A stretch of 64,000 nucleotides of DNA from a virus (IMGVR_UViG_3300021479_000015:4223-68222), one strand, 5' to 3'. Positions 1-64,000 are shown, counted from the first letter of the stretch. Translations and numbers: made by a program. The notes: generated from the sequence alone by a model not told the origin.

Positions 1-49
1 AAACGAAAGAGGTGCCAGCTTCGATGCCGTTCGTGCTTACGCATACATG

Positions 50-319
50 CTACCTCTGCCCAAAACCTTGTTGCCGCCGCTTCTCCGCTTCTGCGGAAGC
101 GAGAAGGATGTCGATCTTGGTGCGGATCGTGCTCCAAAACATCGCCAGGTCCGAGTTGGGATCCAGCATCAGCATCTCGATCGGCGGGCTTGTGCCGGGC
201 GGCACGATCACCACCGCTCCGCCGAAGGGGTGGTTGTGGTTGTCCGTCACCCGCTTCGCCATATCCTCGAAGTGCTTGGCGGGATCGTTGGTGCGAGATT
301 CTACAAGGGGTTGGTTCAT
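50..319 (-). CDS. hypothetical phage protein
   Basis: ORF; start moved to ATG 319 (MNQPL) because of the ATGA overlap with the upstream ORF. Confidence 0.6.
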   Translation of the reverse strand: MNQPLVESRTNDPAKHFEDMAKRVTDNHNHPFGGAVVIVPPGTSPPIEMLMLDPNSDLAMFWSTIRTKIDILLASAEAEKRRQQGFGQR

Positions 320-504
320 ATTTTTATCTTCGGCCTTGCAACATATTCGACGCCAATCTGTTGCGGTCCATGCCACCCAAATGTACCAACCTTTGCCGGG
401 TCGTCGGTGTAGACCCACGCAATGCGAACAACGTCGTTTTCCGCATAGTAGCTATCGCCTTCCCGCCAACGACGCACTGGTCCTAAAAAATCATCGTCAA
501 ACAT
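316..504 (-). CDS. small hypothetical protein
   Basis: MFDDDFLG... fills the gap between KTSC and the next ORF with overlapping start/stop. Confidence 0.5.
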   Translation of the reverse strand: MFDDDFLGPVRRWREGDSYYAENDVVRIAWVYTDDPAKVGTFGWHGPQQIGVEYVARPKIKI

Positions 505-709
505 AACGATGTCGGAAGTTCGATTTGATCTCGTCGTGCAACGCCCGTCCCACCGAAGGCGCATTCGCAACCTGATTGGCGGTCTGCTCATCCACCCCCT
601 CGTAGGCGGATACGCGACCGTTTTTCCACGCCACGATCAGCTCCTGCTTGTCGGAATCGTACTCGATCGAATCGACGTGGGAAGAAAAGACGTTTTTTGT
701 CCAACTCAT
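497..709 (-). CDS. KTSC domain protein
   Basis: SSHVDSIEYD..ELIVAWKNGRVSAYEGV..NAPSVGRALHDEIK matches the KTSC pattern. Confidence 0.85.
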   Translation of the reverse strand: MSWTKNVFSSHVDSIEYDSDKQELIVAWKNGRVSAYEGVDEQTANQVANAPSVGRALHDEIKSNFRHRYV

Positions 710-870
710 TTCGCTCTCCTCAACTTAAAAAGCCTGCACCACCCGTGCGGCAGGATCGAGCCTTGCACCGCAGTGCAGCCGGACGGCGACACGAACATGG
801 TGCATTTCTCGCAACGCTGCAGCGCCTTAGGAAAGTTCTGGTAGGACACCTCGGTCTTGGTCTTCTTCAC
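706..870 (-). CDS. HiPIP-like high-potential [4Fe-4S] protein, 54 aa, no signal peptide
   Basis: VSYQNFPKALQRCEKCTMFVSPSGCTAVQGSILPHGWCRLF: YQ, CxxCxxF, C and GxIxPxGWC; GTG at 870 overlaps the upstream TGA. Confidence 0.8.
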   Translation of the reverse strand: MKKTKTEVSYQNFPKALQRCEKCTMFVSPSGCTAVQGSILPHGWCRLFKLRRAK

Positions 871-1196
871 CACACAAACCCTTCCTTCGCGTCGCTCATC
901 ATCTCGTGCAGCATAGGAAGCAGAACGTCGTCCCGATCGGCGATCTCTTCGTCGCTGAAAGCGAGAAAGGGAATTTTCAGGAACGTTCGATCCGGCTTGT
1001 AGTGGGAATTGTCTTGCGGCACCCGCCACAACAGCACCCTGCGCCGATCGCGCTGATGCTCGCCCAGATGCCAGAACTCGCCCCGCATCTCGTTCCCGAA
1101 GGGCGCGCGAATATGCGCGTGCCGGTCAGGATGATCGAAGAAGAACCCCACGTCCTGCTTGTCGATCCAAACCTTGGGGATGTTGACGTTACTCAT
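867..1196 (-). CDS. hypothetical phage protein
   Basis: 109-aa ORF coupled to both neighbours. Confidence 0.7.
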   Translation of the reverse strand: MSNVNIPKVWIDKQDVGFFFDHPDRHAHIRAPFGNEMRGEFWHLGEHQRDRRRVLLWRVPQDNSHYKPDRTFLKIPFLAFSDEEIADRDDVLLPMLHEMMSDAKEGFVW

Positions 1197-1680
1197 CGCT
1201 CAAACGAAGCCCGTGAAGTTGCGTGGCTCGATTTTTTCGCATCCAGTGGTAGACCAAGGAGGCAGCCTCAAGTACATGCTTCGGCACATCAAAAACAGGG
1301 ACGCGAGCAGGTACTGCTATATTGGGAACGTCCATGGCGTCCGAGATAGGCATCACATCAGTCATCGTAAGCGTGCGGAACCCCCCATCTGCAGATACTT
1401 GCTGCTTGATTTTATTCACTGCAGTCTTGAACGCGTTCATATCTTCCTGCTCGCGCTTCCCGCACGCCGCCCTGCCAGCGACCGTAATGCTGCAGTTGAA
1501 GTTGTCCCCGCCGCGCGACTGGAGAAAACCTTTCGCAACAAGGCTCTCGACCGGCTTCTGCCAGTGCCCGATCGCCATCATGGATTCGCCCCGCGATGCA
1601 ATCAGCAGAACCGTCAGCTCCTCCTCGGAAAGGTTCATTTCTGCCTCGTTGTCTACTAACTCGCCCATCTGCCAACCCAT
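1189..1680 (-). CDS. hypothetical phage protein
   Basis: 163-aa ORF within the operon. Confidence 0.6.
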   Translation of the reverse strand: MGWQMGELVDNEAEMNLSEEELTVLLIASRGESMMAIGHWQKPVESLVAKGFLQSRGGDNFNCSITVAGRAACGKREQEDMNAFKTAVNKIKQQVSADGGFRTLTMTDVMPISDAMDVPNIAVPARVPVFDVPKHVLEAASLVYHWMRKNRATQLHGLRLSDE

Positions 1681-1684
1681 GATG

Positions 1685-2509
1685 CTACCTCCAGATGCTC
1701 GCTACGTCGCTCGGTGAAGAAAACAGGACGTTCCAGACGTGATCGACCACGACAGTCTTGCGCGGCGGCACCAGCTCGGGGTAGGCGCCATCCGGGTAGA
1801 TCATGAAGGTATCATACCCTTGCACCCGCATGTAAGCCCGCAAGCTGTCGGGCGAGCACATCATCTGCGCGAGGCCAAACTGGTTCACCTCCGCCACGAC
1901 GAACGGCGGGTGCTGCACCGCCAGCACATTGTTGCCCCCCTGCAGCACGCGCTCCTCTGAACCTTCCACGTCGAGCTTGATCAGTCGCAAGGGGGACGGG
2001 GAGATGCGGTTGAGGGTCGTGGCTGGCATCTTATCTCGAACAGGAGATGTGCACTGCGTGTTAATATTTTCATGCCAGTGTTCAGGAGGCCACAATGCGT
2101 GGCCGCCGCTGCTATCGAAATTTTTATAAAACGTAACTTCCTCCGCCCGAGCGAACAGCGGCTGCTCCACGACAGTCACCATCGACGCTGGAGAAACGTT
2201 AAGCTCAAGATTTTTCTTGAGCTTCGACAAATTATCTATCCCCGGCTCCACCGCCACCACTTCACCTGTTGGTCCCACAAGCTGGGAGGCGAGTAAAGAA
2301 AAGAACCCCACACACGCGCCTGCATCCACCATCTTGTCGCCAGGACGCAGCGCCCGCATCATCACCCACGCCACCTCGGGCTCGTAGCACACCTGCTTGT
2401 TGCAGCAGTCGATGAGGTACTGGTCCGACACGAAGTCGGGATCGAGCAACATCTTGAAGCTGATCTGGCGGCCGTCGGGATGGCGGAGGGAAATTACTTG
2501 CTCGGTCAT
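1685..2509 (-). CDS. FkbM-family SAM-dependent methyltransferase
   Basis: YEPEV, VDAGACVGFFS, VVAVEP and LIKLDVEGSE motifs. Confidence 0.9.
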   Translation of the reverse strand: MTEQVISLRHPDGRQISFKMLLDPDFVSDQYLIDCCNKQVCYEPEVAWVMMRALRPGDKMVDAGACVGFFSLLASQLVGPTGEVVAVEPGIDNLSKLKKNLELNVSPASMVTVVEQPLFARAEEVTFYKNFDSSGGHALWPPEHWHENINTQCTSPVRDKMPATTLNRISPSPLRLIKLDVEGSEERVLQGGNNVLAVQHPPFVVAEVNQFGLAQMMCSPDSLRAYMRVQGYDTFMIYPDGAYPELVPPRKTVVVDHVWNVLFSSPSDVASIWR

Positions 2510-2793
2510 GTACGAATCACCTTATTCACGCTTCCACCGACTTCAAACCACATATTGAACCCTTCCGCGGTCGTCTCAAACATCACCTTTGGTACGCGTT
2601 CCTTCAAAATCAAAAAGCGCTTCGAACTCGCGTTCAAGTATTTCTCAGGGTTCTTGATCTTGACCGGCTTCAAGCCAGTAGCCCTCTTCAAAAACCGCGC
2701 CCAATTCTTCACGCCAGCATATAAGCCCGGTTCGAGTTCAATGCCGTTCGCACGCTGTCTCGCGTTCTGCGCCTGTCGATAACGCTTACCCAT
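2506..2793 (-). CDS. hypothetical basic protein
   Basis: ORF coupled to neighbours; ATG 2793. Confidence 0.5.
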   Translation of the reverse strand: MGKRYRQAQNARQRANGIELEPGLYAGVKNWARFLKRATGLKPVKIKNPEKYLNASSKRFLILKERVPKVMFETTAEGFNMWFEVGGSVNKVIRT

Positions 2794-2929
2794 CACTGCA
2801 CCTCGATCCACCTACACTGCGCCCAAAACCATGTCCAAGACGAACGTGGGATGTGCGAAGGACGCTGGACTACCATGCCGCAAATCGTAACCGAATCGAG
2901 TTGCGGCAGGATATCCGGCCCCGAATAGG

Positions 2930-4360
2930 TCACGACTTTGCGCGCACCTTCATCGCCAGCGCCTGCTCGATCCTTTCGAACACCGGCTCCCACCTTTGGT
3001 TTTTTCCTTGCGGGAAGATGCGATGATTGGGTGTCCATATCCTGTCCTTCTCCGGTTCATGCCCTAGGCGGTAGTCGCGCCCCAAAAATGAGTAAGGTAT
3101 CCAGCACTCCTTACCGATCGTCGCGCAAATATGCCCGAGCGCCGATTCGCACGTGATCACAAGATCGAGATCGCGCAGCAACGACATCGTGTCCACCACG
3201 TCGCGCACATAGCTCGACAAATCGCGGATGAAGGCAGACGCACCAAGATCGTTCATCTCCTTGATCTTCGCCTGATCGATCTGCAGCGAGTAGAGCTGCA
3301 CGCCCTTCACCCGCGCCAGTTCGAAGAAGTGCGTGAGCGGGATCGAGCGATGGCGGTTGATCAGGTTCTGCTCGCTGCCCGCCCATGCGATGCCCACATG
3401 CAGCTTCTGATCCGCTACCTTCCAAGAATTTTTAGACATAGGCCAAGAATCTGAAGATGCGACGCGATATTCGTTAGGCGGAATTTGAATGGGCGGCGCA
3501 ATCCTTATCTGCTCGTCCGTCAGCTTGAGCGCGAAAGGGAGGCTCACGAACGTCGTCCACGCATCCGCCTCGGGGTAGGGGCACTGCACCTGATAGGGGA
3601 TGATGTTGACGTTCTTCAAGAACATGAAAGCGTGCTGGAAGAGGCGTACAAGTTCAGGCTGGACGTAGAGATGCAAGTACTTGGCGGTGCTGGCGGCCAG
3701 AGGCACAAAACGAGCGAACGAGAGCGTATCTCCGAGTCCTTGGTCGGCAACAAGAAAGACAGTCTTGTCGGGCTCTCCCAACCACTTAGGGTAAGGATAG
3801 TGAAGGAAATTGTGTAGGGCGTAAGCATAGCGGCACTCGAACTCACGGAAGCCCTCCACAAACTGGCGGTTGAAGAGAAGCGCGAAAGAGAGCGACATCT
3901 GCCCTGCAAGGTTCTCAGGATCGAGTTGCTTCCCGATACGCGCCGATCCGACCGCTGCCGCAGGCGAACCAAGCTGCCCCTGGATGGTGGAGAGGTTCGT
4001 CCATGCTGCTGCATTCTTGGGGTTGAGCTTGGTCGCTTCCGTCAGTGCCGCGTAAGCAGCATCGATCTCACCAATCTGCGATAGGCCCCACCCGAAATTG
4101 GAGAGAACCTTGGCGCGATCATGCGGGTGCTCGATCTCGCAAGCGAGAGCGCGGCGCCAACAGGCAACCGCCGCGTGAAAGAGCTTGATGTCGTTGTGGT
4201 TATTGCCGTGCTGATACCACGTCAGCCACCATGAAGGGTCGGCGTAGCAGGCGGCCGAAAACAGCTCATACGAACGCTTGGCGTTAAGCGAATCGCTGTT
4301 GTCCTTGCGGACGACATCCGCCTGCTGGTAGAAGCGCGTAGCGGTGGCGCGGTCACCCAT
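2930..4360 (-). CDS. TPR-repeat plus GT-B (GT9-like) glycosyltransferase
   Basis: N-terminal TPRs (AAAWTNLS, LDPEN); DQGLGDTLSFARF, VGIAWAGS, YSLQ, LDLVITCESALGHI. Confidence 0.85.
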   Translation of the reverse strand: MGDRATATRFYQQADVVRKDNSDSLNAKRSYELFSAACYADPSWWLTWYQHGNNHNDIKLFHAAVACWRRALACEIEHPHDRAKVLSNFGWGLSQIGEIDAAYAALTEATKLNPKNAAAWTNLSTIQGQLGSPAAAVGSARIGKQLDPENLAGQMSLSFALLFNRQFVEGFREFECRYAYALHNFLHYPYPKWLGEPDKTVFLVADQGLGDTLSFARFVPLAASTAKYLHLYVQPELVRLFQHAFMFLKNVNIIPYQVQCPYPEADAWTTFVSLPFALKLTDEQIRIAPPIQIPPNEYRVASSDSWPMSKNSWKVADQKLHVGIAWAGSEQNLINRHRSIPLTHFFELARVKGVQLYSLQIDQAKIKEMNDLGASAFIRDLSSYVRDVVDTMSLLRDLDLVITCESALGHICATIGKECWIPYSFLGRDYRLGHEPEKDRIWTPNHRIFPQGKNQRWEPVFERIEQALAMKVRAKS

Positions 4361-4583
4361 CACTCGCCTCAACGCGATGATAAAAATGCTTCTCCGCTTG
4401 CTGAACGCATTCCCTGATTGCAGCCTTTATCTGCCACGCGCCGTAACCATCCACGTCCTTAAATTTTTCAGCTGCTTCTTTCCAAAAGGAAACTGAAGCC
4501 GTCAAGGTAATCGTGGCGTTGATGCTGTCTACACTATCGAGTTTGAACCTAGCAGTGAGGCCGGAAAACTGTTGGTCTTTCAC
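4353..4583 (-). CDS. hypothetical protein
   Basis: 76-aa ORF overlapping both neighbours. Confidence 0.55.
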   Translation of the reverse strand: MKDQQFSGLTARFKLDSVDSINATITLTASVSFWKEAAEKFKDVDGYGAWQIKAAIRECVQQAEKHFYHRVEASDG

Positions 4584-5275
4584 GCTACCTTCTCCTTCAC
4601 CAACGCAAACACCTGCCCGCGATTGAACGGGCGGCCATGGCGGTTATAGACGCCGCGGGAAGTCAGCTCGCGCACGATCTCCTCATACCCCATCCCCTGC
4701 GCCTTGAGGTCGCGCATCTTGCCGATGTTGCGCTGCTCCATAACATTCTCTACCAGGAAGGCGTTCTTGCGGTAGCCGGTCTTGCGGTAACCGTAGGGGA
4801 CCGCGCCCAAGCACCCCCCTGCTTGCCGCTTGGCCTCGCGCCCCGAAGCGGTGCGCTCGTTGATGCGGTCACGCTCGAACTCCGCCACCAAGGCCAGCAT
4901 GGAGAAGAACAGCTTGCTCGCGCCATTCTCCGTCACGACCGTATGTCCCATGTCGGCCAGAACGAGGCCAACCTGACGCGCCTGGAGGTCCTTGAGCATC
5001 TGCAACGCGTCCAACGCCGACCGGAACAAGCGGTCGAGCTTGGCCGCCACAATGATATCTCCCGGCTTCGCCGTTTCCAGCATCACGGCGCCCTGCGGGC
5101 GGTTCTGCAGCGACACCGAGCCCGAGACGGCAGGGTCGGAGTAGAACACGATGTCATACTGATCAACGCCGCGCATCATCGCCACGCCGCGGATCATGCG
5201 CTCCTGCTCCGCGATGGTGGAACCATCCGCCTGGTCGGACGTGGAGCAGCGGGTGTAACCGAACAACATAGTCAA
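4580..5275 (-). CDS. small serine recombinase (resolvase/invertase family)
   Basis: FGYTRCSTSDQ (catalytic Ser), KLDRLFRS, AEFERDRINERT, PYGY. Confidence 0.9.
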   Translation of the reverse strand: MTMLFGYTRCSTSDQADGSTIAEQERMIRGVAMMRGVDQYDIVFYSDPAVSGSVSLQNRPQGAVMLETAKPGDIIVAAKLDRLFRSALDALQMLKDLQARQVGLVLADMGHTVVTENGASKLFFSMLALVAEFERDRINERTASGREAKRQAGGCLGAVPYGYRKTGYRKNAFLVENVMEQRNIGKMRDLKAQGMGYEEIVRELTSRGVYNRHGRPFNRGQVFALVKEKVA

Positions 5276-5469
5276 TAGCCTTTCCCATAATCGTAAATCG
5301 CCAATAGTTCATCGTTGGATAGTGGCGGCACAAATCCACGATCGGTATCGACCATTTCTTTCTTGCGCGGATTTACAAGGCGGCGATTAGACGGAGAAGT
5401 GGAATCCGTCCAAATCTCAAAGCTTTGACCACGGAGTTCAAAATCAGGACAAAGGCAGTGCTCGCTCAT
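5272..5469 (-). CDS. hypothetical protein, probably leaderless mRNA
   Basis: 65-aa ORF whose ATG lies 7 nt after a -10 box. Confidence 0.5.
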   Translation of the reverse strand: MSEHCLCPDFELRGQSFEIWTDSTSPSNRRLVNPRKKEMVDTDRGFVPPLSNDELLAIYDYGKGY

Positions 5470-5476
5470 AGACCGT

Positions 5477-5504
5477 AATGTAGTGCCTTTGACTACGTTG
5501 TCAA
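5477..5504 (-). promoter_or_regulatory. sigma70-like promoter with operator GTAGTGCC-N3-GACTAC
   Basis: TTGACA-N16-TACATT; operator 5480-5496 recurs at 10668 and 12003. Confidence 0.7.
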
Positions 5505-5523
5505 GGGTTATTTTTGGATAGCG

Positions 5524-6582
5524 TCAATCTGCTCCCTGATTAGGCTCGAAATACCGATCCTTGGTTTTATCGTATCCAAAAGCCTCTCCCGTCACCGGGA
5601 GAGGCTGCGTTTTATCTTCTCGGGGTGTCGAATTTCGCATCACCTCGCTTTCAATCCAATGGTAGAGCTTCTCCAGCCCCAGAACGAGCGGAGCGGAAGG
5701 CGACCAGTCGAGCTTTTCTTGGACAAAGGTATTGTCAGACGATCTCCCCCGCACGCCCTGTGGGCCATGAATGTGGTTGATCTCGATCCGCTTCCCCGCG
5801 ATATCGGCAACCATGTGGACGAGCTGGTTGATGCTGACCATCTCGGAAGAGCCGATGTTCACAGGTACGGAAACCTCGGATCGCATGAGTCGGAGGATTC
5901 CTTCAATTGCTTCGTCGATGTAGAGGAAGCTTCTTGTCTGCTTGCCGTCGCCGAAGATGTCGATGGTCCCGCCGTCAACCGCCTGTGCCACTTTTCGGCA
6001 GATCGCTGCTGGCGCCTTCTCTCTGCCGTGTTGCCACGTACAGAGTGGACCAAACACGTTATGCAGACGACCAACACGCACGCATAAACCGTAATTGCTA
6101 CGATAAGCGTCATAAAGGCGCTCAGCATAAAGTTTCTCCCATCCGTAGTTACTATCGGGGCGCGCAGGATAGGCTTGCACTTCCTTCAGCGAAGCGCTGT
6201 CGGGTCGCGATTGCACGAAGTCCGGGTAGATGCAGGCGGAGGAAGAGAAAAATACCTTGCCTACCTTCGCGCGGCGGCAAGCTTCGAGCACGTTGAGATT
6301 TATGAGCGTAGAGTTGCGCATGATCTCGGCATCGTTCTCGCCGGTGAAGATGTAAGACGCCCCGCCCATCTCAGCAGCAAACTGGTAGACTTCATCAATC
6401 CAAGGATTGAAATCCAGTGGCGCGTATCGCAAGTCTTTGATATCGAACTTGTCCGCACTCGAAGTGCCGAACTCGGGAAGCTTTCGATCAATGCCCCAGA
6501 CAAAGTAACCTTCCTTCTTAAGACGATTGACAAGGTGGTACCCAATGAAGCCGCCCGCGCCGCATACGATTGCTGTTTTCAT
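5524..6582 (-). CDS. GDP-mannose 3,5-epimerase-like NAD-dependent epimerase
   Basis: GAGGFIG, AAEMGG, SSSACIYP, YGWEK, GREKAPAAICRK and GVRGRSSDN are GME-type signatures. Confidence 0.85.
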   Translation of the reverse strand: MKTAIVCGAGGFIGYHLVNRLKKEGYFVWGIDRKLPEFGTSSADKFDIKDLRYAPLDFNPWIDEVYQFAAEMGGASYIFTGENDAEIMRNSTLINLNVLEACRRAKVGKVFFSSSACIYPDFVQSRPDSASLKEVQAYPARPDSNYGWEKLYAERLYDAYRSNYGLCVRVGRLHNVFGPLCTWQHGREKAPAAICRKVAQAVDGGTIDIFGDGKQTRSFLYIDEAIEGILRLMRSEVSVPVNIGSSEMVSINQLVHMVADIAGKRIEINHIHGPQGVRGRSSDNTFVQEKLDWSPSAPLVLGLEKLYHWIESEVMRNSTPREDKTQPLPVTGEAFGYDKTKDRYFEPNQGAD

Positions 6583-6740
6583 GGATTATATCCTTGAACA
6601 CACGCCCAAAGATGGCGAGGTCCTGTTAAAGTCGGCACAAAACCCTCACGGCAAATTGGCGGCGTCAACACCATAAACTCGGCCACAATAAAAATAACTG
6701 CGCATACCGCCACAAGGACCGTCAAAAAACGCCCAATCAT
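6579..6740 (-). CDS. small membrane protein
   Basis: hydrophobic N-terminus, coupled start/stop. Confidence 0.45.
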   Translation of the reverse strand: MIGRFLTVLVAVCAVIFIVAEFMVLTPPICREGFVPTLTGPRHLWACVQGYNP

Positions 6741-8032
6741 TTTGATACTCCCGGCAAGCACGAATGATCGAAGCGATACCCTGGCAACCACGGCTGCGGC
6801 TCACGCGTGCGAATGCCATAGAAGCCCACGCCGGGCGTGAGGGCTTCCACCCTGACAATGCGGTATGACACGCCGGACGGAACGGCAACCTGCAGGATGT
6901 TGCTCGCCCCCGCGTCAGCGGGAGACGCAACGATGGAGTAGCCTGAGTGCGTATCGCTTACACGCGCCTTGCCTTCGCCGCCCAAAAGGATTTCGCAGGG
7001 ACCGAGGATGGGGACTTCGAGCATGGGCACCTGCTTGGTCGTCACGCCATCCGAAGTGGTTACGTGAAAGGGGAACTCGCTCTCGTGTGCTTCCCACACA
7101 AACGGCCCAAACCCTTGGCACCACTTGAGTCGCCAGTCGCCGCTGTACTCCCCACCGATGTCGGGAATCTGGTGAGGGAAAATCGTATAAGTTCCACCCA
7201 CACATTGAATGCGATAGTGCCCACCCGGTTTCCACCTACCGCTTCGAAAGTTGAACGAGCGATCAACAAAAGTCTTGAACGCCTTCTCATTGCGTAGAAG
7301 GTCGTATTTCCCATCCGCCATCTTCAAACCCTGCGCGGCGATGTCCTGATCGAGCATGGTCGCAAGCGAAGGGGTAAGCGCAAGCGAGGCAAGCCCATGC
7401 CGTGCCAGCACGGCATCGAAGTTCCAGTCGGCGGTGATCGGGTTCTCCGAGCCGCGAAACGCCCACCACGCGCCAATATCTAAGCCGGACAGCTGGCAGA
7501 AGATCAGGCGGTTGTCGGTGGACCAGCCGGTGCGGTAGTTGTCGAGAATGATGCGCGCAGCCTCGCGGGTAAAGATGATCATGCCGGCGCCAAGGTTGTG
7601 GCAAAGAGCGTAGCCGTCGCGCTGAACGAGAATGCGATCCTCGTAGCAACGCGCGGACACGGCGCCCACTTCGAGGCCGTCGCTTGCCCCGCGCTCGAAG
7701 AGAGCGGTGGTCGGGCCAAGCCAGTTTTTATGAAGAAGAACGTCCTGCTCTATGATGCCGACGTGAGTATACGGTCCGATGTTGGAATCGCAGCCTGCTA
7801 TCAACATCTGGGTTAGCGCGTATACGATCGCTACATCAGGGCCACCGCGCACATCCTGAATAACCAGCTTGGCACTATACCCATCCAAGTTAAACGGAAG
7901 TCCTCTACCATCCTCCGTCACCGACCCATCAATCCAAAACAAGTCGAGCTTGTCCGGCTGCAACAGCGGCTCGATCGAGCACTTGGTCAGTTCGGGATGG
8001 TCTTTCGTCAAGAGGGCGAGCGCAAGCTTCAC
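6737..8032 (-). CDS. putative GT-A fold glycosyltransferase with extra C-terminal domain
   Basis: GT2-like N-terminus (LLTKDHPELT, WIDGS, IIEQDVLL); GTG 8032 overlaps the upstream TGA. Confidence 0.55.
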   Translation of the reverse strand: MKLALALLTKDHPELTKCSIEPLLQPDKLDLFWIDGSVTEDGRGLPFNLDGYSAKLVIQDVRGGPDVAIVYALTQMLIAGCDSNIGPYTHVGIIEQDVLLHKNWLGPTTALFERGASDGLEVGAVSARCYEDRILVQRDGYALCHNLGAGMIIFTREAARIILDNYRTGWSTDNRLIFCQLSGLDIGAWWAFRGSENPITADWNFDAVLARHGLASLALTPSLATMLDQDIAAQGLKMADGKYDLLRNEKAFKTFVDRSFNFRSGRWKPGGHYRIQCVGGTYTIFPHQIPDIGGEYSGDWRLKWCQGFGPFVWEAHESEFPFHVTTSDGVTTKQVPMLEVPILGPCEILLGGEGKARVSDTHSGYSIVASPADAGASNILQVAVPSGVSYRIVRVEALTPGVGFYGIRTREPQPWLPGYRFDHSCLPGVSK

Positions 8033-9045
8033 AGCACCCCCTCCACATCCTCGCACCACGCCAGCCCGCACTTGCTCACGACGGGCGGCATCCAGTCCAA
8101 GTACGCCATCTCGGTGAAAATGCGCCGCACGGTCGTCAGCACATCAGGCGACGCGGTGAAGTCGAAGCGATCCAGCCACTGCGCAAACCTCACCACGTTC
8201 TCCATTCCGAACAGCTCGCCCGCCAAGTCGCGAGTCAAGCTATGCCGGTTGCGTTGCTGGTAGGTGAAGGGGCGGCCGAAGTGAACATAGCAGCCCCGCT
8301 CGCGCATCACCCGCTGACAGAGAAGCGAGGCGAAGATGTCATCGAAGCGCCCAACGCCCGGCCACATCATCATCGCTGGGGCTAAATCGCGAATGAACGC
8401 CGTATTCTGGCTGTTGAAAACCGTCCAGGTACCGGGGGCCACAACCACGCCTGCCTTCAATATCTCGTGAACCCCACTGACGTGAGGGCGTTTGGAAATG
8501 CGCTCCAAACTTGAAGTATCGGGATCGCCCAGCACCATGCCGGCCGCCACGCCGATCCTGGCGTCGGTGACGTGCGTGAAGGAAAACTCAGGCACGATCT
8601 GCACGGGGAAGCCGCGGTGGGTAGCGGGAGGAATGAGGAACTGGCCGGGATCAAACCAGCTGCCTTTGGCGGCAAGGCCGTCAAAACGCACGGGACGAGG
8701 CTCCCAGGAGGAAAACAGCGATTCGAACTGCTGGAAGTAGTTGGGATCGACGGGAATGTTGTCGTCGTCGACCGACACAACGATATCTGCGCCCCACTTC
8801 AAAGCTTCCAAGAGGGCGAGGTTGCGACGCTGGATCGAGTTCCACCCGATGATGCCGTCGCACTTGTAATCAGTCTGGCTGACAATCTGGCAGTTGCCAA
8901 GCCCGTCCAGGAACGTGATGGCGGCAGGCGGGGTCTTATTGTCGATCGCCACGAAGAAGCGGACGTACCCGCTCGGATCGAAGCGGCGGTAAAGCGCGAG
9001 CACGCTTGGGATGTTGACGGTGGTGGTGATGAGGGCGAGCTTCAT
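8029..9045 (-). CDS. GT75 (RGP / UDP-arabinopyranose mutase) or STELLO-like protein
   Basis: ITTTVN, RRNLALL, SVDDDN, HRGFP, GDPD, FNSQNTAF, GRFDDI, QQRNRH. Confidence 0.75.
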   Translation of the reverse strand: MKLALITTTVNIPSVLALYRRFDPSGYVRFFVAIDNKTPPAAITFLDGLGNCQIVSQTDYKCDGIIGWNSIQRRNLALLEALKWGADIVVSVDDDNIPVDPNYFQQFESLFSSWEPRPVRFDGLAAKGSWFDPGQFLIPPATHRGFPVQIVPEFSFTHVTDARIGVAAGMVLGDPDTSSLERISKRPHVSGVHEILKAGVVVAPGTWTVFNSQNTAFIRDLAPAMMMWPGVGRFDDIFASLLCQRVMRERGCYVHFGRPFTYQQRNRHSLTRDLAGELFGMENVVRFAQWLDRFDFTASPDVLTTVRRIFTEMAYLDWMPPVVSKCGLAWCEDVEGVL

Positions 9046-9299
9046 TCTGCCGGCTCATAGGTCGCTGCGAAGATGTCGGGCTTGCAAGGATAAATCTCAC
9101 CCTTAACCCCTTGGATAATCCAGTCATCAGGATCGGCTCGCATGTTCCCTTCAAGCGTCTTGATGATAAGACAGTTGCCGGGGCCGACATCGTAATTGGT
9201 CGTGATGAACCAGTGCGGGATATAGCCGTCAGTTGATGCGTGACCCATCGGCTTCCATTGAAACGCCTCGATCACCACTGGCTTCTTTCGGTACTTCAT
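9042..9299 (-). CDS. conserved phage protein (PGDYG-like)
   Basis: KYRKKPVVIEAFQW..IKTLEG..DDWIIQGVKGEIYPCKPDIF. Confidence 0.8.
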   Translation of the reverse strand: MKYRKKPVVIEAFQWKPMGHASTDGYIPHWFITTNYDVGPGNCLIIKTLEGNMRADPDDWIIQGVKGEIYPCKPDIFAATYEPAE

Positions 9300-9514
9300 T
9301 TTAATTCCAAACTCCCAAGCAACGCAACTTTCGCCCTGTCCAGCAACCAGTTCGCTTGAGCTACCGTCATGCCGTCGTCCAGCAGCACGAGATTTCCATT
9401 CGCCAGCTCCGACAACACCAAAATATTCGGAAGCTCCATCAGCTTGGCGGCACCCAAAACCTCGTCAACCGAATGAAACGTGCGCGGGATGCGCAAAAGT
9501 TGCGGGTCACTCAT
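9296..9514 (-). CDS. hypothetical protein
   Basis: 72-aa coupled ORF. Confidence 0.6.
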   Translation of the reverse strand: MSDPQLLRIPRTFHSVDEVLGAAKLMELPNILVLSELANGNLVLLDDGMTVAQANWLLDRAKVALLGSLELK

Positions 9515-9713
9515 CGGCTTGCCCCGCGTCAGCGGAGTTGAGCACCTGCTTTTCAGTCAGTTTTGCACGACCGTTATCAATACGGCGATCGGCGGGTGCT
9601 AGCATCCCCGCCTCCATAGTTCTCTGAAAGAAAGAACGGCGACTCCTAACAACATAGCGCAACACGCGCCTATGATGAAAATGACACCCCAATCAAAGAG
9701 AGAGAAAATGATT

Positions 9714-9911
9714 TCATCCCTGGTCACTTTGCGGCTCCTCCTTGCGCAAGGGTCTGCCACGCAGGAGCGCAACAAGCGCGGGGTCAACCTTGATCCACTC
9801 TTGAAGAACAAAGTTTATCTGTTGCGTCACCGTGCGGCGCTCCTTCTTGGCAACCTTGCGCAGCACGCGTTTCACATCCTCGGGGAGGCGGATGGTGGTG
9901 GGATAGGGCAT
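9714..9911 (-). CDS. Arc-like ribbon-helix-helix regulator
   Basis: TTIRLPEDVKRVLRKVAKKERRTVTQQINFVL. Confidence 0.75.
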   Translation of the reverse strand: MPYPTTIRLPEDVKRVLRKVAKKERRTVTQQINFVLQEWIKVDPALVALLRGRPLRKEEPQSDQG

Positions 9912-9915
9912 CTAC

Positions 9916-10089
9916 TTAAACAAAGCCCTTCTCCTCCGCCAACCACTGCGGCATGGTGAACGTTCCGTCGCCGTTATCTTCCACCTGGCTCTTGGGCACC
10001 CACTCCTGCACGTTACCGTCGAACAGGAGGTAGGCAAGCTTCGTCTCCGCGCGTATCTCCGCAGCGAGATCGAACAGCTCGTTGCTCAT
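9916..10089 (-). CDS. small conserved phage protein
   Basis: ETKLAYLL..EWVPKSQV..TMPQWLAEEKGF; ATG 10089. Confidence 0.65.
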   Translation of the reverse strand: MSNELFDLAAEIRAETKLAYLLFDGNVQEWVPKSQVEDNGDGTFTMPQWLAEEKGFV

Positions 10090-10239
10090 CGCAGCGCCGC
10101 CCGAATGCACATCCAGCCCAACAGCAGCATCTCCTTGCGGCTCATGCGCCACTTCGTCTCGATCTGTGGATTGAGATCGGAAACGTGCAACATCCCATCC
10201 CGATAGGCGAGTTTGGGGCCGGCCGGATGCCAAAAAGGG

Positions 10240-10569
10240 TCATAGGCGCTTCTCAATGATGTGCGCGACCGCGCGTAGTTGCGCCATCGACATCACGAAC
10301 ACCTGCGGAGCGCCCCAACTGTCGGCGTAGCCCGTCAGGATCGCCCCGACAGCATGCCCATGAGCGTCCTTGACCTGGTGGATGAAGCTGCGCAGCACCA
10401 GATCGTCGTCGTGCTTGAGCGCGGCGTCCTTCGCCTCGCGCGCTGCCTTTTCATGCTGCGTCACGACTGCGATTTCTGGCGCGTAAGACGGACGCAGCTT
10501 CACCACTTTCGCCTTGCGCGCTCTTTGCATCTTGGCAGCCAGTTGCCTGGAGGCATACACTTTTGGCAT
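10240..10569 (-). CDS. hypothetical protein
   Basis: AAGGAG SD before ATG 10569. Confidence 0.6.
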   Translation of the reverse strand: MPKVYASRQLAAKMQRARKAKVVKLRPSYAPEIAVVTQHEKAAREAKDAALKHDDDLVLRSFIHQVKDAHGHAVGAILTGYADSWGAPQVFVMSMAQLRAVAHIIEKRL

Positions 10570-10667
10570 GCGGGAACTCCTTGAAGGGCAACCCCGGTGG
10601 CGCGTCGGGGGGCTGGGGGGTGGCACCACCGGGGACGCGCCGATCGGGGATGGAGCGGCGCGCGGGT

Positions 10668-10699
10668 GTAGTCTTAGGCACTACGGTTGAGGGTGTCAA
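10668..10699 (-). promoter_or_regulatory. promoter with the shared operator in inverted orientation
   Basis: TTGACA at 10694-10699; GTAGTGCCTAAGACTAC on the minus strand at 10668-10684. Confidence 0.6.
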
Positions 10700-11176
10700 G
10701 AGGCGGGCGAATTATTTCGCGCGTGTCGGGATCCCAGATGATATGCCCACGCCGCCAAAGGCGCTTCGCGAGCAGTACTTCCGCGCGAGGACGCATGGCG
10801 CGATTGATAAGCGCTTCGAACTCCGCGGCTGAACGCAGAGGAGGGAGGCGGCGCTTCAACTCGCGACGCGCCAGGCGATCCGCCGCCCACCAGAGGCGGT
10901 TGATATCAACCAACACTGCGATCTAGCCCCACTCTTCTCGAAAGGTTGCCGTGCTCGTCTTTTGTAAAAGGCAGCGATAAGGGTGCAGGCTTGCGCGCAC
11001 GCTTATGACGCGTCCTAAATCTCTCCACATGGAATTTCTGCGCGCGAAGCGCTGCCTGCCGCAACCGTTCCTCCATCGACTGCCGGTGTTTCATTCTTCG
11101 TCATCCACTTGCCAGCAGAGAAACGCGAAGTACGCGAGCTGCAGGGCGCCGATGGCGAGGAGGAGATGGAGGAGGG

Positions 11177-11992
11177 TCATTTCAACGCTGACTTGATGAA
11201 CTGCGCCGCGCATTGCGGGACGATGGCGTTACCGAAGGCGCCGACTTGAGCCACGCGATGGGATAACCCATGAACACCGCCGCCCAGGACGGGTTGATCA
11301 GTCCAGTCGTCCCTGGAAACGCAGCGCGCAACGTCGTGCTCAAATCCGTTCCTCGTTGCGACTCCTGACGCATTCGCGCCGTTCGTTCCGGCTTTGCGCC
11401 TCCACGATAATCGTGCTTGGTCAAAGTGGAAAGCAACCTTCGATGCCGCTTCCACTTCTGCATGCTCGGCATGAACAAATTCATCTTGGCGGTGAGTGTC
11501 GGAAGCAACCCACCACCAGCGTTGCCGTTCGTGCTCAGCTCCGACACTGCAAGCAGGCAATACCGCCGCCGCAAAGGCGTAATCGATTCCTTCCACGTCA
11601 GTACACACGAGGTCGAGCCAAACTTTAGCGCGCGCAACCTGCTCTCCAAGGACGATTGCAGGGCGGCAGACGCTGATGAGGTGGAAATAGTGGGGCCACA
11701 GGTGCCGCTCGTCAGCAAACCCGCGGCGCTTGCCCGCCGCGCTGAAAGGCTGGCAAGGACACGATCCCGTCCATAACGGGAGATCATCAGGGATACTTGC
11801 AAGGCGTAAGGCGCGTGACCAACCGCCGATGCCAGCGAAGAAGTGGCATTGGGTGTAGGCGAGAAGCTCGTTAGGGGCGATGTCGCGGATGTCACGTTCG
11901 TCCACGTCTCCGGGAGCGATAAGCTTAGCAACGATGAGGTTGCGCAGCCACTGCGCGCAGTAGGGGTCGATCTCGTTGTAATAGGCGGGCAT
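11177..11992 (-). CDS. C5 DNA cytosine methyltransferase, large subunit
   Basis: HFFAGIGG (I), GSCPCQPFS (IV), GEQV (VI), HERQR (VIII), GNAIVP (X); no motif IX in this frame. Confidence 0.9.
   Translation of the reverse strand: MPAYYNEIDPYCAQWLRNLIVAKLIAPGDVDERDIRDIAPNELLAYTQCHFFAGIGGWSRALRLASIPDDLPLWTGSCPCQPFSAAGKRRGFADERHLWPHYFHLISVCRPAIVLGEQVARAKVWLDLVCTDVEGIDYAFAAAVLPACSVGAEHERQRWWWVASDTHRQDEFVHAEHAEVEAASKVAFHFDQARLSWRRKAGTNGANASGVATRNGFEHDVARCVSRDDWTDQPVLGGGVHGLSHRVAQVGAFGNAIVPQCAAQFIKSALK
11182..11931 (-). CDS. overprinted C5 methyltransferase small subunit (motif IX); start uncertain
   Basis: alternative frame open through the gene, ending LINPSWAAVFMGYPIAW. Confidence 0.7.
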   Translation of the reverse strand: MLSLSLPETWTNVTSATSPLTSFSPTPNATSSLASAVGHAPYALQVSLMISRYGRDRVLASLSARRASAAGLLTSGTCGPTISTSSASAALQSSLESRLRALKFGSTSCVLTWKESITPLRRRYCLLAVSELSTNGNAGGGLLPTLTAKMNLFMPSMQKWKRHRRLLSTLTKHDYRGGAKPERTARMRQESQRGTDLSTTLRAAFPGTTGLINPSWAAVFMGYPIAWLKSAPSVTPSSRNARRSSSSQR

Positions 11993-11999
11993 TTGAAAG

Positions 12000-12028
12000 A
12001 GCGTAGTGCCAGTGACTACGTTTTTCAA
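12000..12028 (-). promoter_or_regulatory. sigma70-like leaderless promoter with the shared operator
   Basis: TTGAAA-N17-TACGCT, ATG 7 nt downstream; operator 12003-12019. Confidence 0.7.
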
Positions 12029-12374
12029 GCTTTTTATTTTTCCTGGGGGAGCGTGGGGGTTGGCGTACTCAAAAAACAACCGGAGCGCGTCCCGGTCGGT
12101 TGATTAAACCGGCCGAAATAGCCTGAAAACACTTAGGTTCGATCGAGTGCCTGGTAGGTCACATATGGGCTCGAGCGGTTCACGTAAAGTTGATATTAGT
12201 TGATACTACGTGATACGCGACGCTGAATTGCAAAGCAAATCAAGGCGATAAGTAGTTTCGAACTTGTAAGTGTCGAACGTCGTGATGGGCGTTGGGCGCC
12301 TGGCGGGAGGTGTTGGGTGCTCGACGTCGAGCGCGAGCGGCTAAAATTCGCGCGTTCAACGCGACGGAGAAAAC

Positions 12375-12704
12375 GTGCAACCAAAATATGCGCCAGATGC
12401 TCGCCGGCACATTGTAACGGATGCGTTTGAAATGCTCGGGCTAACAAATAGCGCCGCGCGCAAGCGCCTGGACAATCGCGCGAGCCCGACAGCTGTTAGC
12501 CTCTGGCGATCGGGCAAACGCGCAATACCGCAATGGGCGGCCGAGCTATTGGCGAACGATATGTGCTGGAAAGCCAATCGGCTCTACGAAAGCGCTAAAA
12601 TGCTCAAAAGCATTGCCACCAATGGCAAACGCGGCGGATCCCACCGCGCCCTAATGGCTTGGCAAGCTCGCAGGCTCGCCCAAAAAGAAAAGGCAGCCGA
12701 CTAA
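12375..12704 (+). CDS. putative HTH DNA-binding protein
   Basis: ASPTAVSLWRSGKRAIP resembles an XRE recognition helix. Confidence 0.5.
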   Translation: MQPKYAPDARRHIVTDAFEMLGLTNSAARKRLDNRASPTAVSLWRSGKRAIPQWAAELLANDMCWKANRLYESAKMLKSIATNGKRGGSHRALMAWQARRLAQKEKAAD

Positions 12705-12749
12705 GGTTGCCCTCCTCAAAACGCATAGGCGACGTTAACGCACGGAGAG

Positions 12750-13127
12750 TCAATCCTCTCCGTAAGCCGATTCGATTTGCTCGCCGCAATGCTCGCAACG
12801 CAAGTCGTCATCTTCGTAGTTAATGTCGCACACGAGCACGCGCCATCCCGATCCGTCCTTGCGATCGATCGCGCTCATAACGTTGCGCGCTTCACTCTCG
12901 CCGCATCCAAAGCATAACGGCGCGCCATCCGAGCAAATCAAGTACATTGGATACCCGCCAGGCCACGCGAATCGCCCGGCGCGCAACGTCGCCTTGAACT
13001 CTGCGACCGTTCGTATCTCCGCATAGGTACGCTTGTAGTTCGGCCGCAGCGGCTTTCTTGCCCAATTCGCATCGCGCGTATCGTGCAAAGCACCGTCACA
13101 GTCACTCACGAAAAAATGATCTAGCAT
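12750..13127 (-). CDS. hypothetical early protein with Cys pairs
   Basis: FAWPGGYP, LCFGC, CEHCG; SD upstream. Confidence 0.7.
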   Translation of the reverse strand: MLDHFFVSDCDGALHDTRDANWARKPLRPNYKRTYAEIRTVAEFKATLRAGRFAWPGGYPMYLICSDGAPLCFGCGESEARNVMSAIDRKDGSGWRVLVCDINYEDDDLRCEHCGEQIESAYGED

Positions 13128-13855
13128 GTCACTCCCCTTTCGTTGGATAGTTCACTTCCGGCAGCAAGTAGCGCGACATTTCCAGCTGCGGCGCCCGAGG
13201 AAGCTTGCGCACGATGTCCGCTATGCCACGCTCCATCTCCGCAATCGCGCGCCCTTCGCGCGACCATGGTTTGACCTCTTTGCGTTTGCTCATTGACTAA
13301 ACCCCACTGCGGCAAATGCCCACTCGGCAGCAGTCTCTTTGTTTTGCCCACTTCCCAAAGCAAGCTGATAGAATTGGAGCCAGTGGCGAAACTTAACGTC
13401 GCTAAGACGTTTCAATTTCTCGACCTTGGTCGCCACACCAGCCTCCTCTAATTCCCCTTCCACCCAATCGCGAGCACTCCCCTTATTTACTCTTTACTGC
13501 TCTCAGAGTCAAGCGCGCTATTCTGCGCGCTTAACGCTTCGCACCATTTGCGCTCAAGCCAATTCTCGTTATCAGGCGAATTGAGAGCCAAAATCATCGG
13601 CTGCAAGCATCGCCAAGCAGCATGGCACTTAGCCTGCGTCGGGCATTGAGCATGAATGCAGCCAATATACATTGCTTAACCCCTCGGTAACCGAATCACG
13701 CGCAATACGTTGCCTTCCTGCAACACTGCCCTAGGACGCCCACAAACCGTTGCCCATGCGCGTAGCTCGGGCGCTATCAATTCCACCTGCCTTGCCGTGA
13801 TAGGCCACTGTGCGACCTTCTGGCGCCCTTCGTAGAGGGTTAGGAGGGTCATGGC

Positions 13856-14335
13856 TTACTCCCCGAACCAGAAGCATTGCGCGTAGGCGAGCAGGATTTG
13901 CTCAGAATCGTAATCGTCTGCGATTGGCGCAACCGATTTGCGAACAAGCGGCCGAATCGCTGTCCAAGGCTGAAACCAGTCTTGAACCTCCAGGCGCGCG
14001 GTCTGCGGCTCGCAATGCTCGCTCAGCTCGCCCACAATGCGGCACGCGGGACCGCCCGTGCAAAGCAGTATCTCGTATTCGGCCGGCGCTTCGCTTGCGG
14101 CGCCCGGCGCATACCACCCCGATCGCACTTGCACCGAAAGCGCGTCCTCTTCGATCGCGCGCTGCGCCTCTTCGCGCTTACGATCCCACTCGCGCGAGCC
14201 TTCAAGGTCCGTGCGATCCGTGGCGCGCAACGCCTCGACCATTTCCTTGATCGACTCGAATTGCGCTTGGCCTTGGCGCTTCGCGTCCGCTAGTTTGTCC
14301 TCGCGCTCAGTCTGTATCGTGGTAATCTCGCGCAT
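13856..14335 (-). CDS. hypothetical early protein
   Basis: 159-aa ORF (EILLCTGGPACRI) with purine-rich SD. Confidence 0.7.
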   Translation of the reverse strand: MREITTIQTEREDKLADAKRQGQAQFESIKEMVEALRATDRTDLEGSREWDRKREEAQRAIEEDALSVQVRSGWYAPGAASEAPAEYEILLCTGGPACRIVGELSEHCEPQTARLEVQDWFQPWTAIRPLVRKSVAPIADDYDSEQILLAYAQCFWFGE

Positions 14336-14399
14336 CGTCCTTCCCCTATCTTCCCACCCGCACCATCGCGGGATAGCTATCCTTATAAAGAGTAATCAG

Positions 14400-14640
14400 C
14401 TTAAATCCAATCACAATTTCGTGAGGCTGAAGGGATGAAGGCTGAAGGGTTTTTTTCACATCGCGATTCTGAGTCGTTCATCTACATTACCCTTTGGTAA
14501 TGTTCGACGTATCCTAAATTAGCCTACAAGTGTGTAGCCACGTAAGGACTCTTATTAACTATTCATACTATTCAACTATTCAGTAGTATAATAAAAACAG
14601 AGGCTTATGGCTGAAGGATTCCTGAAAGCATGAAGGGTTT
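14400..14640. other. putative replication origin
   Basis: AT-rich non-coding tract after primase-helicase with repeated (GGC)TGAAGG and three ACTATTCA copies. Confidence 0.5.
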
Positions 14641-16955
14641 TAGCCTGTTTTCCACTCTTCAAGGCTATTTTCCCAATTCCAACCACCATATCGCTTTTCC
14701 CAAATTTGGCGACACTTGGGTAAATTTGTCAACTTCCAAACGTTCCCACGCTCGGTATGAAGCCTTAAACTGCTATTTTGTCGTAAAAACCGGCCCAAGG
14801 CTGAAGGATTTATGTCGCTCGGACGGCTCGCGTGCTCCCTGGCGCTCTCTAAAAGCCATGCTGCCGATACCTGCCCAGGCTTATCTTTGGCTAAGGCTGC
14901 CGGCAGGACGCCGCGTTGCAAGAACTCTTCCCACCATGCCGCGATCGGGTTAAGCGACATTTCCTTTTGATGGCGGAGCGCGGTGCTCTGTATAATGTGC
15001 CGGGGGTGCCAATCCCTTAAGTTCACCCGCAGGAGGTCGAACAACATGGCGCCCAGCCCGCCAGCGTTCAACTCTTCGTGAAGCGAGTCGAAATACGCGC
15101 GATCGCCTACGCGATCGTTGCTCACGTCGAACATGGCGAAGCGCCGCTCATCATGCGAAGCTGGAATCACCCATTCGGCGTTGGCGGCCATGATGACGTG
15201 CAGGCGGTTTTCCCACAGCACCGCGTCCACGCCCTTCTGCTCTATGACGAGCGCCCTTTCTGTGAGCATTCCCTTGAGCACCGACTCGCCTTGCTTGTCG
15301 CCGGCCCAGAAGGCTTCGTCCGCGAACAAGAGGAGGCAATTGCGCAAGTGCCCGTTGAACGCGCCCACCAGATGCTTGGAATTGAACACTTGCAACCCGT
15401 GCGCCCCGAAGATTCGCACCAGCGCGTTGGCGAAGGTCCCCTTGCCCGAGCCCTTGCCACCTCTGAAGACCAGGGCGACCTCTGCCCGCTCGCCGGGGTG
15501 CTGCACCGCCCATGCGGCGAACTTGATGATATACCCTGCGGCCGCGGGATCGCCGGCTGCCAGCACCTCGGTTATGTGGCGCTTCATCAGCGCCCATTCA
15601 CCCTGCGCAGCATGGGCCGCGAAGCCGGCCCAGAGGTTCAGGGCGCCGTTCTCCAAGACCTTCGGCCCATTAGGTATGAGATCAATACCTTCGTAGGACT
15701 CCCTACCGGGCCACTTGAGCCAATGGGCGCCCAGCGGCTTATGCTCGTCCGCGATCTTCACATATCTATTACCATAGCGTTCGGCAAAGCTCTTAAAGGA
15801 TTGAAATGATGGGACTTTAAGGGCACGGTCGATCTTGCTGGGCACCCACGACAGGACAAGGCATTTTCCCCCTACGTCGCCGATGACGGAGTATCTTTCA
15901 TTCAATTGAATCAGGGGGTTGTTGCTTCTTTGTTTAGTCAAGGCTTCAGGCAGAGCAGGGACGCCGTTCATCCTTGGCGGCATCCATCCCGGCTGGGCGG
16001 CGCGCGCTTCGTGCACGAGTGTTCCGTAGCCGATTTGGGTCGGGGGCGAGGTGGCGAAGTGCTGCCAGCGGCCAGCGGTCGAATTTAATCCGTTATCTGG
16101 GTTGTGTTTGCGGGAGCGCGCCCCCCACTGTTGCGCCAATTCTAGCCCTTCGGGCGAGCCCGCGGTGCTTGCCCATGCCGCCATCATGATGCGGTTCCAG
16201 TCCTCCCACTCGCGGTCGGGATTGGGGATGACTTCAAGCGCCGCGGCCACGTCCTCGATCGGAGGTAATTCCTCGACGCTGGCGGCTTCGCTGATGCGCC
16301 TAGTGGCTGGCAGCACAGGCAGCCATGCGGGCCGATCCGTCTCGCGCGCGCGGGGCCGCCTAGCGCCTCCTTGTGCCAGCACCCACTCCGCGAACCACGT
16401 GGGCAGTTCTGCGATCGGCTCGCTATTGAGCCATTCGTAGCGCCCCCCCTTGGCGCTCACGCTGGGAGGCAGAAGCACGTAGCCGCCGGCCGTCTTGATG
16501 TCTATGCCGTCGTCGCCCTTGTGGGCGCGCGGCATGGCCCAGCACTTGAGCACCACCCCCGGCGGAGCGTGGTAGTATAAGTGGAGGCCGCCGCGCGGCG
16601 TGCGCGCTGCCAGCGTCAAGGGCATCCCGCCGTGTTCAGCCGCCATTTGAGCAAGTTGCGCCATGGCGTTCGGCCCGTCAGGATCCACGATCACGATGTC
16701 TTGACCGGGGGCGAACCCAATATTCGCCCGCGGGCGTTTAGCCCACATGGCGCGGATTGCATCGGAATCAGTGGTGGCGTCGAGGTGGCCGTGCGACCCT
16801 TTGAAGGGGATCTTGTAGCCCGACAGCGAAAAGACGGGCCAGCCTTGCGCGGCGTAAGCGAGAGCGTGATCGAGCATGCGCAACCTCTTGCGTTTCTTGA
16901 TGAGGTGCGCTACATCGGGTGGGTCCTCCCTGGACGTTGCCCTGTTTTGGCGCAC
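14640..16955 (-). CDS. primase-polymerase / PriCT / SF3 helicase fusion (start may be ATG 16877)
   Basis: GWPVF, IVDPD, TPRGGLHLYY, GIDIK..GGYVLLPPS; Walker A GGKGSGKGT; FADE. Confidence 0.9.
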   Translation of the reverse strand: MRQNRATSREDPPDVAHLIKKRKRLRMLDHALAYAAQGWPVFSLSGYKIPFKGSHGHLDATTDSDAIRAMWAKRPRANIGFAPGQDIVIVDPDGPNAMAQLAQMAAEHGGMPLTLAARTPRGGLHLYYHAPPGVVLKCWAMPRAHKGDDGIDIKTAGGYVLLPPSVSAKGGRYEWLNSEPIAELPTWFAEWVLAQGGARRPRARETDRPAWLPVLPATRRISEAASVEELPPIEDVAAALEVIPNPDREWEDWNRIMMAAWASTAGSPEGLELAQQWGARSRKHNPDNGLNSTAGRWQHFATSPPTQIGYGTLVHEARAAQPGWMPPRMNGVPALPEALTKQRSNNPLIQLNERYSVIGDVGGKCLVLSWVPSKIDRALKVPSFQSFKSFAERYGNRYVKIADEHKPLGAHWLKWPGRESYEGIDLIPNGPKVLENGALNLWAGFAAHAAQGEWALMKRHITEVLAAGDPAAAGYIIKFAAWAVQHPGERAEVALVFRGGKGSGKGTFANALVRIFGAHGLQVFNSKHLVGAFNGHLRNCLLLFADEAFWAGDKQGESVLKGMLTERALVIEQKGVDAVLWENRLHVIMAANAEWVIPASHDERRFAMFDVSNDRVGDRAYFDSLHEELNAGGLGAMLFDLLRVNLRDWHPRHIIQSTALRHQKEMSLNPIAAWWEEFLQRGVLPAALAKDKPGQVSAAWLLESAREHASRPSDINPSALGRFLRQNSSLRLHTERGNVWKLTNLPKCRQIWEKRYGGWNWENSLEEWKTG

Positions 16956-17054
16956 CTCGACCCCGGCTCATAACCGGGGTCGCTTGCTTTCGAGGCTACC
17001 CCCGAACCTTTGCCTTGCCCATCACATTTTTGTGTTTACCCCGCGTCAGCGGGG

Positions 17055-17083
17055 TTGACTTACTCTTTGCGTTGGAGTAGAGA
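17055..17083 (+). promoter_or_regulatory. candidate promoter of the rightward operon
   Basis: TTGACT-N17-TAGAGA, then GGAGG SD and ATG 17110. Confidence 0.45.
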
Positions 17084-17109
17084 GTAGTAGTCAGCAACGG
17101 GAGGCTTTC

Positions 17110-17436
17110 ATGTTTCAGCAGGATATCGAAGAGACTCCGGTCATCTTTCGAATCGAGCGGCGCAAAGGTGGCGAGGTCACTGCCGTATTTCCGTGCGAGC
17201 CGAACGATATAAATGGGCGCACCATGACGTGTTACGCGCATGTCGGGCAGCACGGCGGATGCTCGCATCAATTCGCGTGGAGCGGTCGGCGCGCAAAGCC
17301 GGAAGAATACGCCGCGCTCAAGGCAGAGTTGGAAGGCGCCCCTTACGGTTACCGCTTGAAGGTGTACAAGCGCATCCAACCTTCACACCGCAAGGCGTTC
17401 GACGCCGAAGTGCGCCGGCTGCAGAGTAGAGAGTAG
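17110..17436 (+). CDS. hypothetical phage protein
   Basis: GGAGG SD; TCYAHVGQH. Confidence 0.75.
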
Positions 17437-17462
17437 TGCTCAAACCGCCAAAGGGGAGAAAG

Positions 17463-18275
17463 ATGATCAAATTTGACATATTGAACCGTTGGACTGCGAA
17501 AGTTCAATTCACTGCTGAGATTGATTGCTCGGAAGACACTAAGCCTTCAATCAGACTTGGTTTGGCCGTAAAACGGGCGATCAACACAGACGCCGACCTC
17601 GCGGGCGCCTACCTCGCGGGCGCCGACCTCTCGGGCGCCAACCTCTCGGGCGCCGACCTCGCGGGCGCCAACCTCGCGCTCGCCAACCTCGCGGACGCTG
17701 ACCTCGCGCGCGCCAACCTCGCGGGCGCCAACCTCGCGGGCGCCAACCTCGCGCGCGCCAACCTCGCGGGCGCCGACCTCGCGGGCGCCGACCTCGCGGG
17801 CGCCGACCTCGCGGGCGCCACCCTCACGAGCGCCAACCTCACGAGCGCCAACCTCGCGGGCGCCGACCTCGCGGGCGCCGACCTCGCGGGCGCCGACCTC
17901 GCGGGCGCCGACCTCGCGCGCGCCAACCTCGCGGGCACTGTCAAAATCGAAGAAAAAGATATCCCGGTTATCCCCAATATCGACGACACGATCTTGGCCG
18001 CGATCGAGGCTGGCGGTGAACTGGACATGTCGAGCTGGCATGGCTCCGGCGGCTGGTGTGGCACAACGCACTGCCGTGCCGGTTGGGCGATTCATCTCGC
18101 GGGTGAGTCCGGCAAGGCGCTTGAGGACAAAGTGGGGCCTTACATTGCTGGCGCGATGATCTATCGCGCTTCGCGTCCCGATCAACCTGCACCGTGGTTC
18201 TTCGCACCACAAGAAAAAGCGATGGCCGACATTCGTAAATGTGCTGCCGAGCAAAACCCTGCTCGAAATCAATGA
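17463..18275 (+). CDS. pentapeptide-repeat protein
   Basis: 23 A(D/N)LxG-type repeats, then a domain with [12 protein letters not shown]. Confidence 0.9.
17592..17936 (+). repeat. 15-bp tandem repeat x23 (consensus GCCRACCTCGCGGGC)
   Basis: directly visible. Confidence 0.95.
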
Positions 18276-18529
18276 CCGAGAACGAAAAGGCAAAAGCGTG
18301 GCGGGAGGCGCACAGCCTCTCGGTTGCCGAGTTGGGGGCGATGATCGGCTACTCGTCTGCCTCCATCTGGTTTTTCGAAGCTGGCAAGACCCCGCCGCGC
18401 ACCTACAAGGGCAGGCGCACACCGGAAAGAAAAGGGCGAGCCATCCACCCGAAGGTGTGGCTGCGCTACAAGGCCGCGTGCGCGGGGATAGATGCGTATC
18501 TTGTAGATAAGAGGAGGTTCGATTGGTGA
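18272..18529 (+). CDS. XRE-family HTH regulator
   Basis: [30 protein letters not shown]. Confidence 0.8.
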
Positions 18530-18877
18530 TTTTCAAAAAGGTTTATTTCGGAGTGCAAGTTCATGTTCTTATTTGGACCACTCGTTACGGTTTACATTTT
18601 CAACCATTTTGGTGGGAGGTATCAGCAAACATCAGGCCGCAGTATTCAATAATTATGTCGGGGCCTTTTATGGTCACCGTGGAAAAAGAGGCGTAAACAA
18701 AGGAGGTTCGATTGCGAAGCTTTGGTGAGATACTGAAATGATAACGCGCGCATGGCTCTTTCTCTGCGTCATTGCCGGTCAAGGGCTGGGCTTCCTCACG
18801 CTCACGCCGCCCGAGGAGGCGTTTGAGAACTTGCAGAAATGGTGGATCTTCGCAAAAGGGTTTTTGCCGTGGGCACA

Positions 18878-19048
18878 ATGACCGAGGAGCAGCTCAAAAC
18901 AGAATTAGATAAGCATCTGTCACATTTTACCGAGCAGATGTTTTTACTGGCTTGTGCAGGATTATCGATTGGAATAGACGAAGAAAACTTCAAGGAGTTA
19001 GCAAAAAAGTCGATAGCCCGCGCGATTGAGTGGAGTAATATCGAATGA
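18878..19048 (+). CDS. small hypothetical protein
   Basis: ATGA-coupled ORF. Confidence 0.45.
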   Translation: MTEEQLKTELDKHLSHFTEQMFLLACAGLSIGIDEENFKELAKKSIARAIEWSNIE

Positions 19049-19132
19049 CGCACTTCCTCCTCGCGCACGCCCTCGCCATGGGCTTCTGGGTGCCCGTCGC
19101 GTGGGGGTTGGTGAAGCTCAAGAGGAAGATCG

Positions 19133-19456
19133 ATGGCTCACCCTAGGTGCTGCTGCTGCGGGCAACTGCTGCCGGTGAAGTCCCGCGTCGCGGGATTTCT
19201 CAAGCCTTCGGTTCTGTACACCATCTACGACTTTGTATCCAGGCATCCCGAAGGTGTAACTCGCAAGCAGATATTCGAGCATGTGTACGGCCATCGCCCG
19301 AGTGGCGGCCCGAGCGTGGGGCTCAACATCGTCAACGTTCATATGTGCCGCATGAACGAGTTGCTGGCGGCGAGGGATATGATGATAAAAAGGGCGGGCG
19401 CCGTTTATAACCTTCGCCGCCAAAGCACCGGCAACATATGGCTGCCACGCGCATGA
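19133..19456 (+). CDS. winged-helix DNA-binding protein (OmpR/CtrA-type effector domain)
   Basis: VTRKQIFEHVYG..NIVNVHMCRMNELL. Confidence 0.6.
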   Translation: MAHPRCCCCGQLLPVKSRVAGFLKPSVLYTIYDFVSRHPEGVTRKQIFEHVYGHRPSGGPSVGLNIVNVHMCRMNELLAARDMMIKRAGAVYNLRRQSTGNIWLPRA

Positions 19457-21273
19457 TTCCGATTATAATCGACATAGAATCTTTTTACTCCGACGAATTT
19501 ACTTTATCAAAGCTTAGTACAGAGCACTATGTACGCGACAAGCGCTTCGAGGCGCATGGCGCCGCCATTAAGTGGTCGCCCAATCACAATGCGAAGTGGT
19601 ACGACGAGAAGGAGTTGCGGCATGTCCTGGCTGAACATGATTTTAGCGATTCTTTTGTCATTTGCCATCACCATCAATTTGATGGCCTCATCTTATCTCA
19701 TCGCTATGGCGTATTCCCAAAAAAACGGGGCTGCACTCTTTCGATGGCTAGGCTTATGCTCGGCAACCATATTGGCGTGTCTCTCGATAGCGTGCGCACT
19801 CACTTTGGCATGCCGCTGAAGAAGACGCCCTACAATCTCTTTAAGGGCAAGCACTGGCACGAGCTTGACTCCGCTGCGCGGGGCTTGGTGGCGGAAGGGT
19901 GCTGCGATGAGGTGGAGTCGATATGGACGGTCTTTTGCGCTCTGATGGCGCACTGCTTTCCAGTAGAGGAGCTGGAAGTCATCGACATCACGATGCGGAT
20001 GTTCTGCGAGCCTCTACTTCGGGCAAACGTAGACCTGCTGGCGCGCATCTGGGAGCGCGAGGCAGCCCAGAAGGCCGATCGCATCAAGATGCTCGATATC
20101 GACCCCGCGGAATTGCAATCGACCGACAAGTTCAAGGCGCTGCTGGAAGCCGAGGGTGTGGAGATTCAGTATAAGGATGGCACCAACGGGCCGATCCCGC
20201 AGTTCGCCAAGAACGACCCGTTCATGCAGGAGCTTTTGGAAGATGAGGATGATCGCATACGAGGACTGGCTGAAGCGCGCATCGGGGCGAAGTCCACTCT
20301 GCTACAGACCCGAGCGGAGACTCTGGGCTGGATGGCGAGTAGGGGACCTTTGTGCGTTTACCTCAAAATGTACGCAGCTCACACCACCCGCTGGGGAGGA
20401 GGTGACAAGTCTAACTTTCAGAATTTTAAGAAGTCGGATCCTGACTTCCCCGTAGATGACGAGCCGCTCAAGATCGTTGACGCCATCCTGCCGCCGGAAG
20501 GCTATTATTTGGCGAAGCCTGATATGTCGCAAATCGAGTGCCGCCTGGTCAACTTCCTGGCAGGGCAGCAGGACAAGATCGAGGACTTCCGGCAAGGCCG
20601 CAATCCTTATGTTGGCGTAGCTTCGCAATTTTACGGCTATCCCGTGAACAAGAAAGATCATCCAATTGAGTACTTAGCCGGCAAGGTGATCGAGCTTCAA
20701 TGCGGCTTTGGCTCGGGGGCTGAGAAGATACGCGCAACGTTGCGCACGAAGGCCAAGATTTTCATTACGGCAGAAGAAGGCGTGAAGGCGCGCGACGCTT
20801 ATCGCGACACCCATCCCGCCGTTTGCGATTATTGGAAGGCCGGCAACGGCATGCTGAAGGTGTTGGCGTATGGCTCTACGACGAATTGGGGACCGATGCT
20901 GCTCAAGGATTATCGCATCTGGCTTCCCAATGGCGCACCGCTTATCTACGATACGCTGGAGTGGTACGTCGATCCCGAGACGGGCGAAAAGTATTGGCGC
21001 ATGCGTTCGCGCAAGGGGTGGGTCAAGACCTACGGCGCGAAGCTGGTGGAGAACGTGGTGCAGGCCTTGGCGCGCGTCATCATCTCGCAAGCCATGATTC
21101 GCATCGCGCGGATGGGCTACCGGATTGTCTCAACCGAGCACGACTCACTGTGGATCCTCATCCCCAAGGATGGCCGCGAGCAGGAACACCTGGAGCGCTG
21201 CAAGACCGAGATGGTACGCCCATTACCTTGGTTGCCGGGGTTGCCGTTGGCGTGTGAAGGGGAATTACGGTGA
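19453..21273 (+). CDS. family A DNA polymerase with atypical motifs
   Basis: exonuclease DIESFY; HTTRWGG; motif A DMSQIECR; motif B GKVIELQCGFG; ENVVQA; motif C EHDS. Confidence 0.9.
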   Translation: MIPIIIDIESFYSDEFTLSKLSTEHYVRDKRFEAHGAAIKWSPNHNAKWYDEKELRHVLAEHDFSDSFVICHHHQFDGLILSHRYGVFPKKRGCTLSMARLMLGNHIGVSLDSVRTHFGMPLKKTPYNLFKGKHWHELDSAARGLVAEGCCDEVESIWTVFCALMAHCFPVEELEVIDITMRMFCEPLLRANVDLLARIWEREAAQKADRIKMLDIDPAELQSTDKFKALLEAEGVEIQYKDGTNGPIPQFAKNDPFMQELLEDEDDRIRGLAEARIGAKSTLLQTRAETLGWMASRGPLCVYLKMYAAHTTRWGGGDKSNFQNFKKSDPDFPVDDEPLKIVDAILPPEGYYLAKPDMSQIECRLVNFLAGQQDKIEDFRQGRNPYVGVASQFYGYPVNKKDHPIEYLAGKVIELQCGFGSGAEKIRATLRTKAKIFITAEEGVKARDAYRDTHPAVCDYWKAGNGMLKVLAYGSTTNWGPMLLKDYRIWLPNGAPLIYDTLEWYVDPETGEKYWRMRSRKGWVKTYGAKLVENVVQALARVIISQAMIRIARMGYRIVSTEHDSLWILIPKDGREQEHLERCKTEMVRPLPWLPGLPLACEGELR

Positions 21274-21602
21274 GAATATCGACCCACTATATTACATTTT
21301 ATTACGCCGACGGTCGCGTGGAAGAATTTGACCTCACCGACTCCAAAATTCCACTACCCGCCTTTAGAGCGCTTGTGCGACAAGAATCTATTTTTCGTTT
21401 CGTCGCTCACGAAAATGTGCAAGATCATCTCGACTGCGGCTGGCACATTGCAAATGTTGACCTTGCTCACCATGGTGAATATAGCGTACTTCTTGAGTGG
21501 CTGTGCTCTTGCCCCATAACTCAACCGAGGACATCTCATGAACGACACTCCCACATTTTCGCCGTTCGCGACGACGCAACCAGCTCCGATGTTCGATGGT
21601 GA
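21270..21602 (+). CDS. hypothetical protein
   Basis: GTGA-coupled to the polymerase. Confidence 0.5.
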   Translation: MRISTHYITFYYADGRVEEFDLTDSKIPLPAFRALVRQESIFRFVAHENVQDHLDCGWHIANVDLAHHGEYSVLLEWLCSCPITQPRTSHERHSHIFAVRDDATSSDVRW

Positions 21603-21909
21603 AACCGCACCCAAGAGGGGGCGTCGTAAGGGTACGAAGCCGGGGCGCAAGCCGAGGCACGATATCGCAGAGCAGGTGAGAGTACTAGGCGCCGACAGCC
21701 TGCTTCCACCCGGGCACACAAAAGTGCCTACCAAGCGCAAGACGCGCGTTGCCCGTCCCGTCAAGTTTGAGCTTGACATGCTGATGGCTTTTCAAGGGCT
21801 AAAGGCCGACGACTTCAAGCTTACCATGCAGTTGGTGCAAGCGCTGCAAGGTGTCAACAAGAAGTCTCGCGCCAAGATCGTGGCGGCACTTGCGAAGGTG
21901 TTTGCGTGA
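21538..21909 (+). CDS. basic hypothetical protein
   Basis: GAGGA SD; KRGRRKG. Confidence 0.65.
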   Translation: MNDTPTFSPFATTQPAPMFDGETAPKRGRRKGTKPGRKPRHDIAEQVRVLGADSLLPPGHTKVPTKRKTRVARPVKFELDMLMAFQGLKADDFKLTMQLVQALQGVNKKSRAKIVAALAKVFA

Positions 21910-22604
21910 ATTACGATCCCGGTCCCATCCCGGCAGCGCTCGACCGGCGCAAAGCGAAGCCGCTCGTCTTCAGCTACACGCTCCTCAACACTTACGCCAA
22001 CACCTGCCCCCACCAAGCGTACCGCCGCTACGTCAAGAAGGACGTGAAATTCACCGGCAGCGACGCGAGTCGCTGGGGCGACAAGGTGCACGAGGCGATG
22101 GAGTATCGTCTTGGCGGCAAGCTGCTGCCGCCCGAGATGCAGCAATGGGAGCCTATCGTGGCAGCGTTCGACGGCCGCGGCGCCAAGGCAGAGCAGAAAT
22201 TAGGCATCACGCGCGAGGGCAAGCCGTGCGGCTTCTTCGATGACGGGGTGTGGTTTCGAGGCAAGATTGACGTGACGCTCATGGAAGGAAACACCGCCGT
22301 CATCGCGGACTACAAGACGGGATCTTCCAACTACGAGTCCTCGTTCGAGCTGGAAACCAACGCGCTCTTGCTCAACTGCCTGCACCCGCACCTGACACGC
22401 ATAGCCGGATTCTACATCTGGCTCAAAGAAGGACGCATCGGGCAGAAGTACGACCTGTCCGACACCGCCGCTGCGTGGCAGAAAGTAAGTAAGCTTGTAG
22501 CGCAATTCGAAGCGGATAATGCGTGGGAAAAGCGTAAGAGCGCCCTCTGTGGCTGGTGCGACGTTGAAGATTGCGAGCATCGTTTCTTGGCGAGGGGAAA
22601 ATGA
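21906..22604 (+). CDS. PD-(D/E)XK Cas4-like exonuclease
   Basis: CPHQ, GDKVHEAME, GKIDV, ADYKTG, CGWCDVEDC. Confidence 0.85.
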   Translation: MNYDPGPIPAALDRRKAKPLVFSYTLLNTYANTCPHQAYRRYVKKDVKFTGSDASRWGDKVHEAMEYRLGGKLLPPEMQQWEPIVAAFDGRGAKAEQKLGITREGKPCGFFDDGVWFRGKIDVTLMEGNTAVIADYKTGSSNYESSFELETNALLLNCLHPHLTRIAGFYIWLKEGRIGQKYDLSDTAAAWQKVSKLVAQFEADNAWEKRKSALCGWCDVEDCEHRFLARGK

Positions 22605-22695
22605 CAAAAACCGATCAGGTCATACTGAGGGTTATTGTGGCAATAGAGCTTGGAAGATTGTTCGGACAAGCTCTTAGTCTATTTATAGGCTGGCT

Positions 22696-22998
22696 ATGAC
22701 TACCGACGAAGGTAGGCTCAAGAAGCGCTGCCGCGCCTATCTCAAAAATCTTGGCGCCTACCGTTTCGCACCTGTGCAACAGGGCTACGGGATGCAGTCG
22801 CTGGACGACCTTTGCTGCATCAAGGGCAGGTTCGTAGGCATCGAATACAAGGCGCCTGGCAAGTACCCGACACCTCGCCAGCAGGCGACCATGTGCGCCA
22901 TGAAGGAAGCGGGAGGAGTGGCGTTCTGGTGCGATTCGTTTGACGGCTTTCTGCTTGCTCTGTCCGCATGGGGCCTCGCGCCTCACAGTTCAAAATGA
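22696..22998 (+). CDS. VRR-NUC nuclease
   Basis: EGRLKK..GRFVGIEYKAPGKYPTPRQ. Confidence 0.85.
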   Translation: MTTDEGRLKKRCRAYLKNLGAYRFAPVQQGYGMQSLDDLCCIKGRFVGIEYKAPGKYPTPRQQATMCAMKEAGGVAFWCDSFDGFLLALSAWGLAPHSSK

Positions 22999-24584
22999 TC
23001 TTCGACCAAACCCATAACATTCTCATCTACCCCGCGTTACCACGCGGGGCAAGCCAGCAGATTTTGCAGCACATCCCGGAGGCACGTGAGTTCAACAGCT
23101 CGTCGGTGGGCGTACCGCGCACCTTGCGCAACAGCCAGGTCTTACGCTGGTTGGGGCATCCCGTTCTTCCCGTCATGGACGGCTACGACTGGCCTCACGC
23201 TCCCGGCATCAAGCCTTATGAATCACAAAAAACTACCGCTAATTTCATGGTGCTTCACCCTAGATGCTTCAATTTATCGGACATGGGGACTGGCAAAACG
23301 CTGGCGACGTTGTGGGCCGCCGATTGGTTGATGACCCGCGAGCGCGGGTTGAAGGCGCTCATCGTTTGTCCTCTTTCCATCATGCAGCGAGTGTGGGCCG
23401 ATGCGGTCTTCAAGAACTTCCTTAATCGCCGCACGTTTGCCATCCTCCACGGTAGCGCAGATAAACGATCTAAAGCATTGGGAGAAGATGTTGACTTTTA
23501 CATTGTCAACTTCGACGGTGTTGGAGTGGGAGCCCACACCCATAAGCGCTTCGATGTGGATGGATTTAGTAAGGAACTCGCCGAACGCAAAGACATTAAA
23601 CTTGTTATTGCTGACGAGGCAAGCGCTTATAAGGATGCGCAAACCAAGCGTCACCGCCTCGCGCGCCAGATCATCGGCAAGCGCGACTACCTTTGGCTGT
23701 TGACGGGCACGCCTACCCCGAACGCTCCTACAGACGCCTACGGCTTGGCCAAGCTGGTGAACAACGCATTCGGCAAATCTTTCCAGACGTTCCAGCAGGA
23801 AACGATGATGAAGGTTTCTCAATTCGTCTGGAAACCGCAGCGCGATGGCTACGAGAAAGCGCGCAAACTGCTCACCCCTTCTATTCGTTATGACATTCGC
23901 GAGGTGTGGGACGCGCCTGAGATGACCGTGCAGCAGCGGCAGGTGGAATTGACTGCCGAGCAGAAACACCACATGGCCGCGCTCAAGCGCGACCTGCAGG
24001 TGGTGGTCAAGTCCGGCCAGCCCATCACGGCCGTCAACGAGGCGGCGGTGCGCACTAAGTTCATCCAGATCAGCTTGGGCGCCATATACGATGCGCAACA
24101 CGCCTCGCACACCATCGACGCCAAGCCTAGGATGGACGAGTTGAAGGCGGTCATCCGGGAAGCACCGGGAAAAATATTGTGCTTCGTGGGCTTGACGAAC
24201 GTGGTGAACCTCGTTAACAGGGAGTTGCGCAAGGCATTTTCATGCGAGGTGGTGAACGGTGATGTCAGCCAGAAGGATCGAAGCGCTACATTTCAACGAT
24301 TCCAAGAATCCGTGGATCCGCGTATCATTATTGCCGACCCAGGAACAATGGCTCACGGACTGGATTTGTTCGCTGCTCAAACCGTCATCTGGTACGGACC
24401 AACCGATAAATGTGAACTTTACATGCAGGCTAACAAGAGAGCGCACCGCCCCGGACAAAAGTACCCCGTGACGGTGGTGCAGATCGTGGCAACGAAGCTG
24501 GAGCAGGAAATCTTCAGGCGACTTGAGAACAACATCTCGTTGCAGGGTGCCCTACTTGATGCGGTGACAAGGGGAGAGCTATGA
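22995..24584 (+). CDS. SNF2-family helicase
   Basis: DMGTGKT, DEAS, LTGTP, HGLDL, QANKRAHRPGQ. Confidence 0.9.
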   Translation: MIFDQTHNILIYPALPRGASQQILQHIPEAREFNSSSVGVPRTLRNSQVLRWLGHPVLPVMDGYDWPHAPGIKPYESQKTTANFMVLHPRCFNLSDMGTGKTLATLWAADWLMTRERGLKALIVCPLSIMQRVWADAVFKNFLNRRTFAILHGSADKRSKALGEDVDFYIVNFDGVGVGAHTHKRFDVDGFSKELAERKDIKLVIADEASAYKDAQTKRHRLARQIIGKRDYLWLLTGTPTPNAPTDAYGLAKLVNNAFGKSFQTFQQETMMKVSQFVWKPQRDGYEKARKLLTPSIRYDIREVWDAPEMTVQQRQVELTAEQKHHMAALKRDLQVVVKSGQPITAVNEAAVRTKFIQISLGAIYDAQHASHTIDAKPRMDELKAVIREAPGKILCFVGLTNVVNLVNRELRKAFSCEVVNGDVSQKDRSATFQRFQESVDPRIIIADPGTMAHGLDLFAAQTVIWYGPTDKCELYMQANKRAHRPGQKYPVTVVQIVATKLEQEIFRRLENNISLQGALLDAVTRGEL

Positions 24585-24745
24585 AGTACTTGTTGATAGT
24601 CTGGGTTTTTAATTACGCATCGGTAACGAAACTGTTACCGCTATCGTATTCCGACTTGGAAAGTTGTCAGACAGCACTGCACGCTTTTGTTGTTGGCGCT
24701 GGCAGCCACGGAGTTTGTATCCCGTATGAGGGTCCTGTCAGATGA
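24581..24745 (+). CDS. small two-Cys peptide with hydrophobic N-terminus
   Basis: 54 aa, ATGA overlaps at both ends. Confidence 0.5.
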   Translation: MKYLLIVWVFNYASVTKLLPLSYSDLESCQTALHAFVVGAGSHGVCIPYEGPVR

Positions 24746-25152
24746 ACGACCTTCCTTCCGACCCCGCCGCCCTCATCGCCGCCCGCGTGCAGCTCGACAC
24801 GTGGCTCAAGAGCGAGGGCAAGCGGCTGCAGGACTACTTTGCCCCTTACAGGGCGCGACTCCAGCAGATGGACGAGAAACTTCTCTCCCTTTCGCTCGAC
24901 CAGAAGTGGGAGAACTTCAAGACCAAGCACGGCACCGCTTACCGGCAGACGACGCTCACGCCCAAGATCGAGGACCGAGACAGGTTCCTTGATTTCTGCC
25001 TTGAGAATTGGGATGCGGTGGGCAATGCTCTCTTGCAGCTGCGCGCTCCTGCGATCGAGCCCTTTAGAGAGTTCATGGACGCCAACAGCAAGCAGTTCCC
25101 GCCCGGCACCACTGCGAATTTTGACACCCACATCAACATAAGGAAGTCCTAA
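24742..25152 (+). CDS. phage replication-module protein
   Basis: coiled N-terminus, FKTKHGTAY..IEDRDRFLDF. Confidence 0.7.
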   Translation: MNDLPSDPAALIAARVQLDTWLKSEGKRLQDYFAPYRARLQQMDEKLLSLSLDQKWENFKTKHGTAYRQTTLTPKIEDRDRFLDFCLENWDAVGNALLQLRAPAIEPFREFMDANSKQFPPGTTANFDTHINIRKS

Positions 25153-26198
25153 TGAACGTCCCCGCACTTCCCGCCTACCTGCAAAATCGTAAATCCCAGC
25201 GCGTCGCCGAAGGCGCTGCCGAAGGCATCGGCGGCGCATTGCCGCCGCACATCTCCATCCGCGGCAACGAGTTCACCCTCGTGGACGCTGCCGGCAACAA
25301 GGCGGAGGTGCCTGACAAGTACCTTGATGTCTGCTTCGTGGACCGCTCCGAGGTAGTGTGCAAGCTCTACTATGAGAATGAGTACGAGCCGGGGGCGAAT
25401 GACCCGCCCACCTGCTGGTCGGCCAACGGCGTGGCGCCATCGGTCGAAGCGTCGCAACCGCAATCGGCCACCTGCGCCACCTGCCAGTGGAACGTGCGCG
25501 GTTCGGACGTGTCCAAGCTCTCGGGCAAGGCGATCAAGGCGTGCCGCGACGAGAAGTGGACGGCCGTGATCGCGGTCAAGTACCCCGCGATGATCTTCCA
25601 GTTCCGGGTGACGCCCGGCAGCTTCAAGGCATGGAAGGGCTATACCGACAAGTTCAAGGGGCAGCAGACCGACCTGTCGGACGTGGTGACACGCATTGCC
25701 TTCGAGAAGCAGAAGAACGGCGTCCTCACGTTCGAGGCGGTATCGTACATCGACCAGCCCTTGTACGAAGCGCGCGAGCGCGCGGCAGTCGAGAAGAAGA
25801 CCGACATCCTGGTAGGAAGAAATGACCGGCCAATCCAGGCTGTGATAGCGGCACGCTCCGCACAAGAACCAAATTGCCAAACGCCTACTCACGATTCAAT
25901 CGGTGGAATTGGGGGGCCACTTCCTGATCAAGCTCCAACGGGGCGCCGCAAGCGTCGCACCAAGGCGGAGATCGAAGCTGATCAGGCGAAAATGACCCCG
26001 GCAACCGGATTTCCGACTAACGTTCAGCCGGCAGGTTCTTTTGGGGGGCAGACTGCCGGTCCCGCGCCATTCCGCCCTGTTGACCCCCCCGCTAACGCGG
26101 GGCAAGCCGCACCCTTCGGAATCGCGACCACTGCGGTCGCCCCAGATCCCGCCATGAAGGGCATGCTTGACGGCATCTTCGGCAAGTCTACGGTGTAA
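25152..26198 (+). CDS. putative ssDNA-binding/annealing protein
   Basis: PTCWSANG, CATCQWN, KACR, low-complexity tail; position in the module. Confidence 0.6.
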   Translation: MNVPALPAYLQNRKSQRVAEGAAEGIGGALPPHISIRGNEFTLVDAAGNKAEVPDKYLDVCFVDRSEVVCKLYYENEYEPGANDPPTCWSANGVAPSVEASQPQSATCATCQWNVRGSDVSKLSGKAIKACRDEKWTAVIAVKYPAMIFQFRVTPGSFKAWKGYTDKFKGQQTDLSDVVTRIAFEKQKNGVLTFEAVSYIDQPLYEARERAAVEKKTDILVGRNDRPIQAVIAARSAQEPNCQTPTHDSIGGIGGPLPDQAPTGRRKRRTKAEIEADQAKMTPATGFPTNVQPAGSFGGQTAGPAPFRPVDPPANAGQAAPFGIATTAVAPDPAMKGMLDGIFGKSTV

Positions 26199-26208
26199 GG
26201 AGAGAACC

Positions 26209-26637
26209 ATGAAAATAGCTGATATTGACGGCCTTACGGTTATTAACGCCAAAAAGCCCGTCACTCTCCACATCAACCGAAATGACGTTGCCAAGGCGGA
26301 CCGTAAGGAACCTGAAGACTGTGTGGTTGCTCGCGCCTGTCGCCGGGAAATGCACGCCAAAGAGGTTCGAGTGCATCTTGGGCGCATCTACGTTCGTACT
26401 AACGAGGGGAATTGGACCCGTTATATGACATCGAAATCGATGCGTGATGAAATCATCGCTTTTGATCGCGGCGGCCAGTTTGAACCTGGCGTTTTTACCT
26501 TGAAGGAGCCGCCACCGACCCGACAAACTGGGCGCCACCAAGGAGGTCCAATGAAACCCCGCCGCTTGCGCAAATCGACCGGCAAGAAACGCAGCCCCCC
26601 GCATGTCGTAACTAATGTGAGGATGGGACCAGCATGA
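26209..26637 (+). CDS. hypothetical protein
   Basis: AAGGAG SD. Confidence 0.65.
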   Translation: MKIADIDGLTVINAKKPVTLHINRNDVAKADRKEPEDCVVARACRREMHAKEVRVHLGRIYVRTNEGNWTRYMTSKSMRDEIIAFDRGGQFEPGVFTLKEPPPTRQTGRHQGGPMKPRRLRKSTGKKRSPPHVVTNVRMGPA

Positions 26638-26912
26638 CCATCCAGCGGCGCTTGCAGGCGTGCATGAAGCAGGGCAACCTGCGGGTGGCCGACTTGGCGC
26701 GCTGGTTCGATCGCCCGCATCCCACCATGCGGGGCTGGGTGCTGAAAGGCAGCCGCCCCGGTGGCGGGCCGCATGACATCGAGCATGTAAGCGAGCTGCT
26801 TGGATTGTTGGAGACGCTGATCCAAAAGAAAAAAGGATTTCCGCTGCCGAGACTGTCGCCGCGAGACCGCAAAAAGCATATCGTCGATATTAGGGCGCGG
26901 CTGCTCGCGTGA
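26634..26912 (+). CDS. HTH protein
   Basis: LRVADLARWFDRPHPTMRGWV. Confidence 0.65.
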   Translation: MTIQRRLQACMKQGNLRVADLARWFDRPHPTMRGWVLKGSRPGGGPHDIEHVSELLGLLETLIQKKKGFPLPRLSPRDRKKHIVDIRARLLA

Positions 26913-26928
26913 AAGGGAGCAATGCGGA

Positions 26929-27102
26929 ATGGCTAACAAAGACGATTTGGCAAGAACAATCACCACGATGAGTTACGGAGAGTTGAAATCTGTCGCCGCC
27001 GCGCTGGTCGCGATGATTGACAAGGAAGTGCGACCGAAGCTCGAAACGGCTGAAGAATTTGCCGATCTGCTTTATGATTGGGCCGAAGCTCAAAGTGAGT
27101 GA
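26929..27102 (+). CDS. small hypothetical protein
   Basis: 57-aa ORF MANKDDLART..., GGGAG upstream. Confidence 0.45.
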   Translation: MANKDDLARTITTMSYGELKSVAAALVAMIDKEVRPKLETAEEFADLLYDWAEAQSE

Positions 27103-27160
27103 GGATTACGATTTCGTCGCGCAGATGAAAACCAACACGATAAACAGTAAGACGAGGGTT

Positions 27161-27493
27161 TCAAACATGCATGTTTATCCTGTATCCACCGCCCCAAACC
27201 GATAGTATACGAAGTTCGCTATTTATCGCTTGGAGTTTTTTTCTCATCCGGCCGATCATGACACGAATGGTATTACGAGTCATGCCGCCGCCGGCATCCG
27301 CGGGGTCATCGGTAAGGATGATATTGATGTCGGCAAGCGACAGCGCTTCACACGTCATCAAGGCGCTAAGAAGCCGTGCCTCTCGCGCCGTCAACCCCCA
27401 TCCTTGATAGCGCACCGCATCGCCGCAAATTATGTCTTCAAGCTCAGTTATTCGCTGGCGTAGCGCCGCGCACTCTACTTCCAAAGAATCCAC
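27161..27493 (-). CDS. receiver-less OmpR/CtrA-type winged-helix protein
   Basis: LTAREARLL..NTIRVMIGRMRKKL..SVWGGGYRI. Confidence 0.7.
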   Translation of the reverse strand: MDSLEVECAALRQRITELEDIICGDAVRYQGWGLTAREARLLSALMTCEALSLADINIILTDDPADAGGGMTRNTIRVMIGRMRKKLQAINSELRILSVWGGGYRINMHV

Positions 27494-27612
27494 GTCAGAG
27501 CGAGAATCAGCGCGGCCGACACTACGATGAGCGCAATCGGCTGGACGCCTATTTTTTTCTGCTCCGTGACGTGGCGGTCCAACCATCGCAACAACCTTTC
27601 GAGATCGTCCAT
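27475..27612 (-). CDS. small single-TM protein
   Basis: 45 aa, IALIVVSAALILALTWILW. Confidence 0.45.
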   Translation of the reverse strand: MDDLERLLRWLDRHVTEQKKIGVQPIALIVVSAALILALTWILWK

Positions 27613-27615
27613 CTA

Positions 27616-28197
27616 CTAATGTCCTAAAATTCGGATAAAGACATCAATAGCCACAGCTCCCACGGCAAACAGCGCGCTCACCGCCCAAATGCGCCCTTGG
27701 ATGTTGGCGTTGGAATTTTCCAGCTTTCCAATACGGTCTTCCAACGCTTTTTGTGACGTATTTATCTCCCGGCGCAGCGACTCGACCGTTGCCGTGCCTT
27801 CCTTGATGGTCCACATCAGCCCCGAAAGGTCGGACAGCGACTTGCGGAACTCATTCTGCGCCTCGTTGCGCAGTTGCTGCGCACCTTCGGCCTTATCGAC
27901 CGCCTTTTCGGCGGCGATCAAGGCAGCGTTGACCGCCTTCTCGGCAGCCGCAAGGGCGGCGGTTACCCCGGTTTGCTGAGCCTCGTAGCGTTCGCGAAGT
28001 TGCAGCGATAAATCGTTGAATCGCTGACCTATGTACTTCTCGAAAGTCGTAAAATTCCAGCCGGACGCCTCGGATGGCAGCGCAACCGAGGCCGGCATTT
28101 GCCATGTGTCACGAAGATTTTTTACGTAGCTAACCGCGTCCTGCAGCTCCCTGACGGCGAGCTTCAGCTCGGATATACTTTCGTCTTCCTTGACCAT
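27616..28197 (-). CDS. coiled-coil protein with C-terminal TM (lysis region)
   Basis: AALAAAEKAV repeats, terminal hydrophobic helix. Confidence 0.7.
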   Translation of the reverse strand: MVKEDESISELKLAVRELQDAVSYVKNLRDTWQMPASVALPSEASGWNFTTFEKYIGQRFNDLSLQLRERYEAQQTGVTAALAAAEKAVNAALIAAEKAVDKAEGAQQLRNEAQNEFRKSLSDLSGLMWTIKEGTATVESLRREINTSQKALEDRIGKLENSNANIQGRIWAVSALFAVGAVAIDVFIRILGH

Positions 28198-28214
28198 GGA
28201 CCATCATAGCACCG

Positions 28215-28631
28215 CTATGTTCGGTATCCAAGTATTGGAGCGCCATTTCGCAAGCGTCCAATCAGGACGGGCGTTCCAGGGTCGGCCACACTGAGCTTGC
28301 TGCTGAGCCTGGAGGCTGCTGCCAGGGACAAGGTGCCCACGACGCCGACCAGAGCGTTGATCACGGTGTTCACCGCAGCCGAGCCAAACTGAACGGTCGC
28401 GACATAGCCGGGACCGAACAGGCTGGCTGCCGCGGTCGCGATGCTGTTGATGGTCGGGATGTACTTCGCTGCTGTCGCCACCGCGTTCTGGATGAAGGTG
28501 ACGACACTCGCATCGAGCGTCACAGCACCTGTCGTCGGGTTGGTCGCACAAGCGGCAAGCGCCGCGGGGGCAACGGCTGCCAGGAGCAGTGTCCTGCTCT
28601 GGCTTTTGAAAAACTCGCGTCGGTTCATCAT
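28215..28631 (-). CDS. putative Tat-exported lipoprotein
   Basis: NRREFF twin-arginine motif plus LAAC lipobox. Confidence 0.6.
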   Translation of the reverse strand: MMNRREFFKSQSRTLLLAAVAPAALAACATNPTTGAVTLDASVVTFIQNAVATAAKYIPTINSIATAAASLFGPGYVATVQFGSAAVNTVINALVGVVGTLSLAAASRLSSKLSVADPGTPVLIGRLRNGAPILGYRT

Positions 28632-29611
28632 TTCTTCAACACCTTTGCATTTTGAGGAAACCCCCCGCTTCGGTACGCGTCGTCGTCGGTGAGCATCGCT
28701 ATCGCCAGCGATCTCAGTTCATCATCGGTGATCTCGCCGGCCACCCACCCCGGCGCATTGGCATTCAGCCATGTGCGGGCAGCAGCTATTGCAATGGTCT
28801 GCCGGGTGGCGTCATCTGCAGCGGGCACAGTCATGGCAACTCCTGTTGTCGGTTGCGGTCCTGCCTTCAGCAAGGCCAGGTCAGCCTGTAGTGTAGCAGC
28901 ATCAAATCCCTGTGGCGATAGGGTTCCGTGCAGCCTTTCCAAGCTCAATGCGGCTATCCCCTCATCCATATACTGGACGAGAAAATCGGGGTAAATCCCG
29001 ATCAAACACCCCCACGACACCCCTAGCAACAACCCTTTGCTGTTGCGCCCAACGATTGTGACGCAATGCCCTCCTGTCAGGCTGGATTTTGCAACCGGCG
29101 ACCACGGCTGGGACCGATAAAACTGGTCGAAAGCGCTGTTAGGAAACTCGATTCCGACGCTGACGGCGCCAAAAAGATAGGTTGCCAGCACGAGCTGGTC
29201 GATGTTTCCAGGCATCAGCGCCACGTAGGCATCGATCTTGTGCCGCGCACCTGATGCATCCAGCACGCCGGTTTTGAGGCGATAGGAAGCCGCCTGCTGC
29301 AAGTCGGTGCCTTGATCCGTGCTCGGATCGTTCGAATCGTACCCGGTCACCGCCGAATAATCGGAAAGCACCGCCTGATCGGAAAAGGTGACCGATGCGT
29401 TCTGCTCGGCACGCCACAACATCACGGAATGAGCGGCGTCAGCCCACACGCAATCCCCGGCGATATCGTTGGCAAGCATGCCCCAATTTGGGATGAGCCA
29501 CGGACGGCCTATGACAAGCGGAGGCGTCGGAAACGCGCTGGCGTCGAAGTAGGTCGAAAACTTGAAGCTGACCGCATCGCGGGCAGATTTCTTACCAAGC
29601 AAGAGCATCAC
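28628..29611 (-). CDS. papain-like cysteine peptidase
   Basis: NDIAGDCVWA, GGHCVTIVG, VSWG. Confidence 0.7.
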   Translation of the reverse strand: MMLLLGKKSARDAVSFKFSTYFDASAFPTPPLVIGRPWLIPNWGMLANDIAGDCVWADAAHSVMLWRAEQNASVTFSDQAVLSDYSAVTGYDSNDPSTDQGTDLQQAASYRLKTGVLDASGARHKIDAYVALMPGNIDQLVLATYLFGAVSVGIEFPNSAFDQFYRSQPWSPVAKSSLTGGHCVTIVGRNSKGLLLGVSWGCLIGIYPDFLVQYMDEGIAALSLERLHGTLSPQGFDAATLQADLALLKAGPQPTTGVAMTVPAADDATRQTIAIAAARTWLNANAPGWVAGEITDDELRSLAIAMLTDDDAYRSGGFPQNAKVLKK

Positions 29612-29907
29612 ATCTGCCCAGCCGTAATCCTCTGCATCACCTTGTTATGCAGCCAGATGTTTTCATCGGCGGTGCCGGTGTAGGTGCCGGAAAAGCCAAG
29701 CTCGTTCGCCAAATGGGCACGCGCTTCCAGGCTGGAGTCCAGATTCAAAAGTTTGAGCAAATCGACGATCGAGTTTTGCCAATCGAGATGCTCGGGGTTT
29801 TGCGCGGCGCGCTTGGTCAGGATCGCATTGGCATCCACATTGGCGGTGCCCAGCATCTCTTTGTTCCAAGCTACCAGTACGTTCCAGATGTCACGGAGAA
29901 TGCTCAT
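29608..29907 (-). CDS. DUF3597-like protein
   Basis: LDWQNSIVDLLKLLNLDSSLEARAHLANELG..NIWLH. Confidence 0.8.
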   Translation of the reverse strand: MSILRDIWNVLVAWNKEMLGTANVDANAILTKRAAQNPEHLDWQNSIVDLLKLLNLDSSLEARAHLANELGFSGTYTGTADENIWLHNKVMQRITAGQM

Positions 29908-30314
29908 GGGAGGCCCTTCTTGGTGAGCGGAGGAATGTCATCCTGCGCTATTGATCCCGCCAAAGCGGTGGTCGCAGGAGCGACGGTAGGCTGCGGGATC
30001 GACAAGGCCAACTGATTCCCTGCCGGGTCGTTGGTCGTCACCACGCCGACCACGCTGGATTTCGGATCGGCCGCGATTTGCGCAACGGTCGCCACCGCAG
30101 CCTGATGGGTATGCGCCAGCAAGGTCAAGAGAGATGTCACGCCCGATATGACAACCCCGATCAGCTCTGGGCTTTGCAAAAGATCGAGAAGGCTTTTTTG
30201 CTCGTCCGATGAGAGTGTGAAGCCTCTGGCGGCGAACCAACCTATGATGGCACCGCCAAGCGTTCCGAATGCCAAGCGGATCAATGCTGCAATCTGTTGT
30301 TGGTTGGGAATCAT
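29904..30314 (-). CDS. putative holin
   Basis: two hydrophobic segments, near the endolysin. Confidence 0.5.
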   Translation of the reverse strand: MIPNQQQIAALIRLAFGTLGGAIIGWFAARGFTLSSDEQKSLLDLLQSPELIGVVISGVTSLLTLLAHTHQAAVATVAQIAADPKSSVVGVVTTNDPAGNQLALSIPQPTVAPATTALAGSIAQDDIPPLTKKGLP

Positions 30315-30326
30315 GGAACAATTCCT

Positions 30327-30623
30327 TTAGTTAACGTGTTTCGGAAGCGGGGTGATATCAACCTCAATGATGAACGTGTTCGGTCCCTTGGTTCTAGCTT
30401 CGATCCGAGTCAGCGCGTAGCGATCATCGTCATCGGCGAATATCTTTCCGACATTGATGCCCATCGAAGACACCAGCAGACGCGCTCGCACCAGGCTCAG
30501 CGGCGGCGAGCGGGTGGTATCGCCCAGCGCCAAATCTACGGCGGCGAAAAAAACGGCCGCAGCCGCAGCGGCGCAAGCGAACAATACTAAGCCGATGAAC
30601 ATCCACCGTAGCAAGGTTATCAT
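30327..30623 (-). CDS. membrane-anchored hypothetical protein
   Basis: hydrophobic N-terminus from ATG 30623. Confidence 0.4.
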   Translation of the reverse strand: MITLLRWMFIGLVLFACAAAAAAVFFAAVDLALGDTTRSPPLSLVRARLLVSSMGINVGKIFADDDDRYALTRIEARTKGPNTFIIEVDITPLPKHVN

Positions 30624-30714
30624 CCGATGCGCTCGTACTTCGTTCCATTGAGATAGCAGGTGACGTTGCGCTTCAAGAACATCAGAAGGAACGGCAACAA
30701 GATCAGCTCGCACA

Positions 30715-31071
30715 TCATATCAGCCTTCGCCATGCGATGACACCGGCTGTTGCACGCGCGCGAGTGCGCACCGCACCTCCATCGTTTCCGCTGACTGCCA
30801 GTACCTGCCCCGGCGCCAGAACTTGAATAACTTGGAAGACGTGATGGGCCATTACGCCGATTATACCGGGCGCGGGACCGCTGGCCGGTTGCCCGACACG
30901 GCGCCACTCGATCGCACGCGCGAGATTGCCGGGACCATGGATGCCGGTGTGTGATTCCATCCACATTCCGCACCATGGCAGCCCATGGCCGCGATGGTGG
31001 TGCCGCGGCGAAGCATCTGCCGCCAGCATGAGGGCGAGAAGGATCGCAACGACGATGGCGAAGGTCTTCAT
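30715..31071 (-). CDS. signal-peptide CHAP/NlpC-P60-like hydrolase
   Basis: Sec-type signal; PWCG, HHVF, SGND. Confidence 0.6.
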   Translation of the reverse strand: MKTFAIVVAILLALMLAADASPRHHHRGHGLPWCGMWMESHTGIHGPGNLARAIEWRRVGQPASGPAPGIIGVMAHHVFQVIQVLAPGQVLAVSGNDGGAVRTRARATAGVIAWRRLI

Positions 31072-31817
31072 GCGCTGGCCCATGAATTGTAGAGCTGCAA
31101 GACCGTCATGCCGCCCACGACGGTGGAATTGTCCACGTTGCCGATGAGACCTGGGATCCTGTGCACGCCGGGTCCGAAGGAATCTCCGTCATCTTGCCAC
31201 ATATGCCCTTTGTTCCGCCATGGCAGCGGCACCTCGCTGGGATTGTAGGCTCCGTACTGGCATACCCACGCCCGCCGCACGGCGAAACGATCCAGCACGT
31301 CGTTGGATGAAACCGTGGTGATCTGCTCGCGTGGCGCGTCGCCGCCATAGACCTTGAGCGGAAAGCCGCACCACTGCTCCACCCGTTGGCAGAACTCGTC
31401 TGCCCATCCCGCTGACTGCTGATAGCCGGACGCGCCGATGTCCTCCCAATCGAGGCAGAGATCGTCACCTGGCTCGTAGCCGCATGCCTTGACGCAAGCC
31501 ATGAAGTGATCAGCTTCGTCCGCTGCGGTACCAATGCCGTTGAAGTGGTAGAAACCGAACTTCGGCTTGAGATCGAGCACCGTCCCATCGATGTCCGTCA
31601 CCGCTATATCGATATCGTCCATCCAGGCTGAACGGCGAAACGCGCAGCGGCTGTCGGGAGGTCCTTCCGCGCCCTGGCTTGCCTTGTGATCGAGAAAGGC
31701 AATGCCAGCCGCCTTGACGAGGGCGAATCCCTCATCGTGCGCGCCGGACACGTCGTCGCCGTGATAGAGATCGATGCAGTAGGCTGGATTGACCATGCGG
31801 CCTGCAGGGTAATGCAA
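31068..31817 (-). CDS. GH25 muramidase endolysin
   Basis: IDLYHGD, KASQG, GFYHF, LDWED, WQ, VDNS. Confidence 0.85.
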   Translation of the reverse strand: MHYPAGRMVNPAYCIDLYHGDDVSGAHDEGFALVKAAGIAFLDHKASQGAEGPPDSRCAFRRSAWMDDIDIAVTDIDGTVLDLKPKFGFYHFNGIGTAADEADHFMACVKACGYEPGDDLCLDWEDIGASGYQQSAGWADEFCQRVEQWCGFPLKVYGGDAPREQITTVSSNDVLDRFAVRRAWVCQYGAYNPSEVPLPWRNKGHMWQDDGDSFGPGVHRIPGLIGNVDNSTVVGGMTVLQLYNSWASA

Positions 31818-31840
31818 GCCGATAAATAACGCAACCGCCG

Positions 31841-32077
31841 CTATTTAGGCGTTTCCTGCGCCTTTTGAGCTTTGCGCTGAGCCGCCTGCTGCTCGACACC
31901 CTGCATGATCTGTTGAATCTGCTGATGGGCTTGCAGCGGCATGGAGACATTGGCGAACGCTTGCTGCATGGCCTGCCAGAGGTCGCGATCAATGGGCGGC
32001 ATCTCTTGCGCGCGTGCAGCGACCCACATCATGCCAAGCCACCACACTAGTAAAATAACGAAAGTCAAACGCTTCAT
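31841..32077 (-). CDS. small Gln-rich protein with signal peptide
   Basis: MKRLTFVILLVWWLGMMWVAARA-QE. Confidence 0.55.
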   Translation of the reverse strand: MKRLTFVILLVWWLGMMWVAARAQEMPPIDRDLWQAMQQAFANVSMPLQAHQQIQQIMQGVEQQAAQRKAQKAQETPK

Positions 32078-32090
32078 GTAGCTTAACGCC

Positions 32091-34100
32091 TCATGTTGTC
32101 GAGTACGAAAAAGAGCAGTTGAGGATTTGCCCACTCATATTGGTGTTTGTCACCGCAGCTCCGGTCACCGCATTGAGCAAGCTGAACGTTGTCGTATTCT
32201 TGGTTGGTTGTGGTGATACGCTGATGGTTCCGTTGCTGTTGCAACTTCCCGGAGACGACGCGTAATTTTGGTTTGCCGATGCCACCGGCAACCCGCCGAT
32301 GGACACGTTTGCGCCGCTGCCAGTTGCCGGAAATGAGAATCGGCCATAAACAAAAACCATATTGCCGATCTTGGTGTAGCTTACGCTCACGCCGGTAAAC
32401 GTGAGGCTGGCACCGCTTTGATCGGAAGGCGTCCATGATCCCGCCGCTGTCACATCAGAAAGATCGGTAGTGGCAAGCGCGGCAAATACCGCTTTGGTGC
32501 CGTCGCTGCGAAGGACGTTGCCCGCGCTGCCGGCTGCCGCCCCGATCGAATAGCCGGTAACAGCGTCAAAGATGCCGCTGGATTGGAAACTGGCTGAACG
32601 ACTATAGCCGCCGGCATTTATTTGGTAGCTGACGACGAGGCTCGTGGTCGGATTGGCGGCGCCTTGCCCCGGCAAGTTGGTCACTATCCAATCGACGGTC
32701 TGAGATGCTGCTGTGGCGTTTGTTTTCCAGCCTTGACCGATCCAGTGCAGACTCGGGCTTTCTTGCTGCGCACCAGCAGCAGCCGCGGTCTGGTTTTGTA
32801 AAACGATGCCGTCAGCTACAGTTGTTCCTACTGCATTGAGCGTCTGTGTGATGGTGCCGCCGACCAGGCCGGCAGCGTTTGCAACGAATGACACGGCAGG
32901 CGTCCCCAGCCCACCGCCTCCGTTCAGGATCGAGTTCACAGGCGTTAAAAGAAAATCGATGTTGCTCGCCCAATTGGACGATGTAAAATTGCCGACAGTG
33001 CTGGCTCGAATGACGGCGGAAGCGTTCGTAGGCGTGATGGTTCCGGCATTCGAGTACCAGCCCGACCAAATGAGAAAACCCAGGTATTGCCCGGCCAGCG
33101 TTGGTGTCGGCGTTGCTGGATTATCGTTCGTCAGGATCGTAGAGCCGCCTGCAACAGTGCCGCTTTGGCTGAGATTGTAAGTGCCGTTGCCGCCCGCGCC
33201 TGTCCCCAGCGATGCGATCGTTGTGCCTGTAGGTACGCCCGTCACCAGCACGACTTGCCCTACCGCAACGGTGCCGTTCGAGCAGCCGCCGGTGACCGTG
33301 TAAACCGTACCGACGACATTGCCGATGCAGGTCGATCCACCGCCGCTCTTGGACATCAAAAGCGTAAAGTTCGAATTGGCGCCGATCGCTTCACCCAGCA
33401 GAATTGTCTCGCCTTGCGTGTTGGCGTTTTGCGCGCCTGAAAGCGTGAGGTTGGGAGTTTCGCCAAACACGAGCGTTCGAGGAAGGGCGAATCCGCTGGC
33501 ATTGAGCGTCAACGGCGCGCCGTTGAGAATGGCTGTCGAGCCTGCCGTGGTCGAGCATTGCGCTACGGACCCGGTTCCGACCGGAAAAGCGCCAGCCCCC
33601 AAACACGCTATACCGCTGCTGTTCGCCACTACGAACGCCGTCGTCGCTACGTTGGTCGTATTGTCGCCAAGGCTACGGGTTGGTGCGGTGGCTCCACCGC
33701 TGAAATTCTGCAGGGCAGTCCAAGTATTGGCGGCGCCAAAAATAGCGGTGACGAACGCCGTGTTGGCGAGGTTGGTCGTGTTGTCGCCGGGGTTGCGCGT
33801 TGGCGCCGTCGCACCGCCGTTGAAATTCTGCAGCCCGGTCCAAGCACTAGTGCTGACACCGGAGATGCCGCAATCGATGAGCGTGTTGCTTGCGCCCACG
33901 CAGGCGAAATCGTTGACTGTCGTGCTGCCGGTGAAGATCGTCGTCCCCGGCGTGCCGCCGTCACCGATCACGCCGTTGGTCAACCATTGTGCAATGTGAC
34001 CCGGCGTTACTTGTCCTCCCTGAATAACCGGAGGATTTTGAGCGTTGACCGAAGAAGCGCAGAGCAGCGCGCCAAGCAGGGCTATGAACAGTTTTCTCAT
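32091..34100 (-). CDS. tail-fibre-like protein with N-terminal signal-like sequence
   Basis: two GATAPTR.xGDNTTN.A.TAFV fibre repeats; G/S/T-rich; C-terminal WTP..YTKIGNMVFV domain. Confidence 0.75.
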   Translation of the reverse strand: MRKLFIALLGALLCASSVNAQNPPVIQGGQVTPGHIAQWLTNGVIGDGGTPGTTIFTGSTTVNDFACVGASNTLIDCGISGVSTSAWTGLQNFNGGATAPTRNPGDNTTNLANTAFVTAIFGAANTWTALQNFSGGATAPTRSLGDNTTNVATTAFVVANSSGIACLGAGAFPVGTGSVAQCSTTAGSTAILNGAPLTLNASGFALPRTLVFGETPNLTLSGAQNANTQGETILLGEAIGANSNFTLLMSKSGGGSTCIGNVVGTVYTVTGGCSNGTVAVGQVVLVTGVPTGTTIASLGTGAGGNGTYNLSQSGTVAGGSTILTNDNPATPTPTLAGQYLGFLIWSGWYSNAGTITPTNASAVIRASTVGNFTSSNWASNIDFLLTPVNSILNGGGGLGTPAVSFVANAAGLVGGTITQTLNAVGTTVADGIVLQNQTAAAAGAQQESPSLHWIGQGWKTNATAASQTVDWIVTNLPGQGAANPTTSLVVSYQINAGGYSRSASFQSSGIFDAVTGYSIGAAAGSAGNVLRSDGTKAVFAALATTDLSDVTAAGSWTPSDQSGASLTFTGVSVSYTKIGNMVFVYGRFSFPATGSGANVSIGGLPVASANQNYASSPGSCNSNGTISVSPQPTKNTTTFSLLNAVTGAAVTNTNMSGQILNCSFSYSTT

Positions 34101-34591
34101 GAGAGATCGGTTCCCGTTAGATACACGTCCGCCAAAGCCGGTGCACCTTGGGGCGTGGTAAGCGACAGCCAGATCATCAAAAATCCGCCAATGCTCCCAA
34201 GGTTGGCAGCCGAGAAGCGCGTGTTGGCACCGAACGCCGCCAGCGTGACGGCCAGCAACGAGGCCGGCGTTGTGAGCGCGGAGTAAGCTTGCGCCGCCGA
34301 TACGATCGGCGTCCCTGCCTTGGCTGGTTGCGGGTAGAACCCGCCTACCGCGCTCGTCAAGCTGATCGAGGCGTTCGTGATGATGATCCCATTCAGCTGA
34401 AACGCGGTGAAGTTGAGCGGAATGGCGATCGGCTGGTCGTTCGTTGTGTTAAAATTTGCGCCCCGTAAACTTGCAAGCACGCGCTGCGATGCGGGTGTTG
34501 CGCCGCCATCCTTGATAACACCGTCCGTCACCCATACCGCCGCGTGGCTAGGAGTGATTTGCCCGCTTTGCAGGACCGATTGGGAACTCAC
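34097..34591 (-). CDS. structural protein sharing its N-terminus with the fibre
   Basis: LQSGQITPSHAAVWVTDGVIKDGG vs IQGGQVTPGHIAQWLTNGVIGDGG. Confidence 0.7.
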   Translation of the reverse strand: MSSQSVLQSGQITPSHAAVWVTDGVIKDGGATPASQRVLASLRGANFNTTNDQPIAIPLNFTAFQLNGIIITNASISLTSAVGGFYPQPAKAGTPIVSAAQAYSALTTPASLLAVTLAAFGANTRFSAANLGSIGGFLMIWLSLTTPQGAPALADVYLTGTDLS

Positions 34592-34870
34592 TCACATCCT
34601 CCGCACGATGGCGTTGGCGGCCAGCACGAACACCGCGTAGATGGTTACAGAGACGATCTGGAAGGCGTCGGGGGCAGGAATGACCCGGTAAAACAGTACG
34701 AAGACCGAGCCGACCGTCAATAGGCAGAACAGGTTGCTGAGCGCGACAACGGTGCGCTTCGAAAGTGCCTGCAAGCTGAGAAAGAGAAGGTCGGTCGCGC
34801 GATCAGGTGTCTCCGACGCTGTGGTGGTCGACTCGTCTTCTTGCACCAGCTCGAACCTTCGGGCTTCCAT
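34592..34870 (-). CDS. two-TM membrane protein
   Basis: two hydrophobic helices. Confidence 0.65.
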   Translation of the reverse strand: MEARRFELVQEDESTTTASETPDRATDLLFLSLQALSKRTVVALSNLFCLLTVGSVFVLFYRVIPAPDAFQIVSVTIYAVFVLAANAIVRRM

Positions 34871-35087
34871 TCGGTTGCTCCTTGCTGCTTACGGCCTCGC
34901 TGAAGTCCAGGAACGAAGGGCCTTGACCCGCGATCGCGGGTTCATCCAATTCCTTGTGCTTCAGCAGCAAACCGTAAAGCGTCGTTCCCGCCTTCAAGGC
35001 ATCCACCCGCTGCTCGAAAGGCGTAGTGGACTTTATCGCTTCTGCGATGATGAGGGAAGCAAGACTTTTCAGGTCGGTTTCGAACAC
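34803..35087 (-). CDS. hypothetical protein
   Basis: 94-aa ORF in operon. Confidence 0.55.
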   Translation of the reverse strand: MFETDLKSLASLIIAEAIKSTTPFEQRVDALKAGTTLYGLLLKHKELDEPAIAGQGPSFLDFSEAVSSKEQPNGSPKVRAGARRRVDHHSVGDT

Positions 35088-35090
35088 GGT

Positions 35091-38000
35091 TTATTGCCCC
35101 TCGAAGGTATTGTGCTCAATTGTCTTGGGAGGCAGCGATTCAGAAGGATGAGGTTCAAATGTGTCAAGCATATGTTTTGCCATTTTCTCAGCCATGGGAC
35201 CGCCCCGCATCATGATCCTAATATTTGTGAGTAGGGCAGGCTGTTCGTGTCCTTCCCCGTATTTTTCCTTTTCTTTGATCCAAGCATTAACCCGAGTTAT
35301 TGCCTTGGCGACGTTTTTAGAAGGCGGAGCCAAAAATTCAGGACTTCCCGCCATTCCGAATGCCGTATTAGCTTCGGAACTTTGCAAAACATTTGCAATG
35401 CGCTCACTCCACGCGGGCTGCTGCATTCCTTGTTCTTTTGCCAAACCTGTCAACCCGCCCTTGGCGAAAGCCGCAATCGGAGGCCCCGCCATTGACGCAA
35501 TGTTCAACACGTTCTCGGCAACATTCCCCTTTGGGGGTTCGCCATGCACGTTCTCAAATGGATCATCCTCGTGTGATATACCCGCAGATAGTTTCTTTGG
35601 TTGGGGCGTACCGGGAGACATAGGCTGCGTCAAAGCCGACTGAATGAGCGGAATCTGCATCGAAGCCCAATAAGGCTCGAACACCTGGATGGCTTTCGCC
35701 ATTTCCTTTTCATCGTTGATGCTCTTGACCAATGCCTTGAACAGCTTGGGATCGGTCATCGCCTCGCCCAGGATGCGAATGGCGTCGTCCGGCTTGAGCG
35801 CTGCCGCCCACTTCTTGAACGCCTGCGAGCCGATCGAAGCGATCTGGATGGATGAGCCGCCATGCCCTCCGAACAAACGGGTGAACACCTTGGCGCCCGT
35901 GATGCGCGCCACAATATCGTTCAACGCCAGCGTCGCCGCCTTCTCGGATACGCCGGGTATCTTTGGGCTGAGACGGTGTAACTCATTCTTGCGGGCGGTT
36001 TCGGCGATGCGCTTGAAGCGTGCCGCCACTCCCGGCCGCGCAGTGTCGAGCGCCTTGATCACACCATCGTTGCGCTCAAACCAGTCATGAGCCGCCTTGC
36101 CGTTCACGTGTTGCATTTCGGGCGTGAGATGATCCTGCACGATCGAATCCTTGATCATTCGGTCGAAGGCCATCTGCACCAAGCCGTCCGTTGCCTTGCC
36201 GGTCGAATCACCTTCAGTCAAATCGAGCAGCTTACGGGTCTCACTGAATTGCTCGGTGCTGTGCAAGGCATTGCCGAACAGCCGGCCGGGGTCGTTCAGA
36301 AACAAGCTGACGGCATGCTGCTTCAATTTCGTGGTGCTGAGCGTTTCCGCCTTGGCGGCAGCAACCGACTCTCCCTGCGACTTGATGGCATCTTCCACCT
36401 CGCGGCGAAGGTTCTCGAAGCCTGGATGCGCAAGCGGCCCGGTGTTGTTGCGCAGCCACTGCTGGGCGCGACTGCGATTGAACTGCCCTTGCGGCATGGC
36501 GGCGGTGTAGAAATCCTGTCGTAGATACTTTTCTAAAAATGCAGGTGCGTTGCCTTCTCCCGCCTTCTGCGAAACTGCCCGCATGAAGGCCCCGAACGCG
36601 TCGATACCCCCAGAGCCTTGACTGATCACATGGTCGATCGTCTCGCCGGGTGTGACGCGCGGATAACCGGGCTCATCGTGGCCTAAGATGTTACCCACTG
36701 GCCCGCGGCTGAACGTCTGGTGAAACTCCTTGGTGGCGGCGTTTGCTTCCTTGAGCGTCTCGCCACCAGGAGCCGCCGATTTCACTCCCTGCAGGGCTTT
36801 CGAGATGCGCGTGAGATAAGCGAGGCGCACACGATCGGGCGCAAAGTCGGAGGTGACCTGCCTGATCTCCTGCTGAATTTCGCTGTCGAGATCGATGGCA
36901 TCCTGCAAGCGCGCGCCGGGGCCGAAGCGCTTGGTCTCCTCTCCGCCAGCAACCTTTTTCTCGTGAAGCGGCTTCATACCAGCGCGTTGCCGCATTTCAT
37001 CTGTACGAGCGTTAAGTTCGGCCAGATTCATCTCGTGCGGTAATTTCTTCGGTTTAGATGCTGGCGTTTCTTCTTCGATCTCCGCATTTTCAAAGAACCG
37101 ATCCACCACATCGCCGGGGAATCGCGCGTCGCTTTCACCCGGCCGCTCCTTGTGCTCCTTCCTGATGGAGTTCAACTCGTCGTAAACCGGGTCCATGGAG
37201 ACCGGCACCGCCTTGTCCACCTTCGCCCACTTGGCCTCGGTGACCGCGTGCATGTCGTCGCGCGCTTCCAGCAGGTACTGACGTGCCAAGGTGCTTTGCA
37301 GGTTCTTGAACTTCGTCGCGTCCACCTCGCTGGGAATGGCGTTGCCCACTGCCGTATCAAACGCCCGCTTGGCTTCTTCTACCGCCTGCTGCGCGCGACG
37401 CTGCACGAGTTGCGACCACTGCGCCGTCTTGGCGCGCAAGTAGGTGGCGGTATCCGGGAAGCTCGCACGACTGAATTGTTTGTCGGCCAGGATAGCGTCT
37501 TCGGTCGCCTGGTACTGCTGGTCGTACAACCCCGCCAAGTCGCGATCCTTATCCCGCACCGTGCGCACCAGTGCGATCAAGCCGGGATCCTCGGTCTGAA
37601 TGTCTACCGGCACTTCTGCTCCCGGAGACAGCTCAGGCTGCTTGTCGAGCTGCTCGACGGCTTTGGGCAAATCGCTTGCCGCCTCGGAAATGTTCCGAGC
37701 TACGCGCGGCTCTGCCGAGTAGAGCGACTTTACCCAATCCTTGGCGGAACGCACGCCGCTGAACGCCGCCTTGACAGCGGAAAGACGCAGCAAGCCGGCT
37801 ACCGCCCCGATGGTCTTGCCTTCATCGCCGGGAATGACTTCCTCGCCGATGAACGCTCCCGAGCCGATGGATACGGCAGGCACAGCCTCGTGATAGAACA
37901 CGTTCCACGCCTTGCGGGCAAGTGATGTACCTACACTGGTAGCTTCCTTTGCAACTCCCAAAGCAGCAAACGGAAGATTTGCCCCGGCAAATTCACCTAT

Positions 38001-38495
38001 GTTGGCGCCAAGCGAGGCCGCCCAATCTGTCACACCTTCTTGCTCCGGGGTTGATGTCGGCAAGCCGGCGCGCTCAGCGATGTTCTTGAAGTGCGCGGTT
38101 GATCCCGTATAGATCGGCTTGTCATCGCCCTTGATTGCTTGCGCAGCTTGCGCACCCATAAGAAGCGGTCCAACAAAGGGATTCCGCTCCAAGTGGCTGG
38201 CTACTGCCGGATAGTTCTTGATGAAGTCGTTCGCGGAATTGATCGTATCGATTGGAAGTCCAAGGTCTTCTACCAACCCGGAAACGATGCCGTGCCCGCT
38301 GAACTTCGCCCAATTGCTTAGGTGATCGGCAACAGCCGGATTCTGCTGCAGAGTGTCATCGATCGACAACTCGTTCTTGACCTTGGTATAGGGATTGGGC
38401 GCGTAATCTCCTCCCGCCGAAGTAGGTGTAGGGGCTTGCCCCGCTTCTTCAGCGGGGTCCATTTTCAAAGACGAATATGGATTTTCATCCATCAT
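35091..38495 (-). CDS. large internal virion (ejection) protein
   Basis: 1134 aa, helical and Ala-rich; third of three genes of increasing size. Confidence 0.65.
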   Translation of the reverse strand: MMDENPYSSLKMDPAEEAGQAPTPTSAGGDYAPNPYTKVKNELSIDDTLQQNPAVADHLSNWAKFSGHGIVSGLVEDLGLPIDTINSANDFIKNYPAVASHLERNPFVGPLLMGAQAAQAIKGDDKPIYTGSTAHFKNIAERAGLPTSTPEQEGVTDWAASLGANIGEFAGANLPFAALGVAKEATSVGTSLARKAWNVFYHEAVPAVSIGSGAFIGEEVIPGDEGKTIGAVAGLLRLSAVKAAFSGVRSAKDWVKSLYSAEPRVARNISEAASDLPKAVEQLDKQPELSPGAEVPVDIQTEDPGLIALVRTVRDKDRDLAGLYDQQYQATEDAILADKQFSRASFPDTATYLRAKTAQWSQLVQRRAQQAVEEAKRAFDTAVGNAIPSEVDATKFKNLQSTLARQYLLEARDDMHAVTEAKWAKVDKAVPVSMDPVYDELNSIRKEHKERPGESDARFPGDVVDRFFENAEIEEETPASKPKKLPHEMNLAELNARTDEMRQRAGMKPLHEKKVAGGEETKRFGPGARLQDAIDLDSEIQQEIRQVTSDFAPDRVRLAYLTRISKALQGVKSAAPGGETLKEANAATKEFHQTFSRGPVGNILGHDEPGYPRVTPGETIDHVISQGSGGIDAFGAFMRAVSQKAGEGNAPAFLEKYLRQDFYTAAMPQGQFNRSRAQQWLRNNTGPLAHPGFENLRREVEDAIKSQGESVAAAKAETLSTTKLKQHAVSLFLNDPGRLFGNALHSTEQFSETRKLLDLTEGDSTGKATDGLVQMAFDRMIKDSIVQDHLTPEMQHVNGKAAHDWFERNDGVIKALDTARPGVAARFKRIAETARKNELHRLSPKIPGVSEKAATLALNDIVARITGAKVFTRLFGGHGGSSIQIASIGSQAFKKWAAALKPDDAIRILGEAMTDPKLFKALVKSINDEKEMAKAIQVFEPYWASMQIPLIQSALTQPMSPGTPQPKKLSAGISHEDDPFENVHGEPPKGNVAENVLNIASMAGPPIAAFAKGGLTGLAKEQGMQQPAWSERIANVLQSSEANTAFGMAGSPEFLAPPSKNVAKAITRVNAWIKEKEKYGEGHEQPALLTNIRIMMRGGPMAEKMAKHMLDTFEPHPSESLPPKTIEHNTFEGQ

Positions 38496-40291
38496 TGCCC
38501 CACAGCAGGCTTATGCGCGTCGCTCCACTCTTTTTCTTTTTGTGCGATCACGGCTGCAAGCGCCTTCTTGTCCTCGGGCGTCAACTGGCGGGAACGACTA
38601 CGCAACGTTTGTATCTGCTCCAGCGAAAGCGCGGTCGGATCCTTGCGCAAAATCTGCACCGGATCGCGCTTCGCTTGACTCTCCGGGAAGATGCCTATTT
38701 TATTTATCCGATCAAGATTTTCCTCATCCAACAATTTACCAGATTGTTGCATTAAGTTGATATCCGATTGAATATTTCCAGTAAACGACTGCAAAGAATC
38801 GGCAATAACCTTACGGTTAAATCCTTCCGATTTATAAACTTTTGGAATTCGATCCAGCACCGCGCCTATTGTTTTAGCGTTAGTCTTACCGCTACCCTCA
38901 TACAGCGAAAGCGCAGATTCTGCTTTAATATGCGCAGCTTCCCAGATCGCCGCGGGCTCGTTCACAGTCGCGTATTCGGCCGCCAGCGTCGAAAGCTTGC
39001 CGGTTGTCAGCCCTGCTACATCACCCATGTCGTAAAGAGTGTTCATCGCTGATATCAAATCGGTTGAATTTACGACGGTAGCGATATCTTGCCGATTAAA
39101 ACTCTTGCTCCCTGTTACTGATTCAAGCCGTGCTTGCGCTTGCGCAGACTGCTTGGACATCCCAGGATTTTCAGCCAAAATTTCTTTCGCGCGATCCGCA
39201 ATACGCCCTTCCTTGGTGGCGCTCGCTTGCGCAGCCTTAAACTCGCGTTCCGATTCCAGTTTTGCACTAGAAAGCGTATAGTTTTTATCGTCCTTGTGCA
39301 ATTCCATAAGCTCAGGTACGCGAGTCAGTTCGTAATCCCCGGCCGTGCCTAAACCACCAAGCCGTCCCACTCCTGCGATTGCAAACTTCTTGTGGAGGTC
39401 TTCCAATCCCTTGTTGTACTGCTCCAACTCCTGCTCGCTCGTCGGCGGCTTGGTCACTTGCACATAGTTCTGCACAGCGGTCTGCTCGGCAGTCGTCGCC
39501 TGCTTGCCAAACGCCTGGTTCCACGCCGCTAGTATCTGCTGTGGATCGCCGCTTGCCACGCGCTGGTCTGTTTTGAACGCGTTGAGACGCAGGTTGCGAT
39601 CCATGCTCTCGTCAGTAACTTTTCGCAACTCGCCAACCGCTTTAGCCCGGCTGTCCATCAGCTTTATTACGTCTTCGTCCATGCCGTTTTCCGCCAGAAA
39701 CTTCACCTTGTTGTCCTGATACTTGGTTGCGGCAAGACCCAGCTGCAGCTTGCCGGCTGTCGCATCTGTCTCCATGAGTTTGACCGCATCCGCGTACTCC
39801 TGCCGCATCATGTCGTGGCGCTTGAGCGCGAGTTCGGTGTTATCCTTCCAGGCGGTGTAGGCGTGCTTATAGGCTTCCTCGTCGCCCGCCCGGATGGCGT
39901 CCATCGCAGCGGAAGAACCCTGCAGCGCGTTGATCATGGGGCGATGCGTGAACGCAGCAGCGATCATGGCGAACACGCTGCCCACCGAGCCGAACGCTTT
40001 CACGGGATCGGTGGCAAATTTCTGCTTCTGCTGGTCTTCGTTCCACGAAGGGATGTCGTGCGAGGTGGCGGCTTCGGCGTTGAACGCCTGGTGCGCGCGA
40101 ACTCGCGATTCTTCGACATTAGCGGAAGTGGACGTGATGATGGATTTGTCGTCCGCGGCCTTCACGTCGGCAAGATTGCCGAGCCCCTTGGATACCTTGC
40201 CGATGTCGCCCGCGCCCGTATCGGACGGCGCGAAGATGGGATCGGCCGATTCAGGCAGGATCGTCTCGCCTTCGGCAAAAGCGTTGGCCAT
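38492..40291 (-). CDS. internal virion (ejection) protein
   Basis: 599 aa, helical; position. Confidence 0.6.
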   Translation of the reverse strand: MANAFAEGETILPESADPIFAPSDTGAGDIGKVSKGLGNLADVKAADDKSIITSTSANVEESRVRAHQAFNAEAATSHDIPSWNEDQQKQKFATDPVKAFGSVGSVFAMIAAAFTHRPMINALQGSSAAMDAIRAGDEEAYKHAYTAWKDNTELALKRHDMMRQEYADAVKLMETDATAGKLQLGLAATKYQDNKVKFLAENGMDEDVIKLMDSRAKAVGELRKVTDESMDRNLRLNAFKTDQRVASGDPQQILAAWNQAFGKQATTAEQTAVQNYVQVTKPPTSEQELEQYNKGLEDLHKKFAIAGVGRLGGLGTAGDYELTRVPELMELHKDDKNYTLSSAKLESEREFKAAQASATKEGRIADRAKEILAENPGMSKQSAQAQARLESVTGSKSFNRQDIATVVNSTDLISAMNTLYDMGDVAGLTTGKLSTLAAEYATVNEPAAIWEAAHIKAESALSLYEGSGKTNAKTIGAVLDRIPKVYKSEGFNRKVIADSLQSFTGNIQSDINLMQQSGKLLDEENLDRINKIGIFPESQAKRDPVQILRKDPTALSLEQIQTLRSRSRQLTPEDKKALAAVIAQKEKEWSDAHKPAVGQ

Positions 40292-40299
40292 ACCTCATG

Positions 40300-40989
40300 C
40301 TATACCGCAGCCAGCGGCGCGAGAGAAGCCAAGGATGACCCGATCTTGCCCCAATCCATGCTGCCGAGCGACTTGGCGAAGCCCATGATGGCGTTGGTGG
40401 TGTCTTGCTGCTGCTGGGCATCGATCGCCGCGAGCTTCTCCTGGATGCCCACTTCCATCCCTAATGCCTGATTACCTTGCGTGATGAGCTGGTTGCCGGC
40501 GTCGAACAACTGCTTCTCCAAGGCGCCCCGCTCTACTTCCGTTTGCAGCCCAAGCGAGTTTATATCCTGAGTGAGGCCGCTGTTGCCCATCGGGTTGGTA
40601 TTCTGCCCTCGCGAGCCCGCTCCCTGAATCAGACGAGCCTTAGCGGCGTTCTGGGCCAGTTCCAGTTGAGCCTGCTGGGCGGGGGGTAAAGTGCCCTGCT
40701 CCAGGTACGACTGCAACCCTTGCCCTTCCGCGGTCAAATGCGAGCCCAAGGCGCCCAACTGCCCCGCTTCCCCGGTCAAGGCGTTGACCGGAGCCGAGTT
40801 CGGGTCGCCCTTGAAGATATCGTAGGCCCCCACCCCCAAGGCGAGCCCCGGTCCTGCCACATTCCCGATATTGCCCAGGAGGCCGCCCGCGCCGGCAGCC
40901 CCGGAACTTGCGATGTTCGGAAACGGCGACTGGCTGCCGCCGGTCGGATCCTGGTAGTCGTTGCCGGTCAGGTTGAAGTTCGGGTCCAT
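40300..40989 (-). CDS. small ejection/pilot protein
   Basis: G/A/Q-rich; position. Confidence 0.6.
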   Translation of the reverse strand: MDPNFNLTGNDYQDPTGGSQSPFPNIASSGAAGAGGLLGNIGNVAGPGLALGVGAYDIFKGDPNSAPVNALTGEAGQLGALGSHLTAEGQGLQSYLEQGTLPPAQQAQLELAQNAAKARLIQGAGSRGQNTNPMGNSGLTQDINSLGLQTEVERGALEKQLFDAGNQLITQGNQALGMEVGIQEKLAAIDAQQQQDTTNAIMGFAKSLGSMDWGKIGSSLASLAPLAAV

Positions 40990-40990
40990 C

Positions 40991-41482
40991 TTACACCCTT
41001 GCGAATATCTGCTTGCGCTCGAACAGCCGCCCAAGTTTCTCCTTGATAAGGTCGTGCGGCACGTCCGTCATCTCCTCCACCACGATGATGGCCACCCCCT
41101 GGTTCTTGGCCCATTGCAGGAAGTGGTCGTAGAAATCGGCCGCGCCTTCGACATGCCCTTCCTCCGCAAGCACGAAGCGCTCGCGCACTACCGGGCGGCC
41201 ATCCAGCGTTTCCTCGCGCATCGTCTGCGCGAGCGCACAACCATGCTCCTGGTAGAGGAAGAGGTGCTCGTTAGAGTAGATCAGGCTCTTGAGCCACTGC
41301 ATGATCTGCGGCTCGCTCAAGGTCGGCCGCGCCTTCTGCAGGCGGCGCATGATCCAGCCACCATGCTTTTGCAAGTCGGCAACCTCGAAGCGGCGCGTGA
41401 CGGGCGGCGGCGCGATCGCGTTACCCTCCACTGCGGCGACGTTGGGCATCTTGGTCGTTTGACGAATAGCCTCAACCGTCAT
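40991..41482 (-). CDS. hypothetical virion-assembly protein (possibly GNAT-like)
   Basis: size and position between nozzle and ejection genes. Confidence 0.5.
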   Translation of the reverse strand: MTVEAIRQTTKMPNVAAVEGNAIAPPPVTRRFEVADLQKHGGWIMRRLQKARPTLSEPQIMQWLKSLIYSNEHLFLYQEHGCALAQTMREETLDGRPVVRERFVLAEEGHVEGAADFYDHFLQWAKNQGVAIIVVEEMTDVPHDLIKEKLGRLFERKQIFARV

Positions 41483-41697
41483 GCTGGTCGCTCCCTAATC
41501 TCGGCCTTCAACCCAATTTTATCAAGAGCACGTTTTATTTTCTGCGCTTCCCAAGAATTTTTGCAAACCCATCCTAAATCGCGTTCGCCAAATCCAGCGC
41601 CGCTGAAGTCTGAAACTCGCCCGGCCGCGTTGTGAGCAACGCTGTCCATATGAAACTCGCCATTCCAAGCGTATTTTGTCACTACCTCAACACCCAT
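41479..41697 (-). CDS. small hypothetical protein
   Basis: coupled ORF. Confidence 0.5.
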   Translation of the reverse strand: MGVEVVTKYAWNGEFHMDSVAHNAAGRVSDFSGAGFGERDLGWVCKNSWEAQKIKRALDKIGLKAEIRERPA

Positions 41698-41698
41698 A

Positions 41699-42046
41699 TC
41701 AAGAAACTCCTAGAAGAGAACTGGCGGCTTGGTGCTCGATGTAGTGCTGGCCGATCCATTGCGCCAAAGCGGCCTCGTCTTGCCAGTCTACCTCCGAGAG
41801 GTTGTAAGACGCAAGACCAAGCGCCTTGTCCATCGCCTGGTGCATATCCTGATGCGAATTGAGAAACCCCGCCAGACTGGCGGGGTCTTCGGGGTCAAAC
41901 GGCTCCAGCGGGTATTCTACCAAGATGATGCCCTTGGTGGCTTCCACGAGGCGGATGATATCGCGATGCGAGGCAGCATTCGCGAACTGCCACCCTGCCA
42001 GATCGGTGGACGTGCGGGGAACGGCGCTGAGTTGGGCGAGAGGCAT
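41699..42046 (-). CDS. His-containing hypothetical protein
   Basis: SHQDMH, QHYIEH; coupled to the nozzle gene. Confidence 0.65.
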   Translation of the reverse strand: MPLAQLSAVPRTSTDLAGWQFANAASHRDIIRLVEATKGIILVEYPLEPFDPEDPASLAGFLNSHQDMHQAMDKALGLASYNLSEVDWQDEAALAQWIGQHYIEHQAASSLLGVS

Positions 42047-44373
42047 TAGCCGCGGAACCCCACGATTTCATCCTGCAGCGCTACGCTGATCAGGTTCATA
42101 TCTGCCGCTTGCGTCGTGATGGTCAACCCCGTCATGACGCCTTGCTGTCCGATCGCTTGCGGCGGCACTTCGAAATACCCCGCGACCGCGGGGGTGATCA
42201 CATACGGGTTGTTCGTGAACGGGGCTGCGGTATTCTCGTTATCGACGTTCACCGTAAAGCTCGGGCTTGAATTATTATAGACGTAGGCTACCCCGAACAG
42301 CCGCGTGGATGTCTTGAGATGCGTGTACCCTCCAGGCGCATCCCACAAGCGCGACTGCACCACTTTGCTAAATCCGTTCGTCGGCACTTGAAACAGCGGG
42401 TAAATGTTGAAGTTGTCCATCCCGTAGACGGTCAAGACGGAATTGATCTCGGAGCTTGCCACGAAAGTGAGCGATAAATCCTGCGTGGATGCCCACCACA
42501 CTTTGCCGTCCCACATGAACAGCTTGCGCACCGACCCGCCGCTTATGGGATCGATGATGGGAACCAGCACCATCCACACTTTTCGATTAAAGACCGTCGC
42601 CTTGGCCGCGCTCAACTGCCGCCCCCCAAAATTAGCGACCGAGTTCCACAAACCGTTGGGAATGCCTGAGCCGTCGAGATCGTCGCTCACCTTGGCGAAC
42701 GTCGAGCCGGCAAGCTGGTAGACCCCGATCGAGTTGGCGAGCATCGGCAGGTTGCCAAAGGTTAGCACGGATGCCGGATAGGGTGTCCCAATCTCGGGAT
42801 CGGCGTTGAGGTAACTGTAGGTCGTGGTAGGCGGTGTGCCGCTGGTGGTCACACCCGAGATGTAATCGGTCGCCGAATCCCCGATCAGGAAGAGGAAGCC
42901 GTTGCTCGCCAACAGCTGCGTATAGCCTACGCGAAGCTTGCTGTTCGACGCGGTGAATGACACCCCACCGGCACTGGTGGCGAAATTAACCACGCTGCCG
43001 GGCGCGCTGGCGTTGATCTGGTTGCCGTTGGCGACCCACACGTGCCCGGCATAGGTCTCAACCGCGGTGCCCTGAATGCCGAACGGCATCAGCTCGACGG
43101 TTGCCGAAGCGTTCACAGGCGCATCCGCTACCGTCAAAGTAGGCGGCGTGTTGCTGCCGTAGAGGCCGCCGCTGGCTATCGTCACTCCTGTAATGACGCC
43201 GGCTGTGATGATAGGCTGAAACGTCGCTTGTTGAACGGGCGACCCACCACCGGAAGCTACGATCGTAGTAGAGGCACTATAATTGGTGCCCGTAGGAGTG
43301 CCGGTCACGCTGGTGACCGTGAAATTGCCGGTGTCCGATGTCGTCAACGTCGCAGTCGGTGCTCCACCTCCACGTTGATAATCACCTTTGTTGACTATCG
43401 TAACGCTCGTTATGACTCCTCCCGAAATAACCGGACTGAGAACCGCTCCCGTGAAAGTGGCTGTGCCACTCGATGTAATCGTTAAATTTAGCGTAGTAAA
43501 TCGTGAATATCCACTTCCACCATTAGTAACTACGATCGAACTGATTCCCCAATCTGGGCTCCCTGGTATGTTGTTGGCAAATGTCACCGTGAACGTCGCA
43601 CCACTACCGCCGCCCGTAGACGAAAGCACCGCAGTCAAAGAAGCGCCGCTGCCACCCGAATTGCCCCCTGAAAACGCAAGCGTGACCGTCTGCCCCGGCA
43701 GATATCCCGCGCCGGGATTGGTCTCGGTCACGTTCGTCACCACACCGTTATTGATCGTCGCTACGAACGTGGCACCGAAGCCGCTGCCGCCGGTCGCCAC
43801 TACGATGGGGTTGGTCTTGTAGCCGGCGCCGACATTGGTGAGGGTGACGATCGGCCCGAGCGAGCCCGCCTGGTAAAGGATCGCTCCATCCCAGACCCAA
43901 TAGCCGTTGAAGCTCGTATTGCCGGGGGCTGACGCGACGATGATCAGGTACTGGCTGGCCCACTGCGTAATGCCGATGTTGATCGTGGCCGCACCGGGGG
44001 CGGAACCGGGCGGCAGGATTTGCGTCGTTGCGCCATCAGACAAACGCACCTGCTGTAGGCTGCCGTCCGACAGCTCCACTGCGGCGTAGGCAGTGGATCC
44101 CAGATTATAGAAAGCAAACCAGACGATCGAAAGCGCGCCGGGGGCTGTGAACAGCTTCGTTCCTTTGCCGGGGAGCGTGCGCAGATTGCGCTTCTTGAGC
44201 GGCATGAAACCGTCGCACCACGCCATCTTGCGCTCGTCCACTCCCAAGCGAGGAACGGACGTATCGATGCCTTGAAACTCCTCGAACAGGAGAGGTTGCG
44301 GCCCCGGCGGGTAGTAAGGGTTTTCCTGCTCGGCAGTAGGGGGCGAGGGCTTCTCCAGGCTCATGGCTTCCAC
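42046..44373 (-). CDS. tail nozzle/stabilisation protein (P22 gp10 / T7 gp12 position) with inserted GxGY repeats
   Basis: beta-rich ~770 aa after the adaptors; internal TNVGAGY, TNPGAGY, TNGGSGY. Confidence 0.65.
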   Translation of the reverse strand: MEAMSLEKPSPPTAEQENPYYPPGPQPLLFEEFQGIDTSVPRLGVDERKMAWCDGFMPLKKRNLRTLPGKGTKLFTAPGALSIVWFAFYNLGSTAYAAVELSDGSLQQVRLSDGATTQILPPGSAPGAATINIGITQWASQYLIIVASAPGNTSFNGYWVWDGAILYQAGSLGPIVTLTNVGAGYKTNPIVVATGGSGFGATFVATINNGVVTNVTETNPGAGYLPGQTVTLAFSGGNSGGSGASLTAVLSSTGGGSGATFTVTFANNIPGSPDWGISSIVVTNGGSGYSRFTTLNLTITSSGTATFTGAVLSPVISGGVITSVTIVNKGDYQRGGGAPTATLTTSDTGNFTVTSVTGTPTGTNYSASTTIVASGGGSPVQQATFQPIITAGVITGVTIASGGLYGSNTPPTLTVADAPVNASATVELMPFGIQGTAVETYAGHVWVANGNQINASAPGSVVNFATSAGGVSFTASNSKLRVGYTQLLASNGFLFLIGDSATDYISGVTTSGTPPTTTYSYLNADPEIGTPYPASVLTFGNLPMLANSIGVYQLAGSTFAKVSDDLDGSGIPNGLWNSVANFGGRQLSAAKATVFNRKVWMVLVPIIDPISGGSVRKLFMWDGKVWWASTQDLSLTFVASSEINSVLTVYGMDNFNIYPLFQVPTNGFSKVVQSRLWDAPGGYTHLKTSTRLFGVAYVYNNSSPSFTVNVDNENTAAPFTNNPYVITPAVAGYFEVPPQAIGQQGVMTGLTITTQAADMNLISVALQDEIVGFRG

Positions 44374-44570
44374 TGAGCATTAGCAAGACCACAGCATCCC
44401 TTGCGCGCGGCACCAAGCGGCTCCGTAATGGGCTGCCCTGCCGGCACCGAAGGCGCTGCAGGCCCCCACTGCCACATCATGCACTGCGATCCGATGCAGC
44501 GCGCGGCCGTCGAGCGTGCAACGTCGAACGGGCACCACTTGGTCGCAGCTTCGTCTTCTGTGAACATCAA
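44361..44570 (-). CDS. small Cys-rich protein
   Basis: KWCPF..CIGSQCMMWQW..GCCGLA. Confidence 0.65.
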   Translation of the reverse strand: MMFTEDEAATKWCPFDVARSTAARCIGSQCMMWQWGPAAPSVPAGQPITEPLGAARKGCCGLANAQWKP

Positions 44571-45493
44571 TAGCGGCCGTAGGGATTGACGGCCCTCCCT
44601 ACCCGCGCATAGTTAGACTTGCGCAGCGTCATCTCGTCAAACAGCCCGAGATAAAATTTAGCGGCGTTGAAATTCTGCAGCTCAAGATAGCCCATGTAGG
44701 CGGCCCAATACGGGACCACATCGTCCCACGGCTTGGGGATCACATCTACGCTCTGATTGTCGGTCAAGTCCTGCGGCACGCAGAAGCAATCGAACTCCCA
44801 CTGGAAAACCTGACTGGCGATCGGGTAGGCGTAGAACGATCCTTGGTTGCCCTGCCCGTACTGGGAAGCGAAGCAAGGGACGAACTGGTACTGGAACGGG
44901 TACTGCCTGATCTTCGCCTGATAGACGCTGAACGCGTACATCGGCAGCGAATAACGAAAGTTCGCATAGATGACCGACACCGACTTGATCGCGTAGACTG
45001 AATCGATGCCAGGGAACATGCTGACATCGATATCCGAGAAATTGTAGCTCTCCTGCCCCGGATTGAGCTTGTTGACTCCCACCACCGTTAAGCTGGCGGT
45101 CGCCCCCGAGCCGGTCGGATCGGAGATCGTCACTTGCGGCTGGAAATAGCCGTCGCCGCCGAAGTTGATGTTGACCGCCGTGATGATGCCGCCCGACTGC
45201 GTTGCCGAGGCTTGCGCCTGCGCACCGTTAGGGAATATCGTGGCACCGCTCGGAAAGTCGGGCGCGCTGATCGCCACAACCGGAGCCGTGTAACCCGTCC
45301 CTCCCGTCAGCACTTTGGCGGTCGTGATCTTGCCGGCGATCGGCGTCAAGCGCCGCACGCATTGCGTACGCTCCGCGATCTCGCGGCGTCCCTGGTTGAT
45401 GTAGTCGATCAGGTCGCGCGGATTGATTTCCTCCTGCCGCTTCTCGTGCAGAAACTTGGTCGCCTGCTTCAGATACTCGTTGAGCGTTGCCAT
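44567..45493 (-). CDS. head-tail adaptor-like protein with inserted GxGY domain
   Basis: LIDYINQGRREIA..IPKPWDDVVPYWAAY. Confidence 0.65.
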   Translation of the reverse strand: MATLNEYLKQATKFLHEKRQEEINPRDLIDYINQGRREIAERTQCVRRLTPIAGKITTAKVLTGGTGYTAPVVAISAPDFPSGATIFPNGAQAQASATQSGGIITAVNINFGGDGYFQPQVTISDPTGSGATASLTVVGVNKLNPGQESYNFSDIDVSMFPGIDSVYAIKSVSVIYANFRYSLPMYAFSVYQAKIRQYPFQYQFVPCFASQYGQGNQGSFYAYPIASQVFQWEFDCFCVPQDLTDNQSVDVIPKPWDDVVPYWAAYMGYLELQNFNAAKFYLGLFDEMTLRKSNYARVGRAVNPYGRY

Positions 45494-45497
45494 CGTA

Positions 45498-45656
45498 CTA
45501 TTTTTTCGGGTAGCACTCGGCTAAAACGATAAGCGGGCTGTCCTTGATGTAATCGCGCAAGCCGGTGCAGGAACCAAGGTCGTACATTTGGTAAGTGTAT
45601 GTTTCCGGCATTGGTCCGCCCCGCAACATCACCACGACCAAGATAGCTGTAATCAT
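45498..45656 (-). CDS. small two-Cys peptide with hydrophobic N-terminus
   Basis: 52 aa, ATGA-coupled. Confidence 0.45.
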   Translation of the reverse strand: MITAILVVVMLRGGPMPETYTYQMYDLGSCTGLRDYIKDSPLIVLAECYPKK

Positions 45657-46423
45657 TGCCCGCTCGCTTTCTGCAAACCGAGCTTGTTTGCGGTCGTAGA
45701 GTCAGGACTTTGCTGGTACTGCCCACGCAGCAGCGATGGATTCGAGAAGCGGCGGGCGCGTTGCACGAACGTCTGGTAGTAGCCAAACAAGCGCTCGGCA
45801 TCCGCCTGCCGCGCAGAAGTCTGCGCCGACAGCAACGCCAGGTACGCGGCAAAGTAGGGTACGGCATCGGTGAAGATGTATGGTATCGCTTCCACGTCGG
45901 CATCAGCCGCCAGTGCGATCGGGTAGCACACACAATCGCAGTTCAAGGTGTAGACGAGATCGGGCGGCGGATCGAGGTAGAAGCTGCCGCTCGACATCGT
46001 GCCCGCACCGATACCCGTGATCGAACCTTGCCCCGACGCGCCTTGCCCGTATTGCGACCACTCGGACGGAAAACTGTTCTGCGGCACCGGATTGTTCAGG
46101 AAAAACGTGTCGAAATACTCCCACCCGCGCGGCCACAGCATCTTCTGACCGGACGCCACGTTGTAGGTTATGCGCCGGACGTGGATGACGCCTTGCGCCC
46201 CGGTTGCGGACGGCGTTCCGATGTTGATGGACGAGAAGCTGTAGTTCCTGATGCCGATCTGGGTCTGGATCGTACCGATGATGCGGATGCACTCGGTTTC
46301 ACCCGCGAGTTGCCCGCGTGCCGAGTTGATCCAGGAGTCGATGTCCGCTGTCACATAGAGCGACAAAGGTGCTTTCGGGTTTTGAAGCAGCCTTTGAGTA
46401 GCGGTTTCGTAAGCGGTAAGAAT
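45653..46423 (-). CDS. second head-tail adaptor-like paralogue, probable ATT start
   Basis: IDSWINSARGQLA..IPYIFTDAVPYFAAY parallels 44567-45493; AGGAG lies 6 nt before ATT. Confidence 0.65.
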   Translation of the reverse strand: MLTAYETATQRLLQNPKAPLSLYVTADIDSWINSARGQLAGETECIRIIGTIQTQIGIRNYSFSSINIGTPSATGAQGVIHVRRITYNVASGQKMLWPRGWEYFDTFFLNNPVPQNSFPSEWSQYGQGASGQGSITGIGAGTMSSGSFYLDPPPDLVYTLNCDCVCYPIALAADADVEAIPYIFTDAVPYFAAYLALLSAQTSARQADAERLFGYYQTFVQRARRFSNPSLLRGQYQQSPDSTTANKLGLQKASGQ

Positions 46424-46432
46424 ATCACGCTC

Positions 46433-48652
46433 CTACGACGGCTGAACGAAGAACGTTCCCAAGGCCGTATCGACCGGCGACTTCACCACCTGCACCGACC
46501 ACAAGCCCGCCTGATCCAAGAATACACCACCCAGCAGGTAAGTGCCACCCATGAAAAGGCCCACATCCGTCATGATATCGCGGGTTCCTATGAAGGCGTC
46601 GGGGTAGGACAATCTGATCACCGTGCCGTCCGGCTTGGTGATGACCATCGTCTGCCCCGGCGTGTTGGGCGGTAGGTAGTTGCCGGTCGATGCCATGAGT
46701 TCGAGCGTCATGCCTACGATGACGGGATCGAACACACTCGTCAAAGATGTGACCGCCACGTTGGTGTTGTCTTGCGCGCAGTTGACCGCGAACACCTTGC
46801 GGAACTGGATGGGAACGAGGCCGGGTATTGGGGGCGGCGGAGGCGGAACGAAGACGAAGACGGCGTTGATATCGAACCCGCCGAACAACGCGCCTGCCAT
46901 GGCGGCTGAAGTCGGGCGCCGGTAGAAGGTAGAAGCCTGCACACTGTCGAAGCCAAACAGGAAAACCGGCGGCGCTACGAAAACGAAGGGCGCCTGGTTG
47001 CCGGCATTGCCGAACATCCACGAGGCGGCTTTTTCCGGTCGCGGGTGCGGCGGCTGGACGTGCTGCACTGCCCATCCGTCCACGTACCAATTGACGAAGG
47101 GACCTTCGATGCCGGTATCACCAAGCAGGATCGCGCCCGCGCGTCGTTCCGAAGCAGGATGCGGTGGTTGCACCGGCTGCACTGCCCAGCCATCAACCAA
47201 CCAGTTGACAAAACCTCCTTCGATTCCGTCATCACCACGCATGACGGCGCCAGCGCGTCGTTCTGGGACAGGATGCGGCGGCTGTACGGGTTGAATTGCC
47301 CACCCATCCACGTACCAGTTGATAAATTGCGCCTGTATGCCGTCGTCGCTGCGGGCGATCGTAGCACCCTTATACGTCTTGCGCGCTGGAAGCGGCTGGA
47401 AGTCGAAGCCTTCCAAGATGGGCACCGGCGAGACAAAAACGAAAACACCTTCGTTGCCCTCATCACCTCGAAGGATGGCACCAGAACGTTCTGGCCGCGG
47501 ATGCGGAGGCTGCCACGATTGAACCTCGTAGAACGCGTCAAGCTGGAACGCCGCGAACACGCTCTCTCCGCCCGCACCATTAGCCCGCTGATAAATATTG
47601 GGCTTGAACGGAAGCGGTGGATGCTGGAACTCCCAGCCCCAAAGTGGAGTCGCTACGGCCGTAAAGACAAACGGAGCTTCGATCCCGATATCCCCACCAA
47701 TAAGCACACCTGGTTTAGAGCGATAAGCATACGGCGATTGCTGGAACTCCCAGCCCCAAAGTGGAGTCGCTACGGCCGTAAAGACAAACGGCAATTCGAT
47801 CCCGGTATCCCCACCTACAAATGCGCCCGACGAGTTCGGCTTTGGCTGTCGAATGTGGAAGTAGGTATCCCACACCATCGGTACAGGAGCCGGGAACCCC
47901 AAAAATTCCGACTTGCCCTTCGTACCGGGATAACGCTGACGAATTGTCGGATAGAACGGTGGTTGAACCGATTGTACCTCCCAGCCAGCATTGAGCCAGT
48001 TGACAAACGGTCCTTGCGTGCCGGTATCACCCAACGCAACAGCACCCGAGCGCTCCGGTCGCGGATGCGGAGGCTGTACGGGCTGCACTTCCCAGCCGGT
48101 GTTGAGCCAGTTGATGAGCGGTGCGAAAGCGTCGTCCTGCACCGTCCGAAGCACGGTGATAGGACGCAACATCCGCCGTGCTGTAGGCTGCTGTTCGAAA
48201 CCCCAGGAAATTGTCACGACAGGCGAGATAAACGGCAATTCTATTCCGCTGTCGCCTGCAGCAAGTGCTCCCGACTTCTCGCTTCTAGGATGCGGCGGCT
48301 GTAGAGGCTGAACTTCCTCTCCAACATTGAACCATTGGACAAACCTCGCTTCGATTCCGTCATCGCCACGTGCAATAGCTGCGCTTTTGACTTCGGGCGC
48401 GCGATGCGGCGGCTGCACCGGCTGCACTTCCCAGCCGGTGTTGAGCCATGGCGTATCAGAGGCATCTTGTGCGCTCGGTGCAAGAACAAGAAATAGCCCC
48501 GTTGCCGCCATCGCGGCAGCCTTGCGCAACGGCTGAGCAGGCGGCTGCACCGGCTGCACTTCCCAACCCGTGCTACGCCAAGGCGTATCCGATGCCGCTT
48601 GCCGGGGATCGACCGGCACAAAGAAATAAGTCTGGATAGGAAGAACGATCAT
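46433..48652 (-). CDS. Pro/Trp-rich repeat protein with C-terminal beta domain
   Basis: about 15 repeats of ~35-43 aa, core GWxVQPVQPPHP. Confidence 0.8.
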   Translation of the reverse strand: MIVLPIQTYFFVPVDPRQAASDTPWRSTGWEVQPVQPPAQPLRKAAAMAATGLFLVLAPSAQDASDTPWLNTGWEVQPVQPPHRAPEVKSAAIARGDDGIEARFVQWFNVGEEVQPLQPPHPRSEKSGALAAGDSGIELPFISPVVTISWGFEQQPTARRMLRPITVLRTVQDDAFAPLINWLNTGWEVQPVQPPHPRPERSGAVALGDTGTQGPFVNWLNAGWEVQSVQPPFYPTIRQRYPGTKGKSEFLGFPAPVPMVWDTYFHIRQPKPNSSGAFVGGDTGIELPFVFTAVATPLWGWEFQQSPYAYRSKPGVLIGGDIGIEAPFVFTAVATPLWGWEFQHPPLPFKPNIYQRANGAGGESVFAAFQLDAFYEVQSWQPPHPRPERSGAILRGDEGNEGVFVFVSPVPILEGFDFQPLPARKTYKGATIARSDDGIQAQFINWYVDGWAIQPVQPPHPVPERRAGAVMRGDDGIEGGFVNWLVDGWAVQPVQPPHPASERRAGAILLGDTGIEGPFVNWYVDGWAVQHVQPPHPRPEKAASWMFGNAGNQAPFVFVAPPVFLFGFDSVQASTFYRRPTSAAMAGALFGGFDINAVFVFVPPPPPPIPGLVPIQFRKVFAVNCAQDNTNVAVTSLTSVFDPVIVGMTLELMASTGNYLPPNTPGQTMVITKPDGTVIRLSYPDAFIGTRDIMTDVGLFMGGTYLLGGVFLDQAGLWSVQVVKSPVDTALGTFFVQPS

Positions 48653-49689
48653 GTGGGCGAACCTGCGAAGCCTCTAAAACTTTGCCGCATCACAATTGCC
48701 CCGATACTGCAGTAATCCAAATACAGCGGAGTACCTGCACCAGCAGGTGTATAAATGAGAACAAGGACACCGGCACCGCCATTTTTTCCAGCTGTAGCCG
48801 TGCCGCCGGTCGCATTCGCGCCGCCAGCGCCGCCACCACCATAACTTCCACCGACAGTGCCGGCACCGGCAGTTGCCGTTGAGGTTGCGCCACCGCCAGC
48901 GCCACCGCTTCCAGGGCCAGCAGCACCGACAAGATATCCCGTCCCGGATACACCGCCGGTCCAAATCGCATCCTGACTTGCGGCACCTCCAGCCCCACCA
49001 TTCACGCCAAGGCCTTTGGAACCGCCACCACCACCACCACCGCTTGAGCCTGCCCCGCCTGCCCCGCCACTCGTTCCCGTCCCGGCAGTTCCCGCTCCAC
49101 TTCCCAAGCGATTCGTACCGCCTACCCCGCCATCGGTTAGGTTGGAGTTGGCGTCACCACCAGCACCGCCGTTATTGGCTCCGCCGCCACCCGAGCCTCC
49201 GAAGGTAGTTGCACCGGCGCCAGCGCCACCACCGGCGCCACCGGGACCTGTCGGACCGCCTGCACCGCCACCGCCTGCACCACCATCGCCACCGGCGGTG
49301 GAACCTGCACCGCCATCGTTATGGGCTGATGCTCCAGTCCCTCCGGTTCCTCCCGCTCCTCCTGTGCCGCCATGAGTTCCAGGACCGCCCCCAACGGCAA
49401 TCACAGTGTTTGTGTTGAACGTCGTATTGGTTCCGGCGGTGCCGTCATTCCCGTTTACTGTGGAACCAGTACCGGCGGCGCCGATGACGTAATTGAAAGC
49501 GGTCGTTCCAGGAGTAGCTACACTGAAATTGACGGCCTTGCGGTATTCCCCCCCGCCGCCAGATGCCCCGGAGTTGCCGAACGCGCCACCGCCGCCGGCC
49601 CCGATGCCCTCAATCGAATTGTTGGCGTTGGCCCAATCGGCGGGGCTGGTCGACGAGGTGCCCGATATGATGACAATCGTCGTGGCCAC
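48649..49689 (-). CDS. glycine-rich virion fibre-like protein
   Basis: GAGGGG/GGGGA runs throughout. Confidence 0.75.
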   Translation of the reverse strand: MATTIVIISGTSSTSPADWANANNSIEGIGAGGGGAFGNSGASGGGGEYRKAVNFSVATPGTTAFNYVIGAAGTGSTVNGNDGTAGTNTTFNTNTVIAVGGGPGTHGGTGGAGGTGGTGASAHNDGGAGSTAGGDGGAGGGGAGGPTGPGGAGGGAGAGATTFGGSGGGGANNGGAGGDANSNLTDGGVGGTNRLGSGAGTAGTGTSGGAGGAGSSGGGGGGGSKGLGVNGGAGGAASQDAIWTGGVSGTGYLVGAAGPGSGGAGGGATSTATAGAGTVGGSYGGGGAGGANATGGTATAGKNGGAGVLVLIYTPAGAGTPLYLDYCSIGAIVMRQSFRGFAGSPT

Positions 49690-49690
49690 A

Positions 49691-49981
49691 TCAATAAATC
49701 CGCAGCTTACCGCCGTTCATGCCACGTGAAATCTTGTCGTGAGCGTGAACAAGGTCCATCGAAGGCGGATGGCGACCGGTCTTATGCGCAATCGCGAGCA
49801 TCGCTGCGTCCGTGGTGCTTATGCCGGTAATGAACGAGTTTGGAATGATCGCCATCGCCTCTCCAGCTTGAAGATGATGCACGCCACTGGACAGATGCGA
49901 ATCGTCGTGCGGGAAGATCACACGACGCGGCGCGAGCGTATGAGTATCATAGACAACGGCGGTCAAAGTCTGCGGCATCAA
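49691..49981 (-). CDS. hypothetical protein
   Basis: coupled ORF. Confidence 0.55.
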   Translation of the reverse strand: MMPQTLTAVVYDTHTLAPRRVIFPHDDSHLSSGVHHLQAGEAMAIIPNSFITGISTTDAAMLAIAHKTGRHPPSMDLVHAHDKISRGMNGGKLRIY

Positions 49982-50337
49982 TTTGCTGGCGTGCGGAAGA
50001 ACGAGTTGAAGTCGCCAGAGATTGCGGTGTCGATATGTACGTCGGTCACCAAAGCAGCCTGCGCTGCGGCATTGGCAGCCGATAGCACGACAGTTCCCGC
50101 TGCCGTCGCGTCCGCAATAACAGATGCGTTTGCCGCTACTGCCTGCGCGAAGATAAGCTTGAAGCTATCCGGCGAGTTCATCACAGCAGCCACGTATGTC
50201 TCACGCTCGCGGTGAAACGCCACAGTAACGGCTTCTGACTTTATATTGATGCACTGCGCCACGAGCGACTGCCGCACGCGGTTTTGGAACGTCGGGTCAG
50301 CAGCAAGGAATTGCTGGTCGCTGTATGAAGCCGCCAT
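49978..50337 (-). CDS. hypothetical protein
   Basis: AGGAG SD. Confidence 0.7.
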   Translation of the reverse strand: MAASYSDQQFLAADPTFQNRVRQSLVAQCINIKSEAVTVAFHRERETYVAAVMNSPDSFKLIFAQAVAANASVIADATAAGTVVLSAANAAAQAALVTDVHIDTAISGDFNSFFRTPAN

Positions 50338-50349
50338 CTTATACTCCTA

Positions 50350-51621
50350 TCATGGGGTGTAGCATCCAGGCGGAGTCGGGATGACGGCGCCAGTTACAGA
50401 GTCCGTGTTGTTCTGCCAGAGGCAGCCAGGCGCAGCTTGGTTCTCGATGTCGGTGTACCCGTAGTATCCCTGCTGCATCACGTTGTTGGTGACTTGACAG
50501 CCCTTGGTTGGTGTGCCGCCGGTGTTGAGCACATAGATCGTGTACGATGTCGAGTGCAGCCCCGAGACGGGGACCGGCGTCTGCTGGAGCATCTGGTTGC
50601 CGTCAACAATCATCCCATCGATCGAGCCGTAGTCGGTCTTGATGAAGACGACAGCCGTGTCGAAGGAAACCATCGTGTTGTGCCGGATGGTATCGGCTCC
50701 ACCACCTCCGCCAATGTAGATGCACTCGTAATGGCCACTCGGCGGGCCGCGCATGTCGTGCATGTAATTGTCTTGGTAGAGGTTACCGCCGTCAGAGGCG
50801 ATGCAATGCGTCATCCCAGACATATCGCAGCGCAGAACCTGAGACCCGGAACACTGGAGATTGGTACCGCCAATTCCAGGAACGCTGTTGAGCAGCGTGC
50901 AGTCCTCGATCAGAAGCCCTGTCGTACCACTGGCATCGACGCAGGTGAAGACCTGTCCGGCCGAATCTACCCAGCAGTTCTTGATCGTCACATTGGGAGC
51001 GGTGACCCTGATCTGACCGCCGACGATCTTGAGATTCTGAACGACAGCCCCCGCCGTGGACACAGTGATGCCGCCGGAAGCCGTCAGCACAGTCCCGACT
51101 GGAACACCCGTGTTCGTCGCATTGGGAAATCCGGTCAGCGGGGGTGGGGGAGGAGGTGGAGGAGGTGGAGGAGGTGGAGGAGGTGGCGGGGGATTGACTG
51201 CTGCCTGCAACGTCAGGCTGATCAACGCAGCCGGACCGGTTCCGTTGGCATTTTTCCCGGTGACACTGATGCTGTACGTCCCAGGAGGAACCACAACCGT
51301 TTGGCTCGTGCGCAAGTGCATCGTTGCCACGTAAGCCGCAAAGTAGTTGTTCGGATCGCCGGAAATCACCAAGCTGGTGCACGGAATGTCTGATGCCAAC
51401 GTTCCGATGAGCGTGTCAAGAACATATCCCGCCGGCACCGTGAAACTCGCAGGCTGGACGTGAGGTGTAGCGCCGCCAACGTTGCCGCGCTGCTTTTCCC
51501 ACAACTTTGCAGCGTTATAGAATGTGATGTCCTGGGCGCTCGTTGAGCCTGCTGGGCCTGCCGCCAGCCACGCATTGAGAGCGGCGATGAAGGTCGCGTC
51601 TTGTGCGGGTGTAGTGGACAT
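50350..51621 (-). CDS. Ig-like domain + poly-Pro linker + right-handed beta-helix
   Basis: 18 Pro, FPNATNTGVP, DNYMHD, IRHNT. Confidence 0.75.
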   Translation of the reverse strand: MSTTPAQDATFIAALNAWLAAGPAGSTSAQDITFYNAAKLWEKQRGNVGGATPHVQPASFTVPAGYVLDTLIGTLASDIPCTSLVISGDPNNYFAAYVATMHLRTSQTVVVPPGTYSISVTGKNANGTGPAALISLTLQAAVNPPPPPPPPPPPPPPPPPPLTGFPNATNTGVPVGTVLTASGGITVSTAGAVVQNLKIVGGQIRVTAPNVTIKNCWVDSAGQVFTCVDASGTTGLLIEDCTLLNSVPGIGGTNLQCSGSQVLRCDMSGMTHCIASDGGNLYQDNYMHDMRGPPSGHYECIYIGGGGGADTIRHNTMVSFDTAVVFIKTDYGSIDGMIVDGNQMLQQTPVPVSGLHSTSYTIYVLNTGGTPTKGCQVTNNVMQQGYYGYTDIENQAAPGCLWQNNTDSVTGAVIPTPPGCYTP

Positions 51622-51632
51622 CTTGTTTCTCC

Positions 51633-52523
51633 TTAAGGGGTAAAGCAGTTGGCTGGAGGTGGTTGCACGGTGCCTGTAAAGTAATCGCGGTTGTTCTGCC
51701 AGAGGCAACCAGGAGCGGCGTGGTTGGATACGCTTCCGTAAACGCCAAGGCCCAACTCAATTATGTTGTTGGTGATCTGACAGCCAGTCGTGGTCACCAG
51801 GGCCTCGATCTGGATCACGGTTTGTGTTGGCCCTAAGGTTCCAAAAGGAGTTCCCTGACGGCACAAATTATTGTCGATGATCGTGCCGGAAACATCCCCG
51901 GAAGTATTTTGAACAAAAATATCGGCCGTATCGAAGCCAAAAAACGTATTGTGCCTGATAACAACAGATGGAGGTGGAGTGTCTCCACCCCAGTATATGT
52001 TTTCAAAGTGTGCACTGTTACCACCAGCCATGTCGTGCATATAATTGTCCTGGACCAATGGCGTTGTGCCACTGTCTACGGCAACAGAATGCGTTGAACC
52101 GGAAATGTTGCATCGGAGAATAGTAGCGCCTGCAGCTAGTATCGCTTCAGGCTGGCCAGTGAGCTTCGGGTTGCTATCGAAAATAGTGCAGTCCTGAATC
52201 GTGACGCCATTTATATTATCCGAACCAGCAGCACTAATACCGAAGAAGCTCCCATTCATATCGATCATGCAATTTTTGATTATGCAACCAGAGGCCCCAG
52301 CTTTTATCAAAATACCGGGCCCTCCACCCGTGGCCACGATATTCAGACTGTCAATAATCGTATTTGGTGTCGTGATCGTTACATTTCCCGAGTTCGTCAG
52401 CACGGTCCCGGGTGGAACGCCAGTGTTGCCTGGCCCGGGGAAACACCGGCCTTGCACGAGGATGCCGGGGCAATTTACCGCTCCCAGCGGATAGTTTAAT
52501 GGGGTGACTCTCCACATCACCAT
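51633..52523 (-). CDS. right-handed beta-helix protein (paralogue of 50350-51621)
   Basis: FPGPGNTGVP, DNYMHD, IRHNT, AAPGCLWQNN. Confidence 0.75.
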   Translation of the reverse strand: MVMWRVTPLNYPLGAVNCPGILVQGRCFPGPGNTGVPPGTVLTNSGNVTITTPNTIIDSLNIVATGGGPGILIKAGASGCIIKNCMIDMNGSFFGISAAGSDNINGVTIQDCTIFDSNPKLTGQPEAILAAGATILRCNISGSTHSVAVDSGTTPLVQDNYMHDMAGGNSAHFENIYWGGDTPPPSVVIRHNTFFGFDTADIFVQNTSGDVSGTIIDNNLCRQGTPFGTLGPTQTVIQIEALVTTTGCQITNNIIELGLGVYGSVSNHAAPGCLWQNNRDYFTGTVQPPPANCFTP

Positions 52524-53191
52524 TCACTCGCTGCAAGGCTGGGAGTTATAATGGGAGACGCTACTAGCGGTTTAAACGCCATGATTCCCGTCAAGAAATC
52601 ATTCGTGCCGGGCGACGTAAATGTTGCCGCGACTGCACCGGCTGAACCTTGAATTTTGAACTCCGTAATGAAGGTAGCAGAAACAGCGGGAGATTGAGCG
52701 CCGGTGAATCCAGTTCCAATCGATATTCCTTCGCTGTTGATGCTGACCGAAGAACCGTAGATCAGATCTCCGTTCGAAGTCGTCGTCACGTTGCCCGAAG
52801 TAACTGCATCAGTTCCAGCCCCCGGCGCAACCTGGTTGCTCATCGCCGAAATCTCAAAAGCGCCGACGTTAGAAAATTCATCGGCCATAATAGTCTGATG
52901 CGTTCGCGCGACATTCAGCGTAGCTGTAATGGTCTGCGGAGCATTGACTGCGTTGAGAAAAAACGCCGTCCACCATGAAAAGGTATCTGCGGAATCTCTT
53001 TTCAAGTCTCGAACCGTGTAAACGTTTCCTTTATCGTCTTGAACAGTTACAGTTTCCGTGCCGTCGCTACCCCCGATGCCACCGCTTACAATGACTGAAT
53101 CGCCAACACCAACTGAACTAGCCAACGTAACCGCAACAGTCAGCGATGACGCCGCTCCATTCTGATGTGTGTTGCCTTGGATATATACCAT
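52517..53191 (-). CDS. Ser/Thr-rich beta-sandwich virion accessory protein
   Basis: VTVQDDKGNVYT, TSGNVTTTSNGDLI. Confidence 0.65.
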   Translation of the reverse strand: MVYIQGNTHQNGAASSLTVAVTLASSVGVGDSVIVSGGIGGSDGTETVTVQDDKGNVYTVRDLKRDSADTFSWWTAFFLNAVNAPQTITATLNVARTHQTIMADEFSNVGAFEISAMSNQVAPGAGTDAVTSGNVTTTSNGDLIYGSSVSINSEGISIGTGFTGAQSPAVSATFITEFKIQGSAGAVAATFTSPGTNDFLTGIMAFKPLVASPIITPSLAASEW

Positions 53192-55479
53192 TAGACAACT
53201 CGTCTAACCTTCTTCGGCTCCGCCAGATCATCTGCAATGCGCGCGATCACATCGCCCCACTCCTTGGCCGTCTTCTGTCGATAGATGCGCACCGAAGGGT
53301 ACCACGGGCTGCGGGTGTTCCACGGGGAACCTGGGCGCTCCGCCATCCAGTGCCACGAGCCTTCCGTGTGCATCATGAGCCACGTCGGCTTGCCCATGGC
53401 GCCAGCCAGATGCGCGATCGAAGTATCAACCGTGATGACGAGATCGAGGCACTCGATCAAAGCGGCAGTGTCGTCCCAGGAGGGATTCTCAGGAAGCATG
53501 TCAAGTTCAGACCACGCATACGGAATCTGTTCTCGCTCAGGACCTACCTGCAAAGAGACAAAAAAGTCTCTAGGGCAGCTCTGGGCGATTGGAACCAAAG
53601 TATCGAAATGCATAGATTTACGCCGGCCATATTCAGCAATCCATATTCCGGTATCGCGAATGCCGGATGACCAGCACAGCCCGATCTTTCGTCGATCTTT
53701 TGGAAGATCGTAACATTCACCGAGTTTCGAATCAGCCTTCAGGTACGCCCCAAACCACGGAACCGTGTTCACGTCCGTCTCGAACACCGCCGGCAACGAT
53801 CCGATCGGCAGATGGTAGTCGAACATCGGCAGTCCGATAGCCCCCGGATAATCCGCCGCCTTCGGGACCACCTTCACCTCGGGGAAGCTGCGCTGCACAA
53901 GATCGACCATGCCTTCATGCGCCTCGTAGCGCACATCGTACCCCCGATCCGCCATCAGCTTGAGGTATCGCACCATCGCGATCTGGTCGCCCAACCCGGC
54001 TTCGCAGTGGACGTGCACACTGGCAGGCGGCAATTCCTTGCCCGTCCACAACGGCTTGACGAATCGCTTGAGCGGCATGGAAAGCGCGGGGCTGTGCTTC
54101 TGATCCTTGCGATACTCGTGCTCGATCCAGCCCTCCCGGTAACGCCCAAGCGCATGCAGCGCCAGCGATCGATTCCAATGCGCGCTCGCCTGATCGAAGC
54201 AACCGCCGTCTATCGCCTTCTGGTAAAGATCAGCCGCGATCTCGTGGTTTCCCTGCCGGTACGCCACCATCGCCAGAACGTGCGTTGCATCCGCAGCGCG
54301 ATCGGTCTTCAATACCTCCTCGCACAACCGTCCCACCAACTCGTAGTCTTCCACGTCCATCGCGATCGTCATGCGATCGAGCATCGCATCAGGACTTTCA
54401 GGCGCCAATTCCAACTGCCGGTCATAAGCCGCGATGCACGCCTTCGCGTTGCCGTTCTCCATCTCGGTCATGCCGAGAATCTTCCACGCCTGCGGATAAT
54501 CCGGCTCGATGCGCGTCGCCTTGGCGGCTTCCTGCTGCGCCAACCTGAGACTGCCCATCGGCATGTAGGCGCGCAGCGCCATCTCCAGCCGGTAATCGAC
54601 CGCCAACGGGTCCGCCACCAGCGACTCGCGGTACCAGTCGGACGCGGTGCCATATTTGCCCTTGGTCAAGGCGAGACGTGCGTAGAACAAGCACGCCTCA
54701 CCGTAAGCGATACGCGCCGCGCCACTGCCGGGCGGCGTGCAGCGCCCCAGAATCAGCCGGTAACAGGTGTCGGCATCCACGTTCCGGCTGGCTTCGACAT
54801 ACGCCCTCGCCCGTTCGATCAGATCGGCCAGCGCCTGCGATGGCTCCTTCTCGGGCGCCACCATCTTGATCCACCCGACTTGCCATCGGGAAAACAGCAA
54901 CTCGGCACCCACCTCCTGCGCGTACTGCGAGATGAACATCCCCTTGCCGGTGATCTCATTGCGCGGCATCAGCGTGTCGTCGTACATGGTCGGCGAATCA
55001 TCCACAACCACGAGCGTGTCGGCACGAATAGCGGGAAGAATAGCCATCAGCTCGTTAATGTGGTGCGTGGCAGCCTTGATCGGCTGAGTGCGCAAGAGGT
55101 CGAAGCTGTCGAGATAGACCAAATCGATATCCGTGCGAGAAGGGTCTACCGATATAGCAAGCTGTTTCAGCCAGGCTACGCTATCGCCGGTATGGATTGT
55201 CACCCTACCACTTACTAAATTCGTACACAGTTTCGTAGCTTCTGGGTCAATATCCACGCTGAAAACAAACCCTCCAACCGCCTGCACATAGCGATCAAAC
55301 ATAATTGTGCTGCATCCATCGCCGCTCCAATTGCCGGGCTCGCGCACGCAACCAGTCTCGACGATGCGAACCGAGCGCTTGAAGGTGTCAAGATACGAAA
55401 ACATCGCGGCGAACGTCTCCGCGCGATCGGCAAGCTTGGGACGGGCCTCCGCGTCGAACCACTTCCAAAATGCGTTCAA
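53191..55479 (-). CDS. SAM methyltransferase + TPR + GT9-like glycosyltransferase fusion
   Basis: IVETG, SVDID, GDSV, VYLDS, VVDD; TPR array; EAGLGDQI, IGLCWS, VSLQ, LDLVITVDTSIAHLAGAMGKP. Confidence 0.85.
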   Translation of the reverse strand: MNAFWKWFDAEARPKLADRAETFAAMFSYLDTFKRSVRIVETGCVREPGNWSGDGCSTIMFDRYVQAVGGFVFSVDIDPEATKLCTNLVSGRVTIHTGDSVAWLKQLAISVDPSRTDIDLVYLDSFDLLRTQPIKAATHHINELMAILPAIRADTLVVVDDSPTMYDDTLMPRNEITGKGMFISQYAQEVGAELLFSRWQVGWIKMVAPEKEPSQALADLIERARAYVEASRNVDADTCYRLILGRCTPPGSGAARIAYGEACLFYARLALTKGKYGTASDWYRESLVADPLAVDYRLEMALRAYMPMGSLRLAQQEAAKATRIEPDYPQAWKILGMTEMENGNAKACIAAYDRQLELAPESPDAMLDRMTIAMDVEDYELVGRLCEEVLKTDRAADATHVLAMVAYRQGNHEIAADLYQKAIDGGCFDQASAHWNRSLALHALGRYREGWIEHEYRKDQKHSPALSMPLKRFVKPLWTGKELPPASVHVHCEAGLGDQIAMVRYLKLMADRGYDVRYEAHEGMVDLVQRSFPEVKVVPKAADYPGAIGLPMFDYHLPIGSLPAVFETDVNTVPWFGAYLKADSKLGECYDLPKDRRKIGLCWSSGIRDTGIWIAEYGRRKSMHFDTLVPIAQSCPRDFFVSLQVGPEREQIPYAWSELDMLPENPSWDDTAALIECLDLVITVDTSIAHLAGAMGKPTWLMMHTEGSWHWMAERPGSPWNTRSPWYPSVRIYRQKTAKEWGDVIARIADDLAEPKKVRRVV

Positions 55480-55982
55480 ATCAGGTCTCCAATCGGGTTC
55501 GATCGAACAGGCTGCAAAACGGTGGGATCGAGCGGAGGTGCGGGAGGAGGAAGCCCGTCAAGGATCGCTTGCGCCGCCTTGCGCCGCCGCTCGATCTCGA
55601 ACGCCTTCTCGCCCTCCACCTCCAGCGGGTGCTTGCGGGTACGCTCGTCCCCCACATAGCCGTCATCGTACTTGCGCACGTTTCCAGTGCCCGCGCAACG
55701 GCGGCAGCCAAAGCCGGGCTTCTCAGTGCAATCCGGGCACGCCGTCATCACCCAGCGAGTCCATGGCTCGCCCTGTACGCGCTCGGTAAACACGTGCTCG
55801 GTCCCCGCTTCGAACTTGTTGCAGCCGAAGTCGGAAGGCGTCCTGAAACCAAGAAACTCGCAGTGGCCGAAGCCGGGCTCCGACTCAAAAACCGGGATCG
55901 TAACGCCGCTATCGTAAAGACGCTGGCGTTTAATCGTCCACGAGCCGCAGCCGGCGCAATTGCCCATCAGTAGCACTCCCAC
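55476..55982 (-). CDS. Cys-rich zinc-finger-like protein
   Basis: CAGC, CPDC, CRRCAGTG. Confidence 0.65.
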   Translation of the reverse strand: MGVLLMGNCAGCGSWTIKRQRLYDSGVTIPVFESEPGFGHCEFLGFRTPSDFGCNKFEAGTEHVFTERVQGEPWTRWVMTACPDCTEKPGFGCRRCAGTGNVRKYDDGYVGDERTRKHPLEVEGEKAFEIERRRKAAQAILDGLPPPAPPLDPTVLQPVRSNPIGDLI

Positions 55983-56266
55983 CCCGCCATCTCGACGCGC
56001 CGCCGAAGACGGCCCTCCATCTCCTGTCGTTCACACTCCTTCTCCCAAGGCCTACATGGCTTGCCGGCACATTCGAGGCAAATGAGCTTCATGCAACCCC
56101 GGCAGATTTCGACGTAATTCATCATCTCCTTCATGGATGGAAACTCGGTCCCTGTCTGGCAATGCGCGCAGCTACTATGATGGACTTCCTTGAGGTTACC
56201 GCTCCAGCAGCAACCTTCGAAGTACTGGCCGATCGAGCCGGGCTTAAAGCGCAGGAGGGTGGGCAT
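55967..56266 (-). CDS. Cys-rich zinc-finger-like protein
   Basis: CAHC, CRGC, CLEC. Confidence 0.65.
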   Translation of the reverse strand: MPTLLRFKPGSIGQYFEGCCWSGNLKEVHHSSCAHCQTGTEFPSMKEMMNYVEICRGCMKLICLECAGKPCRPWEKECERQEMEGRLRRRVEMAGWECY

Positions 56267-56969
56267 CGACTAGTTTCGCTCCTTTACGAAAGTTGTCCGG
56301 CTGCCACAAGGGTTGCAAATTTGTAAAGTGAAAACAAGCCCGTTGCTGTTCTGGCTTAGTCAAATCAAACGCCGCACAAGGACGGATATGATCGCAATGC
56401 CAACACTCTTGTCCTAAGCCATAATTATCCCAAGTCATACCGGGAGTAAATTTATGTTCGAGATACCCCATCAGATGCTCAATCGAACATCCAACCAGCT
56501 CCATCGTACCGGCAGATTTATTACCAACCGCGTTGCGAATTGCCATAGCTAAGCGGCTAGCAAGATTCGCTCGAATCGCAAAAGCTGGATATTTTTGTCG
56601 CTTATTCTTACGATATGCTTGAATTTTGTCACGATTACGTCGCTGATAAGCGCCATTCAACGCAACATGTTTCTCTGGAAACTTTTCCCGATAGCGCCGC
56701 GTAGCAGCTTTATGAACTTCGGGATTTTGTTTGCGGTACTCTTTAGTGTAGCTAGGATTTTCTTTGTGGAATCGCCGCTGCCTAGCCAAAGCTAGATCAG
56801 GATGACTACTGTGCCAATTTCGATTGTGCTGCTTATCACATTCGTAACACGAATAGCTTCTAACCCGACGAAAACCAACATGCCCGAAACGCCGACAAGG
56901 CGTATTTGACCAAAAATAAGCGAGGCCCTTCGCCAGAGCCTCGGCCCGCGTGACAACCTCAAATGCCAT
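56244..56969 (-). CDS. free-standing HNH homing endonuclease
   Basis: WHCDHIRP..HFTNLQPLWQPDNFRKG; more AT-rich than flanks. Confidence 0.85.
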   Translation of the reverse strand: MAFEVVTRAEALAKGLAYFWSNTPCRRFGHVGFRRVRSYSCYECDKQHNRNWHSSHPDLALARQRRFHKENPSYTKEYRKQNPEVHKAATRRYREKFPEKHVALNGAYQRRNRDKIQAYRKNKRQKYPAFAIRANLASRLAMAIRNAVGNKSAGTMELVGCSIEHLMGYLEHKFTPGMTWDNYGLGQECWHCDHIRPCAAFDLTKPEQQRACFHFTNLQPLWQPDNFRKGAKLVDAHPPAL

Positions 56970-56994
56970 GAGATCGTCACTAGCACGGAAAAAG

Positions 56995-57480
56995 CTATCT
57001 TTCAAGAAAGGAAATATTCCCGACCACGCTCTGAGTGTATCCGCCCGATTGAGCGCGAATACCAACGCCGACGATAGTAGTCGCAGGTATAACTATGTTA
57101 TCGCCGTCGTCCAATGCGCGCCAGCGATAGCTTCCACGCTGATTCACGCTCCAATTTTTCAGCGAAAGTCCGTTGCCCGCCGTAGTATACGTCAGCTCAC
57201 CTGTGTTGTTATTGAAGAACAGGCAAAGCGGCGAAGCATCCGCCGTGTCAAGCAGGTTGGGGACAACGCTGGTAGCGGTCAGGATGGCGGTGGACGAGAA
57301 GCGCGAAACATCCCACTGCACGTTGATATCGGTCGAAGCGAGCGCGCCATAATGCCCAAACTCGATCTCGTAGAGCTGGATGCGCCGCGCCTGAACCGCC
57401 GACGTAGCGTACAGCACGCCCGCCGTCCGATAAGTGGTCGTCATCGTCGATTGGGCGATGGGAGCTTCAAGGTTCGCCAT
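56995..57480 (-). CDS. virion accessory beta-sandwich protein
   Basis: AAGGAG SD; downstream of capsid gene. Confidence 0.65.
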   Translation of the reverse strand: MANLEAPIAQSTMTTTYRTAGVLYATSAVQARRIQLYEIEFGHYGALASTDINVQWDVSRFSSTAILTATSVVPNLLDTADASPLCLFFNNNTGELTYTTAGNGLSLKNWSVNQRGSYRWRALDDGDNIVIPATTIVGVGIRAQSGGYTQSVVGNISFLER

Positions 57481-57491
57481 TTAACGCTCCT

Positions 57492-57725
57492 TTAGGGAAA
57501 CAGCGCCCGCAAGACCGGCGGCTGTCCTGGTATCGATCGCTCGGCATCGATCTGATAAAGCCCTTGCGCGCCATCAGGGCCTTGCACCAAAAACGCCAAG
57601 CCCTGCTGCATCGCGAGTTGCTGCGAGCCCACCTGGGCTTGCGCGTCATTCAGCACGTACAGCTCGTCCACCTCGAACAACGTCGAGTTCAATCCTGAAG
57701 TCGTCTGGCTGTACGTCGCTGCCAT
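57492..57725 (-). CDS. small hypothetical protein
   Basis: 77-aa ORF in operon. Confidence 0.65.
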   Translation of the reverse strand: MAATYSQTTSGLNSTLFEVDELYVLNDAQAQVGSQQLAMQQGLAFLVQGPDGAQGLYQIDAERSIPGQPPVLRALFP

Positions 57726-57726
57726 A

Positions 57727-58929
57727 TCACGGCGCCGGTTGCAGAACTGCGATATCGGGACGGCTGCCCATCACCAACGCAAGCGTCGCGAGCGTGCTGG
57801 GAGCCGTGCCGGAAAGCGGCAAAAGAACGATGGACGGAGCACCTTCAAACAAGCCGCCGTCGAAGATGGTCGCCGCCTGCGCCGAAGTCAGCGTGGTCGT
57901 GGCGGTGCCGGCCACCTGGATGCCGGCTTGCAGCGGGCGCGGCTTCCACGCGAGCCCAAACGATTCGGACGTAGCCGAGATGGCGCCAGCCGGCGGCACG
58001 CCGCCCGCCGAAGTGATGCCTGCAAACGTGGTCGAGCTGTACCCAACGCCCACGCCCGATACCGTTGCCGATACGACCGTCTGCATGACAATCGCGGTCA
58101 GCGAGGCCGCCGAGCCCGCGCCGCCCACCGTTAAGGTGATGTTGGCAAGCGAAGCGTTGGCCAACGGAGCGCCGTTGTTGGTCACGAGCACGCCCGTGAG
58201 CGACCCCGAAGCCGTCAAGGTCACAACCAGCGAGGCGAGCGTGATGCTGGATCCTGCTAGCAGGTTCGGATCGAACGGGCTGGGGAGAAGAACGATCGGC
58301 GGCGCCGAAGGATATCCCGCGCCCTGATTGGTGAACGTGAAGCCCGTCAAGGTACCGCTCGACAGGACCGGGTAGCCGTTGGCAGCGATGCCGCCCACGC
58401 CGTTGGCGTTGTTCGAAGCCGGCGGCGGAGCGGGGATGAACGCGATCGGGGCGATGCCGTAGCCGGCACCATTCGCCGCCAGCGTGCCACCCGAAGCCAC
58501 GAGCGCACCGCCGATGATCGGCAAGAAGCTTGGAGGCGAATTGCCCGCTAGCGCCACCGAGGTGACCGTGATGGTAGTAGTTGCTTGCGCGTAGCCCGAG
58601 CCCGCAGCCGTGATGCTGGCTCCCACCACGCACCCGGTCAAATTGGCGAGGCGGCAGTTGAAACCATCAGAGCTGAGGTGCATCAGCCCGTTTTCCCAGC
58701 CGCCGGACGCCGCCACATACCAGGCGTTGGTAACGGGATCGAGAAATTCGAGAACGAGGTACATCCCGAGAGAAACGTACCAGTCGCCGGCGGGCACCTG
58801 CAGGCAGGTTCCAGGCGCCAACGTCACGCGGTTGTTGGAAAAATCATAAGGCGCGTTCTGCAGTTCCGTAGGGTAGAGGTTCTGCGGAAGCGGCAGGCCA
58901 AGACCGGGACCGGAAAGGAAAGGCGGCAT
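57727..58929 (-). CDS. putative capsid decoration protein with GxGY repeats
   Basis: directly after the capsid gene; AAGSGY, ANGAGY, TNQGAGY. Confidence 0.65.
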   Translation of the reverse strand: MPPFLSGPGLGLPLPQNLYPTELQNAPYDFSNNRVTLAPGTCLQVPAGDWYVSLGMYLVLEFLDPVTNAWYVAASGGWENGLMHLSSDGFNCRLANLTGCVVGASITAAGSGYAQATTTITVTSVALAGNSPPSFLPIIGGALVASGGTLAANGAGYGIAPIAFIPAPPPASNNANGVGGIAANGYPVLSSGTLTGFTFTNQGAGYPSAPPIVLLPSPFDPNLLAGSSITLASLVVTLTASGSLTGVLVTNNGAPLANASLANITLTVGGAGSAASLTAIVMQTVVSATVSGVGVGYSSTTFAGITSAGGVPPAGAISATSESFGLAWKPRPLQAGIQVAGTATTTLTSAQAATIFDGGLFEGAPSIVLLPLSGTAPSTLATLALVMGSRPDIAVLQPAP

Positions 58930-58941
58930 CGTGCGTGCTCC

Positions 58942-59994
58942 TCAGAACTGCGCGCTTGAAATGTTGTAAATCCAGGCGCCTGAACTCGACTTGGCCGAAA
59001 CAATATCGTAGCCGACCACGACCACACCTTGCTGCCCGACCTGCCCCAACGGCACCAGCGAGTAGAACCCGCTGAAGTCGAACGCGGCATCCTCCGAGAG
59101 GTACATCGCGGTGTACTTGACGTTCGGGAAGAAGGCATTCCCCTTTGGACAGAAGTGGTCGGCGAAAATCGGTATGCCAGAAATGTTGATGTTCGGGAAG
59201 CTCGACCGCACCGCGGTATCCATATTGTAGGAACCGCCCGGATTGACAAACTGCGTCTCCTGCGCGGTCAAACTTAAACTCAGCGTAGCGAGATCGCCGG
59301 GCGCCATGACCCCAAAGGTCGGCGCTTCGCCGCCGGCCGCATCCGTGATCTGCGCCAGGGCAACCGCCATGCTCTTGTTCGTAAAGCCGACCGTCGCGGG
59401 CGAAGTGGTGGCGCCCGTCGTGATCGAGTTCGCATTGATATACTGACCCTGAAATGCGGAGTTGCCGGGCGCGAGGCGGTTGATACCGCCGTAAGTCGGG
59501 AAGTTCGTACCGTTGTCGAATGCGCCCTGGAAGCTGTCGGGCAGCAGCGGGTTCGCGGAGTTGTTAGTAAACTGCAAACGTCCCATATTCTGGCGCGTCA
59601 CCGCGAACACGTCGTTCATGCGCGCCTTGAGAATCGATATTTCCCGATCGGTCGCCTGCAGCACCGTCTCGCCAAAAGGAAGCGGAACCGGCACCACCCA
59701 ATAGGCGAGGTTCCACTGGCCGTTCTGAATGCCAGGCGTGATGACGGGCGAGTTGAAGCCGCCGCCGTAGCCGGTAAAAGATCCCTGTACCATCGACTGG
59801 CCTTGCAGGGGAATCGTAACCTGGTTCAAGCCGCCGGCTGCCCGCTGGGCGTTGCCGGTCATGTAGAACAGGGTTGGTGAGCCGAAGTAAATCTGAACGA
59901 ACAAACGAGGAACAAAACACCTACGTGTGGTTGCAGCGAGTTCGTTGTACAAACTCCCGGCTGCAGGCGCGACACCGATTCCAGGGAGGGGCAC
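58942..59994 (-). CDS. major capsid protein
   Basis: 350 aa after portal/scaffold; NELAATTRR..FVQIY..SP, TYGGINR, GIPIFADHFCP. Confidence 0.8.
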   Translation of the reverse strand: MPLPGIGVAPAAGSLYNELAATTRRCFVPRLFVQIYFGSPTLFYMTGNAQRAAGGLNQVTIPLQGQSMVQGSFTGYGGGFNSPVITPGIQNGQWNLAYWVVPVPLPFGETVLQATDREISILKARMNDVFAVTRQNMGRLQFTNNSANPLLPDSFQGAFDNGTNFPTYGGINRLAPGNSAFQGQYINANSITTGATTSPATVGFTNKSMAVALAQITDAAGGEAPTFGVMAPGDLATLSLSLTAQETQFVNPGGSYNMDTAVRSSFPNINISGIPIFADHFCPKGNAFFPNVKYTAMYLSEDAAFDFSGFYSLVPLGQVGQQGVVVVGYDIVSAKSSSGAWIYNISSAQF

Positions 59995-59995
59995 T

Positions 59996-60676
59996 CTAGT
60001 CTCCTCTACATTTATCTGGTTGGCAGAGCCTATATCCAGCAGCTTCCACCAACTCGGGGTAATCCCTCAACAACACGAGGGCTGCAGCAACTTTATCAGC
60101 CACGCGTTGCCCGCACGGCTGAGTCTTCACCCACAGCTCTAGGTTCTCAGGGCGGTTATCCGCTCGATTACCGTTGATGTGGTGGACATTTTCGTTGCCG
60201 CGGAGTGAACGCCCTAAAACGCGCTCCATAATCACGCGGTGCATCTTGAGCTGCTTACCGTGGGCAACCTTAACTACGTGATACCCGTCCTGAGAAATGT
60301 GCCCTTTGGGAAGATCGCCGCCAGCACGCTGCGCCTCTCTCGCGGCAAAACGGCTTTCATGGAAACACTGCGTCGTGCAGTATTTTTGAACGAAATCCCA
60401 ACCACCTTCACGTTTTCCACCCAGCATATCCCTACGGCGAGAAAATGTACCGTGGCATCCTTGGCATTCGAAAGTGGGAGCTTCTTCGGTCAAATCCCTA
60501 GGATGGCGATGCGCGGCCTCGTAGAAGCATTTCATCGAACAAAACGGCTTCTCTCGCCCGTGCTTTTTTTCATAACCACGAGCAAGAGAACCCCGCATAA
60601 AAAACGTTTCGCCACACTGGCGGCAAACACGCGATACGTCAGTGTAGACACGAGGGCGTCCAGCAGGATTCGACAT
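59996..60676 (-). CDS. free-standing HNH homing endonuclease
   Basis: HRVIMERVLGR..ENVHHINGNRADNRPENLEL; N-terminal Cys clusters; AGGAG SD. Confidence 0.9.
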   Translation of the reverse strand: MSNPAGRPRVYTDVSRVCRQCGETFFMRGSLARGYEKKHGREKPFCSMKCFYEAAHRHPRDLTEEAPTFECQGCHGTFSRRRDMLGGKREGGWDFVQKYCTTQCFHESRFAAREAQRAGGDLPKGHISQDGYHVVKVAHGKQLKMHRVIMERVLGRSLRGNENVHHINGNRADNRPENLELWVKTQPCGQRVADKVAAALVLLRDYPELVEAAGYRLCQPDKCRGD

Positions 60677-60747
60677 GAGAATGGCTCCTATAGCGGCGTT
60701 AATGCCACTACCGGGTATCTCACATCGATCTGTGGAATGCAAGTGCA

Positions 60748-61335
60748 TTACCGGCGCTGCCCCCGTACCTCTGATAGCGTCTTGTTGACCATCGAATTGA
60801 GCAACGACTCGCTGTTGCCCTTGGTCTCGATCATCTTCTTGATATCGGCGTCAGCGTCGTTGGTCACGTCGTCCATGAAGTTCCACGCACCCGAGCCGCC
60901 GGGCGCGATCGGAGGCGGAGGCGGATTGCGACGCTCGAAGATCGCCACGGCGTCCTCCACGTCGAGAAGCCCCTTCTCCTCCATGATCGCCTTGACCTTG
61001 GCGATACCGTCGTCCATCCAGCCTTGCGCCTTGAGCGAGGCAAGACCGGAATCGACGCGCGAGGTAAGCGCGAGCAGGTTGGCCTTGCGCTCGTTCTCCG
61101 CCTTTTCGTCGGCAAGCTGCTTGGTCAGGTCCGCGATCTGCTTCGACACGGCGCCAACCGCATCATCGACCGGCTTGAGCATATCGTTGGTCGGTGTGGG
61201 AACGTTCGGATCCACTTCCTTGTGAAGCATCTCCAGCCGCGCCTTGCGCTTGGGGTCGGCCGTGATCTTGGCCAGCACGTCCTTCAAGCGCCGCGCTTCG
61301 AGAATCTCGGCCTCGTCAACTTCAACCTTCGGCAT
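60748..61335 (-). CDS. putative scaffolding protein
   Basis: charged coiled-coil protein upstream of the capsid gene. Confidence 0.6.
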   Translation of the reverse strand: MPKVEVDEAEILEARRLKDVLAKITADPKRKARLEMLHKEVDPNVPTPTNDMLKPVDDAVGAVSKQIADLTKQLADEKAENERKANLLALTSRVDSGLASLKAQGWMDDGIAKVKAIMEEKGLLDVEDAVAIFERRNPPPPPIAPGGSGAWNFMDDVTNDADADIKKMIETKGNSESLLNSMVNKTLSEVRGQRR

Positions 61336-61338
61336 GGC

Positions 61339-61527
61339 TTACTTCCCGCCCGGATTGCTGCCGGCCGCGGCAACGTGCGACACCCCGAGCTTGGCTTCCT
61401 TGTGCTGCGCCGGCAGATGGCTCTTGCGCCCACCGATCTCGATCTCCTCCATGTTGACGCGCACGATCTGCTCGTCACTCTCCGGGATCGACTTGGCTGC
61501 GTTCTGAAAGATGTTCAAGTTCGACAT
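61339..61527 (-). CDS. small head-region protein
   Basis: GAGGAG SD. Confidence 0.65.
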   Translation of the reverse strand: MSNLNIFQNAAKSIPESDEQIVRVNMEEIEIGGRKSHLPAQHKEAKLGVSHVAAAGSNPGGK

Positions 61528-61538
61528 CGTGATTCTCC

Positions 61539-61727
61539 TCAGTAGCCGTGCCCGCGGCGGGGACGGTCAACGGAATGGGTTTCGAGCGTGGAGTTTTTTC
61601 GCTCGCCCGGCGGCGGCGTCTTGCGATACGCGCGAGCTTCATCGGAGGTCTGATCAGTGCGGCAAGGATGCTCGGCAAGCGCGTCCGCCATGGTATCGTT
61701 GCATTTGAAAATGTTTTCGCGGCTCAT
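61539..61727 (-). CDS. small head-region protein
   Basis: ATGA-coupled. Confidence 0.55.
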   Translation of the reverse strand: MSRENIFKCNDTMADALAEHPCRTDQTSDEARAYRKTPPPGERKNSTLETHSVDRPRRGHGY

Positions 61728-62107
61728 GCGGCGGCTACCTGCGGCTGTGCTGCGCCCTGCTGGCGTTGCGCCATGATCGCCTGCATCTGTTGATTGTTCT
61801 GCGTGTTCTTCATCGCCATGTTGTCGATCTGGTTCTTCTCGGCAGCAGGCGTGACGGAACCTTGCGGCACGTACTTCGAGCCCTTCTTGATCATGTCCAT
61901 GATGGCCATGCCCATCTCGGAGGTGGCACCAGCCATCGGGATCAACTCTCCAAGCTGCTTCAAGACGAGTCCCAACTTCTGCGCAGCCGCCGCCTCATAA
62001 CCACGGTTCGGTGTCGGCCCCGTTGCCGGGGAAGAACCAAACGGAGCTTGTTTGGCTGCCGGCTGACCCGCAGCGGCGGGTGCAGAAGCTGGGATCGCAT
62101 CCGGCAT
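61724..62107 (-). CDS. P/A/Q/M-rich head-region protein
   Basis: ATG 62107 overlaps the TAA of the upstream peptide. Confidence 0.65.
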   Translation of the reverse strand: MPDAIPASAPAAAGQPAAKQAPFGSSPATGPTPNRGYEAAAAQKLGLVLKQLGELIPMAGATSEMGMAIMDMIKKGSKYVPQGSVTPAAEKNQIDNMAMKNTQNNQQMQAIMAQRQQGAAQPQVAAA

Positions 62108-62151
62108 TACTTGCGACCGTGCCGGCGGCCTCTGCGGTGACGAACGATCAT
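62107..62151 (-). CDS. 14-aa Arg/His-rich peptide MIVRHRRGRRHGRK
   Basis: GGAGG SD at 62158-62162; TAATG coupling to the next gene. Confidence 0.6.
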   Translation of the reverse strand: MIVRHRRGRRHGRK

Positions 62152-62205
62152 GGGAAGCCTCCATTGCCCTAGCGGAATGCGAGGGTGTCGCAAGGGTCGG
62201 CTCTA

Positions 62206-62234
62206 TTGACGGGCAAAACAATGACTGATAACTT
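62206..62234 (+). promoter_or_regulatory. sigma70-like promoter
   Basis: TTGACG-N17-TAACTT. Confidence 0.6.
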
Positions 62235-62283
62235 GGACACTCGCAGCAACCAATCCATAGCAATCTCATTTTCGGAGCTAAAA

Positions 62284-62541
62284 TTGCCGAAACGCAGAAA
62301 CGAAAACGCGCAAACCACCGCGTTGCTGGCGAGGAAGTACACCGATCCTACCGCTCCTCCGGACGATGCCTGCCTTCTGACCCTGCGCGAAGCCGCCTAC
62401 ATCCTTCGCGTCTCCTACAAAACGCTTTTCAATCTGACCCGACGAAAGCAGAACGCCCCGCCCTCCATCCGCATCGGAAAATATTCACCCCGCTTCCCGC
62501 GCGACGACTTCATGAAGTGGGTGCACAACCAAGGAAGATGA
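62284..62541 (+). CDS. excisionase/AlpA-like HTH protein
   Basis: LLTLREAAYILRVSYKTLFNL..PPSIRIG..RFPRDDFMKW; GGAG before TTG. Confidence 0.8.
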   Translation: MPKRRNENAQTTALLARKYTDPTAPPDDACLLTLREAAYILRVSYKTLFNLTRRKQNAPPSIRIGKYSPRFPRDDFMKWVHNQGR

Positions 62542-62897
62542 AAATGTATAGCTTGACGATCGCTTTTGGCGAGACGCCCGCGACGTGGCGACTTCTATTT
62601 AAGACGGAAGAAGCCGCAATCAGCACCTACAACGCGGTGTTGAAATCTCCAGAAATCCAGGAAGGTGTCAGCGTCACCGATGATTTCGGACAATCATGCT
62701 ACATCAGCCCAGCAGCAATCCTTGCTCTCATGCTCGAAGACCTTGACCGCTCCAAGCTGGCAGGCGTCGAGATGATGCTGCACAACGCGCGCACACAAGC
62801 GGATGCCAATGTGCGGGCGCGCAACGAGCCTTCGTTGCGGCAAGCGGCGCAAGGACCGAGCGTGTTCGTTCCCAACAATGGGCGGATGAACGGTTAA
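62538..62897 (+). CDS. hypothetical protein
   Basis: ATGA-coupled to the HTH gene. Confidence 0.65.
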   Translation: MKMYSLTIAFGETPATWRLLFKTEEAAISTYNAVLKSPEIQEGVSVTDDFGQSCYISPAAILALMLEDLDRSKLAGVEMMLHNARTQADANVRARNEPSLRQAAQGPSVFVPNNGRMNG

Positions 62898-63004
62898 GGT
62901 GTACCGCCACCTCGGCCCCCTTCGTCTGTGAAGGCCATAACGTATAGAAATAGAATCAGAAACAAGGCGCCGGCACTTATCCCGACAACCAGTTGCGCCA
63001 TTTC

Positions 63005-64000
63005 CTATCGCTTCCCGTGTCCATGCTTGAACGACTCAAGCAACAACTCGGGATGCTCCTTGAACAACTTGGCCTGCTCCGCCTCGTGCTTGCGGTTCTG
63101 CGCTTTCGCCTCCGCCTTGTTGGGCAGAGCCACGTTGTCGATCACGTACTCGGTCTGCACGATACCCGTCTTGTGCGCGGCCATCACAAGCTGAGTGTTC
63201 TCATCCGAGAAGATCGGGCTGGAGCTGTGAGAATCAACCGTCACGCGCCAATCGTCGGGGAGGTCGGTCAGCAAAAAGCTCGTCTCTTCCACGTCCTTCA
63301 CGGGGTCATCAGCCTTCGTCCAGTACTTGTGCGGATCCTTGGCTTCCTTGATGGTCAAGTCGAGATCGGCGCACTCCGCGCATTGCCGCTCCACCAGCAG
63401 CGCGCGGTCGCGCAACGTCGGCGACGCCATCTTCTGGATGAGGTTGGCGTGGTTGCCGGCGCGCACTCCTGACTCGCCCTGCCCCTGCATGATTTTCGGG
63501 AAGCCCGCCATCTCGTTGATTTGGTTGATCAGAAACTCCACAAGCTGCAACGCCTCGGGGGGAATCTTCGGCGTCAAGTCCTCCACCTTGCCGCTCTGTC
63601 CGAGGTTGGCGAAACCAGCCTGTCGAAACTGCGCGTAGAGTTCGTCCGTGATCGTCGTATCGCCCGAAAACGCCAGTATCTTATCGATCTGCAACCCGAA
63701 CAACCGCTTGAGATCGTCACATATACCCGACAGGAAGCCTTGCGCCTCGATCAGATCGATCAACTCGCTCCGCCCCCAGAACCAGTTCGTCACCTCGTTC
63801 GGCTGAATCTTCCTGTACGGCTGCATCTTGGGCACGCCCAGCAGGTTCGCCTTCTTGTGAATGGGCGCAATCAAGATATCCGGCTCGACAAACTGAATGG
63901 TCGTGTAATCCTCCTCGTCCTTCACCCACAACTCGTGAAACTCGACCGTCTCGGCACCGATCACCGGCCCCATCACCGAATAGTTAGCATCGTTGAAGAT
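63005..64000 (-). CDS. portal protein, 3' part (5' end outside the window)
   Basis: WFWGRSELIDLIEAQ, INEMAGFPKIMQGQGESGVRAG; position before the head genes. Confidence 0.75.
   Translation of the reverse strand: MFNDANYSVMGPVIGAETVEFHELWVKDEEDYTTIQFVEPDILIAPIHKKANLLGVPKMQPYRKIQPNEVTNWFWGRSELIDLIEAQGFLSGICDDLKRLFGLQIDKILAFSGDTTITDELYAQFRQAGFANLGQSGKVEDLTPKIPPEALQLVEFLINQINEMAGFPKIMQGQGESGVRAGNHANLIQKMASPTLRDRALLVERQCAECADLDLTIKEAKDPHKYWTKADDPVKDVEETSFLLTDLPDDWRVTVDSHSSSPIFSDENTQLVMAAHKTGIVQTEYVIDNVALPNKAEAKAQNRKHEAEQAKLFKEHPELLLESFKHGHGKR

What the first reader, a model, noticed from the sequence alone, without database searches (positions are those of the whole stretch)
706..870. Phage-encoded HiPIP-like iron-sulfur protein without an export signal
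Seen: a 54-aa ORF, hidden inside a longer mis-started ORF, with YQ..P...CxxCxxF....C..V.GxIxPxGWC. Known: this is the four-Cys layout of short HiPIPs, which in bacteria are Tat-exported periplasmic electron carriers. Here there is no signal peptide and the gene is translationally coupled to a KTSC gene. Inference: a cytoplasmic redox or Fe-S role during infection. I do not know a characterised phage HiPIP.
Basis: partly seen in the sequence, partly recalled or inferred. Interest (0 to 1): 0.7.

Follow-up and report, generated by a model that had tools for sequence, protein, structure and literature searches.

The report
Phage HiPIP-like iron-sulfur protein, no export signal
A soil phage carries a tiny gene for a protein built like the bacterial high-potential iron-sulfur electron carriers but lacking their export signal, and it belongs to a large, so far unstudied phage family whose members are often fused to proteins of the inside of the phage head.

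Summary
Window 706-870 (minus strand) is a real 54-aa gene in a 68-kb phage. It has the PioC/Iro-type HiPIP cysteine layout, a confident HiPIP fold and no signal peptide. Its start and stop codons overlap those of a 109-aa gene of unknown family and a KTSC gene.

The window protein misses Pfam's HIPIP cut-off (16.8 against 22 bits). It matches the solved HiPIP PioC at E 6.6e-9, and a profile of its family matches PioC at 9.5e-19.

The gene is one of many. Motif scans of IMG/VR gave 151 instances (59 clusters), none with a Tat-like leader, whereas 9 of 10 matches in cellular genomes had one.

Relatives are fused to a portal protein, prohead proteases, DUF2213, a large protein encoded next to a DNA-ejection protein, and domains typical of polyvalent proteins.

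My reading is a leaderless [4Fe-4S] module that gets its cluster in the host cytoplasm and probably acts with, or travels in, the phage head. It is not a periplasmic electron shuttle. Metal content and role are untested.

The KTSC pairing is confined to this phage's lineage. I found no paper on phage HiPIPs, though UniProt auto-labels one homologue. I class it as a new variant of a known kind, of moderate to high interest.

The parts
706..870 (-). 54-aa leaderless HiPIP-like gene (GTG start 870-868, TGA stop 708-706). Predicted cluster ligands C20, C23, C32, C45; shielding aromatics Y10, F26, W44, F48.
   Evidence: ORF and translation; HIPIP, PioC, Iro matches; AF2 pLDDT 95.4, Foldseek HiPIP hits; conserved columns.
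871..887 (-). Ribosome-binding region: AAGGAAGGG at 887-879, and an alternative GTG start at 873-871 (55-aa form, as in P0002).
   Evidence: Read; P0002.
867..1196 (-). Upstream 109-aa gene of unknown family (called c3 here). Its stop overlaps the HiPIP start (GTGA). It is conserved next to or near the HiPIP gene in 11 other loci.
   Evidence: no Pfam or PHROG hit; orthologues, 29 invariant columns; AF2 pLDDT 59.5, not usable.
497..709 (-). Downstream 70-aa KTSC-domain gene. Its ATG overlaps the HiPIP stop (ATGA).
   Evidence: PF13619, 7.8e-15, 54.8 bits; orthologues.
316..504 (-). Next small ORF (62 aa from the ATG at 504-502), overlapping the end of the KTSC gene by 8 nt. It continues the chain of overlapping genes.
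   Evidence: Read. The terminator-like hairpin at 511-492 covers this start, and the number of such sites is not above the shuffles.
1189..1680 (-). 163-aa ORF upstream of c3, overlapping its start by 8 nt. No family match.

Best explanation
Window 706-870 (minus strand) is a genuine phage gene for a 54-residue protein homologous to the short PioC/Iro-type high-potential iron-sulfur proteins.

Inferred mechanism:
1. The host's Fe-S assembly machinery builds a cubane [4Fe-4S] cluster on C20, C23, C32 and C45. Y10, F26, W44 and F48 shield it, as in bacterial HiPIPs.
2. There is no Tat leader, so the holoprotein stays in the cytoplasm of the infected cell.
3. The gene is a stand-alone member of a large phage lineage of leaderless HiPIP domains. 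In other phages this domain is fused to a portal protein, to prohead proteases, to DUF2213, to a large protein encoded beside a DNA-ejection protein, and to domains typical of polyvalent proteins.
4. The most likely role is therefore a small, air-stable Fe-S module that works at or inside the phage head. It would be assembled with the head or packaged and delivered with the DNA. The cluster would serve as the fold's core and perhaps as a one-electron or redox-sensing centre.
5. It is not a shuttle in a periplasmic electron-transport chain.

Shown: homology, fold, absence of a leader, the gene overlaps, the family distribution and the fusions. Inferred: cluster binding, cytoplasmic location, head association of this stand-alone copy, and any redox function.
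For: Homology and fold:
- PioC (6xyv) E 6.6e-9 with the single protein and 9.5e-19 with the family profile.
- NCBIfam Iro E 3.4e-11, aligned to the mature part, profile positions 41-86 of 90.
- AF2 pLDDT 95.4.
- 18 of 19 Foldseek PDB hits are HiPIPs; the best is 1isu, TM 0.83, rmsd 1.0.

Cluster-site features:
- The Cys spacing x2/x8/x12 equals that of PioC (Cys22/25/34/47; PMC7462912 passages) and Iro (Cys24/27/36/49; PMC10654088 passages).
- There is a Trp at Cys4-1 and an aromatic at Cys4+3, features that the PioC paper calls well conserved among HiPIPs.
- Y10, C20, C23 and C32 are invariant, and C45, W44 and G43 are at least 90% conserved, in 49 leaderless sequences.

Leaderless form as a phage trait:
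- 0 of 151 instances in IMG/VR loci have a Tat-like leader.
- 9 of 10 matches to the strict pattern in cellular genomes have one.
- Among 152 proteins classed (150 representatives plus P0002 and P0003): 57 Tat-like, 55 short leaderless, 3 with a hydrophobic N-terminus without RR, 35 other or long, 2 without the motif.
- The leader state needs 17 changes on the tree, against a mean of 58 for shuffled labels (0 of 500 shuffles as low).

Head association of relatives:
- HiPIP plus Peptidase_S78 in L006, L017 and L033; DUF2213 plus HiPIP in P0016; HiPIP plus InPase in P0086.
- Phage_portal_3 plus InPase plus C-terminal HiPIP in L059; HiPIP plus DUF2213 in L062 and L146.
- In L030, the 817-aa protein ending in HiPIP follows a virion structural protein, a DNA-ejection protein and a phrog_5880 protein.
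- BFVD fold hits include phage proteins named prohead protease, XkdF, SppA/ClpP, Zeta toxin domain and ParB.
- PMC5512222 (passages) argues that InPase-bearing polyvalent proteins are packaged and injected.

This phage: the gene lies five ORFs upstream of TerL on the same strand.

TerL is the commonest PHROG family near stand-alone copies of other lineages: 8 of 107 ORFs, from 28 loci.

Precedents:
- Virion Fe-S: lambda gpL holds a [4Fe-4S] cluster of unknown function (PMC10721106 passages).
- Cytoplasmic HiPIP-like proteins: small subunits of glycyl radical enzymes (PMC13450708 passages).
Against: - The window protein itself is below Pfam's HIPIP cut-off (16.8 against 22 bits) and far below the Iro equivalog cut-off (43 against 100 bits).
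- No metal or redox measurement exists. A Cys4 site could bind Zn or nothing.
- This copy is not fused to any virion protein, and packaging of a free 54-aa protein is pure analogy.
- The TerL proximity in other lineages was not tested against a null. Eight in 28 loci may be close to what a 9-kb window gives by chance in genomes of 40-60 kb.
- In the jumbo phages S-SRM01 and L016 the gene sits among small ORFs with no annotated or recognised structural gene in the stretch shown.
- No conserved partner gene was found outside the window's lineage.
- The tree rests on 44 columns and FastTree, with only 6 well-supported branches, so a single phage clade is not shown.
- The Tat test is a simple rule (RR motif plus hydrophobicity), not a trained predictor.
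Confidence: 0.45

Rival explanations
1. Free cytoplasmic Fe-S redox protein. The stand-alone holoprotein stays soluble in the infected cell. It passes single electrons to or from a host or phage enzyme, or buffers or senses redox state, and is never part of the virion.
For: It is leaderless. 86 of 151 viral instances are short stand-alone frames. In S-SRM01 and L016 the gene lies among small ORFs with no annotated or recognised structural gene in the stretch shown. All HiPIP cluster-site features are kept.
Against: No redox enzyme was seen among the ORFs scanned near the gene: a protein with TPR repeats, a resolvase, an epimerase and methyltransferases. No recurrent neighbour family was found in 29 other lineages. 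A high-potential centre would sit reduced in the cytoplasm, and no cytoplasmic partner of HiPIPs is known to me (own knowledge). The many fusions to head proteins are not explained.
Confidence: 0.25
2. A cysteine knuckle without an Fe-S cluster. The four Cys bind Zn or only stabilise a small basic domain that binds nucleic acid or a protein, perhaps with the adjacent KTSC protein, which one paper calls DNA-binding.
For: The protein is very basic by my count: 11 K/R against 2 D/E. The leaderless domains carry more positive charge than the Tat forms, mean +1.55 against +0.23 (Mann-Whitney p 0.001). PMC9503650 describes KTSC as DNA-binding (passage). The family profile gives a weak hit to the zinc-ribbon ribosomal protein L32 (E 0.53).
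Against: The aromatic shield specific to HiPIP clusters (Y10, F26, W44, F48) is conserved along with the Cys. All significant sequence and fold matches are to [4Fe-4S] HiPIPs. The L32 hit is not significant.
Confidence: 0.12
3. An auxiliary metabolic gene that feeds the host's periplasmic electron transport (photosynthetic, respiratory or Fe(II)-oxidising), reaching the periplasm by hitch-hiking on a Tat substrate or by another route.
For: The closest characterised relatives, PioC and Iro, are periplasmic carriers in Fe(II) oxidation. Most cellular matches are in Hyphomicrobiales.
Against: There is no leader here or in any of the 151 viral instances. The two overlapping neighbour genes have no hydrophobic N-terminus. 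A homologue occurs in a Synechococcus phage; as far as I recall, cyanobacteria do not use HiPIPs. Fusion to portal and prohead protease makes export implausible.
Confidence: 0.04

Closest known systems
PioC of Rhodopseudomonas palustris TIE-1 (PDB 6xyv), the smallest known HiPIP
   Same: The mature length is the same (54 aa). The Cys spacing is identical (x2/x8/x12). There is a Trp before Cys4 and an aromatic at Cys4+3. The alignment shows about 45% identical positions, by my count. E 6.6e-9; profile E 9.5e-19; TM 0.77.
   Different: PioC is a periplasmic carrier in photoferrotrophy. The PioC paper states that bacterial HiPIPs are made in the cytoplasm and exported as holoproteins by Tat (PMC7462912 passages). 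The phage protein has no leader and no pio genes nearby, is more basic, and carries the Met at Cys2+2 typical of the leaderless forms (47 of 55 leaderless representatives; none among the eight commonest residue pairs listed for the Tat forms, 61 of 65).
Iro iron oxidase of Acidithiobacillus ferrooxidans (NCBIfam NF041615)
   Same: It is the best NCBIfam match (E 3.4e-11), aligned to the mature domain only. The Cys spacing and aromatic positions are the same.
   Different: The score of 43 bits is far below the 100-bit equivalog cut-off, so it is not an Iro. The first 40 profile positions, where a leader would lie, are not matched.
HiPIP-like small subunits of glycyl radical enzymes (BSS beta/gamma, HPAD gamma, MASS beta/gamma)
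   Same: They are small, HiPIP-like [4Fe-4S] subunits of cytoplasmic enzymes. The gamma subunits are thought to act mainly in enzyme solubility rather than as electron shuttles (PMC13450708 passages). They are a precedent for a non-exported HiPIP fold.
   Different: The fold match is only weak (9pzj_B, rank 19 of 19, E 8.8, probability 0.08). No glycyl radical enzyme turned up among the ORFs scanned.
Lambda gpL and related tail-tip proteins with a [4Fe-4S] cluster
   Same: It is a phage virion protein that carries a four-Cys [4Fe-4S] cluster whose function is still unknown (PMC10721106 passages).
   Different: gpL's iron-binding domain is described as topologically like part of the T5 pb3 baseplate-hub protein, not as a HiPIP. 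Its cluster is oxygen-sensitive, and it sits in the tail tip rather than with head proteins.
Domains of phage polyvalent proteins (Iyer et al. 2017, PMC5512222)
   Same: Relatives of this domain share polypeptides with InPase, portal, Zeta-toxin, ParB and protease domains. This is the architecture that paper describes for proteins packaged and injected with the DNA (passages).
   Different: The main text has no occurrence of HiPIP, iron-sulfur, high-potential, 4Fe-4S or KTSC. Its supplements could not be read. The window's copy is a stand-alone gene.

Membership tests
HiPIP (Pfam PF01355), PioC/Iro subgroup | Four cluster-binding Cys with the subgroup's spacing (C-x2-C-x8-C-x12-C) | tested here: met
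   C20, C23, C32 and C45, against PioC Cys22/25/34/47 and Iro Cys24/27/36/49.
HiPIP (Pfam PF01355), PioC/Iro subgroup | Aromatic shield: Tyr ten residues before Cys1, Phe at Cys2+3, Trp or Tyr at Cys4-1, aromatic at Cys4+2 or +3 | tested here: met
   Y10, F26, W44 and F48. Y10 is invariant and W44 at least 90% conserved in 49 sequences. The positions are named.
HiPIP (Pfam PF01355), PioC/Iro subgroup | Pfam HIPIP profile score at or above the gathering cut-off (22 bits) | tested here: not met
   16.8 bits, E 0.0087. The homologues in S-SRM01 (23.7 bits) and LR756508 (25.7 bits) pass. Most database relatives carry no precomputed Pfam hit.
HiPIP (Pfam PF01355), PioC/Iro subgroup | Significant sequence similarity to an experimentally solved HiPIP | tested here: met
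   PioC E 6.6e-9. Family profile: PioC 9.5e-19, Rhodothermus marinus HiPIP 1.3e-6, 1isu 1.7e-5.
HiPIP (Pfam PF01355), PioC/Iro subgroup | HiPIP fold | tested here: met
   AF2 pLDDT 95.4, pTM 0.73. 18 of 19 Foldseek PDB hits are HiPIPs, with TM up to 0.83. This is a prediction, not a solved structure.
HiPIP (Pfam PF01355), PioC/Iro subgroup | Twin-arginine leader and periplasmic location | tested here: not met
   No residues are available for a leader, and the orthologue frames are 61 codons long. 0 of 151 viral instances are Tat-like, against 9 of 10 cellular matches. Location itself was not measured.
HiPIP (Pfam PF01355), PioC/Iro subgroup | [4Fe-4S]3+/2+ couple at positive potential | not testable with these tools
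   This needs purified protein, with UV-vis, EPR and voltammetry.
Iro iron oxidase equivalog (NCBIfam NF041615) | Score at or above the 100-bit equivalog cut-off | tested here: not met
   43.3 bits.
Virion-packaged or polyvalent-protein domain | The domain lies in one polypeptide with virion or effector domains | tested here: not met
   The window's copy is a stand-alone 54-aa gene. The feature is met only by relatives: Peptidase_S78, DUF2213, InPase, His_Phos_1 and Phage_portal_3 fusions and BFVD hits.
Virion-packaged or polyvalent-protein domain | Physical presence in proheads or virions | not testable with these tools
   This needs virion proteomics or cryo-EM.
HiPIP-like small subunit of a glycyl radical enzyme | A partner glycyl radical enzyme encoded alongside | tested here: not met
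   No such family was found among the ORFs scanned, but not every ORF of the window was scanned. The fold match to 9pzj_B is not significant.

The most novel reading that the evidence does not exclude
Tailed phages of many lineages carry a dedicated, air-stable [4Fe-4S] HiPIP domain inside the capsid. It is either free or tethered to the portal, the prohead protease or ejection proteins, and is delivered into the cell with the DNA. There it would act as a redox effector or sensor in the first minutes of infection. This would be a class of virion-borne iron-sulfur proteins not described so far, and a new job for a fold known until now almost only as a periplasmic electron carrier.
Probability: 0.2. 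Interest if true: 0.8.

Novelty: new variant of a known kind. Interest (0 to 1): 0.6.

Why it matters
HiPIPs are textbook periplasmic electron carriers that are exported folded by the Tat system.

This work finds a large and mostly unannotated set of phage genes that keep the cluster-binding core but have dropped the export signal. Several have been joined to head-assembly and ejection proteins.

If the cluster is confirmed, this would be a new biological setting for the fold. Besides lambda gpL, it would be a further case of an iron-sulfur centre tied to a phage particle.

It would give a defined, very small protein (54 aa) for testing what redox chemistry, if any, a phage needs during head assembly or DNA entry.

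It also shows that Pfam's HIPIP model misses most of these proteins. Of 120 database relatives, 14 carried a precomputed PF01355 hit, and every name a source gave was 'hypothetical protein' or uninformative.

Tried and rejected
- PHROGs gave no family for the protein.
- The search for homologous proteins with the single protein found only the protein itself.
- The search for related loci with alignment A1 failed for lack of a conserved stretch. I used codon-level motif scans instead.
- Complex prediction on c3 + KTSC + HiPIP + a 4Fe-4S cluster returned 'no answer' (score 0.00). This is no evidence either way.
- The AF2 model of the 109-aa neighbour had pLDDT 59.5, too poor for a fold search. 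The protein atlas gave no usable hit for it.
- The look-up of sequencing runs listed only one soil DNA run, possibly the source, and no RNA holder.
- The promoter and terminator scan gave no promoter-like site and 4 terminator-like sites, against 2.9 expected. One lies inside the gene and one covers the next gene's start, so I treat neither as a terminator.
- The 107-aa reading with an R-rich N-terminus was rejected as an off-frame overlap of the conserved 109-aa gene.
- The idea of a conserved HiPIP-KTSC operon across phages was rejected. There were 0 KTSC hits among 141 neighbour frames in 29 other lineages. My own KTSC HMM hit 13 of 151 loci: 10 of the window's lineage and three (L101, L114, L129) where KTSC lies 2.4-3 kb away.
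- The 480-aa protein with TPR repeats is shared by 15 loci. I take this as shared ancestry, not as a partner.

Full report
**What is at the coordinates**

The minus strand of window 706-870 encodes VKKTKTEVSYQNFPKALQRCEKCTMFVSPSGCTAVQGSILPHGWCRLFKLRRAK, 54 aa with GTG read as Met.

Read directly:
- The GTG at 870-868 overlaps the TGA of the upstream 109-aa ORF (GTGA).
- The stop overlaps the ATG of the downstream 70-aa gene (ATGA).
- AAGGAAGGG lies 8 nt before the start.
- The chain of overlaps continues on both sides. The 163-aa ORF overlaps the 109-aa ORF by 8 nt, and the KTSC gene overlaps a 62-aa ORF starting at 504 by 8 nt.

The downstream gene is a KTSC-domain protein (Pfam 7.8e-15).

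The long reading is not credible. Its extra 53 codons lie out of frame over the 109-aa gene, which is conserved in 11 other loci with 29 invariant columns. In three orthologous loci the whole open frame is 61 codons, with an ATG at the matching place.

**The replicon**

The window is bases 4223-68222 of a 68,222-bp IMG/VR virus record that CheckV rates complete. It encodes:
- primase, DNA polymerase and helicase;
- a large terminase and a major head protein;
- a resolvase and a C5 DNA methylase;
- an FkbM methyltransferase and a nucleotide-sugar epimerase.

No tRNA gene was found.

On the minus strand the order is: FkbM methyltransferase, 163 aa, 109 aa, HiPIP-like, KTSC, 62 aa, 122 aa, 190 aa, then TerL, two small genes and a long ORF that runs off the record's end. 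The gene therefore sits five ORFs upstream of the packaging genes.

**Is it a HiPIP?**

By sequence and predicted fold it is.
- Pfam HIPIP matches at E 0.0087, but at 16.8 bits it is below the 22-bit cut-off.
- NCBIfam's Iro iron oxidase matches at 3.4e-11. The match covers only profile positions 41-86 of 90, the mature part, and is far below the equivalog cut-off.
- The best solved relative is PioC, the 54-residue HiPIP of Rhodopseudomonas palustris: E 6.6e-9, rising to 9.5e-19 with a profile of 49 leaderless relatives. Three other HiPIPs follow at 1.3e-6, 1.7e-5 and 0.004.
- AlphaFold2 on that alignment gives pLDDT 95.4.
- 18 of the 19 Foldseek hits in the PDB are HiPIPs, led by 1isu (TM 0.83, rmsd 1.0) and PioC (TM 0.77).

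The Cys spacing is exactly that of PioC and Iro. The aromatic residues that the literature ties to cluster shielding are all present (passages of PMC7462912, and PMC10654088). Y10, C20, C23 and C32 are invariant across the 49 sequences.

What a classical HiPIP has and this protein lacks is the twin-arginine leader. [quoted passage not shown]

**The family**

An exhaustive phmmer search found 1006 representative proteins at E<=1e-3. I classed 152 proteins by a simple rule: the best 150 plus P0002 and P0003.

| Class | Count |
|---|---|
| RR motif plus hydrophobic N-terminus (Tat-like) | 57 |
| Short and leaderless | 55 |
| Hydrophobic N-terminus without RR | 3 |
| Longer or unclear | 35 |
| No motif | 2 |

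A strict codon-level motif scan found 42 IMG/VR contigs.

Together they give 151 instances, 120 distinct domain strings and 59 clusters at 80% core identity. None has a Tat-like upstream region. By frame they divide as follows:
- 86 are short frames.
- 30 sit at the N-terminus of longer frames.
- 21 are internal.
- 14 are at the C-terminus. Some of these long frames may be off-frame artefacts.

The strict motif hit only 10 contigs among the 185,579 species genomes. Nine of them, mostly Hyphomicrobiales, have SRR-type leaders. The tenth is a MAG contig that carries the same three-gene module as the window.

On a FastTree of 198 domains (44 columns, few supported branches) the leader state needs 17 changes, against 58 for shuffled labels (0 of 500 as low). 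The leaderless forms cluster, but a single origin is not shown.

A Met two residues after the second Cys marks 47 of 55 leaderless representatives. It is absent from the eight commonest residue pairs listed for the Tat forms, which cover 61 of 65. The nine leader-bearing cellular matches to the strict motif do carry it, because the motif requires it.

Among cultured phages only Synechococcus phage S-SRM01 has a homologue, annotated as a hypothetical protein. A 484-kb uncultured phage has another. Both pass Pfam's cut-off. UniProt's automatic name for the S-SRM01 protein already mentions the HiPIP family profile.

**Architectures**

Relatives are fused as follows.

| Architecture | Where |
|---|---|
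| N-terminal to Caudovirus prohead protease (Peptidase_S78), three sequence types | Pfam on L006, L017, L033; like frames in L018, L020, L021, L023, L028, L037 by sequence |
| With DUF2213 | P0016, L062, L146 |
| After a portal and an InPase domain | L059 |
| With InPase alone | P0086 |
| C-terminal to a histidine phosphatase | L013 |
| C-terminal end of proteins of 800-1600 aa | L007, L012, L030 |

Further details:
- In L013 the fusion gene lies after a portal-like gene and a protease-like gene.
- In L030 the large protein follows a virion structural protein, a DNA-ejection protein and a phrog_5880 protein.
- BFVD holds 17 phage proteins with this fold at probability at least 0.99. Their names include Zeta toxin domain, ParB/Sulfiredoxin, XkdF, SppA/ClpP, HAD-like, helicase and prohead protease.

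These partners are those of the polyvalent proteins of Iyer et al. That paper argues that InPase-bearing proteins are packaged and injected (PMC5512222, passages). Its main text never mentions HiPIP, iron-sulfur or KTSC.

**Neighbours**

The 109-aa gene, the HiPIP-like gene and the KTSC gene occur together in the window, in 10 IMG/VR loci and in the MAG contig, where the order is rearranged. These loci also share the TerL and the 480-aa protein with TPR repeats, so they are one lineage.

In 29 other stand-alone lineages, none of 141 same-strand frames within 450 nt is KTSC, and no Pfam family recurs. My own KTSC HMM also finds the domain 2.4-3 kb away in one fused lineage.

Among 107 ORFs of at least 200 aa within 4.5 kb of stand-alone copies in 28 loci, TerL is the commonest PHROG family (8), followed by a family labelled head-tail adaptor (phrog_332, 5) and two portal families (2 each). 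This is suggestive only, because I ran no null model.

No redox enzyme was found near the gene.

**Reading**

The firm part is that this is a leaderless phage homologue of PioC/Iro-type HiPIPs with every cluster-site feature kept.

The inferred part has three steps:
- It binds a [4Fe-4S] cluster in the cytoplasm.
- It stays there or enters the head.
- It works in connection with head assembly or DNA delivery.

Two precedents make this less odd. Small HiPIP-like subunits of cytoplasmic glycyl radical enzymes carry [4Fe-4S] clusters, and the gamma subunits are thought to act mainly in enzyme solubility (PMC13450708 passages). Lambda's tail-tip protein gpL carries a [4Fe-4S] cluster whose function is still unknown (PMC10721106 passages).

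A role in periplasmic electron transport is unlikely. There is no leader, one carrier infects Synechococcus, and the fused partners are head proteins.

The rivals remain open: a free cytoplasmic redox protein, or a basic Cys4 knuckle without an Fe-S cluster.

**Literature**

Four searches found no paper whose title or abstract start concerns a phage-encoded HiPIP:
- HiPIP + phage: 20 papers.
- 'high potential iron-sulfur protein' + bacteriophage: 4 papers.
- The same phrase + viral + auxiliary metabolic: 0 papers.
- 4Fe-4S + virion + phage + ejection: 6 papers.

Subscription journals are largely outside that library.

**Verdict**

The most interesting result lies outside the given coordinates: the gene belongs to a broad phage family of leaderless HiPIP domains tied to head and ejection proteins. 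I class it as a new variant of a known kind, with interest 0.6.

Noticed in passing
window 316-2509, minus strand: The ORFs from the 163-aa ORF to the 62-aa ORF are chained by overlapping start and stop codons (8, 4, 4 and 8 nt). The FkbM methyltransferase gene ends a few bases before the 163-aa ORF starts. This looks like one tightly coupled operon running toward the terminase gene.
   Followed up: partly
window 2930-4372, minus strand: A 480-aa protein with weak TPR matches (all below Pfam cut-offs) is shared by 15 HiPIP-bearing loci. These include both the stand-alone lineage and the lineages where HiPIP is fused to the prohead protease. I read this as shared ancestry; its function is unknown.
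   Followed up: partly
L050 (MAG contig titled Candidatus Acidiferrales), 1152-3861: This is the only leaderless match in cellular genomes. It carries the same 109-aa, HiPIP and KTSC genes as the window, in a different order. It may be a prophage or a binned phage contig, and could hint at the host of this phage lineage.
   Followed up: no
L065-L067, L076, L082, L084, L090, L094, L132, L133, L136, L137, L143, L154: A subfamily with the Cys core right at the N-terminus (Met about 9 residues before Cys1, and Arg instead of the conserved Tyr). It is followed by 200-820 further residues that begin with a Gly-rich stretch. The one member scanned, L076, had no Pfam match. It may be a truncated or re-purposed version of the domain.
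   Followed up: partly
L083, L117, L093, L128, L122 (IMG/VR): Very long frames (about 1000-2100 aa) carry the domain internally. L083 also has a weak Amidoligase_2 match. They look like polyvalent proteins.
   Followed up: partly
window 4580-5275 and 11177-12079, minus strand: The phage encodes a serine recombinase (Resolvase, 2.3e-32) and a C5 cytosine DNA methylase (2.2e-16).
   Followed up: no
L101, L114, L129 (IMG/VR): A KTSC-domain ORF lies 2.4-3 kb from a gene whose product starts with the HiPIP-like domain (a frame of about 765 aa with no Pfam match), in a lineage unrelated to the window's.
   Followed up: partly
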